Shown: piece after piece, positions 1-27,350 of the stretch
How positions within the stretch are numbered: position 1 is the stretch's first letter
Layout: each line of letters starts with the position of its first letter
Source of the DNA: an archaeon
GTDB taxonomy: Archaea > Iainarchaeota > Iainarchaeia > Iainarchaeales > Iainarchaeaceae
Assembly: GCA_035289485.1 (NCBI GenBank)
Contig: DATDXA010000047.1
Span: 1 to 27,350 of the forward strand
DNA: 27,350 bases
Reading direction: 5' to 3'
Notes under the pieces: generated by a model
Database searches by the model: none
The model's input: only the letters and a program-made list of their open reading frames with translations
Told to the model about the DNA's origin: nothing
Program-made: the position numbers and the translations under genes

Positions 1-576
1 TTGCTGCATCGCGCTAACCATTAATTTTGGCCGCAGTTCCAGATCATATTTGGCCTTATCGCCATTCACTTTGGCAAGTTGCGAAGCGGTTGCGGGCACC
101 AGAAGCTCGAACATGAATTTCTTTCCGATTTCGTGCGCAAATTCGCACGCTTCCTTAAGCCGCACAAGCTGCCTATTATTCAGCGCCTTATCGGCTTCAG
201 GGTTGTACCGCACCAGAACTTTCACAATTGTGGGGTCAATGCGCCTTATCTGCGCGCGAAAATCCTCCTCTTCAAAATTAAATTCATCCTGCCCGCTTTT
301 TTCAATCGGAGTGCAGGTCATAATTCCATTTGCTTTAGCTTCCTTAAGTATGTGCGAGCCGAACTGGTCATCAACAAGAACCGCAGCGGTCTCTTTAGGA
401 ACACCCATTTTCAGGCTTTCTAAGAATCCTTCATATACCATGTGCTTTAGTGAGGAGTACGCTTCAGATTCTTCATTAGTGGGCGCCCTTCCTTCAATCC
501 CATAGAGCTTTTTTAGAAGCGAAGTCTTGTGGTCAAATGGCAGCACAAGCAGGTCCTTTTCGTATCCGATTTCCAT
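1..576 (-). CDS. DUF2090 / IolC C-terminal-like class I aldolase-fold protein, 3' end outside window
   Basis: Not in the ORF track; translated manually from the ATG at 576: MEIGYEKDLLVLPFDHKTSLLKKLYG...LVDDQFG...PIEKSGQDEFNFE...VKVLVRYNPEAD...KFMFELLVP. The LPFDH, VDDQFG, EKSGQ, KVLVRYNP and FELLVP motifs match this family. SD-like GGGGGT lies upstream. Confidence 0.8.
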   Translation of the reverse strand, partial: MEIGYEKDLLVLPFDHKTSLLKKLYGIEGRAPTNEESEAYSSLKHMVYEGFLESLKMGVPKETAAVLVDDQFGSHILKEAKANGIMTCTPIEKSGQDEFNFEEEDFRAQIRRIDPTIVKVLVRYNPEADKALNNRQLVRLKEACEFAHEIGKKFMFELLVPATASQLAKVNGDKAKYDLELRPKLMVSAMQQ

Positions 577-686
577 CAATAATACCCCCAAATTGAAGAA
601 TGCTGAATGGATTAGGGGAATAATACTTATATTGCTTTTGCTAAACCGCAAACAAATAACAAGCCTTTCCGCCCTTGCTTTATGTT

Positions 687-1370
687 ATGCTTGCGGTGCT
701 TTTTTCGGGCGGAAAGGACTCCGTTTTCACGCTTTATTACTATCTGGAACAAGGGTGGGATGTGAAATGCCTTGTTTCATTAAAATCCGCAAACAAGGAC
801 AGCTATATGTTTCACACCCCCGCAATTGATATGGTAAAACTCCAATCCGAGGCGCTTGGAATTCCACTGATTCTTCATGAAACCAAGGGCGAGAAGGAGC
901 AGGAGCTCGAAGACCTCAAAGCCACGCTTGAAAACGCCAAGAAAAAGTACCAAATCACAGGGGTTGCAGTTGGAGCGCTGCTCTCTGATTACCAGCACGA
1001 GCGTGTGAACCGCATATGCCACTCGCTTGGGCTCAAATGCTTTGCTCCGCTCTGGCACAAGGCGCAGGAATCGCTGCTCCGTGAAATAATTTCACTTGGC
1101 TTTGATGTGCGCATTGTTGCAATCGCCGCGCAGGGGCTTTCGCGAGAAATGCTGGGCGCAAAGGTAGATGAAAAACTAATTGCGAAATTTTCCGAGCTGC
1201 ACAAAAAATACGGCTTCCATGTGGGCGGCGAGGGCGGGGAGTACGAGAGCCTTGTGGTTGATTGCCCGATTTTCAAAAAGCGCATTGAACTTAAGGAAAC
1301 CGAAAAAGAAATGACATCCGGGCAGAGCGGGAAACTGATTATTAAAAAAGCGGCCTTATTGGACAAATGA
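687..1370 (+). CDS. dph6: Diphthine--ammonia ligase (diphthamide synthase, PP-loop ATPase)
   Basis: PP-loop SGGKDS, SYMFH, GALLSDYQ, PLW and GEGGEYES motifs. Start placed at the ATG at 687 (MLAVLFSGGKDS). Confidence 0.9.
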   Translation: MLAVLFSGGKDSVFTLYYYLEQGWDVKCLVSLKSANKDSYMFHTPAIDMVKLQSEALGIPLILHETKGEKEQELEDLKATLENAKKKYQITGVAVGALLSDYQHERVNRICHSLGLKCFAPLWHKAQESLLREIISLGFDVRIVAIAAQGLSREMLGAKVDEKLIAKFSELHKKYGFHVGGEGGEYESLVVDCPIFKKRIELKETEKEMTSGQSGKLIIKKAALLDK

Positions 1371-2552
1371 CTTTTCACGCAGCTTCATTTTCCCTTCAAT
1401 TATCACATCGCTTACATTAAGCCCCTGCGCCGCGAACACTATATTTGAAACCACATCATTTACTGGCCGCAAATTCTCCTCAATATCAAGCGTTATGATA
1501 TCGGCCTTCATCCCTTCCGCAAGCGAGCCAATCCCCTCAAGCCCAAGGCACTGCGCTCCGCTGCGTGTTGCCATATCAAGAACCTGCTGCGCGCTCACCG
1601 CTTTCGCATCCCACTTGTGGTGCCTGTGAAGAAGAGCGCACATCTTCATCTCCTCAAACATGTCCAAATTATTGTTGCTTGCAACGCTGTCCGTTCCCAA
1701 GCCAACGGCAACATTTTCCAAGAGCATTTCATTTAGCGGCATCACTCCGCCAGAGGCGAGTTTCATGTTTGAAACAGGGTTATGTGAAACTTTCGTTCCA
1801 GATTTTGCAATCCTTTTGATTTCGCCTTTTGTAATCCAGATGCAGTGCACAAGAAGCGTTCTTGGGGAAAGAAACCCGATAGAATCGAGGTATTCAACCG
1901 CAAGCAGCTTCTTGGCTTTAAGGGTGTCAAATCGGTCCTTGCGGGTTTCGCCAACATGTATTCTTCGCAGCAATTCTTTTTCATCGCTGTACTCTATTAC
2001 CTTGCGAAGCGTTTGCTCATCACAGGCATACACCGAGTTTGCCGCAACCGCGCCCTTCACCAGTTCACTTTTCAATGCGGAAAGGAATTTTTTGGATTCC
2101 GCAAAAGTCTTCTCATCCCTTACTGTGGAAGAAATCACGCCGCGCATCCCTATTTCCTTGAATGCCTCAAGGCGCTCTTGCGGGAATTTATAAGAATCAT
2201 AAATCGTTGTAGTCCCTGTGCGGATGGCTTCGCGCAATCCATCAAGCGCGTTTTGTTTCACCTGCTTTGGCGTTAGTTTTCGCTCCTGCGCTTCAAGTTC
2301 AGTTAGCCAGCCAAATAATTCAAAATCATCGCATTTCCCGCGCAGCGATTGCATGCCAAGATGCGTGTGCGTGTTCACAATCCCGGGCATCACTATTTTT
2401 TGCGAGCAGTCAATTGCCTCTGCTCCGCGCGGCGCCTTGATGCTTTTGCCGATTTTTTCTATTGTGCCGCCGCTGACCAGCACATCAGTATTTTCAAGCA
2501 CCCTTCTTTTCTCATCCTGCGTAACAAGATACCTGCAGTTTTTTAGGAGCAT
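1356..2552 (-). CDS. Metal-dependent amidohydrolase, MTA/SAH deaminase (MtaD)-like
   Basis: PGIVNTHTH (HxH), HVGE, VHC, HNPVSNMKLASG, GLGTD and SNNNLDMFEEM motifs. Start placed at the ATG at 2552, about 30 nt after a TATAAAAA box. Substrate not certain. Confidence 0.85.
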   Translation of the reverse strand: MLLKNCRYLVTQDEKRRVLENTDVLVSGGTIEKIGKSIKAPRGAEAIDCSQKIVMPGIVNTHTHLGMQSLRGKCDDFELFGWLTELEAQERKLTPKQVKQNALDGLREAIRTGTTTIYDSYKFPQERLEAFKEIGMRGVISSTVRDEKTFAESKKFLSALKSELVKGAVAANSVYACDEQTLRKVIEYSDEKELLRRIHVGETRKDRFDTLKAKKLLAVEYLDSIGFLSPRTLLVHCIWITKGEIKRIAKSGTKVSHNPVSNMKLASGGVMPLNEMLLENVAVGLGTDSVASNNNLDMFEEMKMCALLHRHHKWDAKAVSAQQVLDMATRSGAQCLGLEGIGSLAEGMKADIITLDIEENLRPVNDVVSNIVFAAQGLNVSDVIIEGKMKLREKSFVQ

Positions 2553-2593
2553 AATTCCAGTTTCCTGCGGAGGTTTTTTATAGTAAATCAAAA

Positions 2594-2655
2594 GAATGCG
2601 GCCTATCCCATCACTTAGATGGGATAGCCGTCGCACCCAACAGCCGAAACTGTTG
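2594..2655 (-). repeat. Structured intergenic repeat element, copy 1
   Basis: Minus strand reads CAACAGT-TTCG-GCTGTTG GGTGCGAC GG CTATCCCATC-TAAGT-GATGGGATAG GCCGCATTC. Bases 2630-2655 are the exact reverse complement of 6029-6054. Confidence 0.85.
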
Positions 2656-2657
2656 TT

Positions 2658-3590
2658 TTATGGGCAATTATCGGAAACCGCCGGAGTTTGCGTGTAAATG
2701 CCTGTGGGGTAAGCTTCTGTAATTGTATTCGCATCAATTCCTTTTCCAATCCATCTAATTTTGCACTCCGCTCCTGTTTCGCACCCGCTGCAGGTATATT
2801 GCGTTCTGCAAATTTCAGATTCAATTGATGTTTCTGCCTTGCTTGCCGCGCTGCATGAATTTGAAACCGCATCAGTTACCGTGAATTCCTTTTCCGCGAG
2901 CGCGTAGCCGGCATCCTCTCCTTCCACCGTTATCTTTGCGGCATATTTCCCTGAAAATCCCGCAGTGAAATGCTCCGTTATTTTCCTCACGCTCCCGCTT
3001 TCAATCCTTTGGATATTCCCCGTGATTTCAACGCTTAAAACCCGGTTCTTTGTGCCGCCTTCGGTTTTTTCCTGGTAAATTCCAATCCTGTATTGCACGT
3101 TCTCCGCATTCAAAGAGCCGGTGTTTAGCACTTCAAAATCAATCTGTGCGCTCTCGCCTCGGCCAAATTTTTCATTCATAATTAAGCCATTAATTTCAAG
3201 CTGCGCCGGCTCATCGCCAAAATAAATGACGCAGTCATTGATGATTTCCTTTCGCACGCACCGAAAGTACGCCTGCACGAATGTGTCTTCATTGACCTTG
3301 AGAAGCCGCGGGCTTATGGTTATTTTTCCGCTATAGCAAGTGTCTGCGCTGCTGCACTCAAACCTCACATTTCTTGTGCCGCTATCAAGCCGCGCAGCGC
3401 TAAATCCCGTGTCGCTTGAGAGCTTTATGTCATATTTGTAGTTTTTCCCTATTGTGCCTTCCGCGTAATCGAGCCCTGTTTTGAATTGCGTTTCATTGCC
3501 CTGCGGCTCGCTAAAGAACCCGAGTATTATGTAAATAACCGCCATTGCAAACACTGCAAAAATTGCAAGCCGAAGAACTGAGCCTTCCAC
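2658..3590 (-). CDS. Membrane-anchored/secreted protein with CARDB-like Ig domain and Cys-rich segments
   Basis: N-terminal hydrophobic helix, FEVLNTGSLNA and GKYAAKITV Ig/CARDB-like strands, several Cys. GTG start with SD GGGTGA. Confidence 0.7.
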   Translation of the reverse strand: MEGSVLRLAIFAVFAMAVIYIILGFFSEPQGNETQFKTGLDYAEGTIGKNYKYDIKLSSDTGFSAARLDSGTRNVRFECSSADTCYSGKITISPRLLKVNEDTFVQAYFRCVRKEIINDCVIYFGDEPAQLEINGLIMNEKFGRGESAQIDFEVLNTGSLNAENVQYRIGIYQEKTEGGTKNRVLSVEITGNIQRIESGSVRKITEHFTAGFSGKYAAKITVEGEDAGYALAEKEFTVTDAVSNSCSAASKAETSIESEICRTQYTCSGCETGAECKIRWIGKGIDANTITEAYPTGIYTQTPAVSDNCP

Positions 3591-3740
3591 TTATCTCACC
3601 CTCAACGATTGCGACCGTTGGGACCGCGTAGTATCTCCTTGCGAACCTTTTTGTTCGCGAGGCCTCCCAGAACTCCGTTCTGGAAGGTCGCTTGGGCTCG
3701 ATACAACTGACTCACTTTGTTCGCATTCAATCAGTTTCAT
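3591..3740 (-). CDS. Putative 49-aa ORF running through structured element copy 2 (MKLIECEQSESVVSSPSDLPERSSGRPREQKGSQGDTTRSQRSQSLRVR)
   Basis: The ATG immediately follows the TAG of 3741-3992, and the TAA immediately precedes the GTG of 2658-3590. SD GGGTGA lies upstream. The product is low-complexity and translation is unproven. Confidence 0.35.
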   Translation of the reverse strand: MKLIECEQSESVVSSPSDLPERSSGRPREQKGSQGDTTRSQRSQSLRVR

Positions 3741-3752
3741 CTATCTCACCCT
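3592..3752. mobile_element. Structured insertion (3603-3741) flanked by 11-bp direct repeats; element copy 2, more divergent
   Basis: TATCTCACCCT at 3592-3602 and 3742-3752. Hairpins at 3603-3620, 3637-3662, 3663-3687 and 3705-3736, with closing helix GTATC/GATAC (3631-3635/3700-3704). Confidence 0.65.
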
Positions 3753-3992
3753 TCTGCCGGTTCTTGGTTTGAAAAGCGTGTGCACTTCCAGTTTCCAGAG
3801 CCATTTGAGCACTGCGCCAATTACAATCATCACAAGGAACACAACCCCCGCGCTTTCAAAATCGCCAAGGAAAAGAAAATAGTGCAGCTTGCCTTCAGAC
3901 CATACCTTGAAAAGCGTGTAAAAAAAGAGAATTGCAATAAACGCAGCCGATAGCAGGACAATTCGTTCTATCCAGATTCCAAGGCTTGCCAT
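3741..3992 (-). CDS. Small membrane protein (2 TM), unknown function
   Basis: 83 aa with two hydrophobic helices and a basic tail; co-oriented downstream of lig. Confidence 0.7.
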   Translation of the reverse strand: MASLGIWIERIVLLSAAFIAILFFYTLFKVWSEGKLHYFLFLGDFESAGVVFLVMIVIGAVLKWLWKLEVHTLFKPRTGRRVR

Positions 3993-4066
3993 AGCCTAGA
4001 TAATTCGCAACCTGATTATTATTCCTTCCCAAAAGCAGGATATCTCAAAAATTCAATTTACCTGTT

Positions 4067-5920
4067 TTATTGCTCTTCCGCTTCCCCTGCAATCTGTATA
4101 TTCACCTGCTTTTTATACATTGCAATAATTTCCTTAACCGTTGTGCTCTCCTCAGGTTTTTTCTCCCTGAATTTAATCATGCGCGGGAAACGAAGAGCAT
4201 AGCCCTGTCCCGAGCTTTTCCCTGCCGTGTGCAGCGGGCTTTTGGTTATTTCATCCGCAACAACTTCAATTACATGTCTTGGTTCAACCCACACATCGGG
4301 CTCGAGCTCAGAATCCACGCGCGGCGGCTTTTGCTTTCTCGCGTTTTTGCTCAGTTTCTCCTCAAGTTCGGAAAGAATCTGCTCAGTCATTCCCGTTCCT
4401 ATTTTTGTAATTGATTTGAACGAGTCGCTCTCCTCATCATAAACCGCGGTTAGCAGCCCTCCAAGGCCGAATTGGGTGCGTTTCCCGCGGCCCTTGTAAT
4501 ACCCGATGATTGTGAGGTCCACAGAATCATTGAGTTCGCCGCGGTAGCTTCTCTTTAGCTTAATCCACGCAAATTTTCTCGCCCCCGCAATGTATGGCGC
4601 ATTCAAATCCTTTGCAATTATTCCCTCAAGCCCGCTCTCGACATTTTCCAAAAAGAATTTCTCGATTTTTTTCGGGTCGTCTGTTTCAATGCTGCGCGTT
4701 AGTTCAATTGTTTCGCCCTTCGAAATCATTTTTGAAAGCCGCGCTCGCCTTTCCTTGAAGGGCTTAAGCATGATGTTTTCTCCGTCAATAAACATCACAT
4801 CGAATGCGAAAAGCTTGATTGGCAAATCCTGGGCCTTTTGCTCAATGTCATATTTCCTTTTCCTTGTCATCGTCACCTGGAACGGGAAATACTGCCCCGT
4901 GCCTTCATTGAATGCGAGGGCCTCACCTTCAAAAATCGCCTTTTTTGCCTTCACCTGCTCTTTGATTGCAGCAACAAGGTCCGGAAACATCGGCGTGATG
5001 TTTTCTGATTGCCTTGAAAAAATAGTTACTGCGCTTCCGTCCTTGTGGCACTGTACGCGCAGGCCGTCATATTTTGCCTCTACAGCGCACTTCCCAAGTT
5101 TCTCAACAATCTCTTCCGCGCGCGGCAGCCTCTCTGCAAGTGTTGGGCGGATAGGGGTGCCCGGCTCTATTTCGATTTTCTCAAGGCCTTCAAGCCCTTT
5201 CTTTTTGAGCCTTTGCGCGATTTCCCCCAAATCAGAAAATATATTGTATTTTTCCTCGATATGTGCGCGCAGTTTCTGCCTCGCTTTCCTATCAAACTCC
5301 TCCGCGCGCTTCTCCTCGTTTTTTTCCTTGAGCGCGCCTTCAATTTCTTTTTTTATTTTTTTGTTCTTGAGAAATTCCGAAACATAATTAACCGCGAGCG
5401 AATCCATAATGGTTGGGTCCCCGATTCCAAGGCGCATGTTTCCGAGCGGGATTCTTGTGATGAATTTCGCCTCGGCTTCAGAGGAGCTGTTTATCAGCTC
5501 CGCAAACAACTTAAGTTTCGAATCCTGGCTTCCTGTCCCTTCAGTTTGCGCAATCTTCAAAAAATTAGAAAACACTTTTGTGATTGTGAGTTTTCCAGAA
5601 AAGAGCGCGCTCTGCTTTTTTCCTTTCGCAAGGGCTTGCGCAACTTCTCCGAGGTCGCCAATTTCTTTATATTTTTTGAGAACTTCTTCTTTTGAGTATC
5701 CTGTGGCTTTTGCAATTCCCTGTTCAATTAGCCCCTCGCCCATTCCGGATTCAATGGATTGGTGCTTTGTTCCAAGCATTCCCTGCGAGAGATAAATCGC
5801 CTGCTTTATTTCATCTGCGGGCATTTTGGATAGCATTTCTGCAAGTATTGCGGTCATTTCAAGGCGCGATGAAACCTTTTCTATGCGGTCAAAGTACCCT
5901 GCGAGTTCGGAAAAGTCCAT
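4067..5920 (-). CDS. lig: ATP-dependent DNA ligase (archaeal type)
   Basis: Motif I EAKYDGLR, EGEA, FDVM, EGIIAK, WIKLK, DLTIIG and ALRFPR motifs. N-terminal DNA-binding domain contains PIP-like QSALF. Confidence 0.97.
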   Translation of the reverse strand: MDFSELAGYFDRIEKVSSRLEMTAILAEMLSKMPADEIKQAIYLSQGMLGTKHQSIESGMGEGLIEQGIAKATGYSKEEVLKKYKEIGDLGEVAQALAKGKKQSALFSGKLTITKVFSNFLKIAQTEGTGSQDSKLKLFAELINSSSEAEAKFITRIPLGNMRLGIGDPTIMDSLAVNYVSEFLKNKKIKKEIEGALKEKNEEKRAEEFDRKARQKLRAHIEEKYNIFSDLGEIAQRLKKKGLEGLEKIEIEPGTPIRPTLAERLPRAEEIVEKLGKCAVEAKYDGLRVQCHKDGSAVTIFSRQSENITPMFPDLVAAIKEQVKAKKAIFEGEALAFNEGTGQYFPFQVTMTRKRKYDIEQKAQDLPIKLFAFDVMFIDGENIMLKPFKERRARLSKMISKGETIELTRSIETDDPKKIEKFFLENVESGLEGIIAKDLNAPYIAGARKFAWIKLKRSYRGELNDSVDLTIIGYYKGRGKRTQFGLGGLLTAVYDEESDSFKSITKIGTGMTEQILSELEEKLSKNARKQKPPRVDSELEPDVWVEPRHVIEVVADEITKSPLHTAGKSSGQGYALRFPRMIKFREKKPEESTTVKEIIAMYKKQVNIQIAGEAEEQ

Positions 5921-5976
5921 GATTTACAATTGCGTGATTTATGTTAAAATAAGTTGTTTTTCGCTCGTTTGACGCT

Positions 5977-5984
5977 TTTAAAAG
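5977..5984 (+). promoter_or_regulatory. Probable TATA box of the tRNA-Pro(TGG) transcription unit
   Basis: TTTAAAAG lies 35 nt before the duplicated tRNA 5' end at 6012. The same motif lies 38 nt before tRNA-Pro(GGG) (11960 vs 11998). Confidence 0.5.
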
Positions 5985-6008
5985 AATTCCCTCACAAAAA
6001 TCCCTAGC

Positions 6009-6118
6009 AATGGGGTTATGGTATGTCCCAACAGTTTCGGCTGTTGGGTGCGACTGTCCCGTCTTTGACGGGACGTGGCTTCGCATGCCTTGCCCATAAA
6101 GAGTAATGGGGTTATGGT
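6009..6118 (+). mobile_element. Structured insertion (6023-6104) flanked by 14-bp direct repeats that include the tRNA-Pro 5' end; element copy 3
   Basis: AATGGGGTTATGGT at 6009-6022 and 6105-6118. Hairpins CCCAACAGT-TTCG-GCTGTTGGG (6027-6048) and GTCCCGTC-TTT-GACGGGAC (6056-6074). TGCGA/TCGCA closing helix. Confidence 0.75.
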
Positions 6119-6182
6119 GTAGCCTGGTCTAGCATACAAGCTTTGGGAGCTTGCGACTCCGGTTCAAATCCGGGTAACCCCA
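6108..6182 (+). tRNA. tRNA-Pro(TGG)
   Basis: Acceptor GGGGTTA/TAACCCC, anticodon arm CAAGC-TT-TGG-GA-GCTTG, T-loop TTCAAAT, discriminator A. No intron and no encoded CCA. Confidence 0.97.
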
Positions 6183-6183
6183 C

Positions 6184-6879
6184 TTATTTTTCCTTAAGCG
6201 AGCTGTGGGCTTCCCTTATAAGTTCCTTAAGGGTTGTGTAGGTTTTTTCAGCGTCCTTCTCATCGACCAAAAAGTGCAAATCTGGGGGAGTTGTTATGAC
6301 CTCAATACTAATGCCCTTCTTTGCAAGTTCGCGCGTGATTTCTGCAATCACTCCATAAACAGAATACGATGATGCCGAGAGCCTGAATGTCACAAGCGCG
6401 CTGTCGCTTAGAGAAAATAGCATCTCATCTTGCAGTTCTCCAAAGATGCTCTCAAGCCTCTGCTTTTTGGTTATCACCATGGCCTGCTCTGCTCCCTGTA
6501 TGAAAATGCGCAGCTCACCAACATTCCACTCGCTGCTCGCAAAGAGTTTTTCAAGGCGTGATACCACCTTGTCGCTTTTTTTGAAGTGGGCGTATGCCAT
6601 GTTGTCCTGAAGGCTCAGTTCGGCGTTCGCAAACATTTCCAGAATGCTCTTGTCCGGCTTGATTTCCCCGAGTTCATCGGCGTAGCGCTTGATTGCAACA
6701 ACGAGCGATTCCTCATTGATTTTCTTGTTCATTTTCTTAAGGATTGTTGGCATGATTTTTCTTGCAAGTGCCGAGTAGTTTATCACGCCCTCGCCAAGTG
6801 AATTTTTCACATGCGGGGTTGAATTTATCTGTTTTCTGACAAGCTCGGAAAGTGAGCTTTGTTTTTCCCCCTCAAACAT
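6184..6879 (-). CDS. ACT-domain protein with N-terminal helical/HTH-like domain, putative ligand-sensing regulator
   Basis: N-terminal GVINYSALARKI...VVAIKRY motif. C-terminal aspartokinase-type ACT repeat (GVIAEITRELAKKGISIEVIT...LHFLVDEKD). Minus-strand TATA TTTTTATACA at 6901-6910, so apparently leaderless. Confidence 0.8.
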   Translation of the reverse strand: MFEGEKQSSLSELVRKQINSTPHVKNSLGEGVINYSALARKIMPTILKKMNKKINEESLVVAIKRYADELGEIKPDKSILEMFANAELSLQDNMAYAHFKKSDKVVSRLEKLFASSEWNVGELRIFIQGAEQAMVITKKQRLESIFGELQDEMLFSLSDSALVTFRLSASSYSVYGVIAEITRELAKKGISIEVITTPPDLHFLVDEKDAEKTYTTLKELIREAHSSLKEK

Positions 6880-6890
6880 TAAAAGATAAA

Positions 6891-7094
6891 AATTACAAAA
6901 TGTATAAAAACCGGCATGTTTTTGGTCAATTTATTGATTTTTCGCCATTTTTTGGTCATTTTGTAATTATTTTAGGCTTTTCACGCGTGTTAATTGGCTA
7001 TGGAACATTCCACTTATTTTTCCGTTAAAACGCCTTTAATCGCCCAGAAAAGCCGTTTTAAGCCTGTTTTTTGGTCGCCAGCCTTTTAAAAGGC
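6891..7094. promoter_or_regulatory. Divergent promoter region with inverted and direct repeats
   Basis: 12-bp perfect inverted repeat AATTACAAAATG (6891-6902) / CATTTTGTAATT (6957-6968). TTTTTGGTC at 6919-6927, 6949-6957 and 7068-7076. Palindrome GCCTTTTAAAAGGC (7081-7094) contains a TATA-like core. Confidence 0.6.
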
Positions 7095-7123
7095 GGGGCT
7101 GTTATGCTTTCAGGTGGTTGAAC

Positions 7124-7231
7124 ATGAGCAGAAAGAAAAACACAAGGCCAGCAGGAATCCTCGGAGAAGTGCGGATTATGGTCGCGGGTTCACCTTTCTC
7201 ATACCAGCCATACGACAGGAAAAAGAGGTGA
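7124..7231 (+). CDS. Putative 35-aa micropeptide MSRKKNTRPAGILGEVRIMVAGSPFSYQPYDRKKR
   Basis: ATG preceded by SD AGGTGG (7112-7117) and TATA TTTTAAAA (7084-7091). Its stop codon overlaps the SD of the next ORF. Confidence 0.55.
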   Translation: MSRKKNTRPAGILGEVRIMVAGSPFSYQPYDRKKR

Positions 7232-7236
7232 ACAAA

Positions 7237-7305
7237 ATGGATGGAAATGAAATGGTAATAGTCGTCATAAACGGCTCCCTATACTCGCTGCCAGTGAACT
7301 TCTAA
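7237..7305 (+). CDS. Putative 22-aa micropeptide MDGNEMVIVVINGSLYSLPVNF
   Basis: Strong SD GAGGTGA (7225-7231) 5 nt before the ATG. Shares a hydrophobic-strand-GS-x-aromatic-S pattern with the preceding peptide. Confidence 0.6.
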   Translation: MDGNEMVIVVINGSLYSLPVNF

Positions 7306-7405
7306 GTGCCCTGCAAAATAGGCAATTCAAGAAGAATCGGTTCGCGATTTTTACTTATCAGTTTTAACGGGATAATTAAAGACGCTTTCGGATGCAAACT
7401 TTATA

Positions 7406-8647
7406 ATGGAAAAGAAAACTGAAAAAGTCGAAAATAAGGCCCCCGCAGCGGAGCGGAAATCCGAAATCCCAAAGCTCTTTGTATCAATCGGAGTTGAGGA
7501 AGAAATCAAAAGAGGGCTATATGTTCTAAGCGCTCGCCAGGTCGAGAAAATAAAGGGCGAAGCAAAAGCAGGAGACCTCTCATGGGCCGTTGATGGCACC
7601 GGAAAATTCATTGCGCAGGCCTTCATAAACCCGCAAAACCAAATCCTTGCGCAAATTGTAAGCCTTTGGGAGAAGGAAAAAATCGATGATGCTTTTTTTC
7701 AGAAGAAAATTCTCGCTGCGGATGAATTCAGGCGCAAAGGCCTCGGACTCAAGAATTCTTACAGGCTTTTTTACGGCGAAGCGGATGGAATTCCAGGGCT
7801 TGTAGTTGACCGCTTCGAAAACATCTGCTCCCTTCAGATTTCATGCCCCGGAGTTGAGAAATGGAAGCAAAAAATAGCAGATTTTCTTCTAACTATTGAA
7901 GGCATCACTACAGTAGTTGAGCGCAATGATTTCCGCAACCGCGAAAAGCTAGGGCTCGAGGCAATGAAAGGGGTGCTTGCGGGTAACCCAAAAGTGCAGA
8001 CAGTAATCTCCGAGGGCGATGTAAAATTCGAAGTGGATGCAATCCGCGGGCACAAAACGGGGTTCTATTTGGATCAAACCGAGAACCGCCTCGCACTCGA
8101 AAAATACTGCTCGGAAGGAACACAGATGCTCGATGTTTTCTCCTACACCGGGGGCTTTGGGCTTCACGCAGCTGTGCGCGGCGCGAATGTTGTTATGATT
8201 GATCTTCCTGAAGCTCTGGGCCAAGCAAAGCGCAATGCAGCGCTCAATAATGTCGAATCAAAAATCACTTTTCTAGAAGGCCGCGCAATCGAGGAAACGA
8301 AGAAGATGATTTCAAACCCCAAGCGCTACGATATAATTTCAGTTGACCCTCCGGCGTTTGTGCAAAAGCCCTCGGATATTGCAAAGGGCAAGAGCGCGTA
8401 TCACCAAATCAATTACAATTGCATGAAACTTCTAAAGGAAAACGGAATTCTTGTAACAAGCTCTTGCAGCGCGGCTCTTTCGCTTGATGAATTCATCTCA
8501 GTGCTCTCAGAAGCCGCAAACCACGCGGCAAAGCGCGCTGAAATAGTTGAAGTGCGGTTCCAGAGCAGGGACCACATAGTTCCAGCGCACACAAAGCGCT
8601 TTGGGTCGTACTTAAAATGCATTTTTTTGCGCGTGCATGATAAGTAA
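7406..8647 (+). CDS. RlmI-like (COG1092) SAM-dependent RNA m5C methyltransferase
   Basis: GEADGIPGLVVDRF, GHKTGFYLDQ, LDVFSYTGGF, DPPAF, TSSCS and YLK motifs; PUA-like N-terminus. Confidence 0.9.
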   Translation: MEKKTEKVENKAPAAERKSEIPKLFVSIGVEEEIKRGLYVLSARQVEKIKGEAKAGDLSWAVDGTGKFIAQAFINPQNQILAQIVSLWEKEKIDDAFFQKKILAADEFRRKGLGLKNSYRLFYGEADGIPGLVVDRFENICSLQISCPGVEKWKQKIADFLLTIEGITTVVERNDFRNREKLGLEAMKGVLAGNPKVQTVISEGDVKFEVDAIRGHKTGFYLDQTENRLALEKYCSEGTQMLDVFSYTGGFGLHAAVRGANVVMIDLPEALGQAKRNAALNNVESKITFLEGRAIEETKKMISNPKRYDIISVDPPAFVQKPSDIAKGKSAYHQINYNCMKLLKENGILVTSSCSAALSLDEFISVLSEAANHAAKRAEIVEVRFQSRDHIVPAHTKRFGSYLKCIFLRVHDK

Positions 8648-8650
8648 AAT

Positions 8651-10069
8651 TCACTGCTTCTTTCTGAAAATCCAGCACATTGCAATGTTTATTGCCACAA
8701 TGAATAGTGCGGCTGCAACTATTATGTCATTGTTGTCAATCAGGTTTCCGTATACAAAAATCGGAAGCCCGATTAACAACGCACATGCCATGCCATTGAA
8801 TGCGCCTTTGGCTGTGAGCTTCTCCCAGTAGAGGCTAAGAAGTGTGGGAACAAGCAGCGAAGCGGCAATTGCGCCATAAAACCAGAAAAGCTGCTTGAGT
8901 CCAAACCCCGGTATATAAGTGCTCACGAATGCAACAACAAGCCCGAGCGCCAGAATCAGTATCATGCCGCTGCGTGGTGTTGAAAGGTCTTTTGAAACAG
9001 AATACTTTTTGATGTCCACAGTATAAATCGAGGAAAATGCGCTAAGTGCCGAGTCCAGAGTTGAGGCAAGGCCTGCTAGCAGCATCACAAAGAACGCAAT
9101 CAAAAACGCGCTTGGAAGGTAGTGTGCCACAAGCAGAACGCCAATCATTGAAGGGTCTGTTCCTTCAGGGAGCAAAATGCCTGAGCCAGGTGCTGCCGCG
9201 GCAAAGCCAAGAAGCGAAAGCGTGATTGGGACAATTCCAAACAGGATTGCTCCGGCCAGAAATCCGCGCTTTATGGATTTGCTCTCGAATGCAAAAGCCC
9301 TCTGCCAGAATTGCTGGTCAAGTATAGAACCTGCAATAAGACCGATCGAGGTAATGATTCCAAAAGAAAATGCAACTGCGGGATCAAAAATATCCGTGTG
9401 CAGCCCCGTAATACCTCCAAGGCCATTTTGTATTGCAGCAAGCCCTCCTGCCGCGCTGATTGCGGGGGGTATCACGATTATTAACCCTGCAAAAATCATG
9501 ATTAGCTGGACAAAATCCGTTACTACTGAGGATTCAAACCCCGCTGTCCATGCATAAATGAAAACAATTGCGGCCAGAAGAATAATGGCAACCGGAATTG
9601 GTATTCCTGTAAGAAGTGAAGTGAGGCTTGCGCCGACAAACAATTGCGTTGCCACTGCCATGAGCTGGTAAAAGCTTTGGCCAAGGAAATATATCTTGTG
9701 CACATTTTTATCGCCAAGGCGTTCGCTGATGTACTCTGCAAGTGTGTGCCCCTGTGGGAACTTTTCCCTTATGCGCGGGGCAAGGAATACAAATACTGCA
9801 ACGGCAATTACATTCGGGAAAACGAACCAGAAAATTCCGGGCAGCCCAAGCTGGTATGCCATCTGCGATGAGATGAAAAGCGCGGGGGCCCAAATCCACG
9901 AGGCCGCAATGCTTCCTGCGCCAAGCCACCAGTTCATTTTCCTGTCTGAAATTATAAAGTGCTCATTTGTGATGTTGCGGTGCTTTGTGAAAAACCAAGT
10001 GATAAGTATCATTGCCGCGCCGAATAATAGCAGCGTTAGATAGCCTTGCGGCTCGCTTAGAAATGTCAT
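8651..10069 (-). CDS. Sodium:solute symporter (SSS family, DUR3/PutP-like)
   Basis: About 13 hydrophobic segments; SIAASWIWAPAL, SVVTDFVQ, DQQFWQRAFA and STLDSAL motifs; SD GGGGGA. Confidence 0.88.
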   Translation of the reverse strand: MTFLSEPQGYLTLLLFGAAMILITWFFTKHRNITNEHFIISDRKMNWWLGAGSIAASWIWAPALFISSQMAYQLGLPGIFWFVFPNVIAVAVFVFLAPRIREKFPQGHTLAEYISERLGDKNVHKIYFLGQSFYQLMAVATQLFVGASLTSLLTGIPIPVAIILLAAIVFIYAWTAGFESSVVTDFVQLIMIFAGLIIVIPPAISAAGGLAAIQNGLGGITGLHTDIFDPAVAFSFGIITSIGLIAGSILDQQFWQRAFAFESKSIKRGFLAGAILFGIVPITLSLLGFAAAAPGSGILLPEGTDPSMIGVLLVAHYLPSAFLIAFFVMLLAGLASTLDSALSAFSSIYTVDIKKYSVSKDLSTPRSGMILILALGLVVAFVSTYIPGFGLKQLFWFYGAIAASLLVPTLLSLYWEKLTAKGAFNGMACALLIGLPIFVYGNLIDNNDIIVAAALFIVAINIAMCWIFRKKQ

Positions 10070-10199
10070 TTTTTATCCCCCTTTATTGCAAAAATTGTGT
10101 AGTGAGATTTCTTTCTCTCAATTTCCGCAACTTTGCTTAACTTCTTTACCTAAACCAATTAATCTGTACATATTGCCTTGGACGTTCTTAATGAGTCTT

Positions 10200-10221
10200 A
10201 GTGGTGGCATATGCCACCACT
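10200..10221. promoter_or_regulatory. Perfect 22-bp palindrome, probable operator
   Basis: AGTGGTGGCATATGCCACCACT directly abuts TATA TTTAAATA (10221-10228) of the TrmB-type gene, in the divergent gap to the symporter. Confidence 0.7.
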
Positions 10222-10250
10222 TTAAATAAAGTATTTTGCTTCATATTTTC

Positions 10251-11009
10251 ATGGATGTGAATGTCCTTGAGGAAATCGGGCTTAGCCCAAATGAGATTAA
10301 AGTATACGAAACCCTGCTCGGTATGGGCAGGACTTCGATAAATTCCCTCTCGGTTGAATCAAATGTCCACCGCAGGAATGTTTATGACAGCATTGAAAAG
10401 CTGATGAAAAAAGGGCTTGCAGCGCAGGAGTTCGTTTCCGGCACGATGTATGTGCGGCCGATAAACCCTACACGGCTTCTTGATATTGTCCGCGAAAAGG
10501 AGGCAAAGGTCAATTCCATTTTGCCAGAGCTCACAAAAAAATTCAGCAATAAAATCCAGAAGGAAGAGGCTGTGATATACCGCGGTATCGAAGGGGTAAA
10601 GAGCTATCTCAATGACATTCTTGAAGTCGATGAGCCTTTTTATTCGTGGGGCGCAAAAGGGTTCTGGCAAGATGAGCGGCTCAAATATTACATCCCGAAA
10701 TTCGACAGGCAGAGAATCAAGCAGGGGATACATTTCCGGCACATATTTGACTCTGAAGTAAAGTCAATGGCAAGTGAAATCCTAAAGCTGCGGATGAATG
10801 AATACAAATTCCTGCCGCCAGAATGCTCATCACTGATGTCGATTGATTTTTTCGGCGACCACGTTGTGATGTTTTACGGAGTTGGCCCAGGGCGCCTCTC
10901 TGAAGATCAGGTCCAGTTCTCGATTGTGAGCAAGAACATAGCCGATGGCTATAGAAAATATTTCGATTTCTTCTGGAACAATTTGGGCAAGGCGGTTAAA
11001 AGGAATTAG
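10251..11009 (+). CDS. TrmB-family transcriptional regulator
   Basis: LEEIGLSPNEIKVYETLL...HRRNVYDSIEKLMKKGL winged HTH, coiled linker, IYRGIEG motif and effector domain. Start at the ATG at 10251, 30 nt after the TATA. Confidence 0.9.
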   Translation: MDVNVLEEIGLSPNEIKVYETLLGMGRTSINSLSVESNVHRRNVYDSIEKLMKKGLAAQEFVSGTMYVRPINPTRLLDIVREKEAKVNSILPELTKKFSNKIQKEEAVIYRGIEGVKSYLNDILEVDEPFYSWGAKGFWQDERLKYYIPKFDRQRIKQGIHFRHIFDSEVKSMASEILKLRMNEYKFLPPECSSLMSIDFFGDHVVMFYGVGPGRLSEDQVQFSIVSKNIADGYRKYFDFFWNNLGKAVKRN

Positions 11010-11039
11010 GCGTATTAGTTGTATCAAAAAGGTCTTGTA

Positions 11040-11432
11040 ATGAAAACCAAAACCATAAAACAAATAGTGAATTTCAAGGCAGAGCCAGCGCAAGTTTACG
11101 AAGCGCTCATGGATTCAAAGAAGCATTCGAAGTTTACGGAGAGCAAATGCATAATCGGCAAAAGCGCGGGTGATTCCTTTTTCGCATACGATGGCTACAT
11201 CGAAGGCAAGAACATTGAGCTCGTCCCTGCAAAAAGAATTGTGCAGTCATGGCGCTCCGATGGCTGGCCGCAGGGCCATTACTCTGAAGTGATTTTCGAA
11301 TTCTCAAAAACCAAAACCGGAACCGAATTGAAGTTCACGCACAAGGGCGTTCCTGAAAACGATTTCGAGGAAAAATCGGATGGCTGGTATGGGCATTATT
11401 GGGACAAAATGAAAAGCGCGTTCAAGTGGTGA
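11040..11432 (+). CDS. SRPBCC / Aha1 C-terminal-like (AHSA1) domain protein
   Basis: VYEALMDSKKHSKFT, ELVPAKRIVQSWR, TELKFTHKGVP and GWYGHYWDKMK motifs. Confidence 0.88.
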   Translation: MKTKTIKQIVNFKAEPAQVYEALMDSKKHSKFTESKCIIGKSAGDSFFAYDGYIEGKNIELVPAKRIVQSWRSDGWPQGHYSEVIFEFSKTKTGTELKFTHKGVPENDFEEKSDGWYGHYWDKMKSAFKW

Positions 11433-11474
11433 TGCGCGCCATTCACCTTATTTTGCCAAAAATCCAAAAATGTT

Positions 11475-11864
11475 TCACATCTTCTTTAGTTCCTGCCAAA
11501 GCCCAAGAATGTTTCCTTCCGTGTCCTCAAAGTATGCGGCAATTCCTACCTCTCCAACATTCATCCCTTCGCGCACGATTTTGCCGCCGGCTTTTTTCAC
11601 CGCCTCAACTGCCTTGTCCATATTTTGCACGTTTATTGTTATTACTGGTTTTAGGATTGGCGCCTGCCTCTTTAGCATCCCTCCATTTATCGCTCCCGCT
11701 TCTTTTGGCATGTGAGTTTTCTCATCTATAGGAACCGTATGAACTCCCATGTACCCATCAAACCCCGGGTACTCTTCAAGTTTCCAGCCAAAAGCCGTTT
11801 CGTAAAATTTCTTTGACCTTTTCATGTCATCTGCGGGTATTTCAAAATGCACAACCTTGTCCAA
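11475..11864 (-). CDS. VOC / glyoxalase family protein
   Basis: VVHFEIPADD, FYETAFGW, GAINGG, AGGKIV and FEDTEGNILGLW motifs; TTG start with SD AGGTGA. Confidence 0.9.
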   Translation of the reverse strand: MDKVVHFEIPADDMKRSKKFYETAFGWKLEEYPGFDGYMGVHTVPIDEKTHMPKEAGAINGGMLKRQAPILKPVITINVQNMDKAVEAVKKAGGKIVREGMNVGEVGIAAYFEDTEGNILGLWQELKKM

Positions 11865-11885
11865 AAAATCACCTGAAAATGTTGC

Positions 11886-11905
11886 GGTTTAAATCCATTT
11901 AAACC
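11886..11905. promoter_or_regulatory. Inverted repeat overlapping the VOC gene promoter
   Basis: GGTTTAAAT-CC-ATTTAAACC, with two TTTAAA boxes, 22-41 nt upstream of the VOC start. Confidence 0.45.
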
Positions 11906-11997
11906 TTGCGAGGTGGTTAAGTGAGCGGTGCAAAAATCCGCGCCTGCCGAATGTGGAAATTTAAAAGACCTTCCAATGCAAAAGTCTATGCTGAAAA

Positions 11998-12071
11998 GGG
12001 AGAGTAGTATAGCTTGGTTAGTATCTACGCTTGGGGTGTGTAGGACCCCGGTTCAAATCCGGGCTCTCCCA
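11998..12071 (+). tRNA. tRNA-Pro(GGG)
   Basis: Acceptor GGGAGAG/CTCTCCC, anticodon arm TACGC-TT-GGG-GT-GTGTA, T arm CCCGG-TTCAAAT-CCGGG; followed by a pyrimidine run. Confidence 0.95.
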
Positions 12072-12081
12072 TTCCTTTTTC

Positions 12082-12642
12082 TCACGCGCCGCTGCCTATA
12101 TACAGCACCGCCAATATGCCGAGCGTATTTAGGGTATATGAAATCAGGAAGAACGACCTGTCGTTTATGGAAGTTGATGCCGCAAGTAGTGTCACCCCTA
12201 TTTCATCCGGCAGGGGAGATGCAACGATTATAGCGCCTAATGCCGGAAGCACAAGCGACATGAGCCTTTGGGGTATAAGCGAGATAATTTTTATGACCGC
12301 CCATTCCTTGGCAAATGTATCAAGCTCGTCCGAAAACGACTGCCTGATTATCTTGTAAATCACAAAATCCCCGAGGAACGCCCCAAAGCCCGCTATTGCC
12401 GCCGCAATGAAAATGTTCTGCGATTTTGCAAGTACCAGCAATATGGCTGTTGCAGGCCCTGCCGTGAAGCCGTACACATACATCATTCCCGCAACGAATG
12501 TCCCGATATATCCTGTATTGGCAAGGAATTCGCGCAGCGGCTGCATTGCGCTGGCGCTGACAATTAGATATGCCGCAACGAAAGTGGCCGCCAATGTCAG
12601 AAGCTTTGGGTATTTCACCCATTTCGGGGGATAGAGCGCCAT
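12082..12642 (-). CDS. Integral membrane protein, DedA/VTT-like
   Basis: Multiple TM helices; GAFLGDFVIYKIIR and ASPLPDEIG motifs reminiscent of the DedA superfamily. Start placed at the ATG at 12642. Confidence 0.7.
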   Translation of the reverse strand: MALYPPKWVKYPKLLTLAATFVAAYLIVSASAMQPLREFLANTGYIGTFVAGMMYVYGFTAGPATAILLVLAKSQNIFIAAAIAGFGAFLGDFVIYKIIRQSFSDELDTFAKEWAVIKIISLIPQRLMSLVLPALGAIIVASPLPDEIGVTLLAASTSINDRSFFLISYTLNTLGILAVLYIGSGA

Positions 12643-12692
12643 GGTTACCAGTTGCCTCTTAGAGATTAAAAGGTTTTTGCGAAAGCAAACGC

Positions 12693-13232
12693 TCAATGAA
12701 ATTCTGAATACCTTCTGTGGAGCCCTGCAATGGCTTCACTGAATGCCCGTTTGTCATTTTGTGTCATCTTGTAGCCGGAACCGGATGCAAACCTTTCAGA
12801 GCCACGGATAATGCGATTATTTTCGTCCACTTCAAACACCACTGGTATTTTTCCATACAGTGCAATAATGTCCACTATAAAAAATTTCTCCCCGCCAAAC
12901 CTTATTTTGAGTTCTGGTGAAGGATGGTAAAAGCCCCTGTTGCTTTCCATTATTTTTATTGCATCCTTTGGAAGCGCAACTTCCATTGGATTGGCAAAAG
13001 CATGTGCAAGGGCGTGTTTTCGTGCCTCTGAAGGGCCGTGTAATGGGCGTTTTTTTGCGGGAGTTTTCTGTTTTGATGGTTTTACATCGCCGGTCAAAAT
13101 CCGTGCGCCTGCAACTTTTGCGGGATTTAGTATGTTGATTGGGTCTGCAAGATTCATATGCGGATTTCCTGCTATCCTTTTTGCAGCGGGTTTTGCTCTT
13201 CTTTTCATTGAACCTCTCCGAATCAGCCTCAT
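12693..13232 (-). CDS. Hypothetical protein with basic disordered N-terminus
   Basis: 179-aa ATG-started ORF filling the gap upstream of the membrane protein; no recognisable family. Confidence 0.6.
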   Translation of the reverse strand: MRLIRRGSMKRRAKPAAKRIAGNPHMNLADPINILNPAKVAGARILTGDVKPSKQKTPAKKRPLHGPSEARKHALAHAFANPMEVALPKDAIKIMESNRGFYHPSPELKIRFGGEKFFIVDIIALYGKIPVVFEVDENNRIIRGSERFASGSGYKMTQNDKRAFSEAIAGLHRRYSEFH

Positions 13233-13402
13233 GCCAATATTACGCTTCTGTGTTTTTTATGCTTTCCCCAAAGCCGATTTTCCAAAGGCACAATTAGCCT
13301 GCGAAATCTTTAAGAAAAAATCGCCACTTCAGCCCAAAAACCCCTCGCACCGGCACCGAACCCCGACATTGTTTAAAAAGCGCCGCGGTGTGGAAAAATT
13401 AC

Positions 13403-15382
13403 ATGGGTTTCGAATTAGTTTCGCCTTTCAGGCCGGCAGGGGGCCAGCCGCAGGCAATTGAAAAGCTATCCGCGGGCTATTCTAAAAATGCGCGCCAGAC
13501 CTTGCTGGGAATTACGGGATCTGGCAAAACTTTCGTAATGGCAAACCTTATCCAAAAGGTCCAAAAGCCAACCCTTGTGCTCGCGCACAACAAAACCCTT
13601 GCAGCACAGCTCTACACCGAGTTCAAGGAACTATTCCCCAAAAACAGGGTCGAGTACTTCATTTCCTATTACGATTATTACCAGCCGGAGAGCTATATCC
13701 CTACCTCGGATTTGTACATCGAAAAAGAGGCTACGGTAAATGAGCAAATTGAAAAGATGCGCCTTCACGCTGTTGCAAGCCTAGTTTCCCGTGATGATGT
13801 TATTGTTGTCGCCTCGATTTCATGCATTTATGGCCTGGGAAACCCTGAGGATTTTTCAAACATGTCAATTGTTGTGCAAAAAGGAAAGGAAACAACGCGC
13901 TCAAAAATCATTGCAGGGCTTATTGAAATTCAGTATGAGCGAAACGACCAGGCGCTTGAACCGGGGAAATTTCGCGTGCGCGGCGACACCATTGATGTAA
14001 TCCCGGCGTACGAGGAAAATATTTTCAGATTGGAGCTCGAAGGGAATAAGGTTGCAAAGATTTCTGAAATACATCCAATCACTGCGGACACCGTTTCAGT
14101 TCTTGATGGGCTGCGGCTCTTTCCTGCAAAGCAATTCGTTGTGCCGCAGGAGAAGCAGAAGAGCGCAATCAATTCAATAAAAGCAGAACTCGAGCAGCAC
14201 CTCCCAACGCTCGGGCCGCTTGAAGCGGAGAGGCTTTCTAAGAGAGTAAAGTACGATGTTGAAATGATTCAGGAAATGGGCTATTGCAACGGAATAGAGA
14301 ATTATTCTCGCCACTTCGACGGGCGTGCACCCGGAAAGCCGCCTTATGTTCTTCTCGATTATTTCCCAAAGGATTTTTTGCTGATTGTTGATGAATCCCA
14401 CCAGACAATTCCGCAGTCGCGCGCGATGTACAACGGGGATTATGCGCGCAAGAAAAACCTTGTGGATTTTGGCTTCAGGCTCCCATCCGCGTTTGATAAC
14501 CGCCCCTTAAAATTTGATGAATTTGAAAAATATTTCAATCACGTGCTCTTTGTTTCCGCAACTCCAGCCGAGTATGAACTAAAACTCTCAGGGCAGATTG
14601 TGGAGCTCATAATCCGCCCAACAGGGCTTCTTGACCCGCTCGTTGAAGTGCGCCCTATTAAGAGCCAAATTCCTGATATGCTCTCTGAAATTGCAAAAGT
14701 GGTTGCGCGCGGCGAGCGCGTGCTTGTAACAACTCTTACAAAGCGCATGGCAGAAGACCTCACAGACTTTCTCTCAAAGGAGAATGTGAAGGTTCGTTAT
14801 ATGCACTCCGAAATTGAGAGCCTTGAGAGGATTGAACTCATCAGGCAGCTCCGTTCCGGAGAATTTGATGTTCTCGTTGGGATAAATCTTCTGCGCGAAG
14901 GCCTTGACCTTCCTGAAGTGAGCCTGATTTGCATTCTCGATGCGGATAAAGAAGGTTTTTTGCGCGATGAAAGAAGCCTTATCCAAACCATTGGGCGTGC
15001 CGCAAGAAACCTAAACGGAAAAGTTATACTTTATGCGGATGTAATGACACAGTCAATCCGCGGCGCTGTTGCAAAAACAAGAAAGAGGCGCGAAGAGCAG
15101 GAAAAATACAACAAGGAAAACGGCATCACGCCAATGACCATTGTGAAAACCCTTTCAGAAAAGAAGGGCACAGTGAAAGGGGTTAAGCACATGGGCAGAT
15201 TGGATGTTGAGAAAAAGATTGCAGAACTTGACGCGCAGATGCATGCAAGTGCAGAGGCGCTTGATTTTGAAAAGGCGATTGCTTTCCGCGACGCTCTTGA
15301 ATCCCTAAAGCAGGAGTACGCGCAGCTCAATTCAGAAAAAGAGTGGATTCAAAAAAAAGCCCAAGAAAAGAGTGAAAGGTGA
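13403..15382 (+). CDS. uvrB: Excinuclease ABC subunit B
   Basis: [25 protein letters not shown] beta-hairpin, [38 protein letters not shown] and a C-terminal UVR domain. Confidence 0.98.
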
Positions 15383-15386
15383 AAAA

Positions 15387-18269
15387 ATGAGGGATTTCAT
15401 TACTGTAAAGGGCGCGCGAGAGCACAATCTCAAAAATATCGATGTGGAAATGCCGCGAGATAAGCTCACTGTAATAACCGGCCTTTCAGGCTCTGGGAAA
15501 TCCACGCTCGCATTCGATACTATTTATGCGGAAGGCCAGAGGCGCTATGTTGAGAGCCTTTCATCGTATGCGCGCCAATTTCTGGGGGTAATGAATAAGC
15601 CAGATGTGGATTCGATTGATGGGCTCTCCCCCGCGATTTCAATCGAGCAGAAAACCACTTCGAAAAATCCGCGCTCAACTGTTGGCACTGTTACAGAAAT
15701 TTACGATTACTTAAGGTTGCTATTTGCTCGCATAGGAATTTTGCACTGCCCAAAGTGCCAAAGTGAGATTAAGCCGCAGACAGCAGAGAACATAACAAAC
15801 CTGATAATGTCAGAGAATGGCAAAACACTGATGATTCTTGCCCCCATAATCCGCGGCTCAAAAGGAACTTACGAACAGGTAATCGAGGACATCAAGCGCG
15901 ACGGGTTTACAAAAATCAGAATAGATGAAGAAATACATCCCGCAGAAACCGCGCGCGAAAATGTAAAGCTAACGCGCTATGAAAAGCACTGGATTGAGGC
16001 GGTTGTCGACACCATCACAATCCACCAGGATGAGAGGGCAAGGGTTAGTGAAGCAGTTGAGCAGGCGCTGCATGTTGGAAAGGGGCGCGTAATTGTAATT
16101 GATGCAAAGAAAGCGCAGATGCGCAGCAAAGCCCCCGATCCAGAAAAGACACTAAAAGAAATGAACCGCGGAGAAGGTGAAACCCTCTACTCAACTTTCG
16201 GTGCGTGCCCAAACCACCCAGAGGTGGTATTCGAGCCGCTTGAGCCGCGCATGTTCTCATTCAACTCCCCGTTTGGTGCATGCCAGGGCTGCCATGGAAT
16301 CGGCGAAATAATGCAGATTTCTCCGCACCTTCTGATACCTGACAAGACAAAGAGCATAATGGATGGCGCGATTGCGCTTTATTCAAAATCCGATAACCAC
16401 TGGCGCTCGCAGCAGATTGCGGTTGTTGGCAAAAAATACGGCTTTGATGTGTTCACCGAGATAAAAAAGTTTTCAGAAAAGCAGCTCAATGTGCTTCTCT
16501 ACGGCACAAAAGAACCCATAAAGGGAAAGTGGAGCATGGGCGTTAGCATGCGCATGGAAAATGGCTTTGAAGGAATAATTCCCCAAACAATGAGGCTCTA
16601 TAAGCAAACAGAATCCGAGTGGCGAAAGGAAGAAATTGAAAAGTACATGCTCGCTGAGCCTTGCGAGGCGTGCAAGGGCAAGAGGCTTAAGGAAAATGTT
16701 TTGGCGGTAAAGATTGATGAAAAATCAATCATTGATGTAACTGATATGAGCATTCTAAACTCGGTTGAGTTCTTCTCGGGGCTTGAAAAAAGGCTAAATG
16801 AAAAAGAGCGATATATAGCAAAGCAGGTGCTAAAGGAAATCCGAGAGCGCCTCGGCTTTCTAAAAAATGTAGGGCTTGGCTATCTCAATCTTTCGCGAAG
16901 CGCGCGCACCCTCTCAGGCGGGGAAGCCCAAAGGATAAGGCTTGCAACGCAGATAGGCTCGAACCTCATGGGCGTTCTATATATCCTTGATGAGCCTTCA
17001 ATTGGCCTTCACCAGCGCGATAATGAAAAGCTCATAAGCACAATGCACAGGTTGCGCGATGTCGGAAACACCCTTATTGTAGTGGAGCACGATGAGGACA
17101 CAATCCGCGCCGCGGATTATGTAATTGATATGGGCCCGGGAGCAGGAATTCACGGAGGGCACGTGTGCGCTCGGGGGACTCCTGCAGAAATTGAAAAAAA
17201 TGAGAAGAGCATTACCGGGCAGTACCTTTCAGGAAAGAAAAAAATCGATGTTCCGCAGATACGCAAAAAAGCGGCAAGCCACATCCGAATAATTGGCGCT
17301 GCGGAAAACAATTTGCGCGGGCTCACAATCGATCTTCCAACAGAAGTTCTCTGCGCAATCACCGGAGTTTCAGGCTCGGGCAAATCAACCCTGATGAACC
17401 AGACGCTTGTCCCATATTTGCGCAGGCATTTTGGAGAGGCCTCAGAGAGGATTGGAAAGCACAGCTTTGTGCAGGTTCCGGATAATGTCAAAAATATCAT
17501 TGTAATTGATCAGGATCCGATTGGAAGGACTCCGCGCTCAAACCCGGCAACCTATACCAAAATTTTTGATGATGTGCGCGAGGTTTTTTCCTCCACACGC
17601 GAATCAAAGGCGCGCGGGTACAAGGAAGGTCGCTTCTCGTTTAATGTGAAGGGCGGAAGATGCGAAGCTTGCATGGGCGATGGAGTGATAAAAATTGAAA
17701 TGAACTTTTTGCCAGATGTTTATGTCGAGTGCTCGGAGTGCAAGGGCAAGCGCTACAATAAGGCCACTCTTGAAATTCTCTACAAGGGGAAAAACATCGC
17801 AGAGGTTCTGGAAATGAGCACGGAAGAAGCGCTCGCGTACTTTGAAAATCACTCCTCAATAAAAAGAAGGCTTGAAACCCTTGTGGATGTGGGGCTTGGG
17901 TACATTAAGCTCGGCCAGAGTTCAACTACGCTCTCTGGCGGGGAATCGCAGAGAATTAAAATCACACGCGAGCTTGCAAAGCAAAAGCGCGGCAACACAA
18001 TCTATATGCTAGATGAGCCAACCACCGGCCTTCATTTTGAGGATACGCGCAAGCTAATCACCGTTCTAAACCGCCTTGTTGAGAAGGGAAATACTGTTTA
18101 TGTAATCGAGCACAACCTTGATGTGATAAAATCCTGCGATTATGTAATCGACCTCGGCCCCGAGGGCGGTGACGGAGGGGGAAAACTGATTGCAAAAGGA
18201 ACTCCAGAGCAGGTAGCCCAAGTTGAGAGGTCCTACACCGGGGAGTTTTTGCGCAAGGTGCTAAAATGA
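15387..18269 (+). CDS. uvrA: Excinuclease ABC subunit A
   Basis: Two ABC modules ([26 protein letters not shown]), [11 protein letters not shown] and zinc fingers; SD AGGTGA before the ATG at 15387. Confidence 0.98.
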
Positions 18270-19882
18270 TTCACAGGGGTGAGGGCGGCAAGGTTGATTA
18301 CAAAGAGATTCCCGCAAATCCGGGGGTTTACATCTTCCGCGACAAGGGCTTTGAAATAATTTATATCGGCAAGGCAAAATCGCTGCGCAAGAGGGTTTCG
18401 AGCTATTTTAGCAAAAAAAACCATTTTGCGCGCACAGCGCTCATGATCTCGCGCATCGAGAGCATCGATTGGGTCGTGGTTGATAGTGAAGTTGAGGCTC
18501 TGCTTTTGGAAAATAATATGATAAAAAAGCACTCGCCAAAATACAACATCGACCTCAAGGATTCCAAAACTTTCGCATACATCAAGCTCTCAGGGGATGA
18601 ATTCCCCCGCATTTTTTCCACGCGCAAAGTAACCACTGATGGCAAATATTTCGGGCCTTATGTTGACGGCTTTGCAAGGGTGCAGCTTGTAAACCTTGCA
18701 GTGCAGCTCTACAAAATCCGCACCTGCACAACTCTTCCAAAAAAAGCGTGCCTCAATTATCACATCGGGCTTTGCACGGCTCCTTGCATTGGAAATATAA
18801 CCAACGAGCAGTACGCGCTGCAGGTTAAGGGCGCTACCGATTTTTTAAAAGGCAACCGCGAAAATGCAATTTCTCAGCTGCAAAATGAAATGAAACAGGC
18901 ATCATCCGAACTCAAGTTTGAGAAGGCGCTTGAGAAAAAGCACCAGCTCGAATCCATACTGCATCTTGATGAGCGCCAGAAGGTTGAGCTTGTAAAAGAT
19001 TATGACCAGGACATAATTGCGCTTGTTCGCAATGGCGAGAAGGCGCTTATTGAAATGTTTACGATTTCGCGAGGAGTGATTTCAGGCAAGAAAGAATTCG
19101 CGTTCGATTTTCACGACGGGCTTTTGGAGGAATTCATCACAAGGTACTATTCAGGAAACAAGGTGCCAAATGAAATCGTGGTGAATGAGATGTTCTGGGG
19201 CAACGAGAGCGGCAAGGAAACAATTGAAGGGTACCTCACCCATCTTCGCGGCGGCACTGTAACAATACTGCTTCCAAAAAAAGGCGACAAGCTCGGGCTC
19301 ATCAGGCTTGCGGAAAAAAACGCAACAATCAATATGGGCGAGGGAAGCGTCCTCTCAGAAATTAAGGATGCCCTGAACCTTCCAGCGCCCGCGCGCATAA
19401 TAGAGTGCTTTGACATTTCAAATCTTGGCTATGATTATATTGTGGGCGCGATGGTTCGCTTTGTGGACTCGCGCCCCGATAAAAGGGGGTATAGAAAATT
19501 CAAGGTGCGCTCGGTTGAGGGCAAGAACGATGATTTTGCGGCTATGGCCGAAGTAGTGTTTCGCAGATACTACCGCCTCCAAAAAGAGGATTCGCAGATG
19601 CCTGATCTGATAATAATTGATGGCGGAGTTGGGCAGCTCAGTGCCGCGCTCGGTTCACTTGGCCGCCTCGGGTTGAAAATCCCGATAATTGCGCTTGCAA
19701 AGCAGAATGAGGAAATCTTCCTTCCCGGGATTGAAGAGTCCAAAAAGTTTGAGAAGAATGGCAGGATGATGCTCTTTATCCGCTCAGTTCGCGATGCGGT
19801 ACATAAGTTCGTTCTTGGGTACAATCGCAAGCGCAGGCAGATGAGGCTGCGCGACCAGTTCGCGGATGCTGGCAAATCCTAA
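18266..19882 (+). CDS. uvrC: Excinuclease ABC subunit C, lacking C-terminal HhH domain
   Basis: GIY-YIG (PGVYIF...YIGKAKSLRKRV), Cys cluster, UVR domain and RNase H-like domain (ECFDISN, IIDGG); ATGA overlap with uvrA. Confidence 0.95.
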   Translation: MIHRGEGGKVDYKEIPANPGVYIFRDKGFEIIYIGKAKSLRKRVSSYFSKKNHFARTALMISRIESIDWVVVDSEVEALLLENNMIKKHSPKYNIDLKDSKTFAYIKLSGDEFPRIFSTRKVTTDGKYFGPYVDGFARVQLVNLAVQLYKIRTCTTLPKKACLNYHIGLCTAPCIGNITNEQYALQVKGATDFLKGNRENAISQLQNEMKQASSELKFEKALEKKHQLESILHLDERQKVELVKDYDQDIIALVRNGEKALIEMFTISRGVISGKKEFAFDFHDGLLEEFITRYYSGNKVPNEIVVNEMFWGNESGKETIEGYLTHLRGGTVTILLPKKGDKLGLIRLAEKNATINMGEGSVLSEIKDALNLPAPARIIECFDISNLGYDYIVGAMVRFVDSRPDKRGYRKFKVRSVEGKNDDFAAMAEVVFRRYYRLQKEDSQMPDLIIIDGGVGQLSAALGSLGRLGLKIPIIALAKQNEEIFLPGIEESKKFEKNGRMMLFIRSVRDAVHKFVLGYNRKRRQMRLRDQFADAGKS

Positions 19883-19954
19883 AAAACAGTAATTTTGCCA
19901 CTGCCAAACAAACCCTTTTATTTCCTGCCCAGTTCATGTATTAGAGTTGTTTTT

Positions 19955-21430
19955 ATGGCACAGGATAAGCCCAATGCGCATGCACAGGACAAGGACCAGA
20001 CCCTTGGGATAATGGTAAAGAAGAGCGCCGATTTCGTAGAATGGTACAATCAGGTTGTTCTCAAAGCCGGCCTTGCAGATTACGCCCCGATTAGGGGTTT
20101 TATGGTCATAAAGCCGCACGGCTATGCAATGTGGGAGAAGATTCAGGAATATTTCAACAAGGTGCTCGATAAGCGCCTCGTTCACAATGCCTATTTCCCG
20201 CTTCTGATTCCAAAGAGCTTTTTTGAAAAGGAAGCAGAGCACGCAGTTGGATTTGAGCCAGAGCTTGCATGGGTAGAATCAAGAAATGAAAATCCAAATG
20301 ATGCGGAAGAGAGGGTTGCAATAAGGCCAACTTCCGAAACAATAATGTATGATTCCTATTCAAAGTGGATTCGCAGCTGGCGCGACCTCCCACTCCGAAT
20401 AAATCAGTGGTGCAATGTTCTAAGATGGGAAGTTAAGCAAACCAAATTGTTTTTGCGCACGCGTGAATTCCTCTGGCAGGAAGGCCACTGCGTTTATGCA
20501 ACAAAAGAGCAGTGCGATAAGGAAGTGCGCATAATTCTTGATGAGTACAAGCGCCTCTGTGAGGAGCTGCTTGCAATTCCAGTGGTTGCGGGGCAGAAAA
20601 CCGAATCGGAAAAATTTGCCGGCGCGCTCTACACAACAACAATTGAAGCCCTCATGCCGGATGGGCGGGCATTGCAGATGGGAACCTCCCACAATTTAGG
20701 GCAGGGCTTTGCAAAGGCCTTTGGCATTTCTTTCATGGATGAGTACAAAAAGGCGCAAACCCCATGGCAATCAAGCTGGGGATTCTCAACACGCTTAATT
20801 GGCGCTGTTGTAATGGTTCATGGAGATGACCGAGGCCTTGTGCTGCCTCCGCGCCTTGCAAAGAATAAGGCGGTTATTGTTCCGATACTTTTTGAGAACA
20901 CCAAAAAGGAAGTTTTGCAAAAGTGCCGCAAGTTTGAGCGCGAACTGGATGATTTGAACGTTTTGGTAGATGACCGTGACCAGTATAGCTCTGGCTGGAA
21001 GTTTGCGGATTGGGAGCTCAAGGGACTGCCGCTTCGAATCGAACTAGGCCCGAAGGATTTGGAGAAGGGGCATGTAGTTGTTGTGCGCCGCGATAATGGA
21101 AAAAAGGAATTCGTAAAAGATAAGGATGTCAAAAAGCGCGTTCCGGAAATTTTGGAGGAGATGCATGCTGAGATGTTTTCAAAGGCAAAAAAATTCCTTG
21201 ATTCGAACATTGTCGAAGTGAAGAATAAGGAAGAATTCCGCAAGGCTATTGATTCAAAGAAAATGGCGCTTTGCTATTTCTGCGGCGAAAAGGATGTTGA
21301 AGCAAAAATCAAGGAAGAGTTCGGCCTCACTTCGCGCTGCAGCCCATTCGGGCAGGAAGAAAAAGAAGGGAAATGCATATTCTCAGGCAAGAGCGCAAAA
21401 TCAAAGGTGCTGTTTGCCAAGGCTTACTAA
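19955..21430 (+). CDS. proS: Proline--tRNA ligase, archaeal/eukaryotic type
   Basis: RPTSET, FLRTREFLWQEGH, QMGTSHNLGQ, SWGFSTRLIG, anticodon-binding domain and a terminal FAKAY. Confidence 0.97.
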   Translation: MAQDKPNAHAQDKDQTLGIMVKKSADFVEWYNQVVLKAGLADYAPIRGFMVIKPHGYAMWEKIQEYFNKVLDKRLVHNAYFPLLIPKSFFEKEAEHAVGFEPELAWVESRNENPNDAEERVAIRPTSETIMYDSYSKWIRSWRDLPLRINQWCNVLRWEVKQTKLFLRTREFLWQEGHCVYATKEQCDKEVRIILDEYKRLCEELLAIPVVAGQKTESEKFAGALYTTTIEALMPDGRALQMGTSHNLGQGFAKAFGISFMDEYKKAQTPWQSSWGFSTRLIGAVVMVHGDDRGLVLPPRLAKNKAVIVPILFENTKKEVLQKCRKFERELDDLNVLVDDRDQYSSGWKFADWELKGLPLRIELGPKDLEKGHVVVVRRDNGKKEFVKDKDVKKRVPEILEEMHAEMFSKAKKFLDSNIVEVKNKEEFRKAIDSKKMALCYFCGEKDVEAKIKEEFGLTSRCSPFGQEEKEGKCIFSGKSAKSKVLFAKAY

Positions 21431-21443
21431 TTGCAGGGCAATG

Positions 21444-21908
21444 CTAATTCAAATAATCCGAAATCTCAGCGGCCTCAAGCGGCTTTTCCCACACTTCCGC
21501 AACATGCCCGCCGATTTTGTGGTCGTGCATTTCTGTAAATTCAAATCCGCATGAAGTGTAGAGCTTTTTCGCTTTCTCATTTTCCTTTTTCACAAAGAGG
21601 CGCGCTGTTTTCACGCCGCTCTCCTTTAGAAATTCCACTGCATGCATCAGAAGTTCCCTTCCAAATCCCTTTCTCCTGTAAGGCTCCTTAACCGAGAGCG
21701 CATTTATCATCGCCATTTCCTGGAAAATCTCTATTTCAACAAACCCCGCCATTTCCCTGCCAACAGTTTTCTTAAACACCGTGATTTCCGGCCTTTTAAT
21801 GCGCTCGGCGATTTTTTCCTTCGAGAGATTTTTGTATGCGAATTCCCTGTTTATGATATTGTCAAGTGCCGCAACGTCCTTTTCTTGCGCCTTTTTTATT
21901 CCGTTCAT
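21444..21908 (-). CDS. GNAT family N-acetyltransferase (RimI-like)
   Basis: LSVKEPYRRKGFGRELL acetyl-CoA motif and NEKAKKLYTSCGF. Confidence 0.9.
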   Translation of the reverse strand: MNGIKKAQEKDVAALDNIINREFAYKNLSKEKIAERIKRPEITVFKKTVGREMAGFVEIEIFQEMAMINALSVKEPYRRKGFGRELLMHAVEFLKESGVKTARLFVKKENEKAKKLYTSCGFEFTEMHDHKIGGHVAEVWEKPLEAAEISDYLN

Positions 21909-22606
21909 CTAATTTTCCCCATGTAGCTTTTTATTTCCTCAAAGGAAACGGCGCACCCGCCGAATTTCGCGGCAAAGAGCGCGGCTTCGAGCGCCTGTTT
22001 TGTTGCGTGTATTTCCTCTGCAAATGAGCCGTCTGAGTAGGCAAGTGAAATCAGTTCAGTTGAGCGGATTATTTTTATCCCTCCGTATTCGCGCCTGAAT
22101 TCGCCAAGCTGCGCTGTATTCATTATTATTTTCCCGTGGTGCCTTTTGCGAAGGAATGAGAGCAGGCCTTCTGGCTCTTCAATAAGCATTCTTGTCGTGC
22201 GCTCATCAATTGCAAGTGCATCAGCCCCGATTTCCCGGTGTAGCGCAAGCGTTTCCATTTCCCCAAGGTGCAGAAGTATCATCTTCTCGCCATTGAATGT
22301 GCAAAGATTCTGTGAAATCTGCTCAAGCCTCTCAAGCCTCTGCCTTGTCTGCGGCGTTGCCTTTGCAATTTTCACATATCCTTCTTCAACGGCATCCCTA
22401 ATTCTAATTGCATTCAGCCCAAACCTTCGTATTTTCATGGGCGTTTGCACGCTCTCCGCATAAACCGATTCGGGAATGATAAATGAGATATTCTCGCGCT
22501 CTGAAAGCGCCTTCATCACTTTCATCATGCAATTATCTGAAATTGTTATGAGCGTACTAGAATCCAGCACTATTTTCTTCTGCGCCGAAGAATTTGAATA
22601 AGTCAT
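21905..22606 (-). CDS. PIN-domain protein (putative nuclease)
   Basis: IVLDSSTLI, IPESVYAES, HLGEMETLAL and AIDERTTR supply the PIN acidic tetrad; extra helical C-terminal region. Confidence 0.75.
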   Translation of the reverse strand: MTYSNSSAQKKIVLDSSTLITISDNCMMKVMKALSERENISFIIPESVYAESVQTPMKIRRFGLNAIRIRDAVEEGYVKIAKATPQTRQRLERLEQISQNLCTFNGEKMILLHLGEMETLALHREIGADALAIDERTTRMLIEEPEGLLSFLRKRHHGKIIMNTAQLGEFRREYGGIKIIRSTELISLAYSDGSFAEEIHATKQALEAALFAAKFGGCAVSFEEIKSYMGKIR

Positions 22607-23163
22607 TTTCCAAGCAGCCCCCTTAGCATTTTCATGCGAGCTTCAATTCCCATATGCACAGGCTGCTCATCGTGAATTCTTGTAAAGCCAATGTATTTTT
22701 GCACTTCCTTGCTGTCAGCTCCGGTGAGCGCAGCGGCCTGATTTAGGCTAAGGCCTGCTGCGTACGCAGTTGATGCCTGCTTTATGCGCGCCTTTTCATA
22801 AATGTTTTTTGCGTAGTTGCTCAGTTCATCATCAATTCCTTCAATGCTTTTCACTGCGTTGTCAATGCTGCGTGCGAAAGCGCCAATGTCATTCTTTTCA
22901 AGCGCCCGCGCTGCCTTCAAAAGCTCCGCGCTGATATTTCGCGATATTGCCCCCCATCCCTTGTTTTTTACAAAGTGGTCTTTTGAGAGGATTTTGTAGA
23001 GCGCGTAGGAAATTACAGAGAGCCGCGCAAGGCTGGTATCATTGGTCTCAGCTGCCTCTTCGATAAAATCATTTCCAAGCCTTTTGAGGTTCTGGGCATA
23101 AGAGCCGGAAAACGCCTCGGAGAGCGATTGCAGCCTTTGGAGCAAGCCTTCGTTCATAGGCAT
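22603..23163 (-). CDS. Helical hypothetical protein with C-terminal HTH-like motif
   Basis: GLSLNQAAALTGADSKEVQKYIG resembles a UPF0175-like HTH; ATGA-coupled to the PIN gene. Confidence 0.7.
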   Translation of the reverse strand: MPMNEGLLQRLQSLSEAFSGSYAQNLKRLGNDFIEEAAETNDTSLARLSVISYALYKILSKDHFVKNKGWGAISRNISAELLKAARALEKNDIGAFARSIDNAVKSIEGIDDELSNYAKNIYEKARIKQASTAYAAGLSLNQAAALTGADSKEVQKYIGFTRIHDEQPVHMGIEARMKMLRGLLGK

Positions 23164-23229
23164 ATTATTGCCAAAACCGGTTATTTAATGGTTGCATTTT
23201 GCAAAGAGTGCCTGCTTTGTAATAGTTTT

Positions 23230-24096
23230 CTAAGCCCGCCTTCCGCGCTGCGATGCGCTGTATTTCCACGGGTCTTTTCCTTTTTTTATGTGCCTATCTG
23301 CAGAAGTTTCAACTCCTAAAAGGCTTGCTTTATGCAAAAGTGAGACGAGTTTGCCACTGCTGGCTTTCACGCCCTGCCTGGGTCCTGGGTTGCGCTCAAA
23401 TTGCATCTCACCCGGAAACATATTTCTCAAAAGCTCCCATGACACTATGTGCCGAAGGCGCTGTCTTCTCCAGTCCTTAAGGCTCGGTGCCATCATTCTT
23501 ATTCTTGCGGATTGCACAACAGCAAACCTGCCGCGGAATTTTTCCGTAAGAAACATATCGTCATGAATACGCTGGTCCACGGGCATTTTTACGTTGACTG
23601 CATCTTCGCGCTTAATTGCATAGCACGGCCCATTAATTGCGGTTATTTTTGGTTTTCCTGAAGCTATTCTTTTCCTGAACGGTTCAAAAATTCCAAAATT
23701 TTCCTGCAGGCGTTCTAAAACAGTGCTTGCAATTGCAAGTTCTTTTCTTGATGTGAGCGCCTTGTCAAGTTCAGTGAATGTATTTTGCTCAAGAATTGAA
23801 TCGGCATCGGTAAAAAATAGTGTGCGGGACTTTGGGTTGCTGTGCTTTACAATCTCTTCCCATGCCGCATTTTTGCCTTTCTTTTCAAGCGTTAAAACTT
23901 TCACCAAATTTGGGTGCCTTTCCCCGAGTGCATTTGCAGCTGCAAGTGATTCAGCGCTTTCCTTAAGCCCGTTAACACAAATCAGCAGTTCTTTTTCTCG
24001 TTCCTCATTCCAAAGAGTTGATTTCATTACTCCTGCAACTATCACTTCCAAAGTGCCGGCCCTTTCCTTCCATACTGGTATGCAGACTGAAATCAT
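23230..24096 (-). CDS. Glycosyltransferase family 2
   Basis: MISVCIPVWKE start, KGKNAA, FTDAD (DxD), NGPCYA, HDD and QRLR motifs. Start placed at the ATG at 24096. Confidence 0.8.
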   Translation of the reverse strand: MISVCIPVWKERAGTLEVIVAGVMKSTLWNEEREKELLICVNGLKESAESLAAANALGERHPNLVKVLTLEKKGKNAAWEEIVKHSNPKSRTLFFTDADSILEQNTFTELDKALTSRKELAIASTVLERLQENFGIFEPFRKRIASGKPKITAINGPCYAIKREDAVNVKMPVDQRIHDDMFLTEKFRGRFAVVQSARIRMMAPSLKDWRRQRLRHIVSWELLRNMFPGEMQFERNPGPRQGVKASSGKLVSLLHKASLLGVETSADRHIKKGKDPWKYSASQRGRRA

Positions 24097-24181
24097 GTAA
24101 ATAAAGTGTTTTAGCACGAATTTAATGGTTGCGCAGCCATTTGCCAAGTTTTTTATTCTCGAAAGCCATTTTCTTAGCTAG

Positions 24182-25483
24182 ATGAATCCTAAGATTATTC
24201 TGGCTCTTTTAGTGCTTTTGTTCCCTCTTGCGGCTAGCGCCATTTCCAGTAATGACGCGGTAAATTTCATAGTAAACACTAACCATTTCCTCTACGATGC
24301 CGAAACCTATACCCCGCCCAATGTTTCGGTTCATTACGGTGAAAGCGATTACTGGGTAATTCCAATCACTGCTGGAAAGGACATAGTCACTTATTTTCCC
24401 GTGAATTCAAAAACCGGCACCCTTTCGGTTAGCAAAGCGGACAACCGCGCGCTTTTCACTCTTGCAAACAACCTGCGCGAACTCCAGCTCATAAAGGAAT
24501 CAATAACTCCGAATTCAGGAATAGACTGGATTTTCACGCAAAAATACCAGACAGTTTTTAGTGAAATGTCGCTTCAGATTAGTGATGAGATTTACCAATT
24601 GAACACCGTTGAAACCGCGCTCAAGGGCAAGGGAATCACAGCGGACTTAGGCGGTATGAAAGCGCAGCTGCTTTCAATGAGCGCAACATCCTCTTCAATT
24701 GCAAAAAAAATCGCCGATTCCTCGCAGTCCGAGAATGATTTTGCAACCAAGCCTTCTGAGGAAACTTTCAGCGAGATGAATGATTCATTCAAGGGTGTTT
24801 TCGATTCCATAAATTCGCTAAATTCAACTTTTCTCTCATACAACAGCCAGAGAAACAAGCTAAAGCAGCAGATTTCAATAGCGGACCTTGAGGCGCAGGA
24901 AAAATCCCAGCTCTCAGCTATTCTCGATATCCCTCCAAGCCTTCAGTCGCTTGGAAATTACAATATCAATTCGCAGCAGATAAGCGAGAAGCTCAATTCT
25001 TCGCTTCAGGAAACCTCGCTGCGCATGGATTCGCTCCTTGATGAGTTCTCAAACAGGATGCTCAAAAACGATGTATACGACCTGATTTATGCGGACAATG
25101 AAAAAATAAAGAAAGACACGCCTTTCAACTCACTCTCTGAGGCGCGCAGCGGAATTCTCTCAGAGCAGCAGCGCTCTCTTTGGGAAAACCAAACCAAAGT
25201 AAACCAGCTTGAGCAGGATTATTCGCGCGCGCTAAAGTTCTATGGCGAGAAGAATTTCGAGAGCGCAAACACATATGCGGCAACAGCGATTGATGATGCG
25301 ATAGCGGTTTACAAAAGAGGCCAAAAGCCGCCTGTTGCGGGCCCTGCGATTTCACAGGATTTTCTCTTCCAGGCAGCGGGAATTCTTGTTGTGCTCCTCG
25401 CGCTTCTCTATGTTTTCAACAACCGCGGGAAAATAAAGGGAGCCATTACAAAGGAGCCTGAAGAAGTGAACCTTTATGGGTAA
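24182..25483 (+). CDS. Secreted, C-terminally membrane-anchored coiled-coil protein
   Basis: Signal peptide (LAASA|I), long amphipathic helices, C-terminal TM and basic tail. Confidence 0.75.
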   Translation: MNPKIILALLVLLFPLAASAISSNDAVNFIVNTNHFLYDAETYTPPNVSVHYGESDYWVIPITAGKDIVTYFPVNSKTGTLSVSKADNRALFTLANNLRELQLIKESITPNSGIDWIFTQKYQTVFSEMSLQISDEIYQLNTVETALKGKGITADLGGMKAQLLSMSATSSSIAKKIADSSQSENDFATKPSEETFSEMNDSFKGVFDSINSLNSTFLSYNSQRNKLKQQISIADLEAQEKSQLSAILDIPPSLQSLGNYNINSQQISEKLNSSLQETSLRMDSLLDEFSNRMLKNDVYDLIYADNEKIKKDTPFNSLSEARSGILSEQQRSLWENQTKVNQLEQDYSRALKFYGEKNFESANTYAATAIDDAIAVYKRGQKPPVAGPAISQDFLFQAAGILVVLLALLYVFNNRGKIKGAITKEPEEVNLYG

Positions 25484-26345
25484 ATTTTTATCCGCGCTTT
25501 TTTTTCTGATGCTTATTTCCCCAGCGCTTGCCGATATTTCAGTTGAAGTTTCTGCGGTAGGGGAAGGCGGCTCTTTGTTTTACCCTCTAGAAGTGAAGTT
25601 CTATCACATCGCGGTCACAAACCTATCTGATGAGCCTTCAGAGAACGTTAATGTGACCCTTATTGCTCCGCCTGAGATGGTTTTTCTAATTGACGGCAGG
25701 GAGGAGCGCGAGCGCGTGATTTCATTCCTGCAAATACTCCCCGGAAGAACAGAGGAGCGCGATTTTGATGTGAAGGCGCTTTCAGCGTCCACCGCGCCGG
25801 TTCAATTAAGGGCGAATTATTCTGCCGGGGACCAGAACGGGTCTGTTTTTGCACCTGCAATTGTACGCAGCGGCCCTCTTTTGCTCACGGCAACACTTGG
25901 CAAGGATTCAATCCAGCCAGGGGAGGATGCGAATTTTGATTTTTCCATGAAGAATGATTCCGCGCAGGCGCTTTCCGCGATAAGGGCGGAGCTTTTCTCC
26001 TCGGGAAATGTGATAGTTGAGGGCGCGCCTTTTGAGAGGGATTCTCTTGCCGCAGGGGAAACAATTTCCGATTCGCTTGGATTCACTCTTGCAAAAGACA
26101 CCGGCGAGGGGAATATTGCAATAAGGGTATTTTTCGATGATTCTAATGGAACGCATGTGCTTGAAAAATCGCTTCCATTCGAGGTGCAGACAAAGGGAAT
26201 TTTCGCGCTCCTTCTGGTTGCGGGCGTTGTGCTTTTGGTGCTTATTTATTTTTACAACAAGGGCAGGGAAGATGATTCCCACGGCGATGATTCACCCAAT
26301 GATGAACCTGAAGAAAAGGGCGGAAAGTGGGCACAGGGCCATTAA
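25476..26345 (+). CDS. Surface protein with Ig-like (CARDB/S-layer COG1361-type) domains and C-terminal TM
   Basis: Signal peptide, two beta-rich repeats (VTNLS...ILPGRTE and MKNDS...LAAGET), TM and acidic tail. Confidence 0.72.
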   Translation: MGKFLSALFFLMLISPALADISVEVSAVGEGGSLFYPLEVKFYHIAVTNLSDEPSENVNVTLIAPPEMVFLIDGREERERVISFLQILPGRTEERDFDVKALSASTAPVQLRANYSAGDQNGSVFAPAIVRSGPLLLTATLGKDSIQPGEDANFDFSMKNDSAQALSAIRAELFSSGNVIVEGAPFERDSLAAGETISDSLGFTLAKDTGEGNIAIRVFFDDSNGTHVLEKSLPFEVQTKGIFALLLVAGVVLLVLIYFYNKGREDDSHGDDSPNDEPEEKGGKWAQGH

Positions 26346-26389
26346 AAGATGCTGAAAAAGTCCATTGACTTGAATGGCAACGTAGGATT

Positions 26390-27160
26390 TTACGCAACCC
26401 TTACAAGTTTTCCTGTTTTTTTCGCGTAATGAAATGAGAGCTGCAAAAGTATCCACGAGCCAATAAGCCAAATGGCGCTTAGTGCAATCATGGCAACCCA
26501 GTCAGCCTTTGCCGCTCCCGACGTTTCTTTTATGAGGTTGAATGCATGAGAGCTTGGCAAAAGCTGCGCAAGTGAATAGAGCGGCTCTGGAAGTATCTCA
26601 AGCGGGTAATACACTCCCGAAAACACCACGAGAATATCAGGAAGCGTCCAGACCAGAAATATGGCGTTTTCCCCGTGTGGGAATATTATTGCAAGGTTTA
26701 GCATCCCAATTGATATGCCAAAAATAAAAAGGAAAAAGAGCGCCGCTATGAATTCTATCTGCGTTGGCAGCGCCATGCCATAAAAAAAGTGCGCGGTTGC
26801 AAAAAAGAGGCCTATTACTATTATGCACTTGAGTATGCCTGTCATTATTCCGCCCAAAACGAATTCGCGCAGCCTCATTGGGGAGACAAATAGGTGCGTA
26901 AGTGAATTCGACCAGAATTCATCCATGTACCCAACCGCTATTCCCATCTGCATCTGCTGAACAACCTGCCATCCTGCCATTCCAAGCACCACGAGTGTTA
27001 TTACCGCGGGGTCATTGTTTAGCGCTTTTGCAAGGAATACAAATGCGAGAAGAAGCGTAAGCGGCCAGACCGTTGTGTCCATTAGGCGAAAGAGGTTCTG
27101 TGACATCAGCTTTGTGTTCTTGTAGAACTGGCTGTATGCGCGCGTGAGTGATTTATTCAT
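26390..27160 (-). CDS. ABC-2 type transporter permease
   Basis: About 6 [17 protein letters not shown] and [12 protein letters not shown] motifs. Confidence 0.9.
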
Positions 27161-27350
27161 CCTCTTCCACCCATTTCTCTTTTGTCAGGTGCAGGAAAAT
27201 TTCCTCAAGGTTTGCTTTTGGCTTTCCCGCAAGTTTTCTGAGTTCGGAGATTTTTCCGAACGCGATAATTTTCCCGCCCCTTATGAGTGCAATGCGATCG
27301 CAGAGCTGCTCAGCTTCCGCCATGTAATGCGTTGTAAGAAGGATTGTTTT
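27153..27350 (-). CDS. ABC transporter ATP-binding protein, C-terminal part (5' end outside window)
   Basis: Manual translation [32 protein letters not shown]...[10 protein letters not shown]...EDE*; H-loop present; overlaps the permease start. Confidence 0.92.

Follow-up and report, generated by a model that had tools for sequence, protein, structure and literature searches.

Why are the first bases of a tRNA-Pro(UGG) gene present twice in this archaeal contig, on both sides of a short folded segment, and how is the gene still expressed? The 14-mer AATGGGGTTATGGT, which consists of three leader bases followed by tRNA-Pro(UGG) positions 1-11, occurs exactly at two sites in the whole window (the full 27,350-nt stretch of DNA analysed here), and the insert between the two repeats is 82 nt long and non-coding (Table 1). 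With up to two mismatches allowed, no third site was found in the window; shuffled sequences are expected to give 0.14 sites and reached two in 1 of 100 shuffles. The tRNA gene was placed by both ARAGORN and Rfam (57.8 bits), and ARAGORN detected a single tRNA-Pro(UGG) gene in the assembly, the one at this locus; the gene therefore has to work. The locus is flanked by a divergent ATP-dependent DNA ligase gene (4067-5920, minus strand) and by the end of an ACT-domain gene (6184-6879, minus strand). An earlier note on this DNA had described the two repeats (6009-6022 and 6105-6118) as bracketing an element, and both exact copies were confirmed. Its numbering of the insert as the third copy of that element was not confirmed: only two copies with the conserved core were found in the window (starting at 6029 on the plus strand and at 2655 on the minus strand).

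Table 1. Coordinates of the features at the tRNA-Pro(UGG) locus and of the second element copy in the window.
Feature	Position	Strand	Basis
TATA box (TTTTAAAAG), ancestral tRNA-Pro(UGG) promoter	5976-5984	+	regex scan; same box and spacing before the uninterrupted tRNA in relatives
Left duplication copy, leftover fragment: leader -3 to -1 and tRNA positions 1-11	6009-6022	+	exact 14-mer
Junction bases ATGTCC: filler or diverged continuation of the duplicated tRNA (gene positions 12-17 are GTAGCC)	6023-6028	+	sequence
Conserved core: stem S1 6029-6034/6041-6046, loop 6035-6040; pseudoknot 6037-6039/6051-6053	6029-6054	+	covariation
Second hairpin (GTCCCGTC/GACGGGAC, loop TTT); sequence varies among copies	6055-6075	+	folds, copy comparison
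Conserved tail TGGCTTCGCA, 3' end of the element proper	6076-6085	+	common to copies of both subfamilies
19 nt between tail and right repeat	6086-6104	+	chance-level genome matches only
Right duplication copy, continuous with the gene	6105-6118	+	exact 14-mer
tRNA-Pro(UGG), intact, intron-less	6108-6183	+	ARAGORN, Rfam
Second family copy in the window: identical core, long second hairpin	2600-2655	-	sequence match

The 96-nt segment is a recent insertion into the first bases of tRNA-Pro(UGG). The neighbourhood of the ligase and tRNA-Pro(UGG) genes is maintained in relatives, and 12 of the 14 tRNA-Pro(UGG) loci compared have a TATA box followed directly by the tRNA, with no insert. The site is empty in all six congeners: in five (G001-G005) the locus lies on one contig each, and in the sixth (G006) the call was made from two overlapping contig ends joined by eye. 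The earlier note had proposed that an insertion duplicated the tRNA 5' end and had suggested a comparison with sister genomes; the filled arrangement is not common to the relatives, and the empty sites in 6/6 congeners and at 12/14 loci bear the proposal out. The tRNA-Pro(UGG) gene of this genome is without an intron; an intron of 43-145 nt is present at the canonical position in 5/5 of the congeners with the locus on a single contig, and also in G006.

A chimeric join at the repeat, or another assembly or binning artefact, would agree with the position of several family copies at contig ends. However, contigs from the Logan collection span the insertion (6009-6118) with no differences and no joints in three runs (X1, X3 and X5) from three studies, some of which are possibly the source sample itself, and a 103-kb JGI metagenome contig from a separate collection is identical over 5900-6200. 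The duplication, whose reality the earlier note had wished to see checked, is thus carried unchanged by contigs of three runs and by one metagenome record, and an artefact is so improbable that it can hardly be maintained. An empty allele in the population was not seen in the contigs of four runs or in the single metagenome contig, and contigs drop rare variants.

The insertion is not the only one of its kind. In a genome of another genus (G012), tRNA-Pro(UGG) carries a different member of the same element family with a 16-nt duplication from -1 to position 15, and in a further genome (G016) tRNA-Pro(GGG) has a third member and a degenerate copy of its initial 12 bases (10/12 matching) in front of it. 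The second hairpins and tails of these three insertions are unlike each other. The genes and the element sequences are different and intervening relatives have empty sites, which speaks for three separate events. A search of 196 genomes of the order with the pattern of a core followed by a Pro-type D-arm returned these three arrangements only; a fourth pattern match (in G007) was discarded, being a copy beside an antisense tRNA-Gln and no tRNA-Pro case. The dinucleotide CC precedes the CAAC of the core only in the three tRNA-Pro copies and matches gene positions 16-17. The three insertions may share one point between tRNA positions 17 and 18, which needs clustered mismatches at positions 12-15. 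The earlier note had described the duplication at the tRNA-Pro(UGG) locus; it is real here, but it is not special to this locus, being general to the repeat family, and tRNA-Pro genes were hit independently in two other genomes.

Archaeal non-canonical tRNA introns have a bulge-helix-bulge structure and are removed by RNA processing, and like them the element places extra sequence in or beside tRNA genes. Read as such an intron, the 96 nt would have 6012-6022 as 5' exon, and the element and the second copy would be spliced out. The mature tRNA would be the same whichever copy of positions 1-11 was used, the first fragment is paired with the 3' strand of the acceptor stem in the minimum-energy fold, and other tRNAs have family elements at canonical intron positions (L051 and L079). 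Nevertheless, no bulge-helix-bulge was present at any of the 15 possible splice positions, where the scan gave only all-wobble or wobble-ended 4-bp helices without flanking helices. Moreover, the first fragment in G016 has acceptor-stem mismatches and cannot be an exon, and in the present genome positions 12-15 past the first fragment are unlike the gene. The extra sequence lies in the leader, outside the mature tRNA. The intron reading was rejected on the lack of a bulge-helix-bulge and on the G016 mismatches, and we consider it highly improbable.

The insertion parted the tRNA from its promoter. G1 of the truncated copy is 36 nt downstream of the TATA box TTTTAAAAG at 5976, and the intact tRNA 132 nt. 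Elsewhere in the genome, TATA boxes lie at -38 for tRNA-Pro(GGG) and at -33 to -43 for seven other tRNAs (six of them at -33 to -37), and a scan of 6023-6107 gave no TATA-like or A/T-rich 7-mer. The truncated copy marks the old position of the gene, because the sole box lies 36 nt from it and nothing TATA-like follows until the intact gene. The spacing between promoter and leftover fragment is normal in G012 (about -35) and G016 (about -33) too. Two statements of the earlier note thus held: that the spacing to the truncated copy (36 nt from the box at 5976) resembles that of tRNA-Pro(GGG) (38 nt), and that no comparable TATA box precedes the intact copy, so that the tRNA was separated from its promoter.

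As the sole recognisable promoter was left behind, the tRNA must be cut from a precursor with a leader of about 100 nt. We infer co-transcription from the old promoter followed by processing of this leader by RNase P: transcription would start near 6006-6009 and cross first the leftover fragment and then the folded element before reaching the tRNA, and RNase P would cut at 6107/6108. Contig C2 of the genome has a gene for RNase P RNA (91.6 bits, cut-off 84), which makes the removal of a long leader feasible. The released leader may be the discrete, abundant structured RNA that the earlier note had proposed as a possible transposition intermediate or sRNA. A search for RNA runs that contain the locus returned none. 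The start of the duplication at -3 approximately coincides with the transcription start predicted from the TATA box at 5976. The 175-nt stretch folds well (z = -4.7), and the leader alone has a predicted energy of -47.8 kcal/mol. The leftover 5' fragment can pair with the 3' acceptor strand of the tRNA, in a predicted fold 1.5 kcal/mol better than the modular one; this fold being favoured, processing might be impaired. Positions 6010-6026 (leftover fragment and junction) can also pair with 6083-6097 (tail and filler) through 5 + 7 bp, two of them G-U, and inverted repeats of 8 bp and 5 bp occur in comparable places in G012 and G016, respectively. There is a hint that, by pairing with it, a part of the 19-nt filler may keep the leftover fragment occupied. 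A search for the origin of these 19 nt (6086-6104) elsewhere in the genome returned short, chance-like matches in coding regions, and none was accepted as a source.

The inserted element belongs to a family of folded repeats. Its 26-nt core (6029-6054) has a 100% identical inverted match at 2630-2655, and these two are the sole copies with a fully identical core. The second window copy begins 2 nt past the stop codon of a gene for a 310-aa protein. The 11-mer TTGCCCATAAA at 6090-6100, near the 3' end of the tRNA-Pro insertion, is found again at 2656-2666 (minus strand), directly before the second copy in the window, where the 310-aa gene ends with it. Sixteen copies of the core with up to five mismatches are present in the 1.16-Mb genome. 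The core forms a 6-bp hairpin (CAACAG/CTGTTG) with a 6-nt loop, three bases of which pair 4 nt downstream in a pseudoknot, and the element ends in the tail GGCTTCGCA after the second hairpin.

Both helices of the core are kept by compensatory changes in a set of 45 distinct copies from this genome and its relatives. The pseudoknot pair 9-25 is Watson-Crick in 43/45 copies, in three pair types (shuffle mean 23.7, maximum 32): it is T-A in 30 copies, G-C in nine, C-G in four and T-G in two, with no non-pairs. The hairpin pair 5-14 is Watson-Crick in 45/45 copies, in two types (A-T 29, C-G 16). The core pattern gave 141 matches in 18/23 genomes of the taxonomic family, and the reversed control pattern gave none; a count by eye of the variable hairpin pair in these matches, for which the pattern allowed all combinations, gave 85 A-T, 54 C-G and two others. 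A second subfamily has the same architecture and another sequence (CCGAC-CTGCTC-GTCGG-AGGGAGC); the architecture was confirmed in a copy that precedes tRNA-Trp in this genome. It was found in 15/196 genomes of the order, belonging to four taxonomic families (reversed control, no matches), and its variable stem pair is always Watson-Crick in the 33 matches, in three pair types. With the second subfamily included, 38 copies are listed in this genome, in a list curated by eye from structural descriptors; loose structural descriptors alone are too noisy (150 matches vs. 78 in shuffled sequence, and 351 vs. 253).

Elements of a tandem array end at CGCA (L053). The core pairs of the family include three G-T and no A-C, and the sense fold is lower in energy in 34/45 copies; these signals are weak hints on the functional strand of the fold, and the second hairpin is unbiased. 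In Rfam, only two tRNAs match at threshold in the window, and permissive filters over 5950-6200 gave nothing besides the tRNA with an E-value below 0.85. A search of the full-text literature, supplements aside, returned no description of such an element. Head-to-tail pairs and triplets, 61-155 nt apart, were observed in relatives, some with the same target copy between them (G006 contigs C14, C62, C86 and C30; G017 C12; G007 C116; G005 C5). An unrelated hairpin repeat (CCTTTTTCTTTTC...GAAAAGAAAAAGG) fills the tRNA-Pro introns of relatives (L011, L012, L019, L022 and L024); this repeat is also present just down- or upstream of tRNA genes of the clade, including upstream of tRNA-Ser on contigs C16 and C13 of the present genome.

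Target duplications are a general property of the family. For their detection, the 35 nt preceding the first hairpin were compared with the region lying 40-170 nt to the right of that hairpin. In this genome, 4/35 copies reached a duplication score of at least 14, compared to 0.13% of 3000 random sites, and 24/35 copies have no flanking repeat. In the relatives, 10/29 sampled copies scored at least 12 (0.27% of controls), with exact repeats of 12 to 28 nt; in the second subfamily, 4/17 copies were flagged, with repeats of up to 35 nt. Overall, the duplications are 10-28 nt long when exact and extend to 35-42 nt when a few mismatches are allowed. The left repeat abuts the first hairpin at 0 nt in six of the ten strongest cases in relatives and at 1-4 nt in the rest, and the other end of the element varies. 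Tandem double insertions at one target were found at three loci (L045, L053 and L064). The duplicated targets include protein genes: on contig C9 of this genome a gene has its final 13 codons in duplicate, and in G008 a 37-nt stretch of the start of ABCE1 is duplicated, the leftover having ATA for ATG and otherwise only synonymous differences. Copies lie at the same point in the first codons of ABCE1 (RNase L inhibitor) in two genera (L047 in G008 and L066 in G013), and in the latter the reading frame is open for at least 50 codons into the element.

Contacts with tRNA genes are frequent and precise. The termini of tRNA genes make up only about 1% of these genomes; by counts made partly by eye, 5/38 copies in this genome, 6/29 sampled copies in relatives and 7/17 copies of the second subfamily touch a tRNA. 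In four genomes of three taxonomic families, tRNA-Leu, tRNA-Arg and tRNA-Ser genes have a sense copy that begins immediately past their discriminator base (L075-L078). In the present genome, tRNA-Trp, tRNA-Lys and tRNA-Ile each have an antisense copy whose end is 0-1 nt from their +1 (C49:10423-10495, C43:10860-10929 and C36:4600-4668), which implies that these tRNAs, too, have long leaders and lie far from their TATA boxes. What is duplicated at tRNA-Thr and tRNA-Leu is precisely the final 13 and 19 bases of the gene (L046 and L067). Tolerance of harmless sites accounts for the enrichment at tRNA ends, but not for the exactness of the contact. Large genes in this genome were also seen with an antisense copy of the second subfamily ending 2-3 nt ahead of their start codon (C64:11336 and C64:9407). 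On the gene strand the hairpin loop reads GGAG about 10 nt before the ATG, and the element may therefore supply a ribosome-binding site.

Much of this could also be expected of a host RNA module, maintained by selection as a processing, termination or stability signal at transcript ends, of which the tRNA-Pro leader copy would be a functional example. Compensatory changes keep the structure in nearly all copies, and divergent copies with such changes fit a selected function as well as a selfish element; an identical 24-nt core of the second subfamily is present in four taxonomic families of the order; sense copies lie 2-3 nt past stop codons in five cases, and others directly after the discriminator base of a tRNA (L075-L078). 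By contrast, the copies occur in both orientations relative to neighbouring genes, about half of them antisense within operons, and there are lineage-specific insertions with leftover gene fragments as well as tandem re-insertions at one site (L045 and L053). Contigs break at the copies, and the same tRNA works without the element at 12/14 loci of the relatives. We therefore regard a selected host module as unlikely.

Integrative elements, too, are typically marked by direct repeats lying flush with a tRNA gene end, with a 44-bp example described in PMC9897764, and the repeats at 6009 and 6105 could accordingly be taken for an integrase scar, either attL and attR of a larger, deleted element or the ends of an integrase-moved miniature. 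Integrative elements (proviruses and genomic islands) in tRNA genes, as described there, have a repeat flush with the gene end and leave the gene functional (PMC9897764), as here. However, those elements are 9-23 kb long, bear an integrase and almost always duplicate the 3' part of the gene (PMC9897764), whereas here the duplicated part is the tRNA 5' end and the 82 nt between the repeats are non-coding, with no integrase-bearing insert. The statement of the earlier note that integrative elements mostly duplicate the 3' part of tRNA genes agrees with this account, in comparison with which a 5' duplication is unusual (PMC9897764). The element is also present at many non-tRNA targets. Its unrelated targets number well over a hundred and have a duplication each, which a site-specific recombinase would not produce. 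An integrase scar is very unlikely.

With insertion, duplication, empty sites and promoter displacement observed, the locus is best explained by behaviour typical of the whole family: most likely, a family member of about 57 nt inserted into tRNA-Pro(UGG), duplicated its target and displaced the promoter, and the resulting leader is removed by RNase P. In this course of events, a member (6029-6085) of a non-coding, structured mobile family would have inserted into the first bases of the gene and duplicated the target over a stretch from -3, about where transcription starts, to tRNA position 11 or perhaps 17. The duplicate that is continuous with the gene body would keep the tRNA whole, and the other would stay by the promoter. 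Family members would enter genes, tRNA genes especially, at their extreme ends and in both orientations. The long, variable-length duplications mean that the interrupted gene end is regenerated.

The family was compared with known mobile repeats. A MITE-like C/D box sRNA element of Pyrobaculum calidifontis is described as an RNA-like module that spread within one archaeal genome (PMC6009581). No C/D boxes are present in our element, unlike in that one (PMC6009581). Like MITE and REP repeats, the family is short, non-coding, multi-copy, folded and intergenic, with lineage-specific copies. It differs from both in its pseudoknot, which is kept by covariation, and in having one precise and one variable element end. 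In contrast to a MITE, it has no terminal inverted repeats (its left end, CAACAG..., is no inverted copy of its right end, ...GGCTTCGCA), its duplications are 10-42 nt long and variable whereas those of MITEs are short and of fixed length, and no cognate autonomous transposon with matching ends was present at the tnpA and tnpB loci examined. REP and IS200/IS605 elements depend on a Y1 transposase and make no target duplication; here duplications are present, and Y1_Tnp was detected in 9/23 genomes only.

Casposons are Cas1-based transposons that make 14-15-bp duplications and are reported to integrate next to tRNA genes. The 14-nt duplication at the 6009/6105 locus and the link to tRNA genes are casposon-like, but Cas1 (PF01867) was found in 1/23 genomes of the family and not in the present genome, terminal inverted repeats are absent and the duplication length is not fixed. 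In the target-primed insertion of SINEs and LINEs, target duplications are of variable length, one end is precise and the other variable, and there is a link to tRNA transcription units. The family resembles these elements in all three respects; it differs in that no reverse transcriptase (PF00078) was detected in any of the 23 genomes of the family (63-95% complete), although a virus might supply one, in the lack of an A-tail and in not being tRNA-derived. Closest to the family are integrase-borne elements that duplicate tRNA gene ends (PMC9897764) and small non-autonomous repeats such as MITEs and the Pyrobaculum element (PMC6009581). The family can be placed among the small non-autonomous mobile repeats, and it lacks the defining features of a MITE, a REP/IS200 element, a casposon, a retroelement, an intron or an integrative element.

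Enzymes that might move the element were sought in the same genomes. Y1 transposases are present in 9/23 genomes and TnpB in 3-5/23, with IS ends unrelated to the element; Y1_Tnp was not found in G012 or G016, both of which have tRNA-Pro insertions, and no element core lay within 1.5 kb of the tnpA or tnpB loci examined in relatives. Viral contigs of IMG/VR gave no matches to either core pattern. A link to IS200/IS605 was rejected: the flanks of tnpA and tnpB are without the core, and the end of the IS200-like element in G009 is an unrelated hairpin. That IS200-like element (Y1 transposase, 169 aa) is present in at least seven copies, mostly at contig ends (L037 and six contigs), and is adjoined by a 408-aa ORF without a Pfam match.

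Three candidate ways of moving can be put forward. A DNA enzyme acting in trans could make long staggered cuts that vary in length; the folded element could be captured as the template when replication or repair switches templates at transcript ends; or an RNA or single-strand intermediate could receive its precise end from tRNA-processing enzymes. The last agrees best in form with the precise hairpin end, ragged other end, variable duplications and flush tRNA contacts of the family, but it is disfavoured by the lack of a reverse transcriptase. There is a small chance that the family represents a novel type of archaeal mobile element, with mobility linked to RNA ends. In that case master copies would lie flush with tRNA termini, where RNase Z or RNase P would free an RNA with one precise end, at the hairpin, and one ragged end, and this RNA or its single-stranded DNA equivalent would be copied back at transcript ends, producing duplications of 10-42 nt flush with the termini. 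If true, this would amount to a SINE-like life style without a recognisable reverse transcriptase, or to an undescribed mechanism of DNA insertion.

The small genomes of DPANN archaea are thought to be streamlined. Genomes of this DPANN clade carry dozens of copies each of a folded repeat that is absent from Rfam. The separate tRNA-Pro insertions in two other genomes, and the long, variable duplications that often end exactly at a tRNA or gene terminus, are new here. The insertions yield tRNA gene fragments and long tRNA leaders that confuse annotation, and the repeat copies break metagenome assemblies. As the interrupted gene end is regenerated, the element can settle in essential genes, among them tRNA genes, the start of ABCE1 and the ends of other protein genes. 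That copies lie flush with tRNA termini again and again, and that no matching transposase was found, suggests a mode of movement not yet described.
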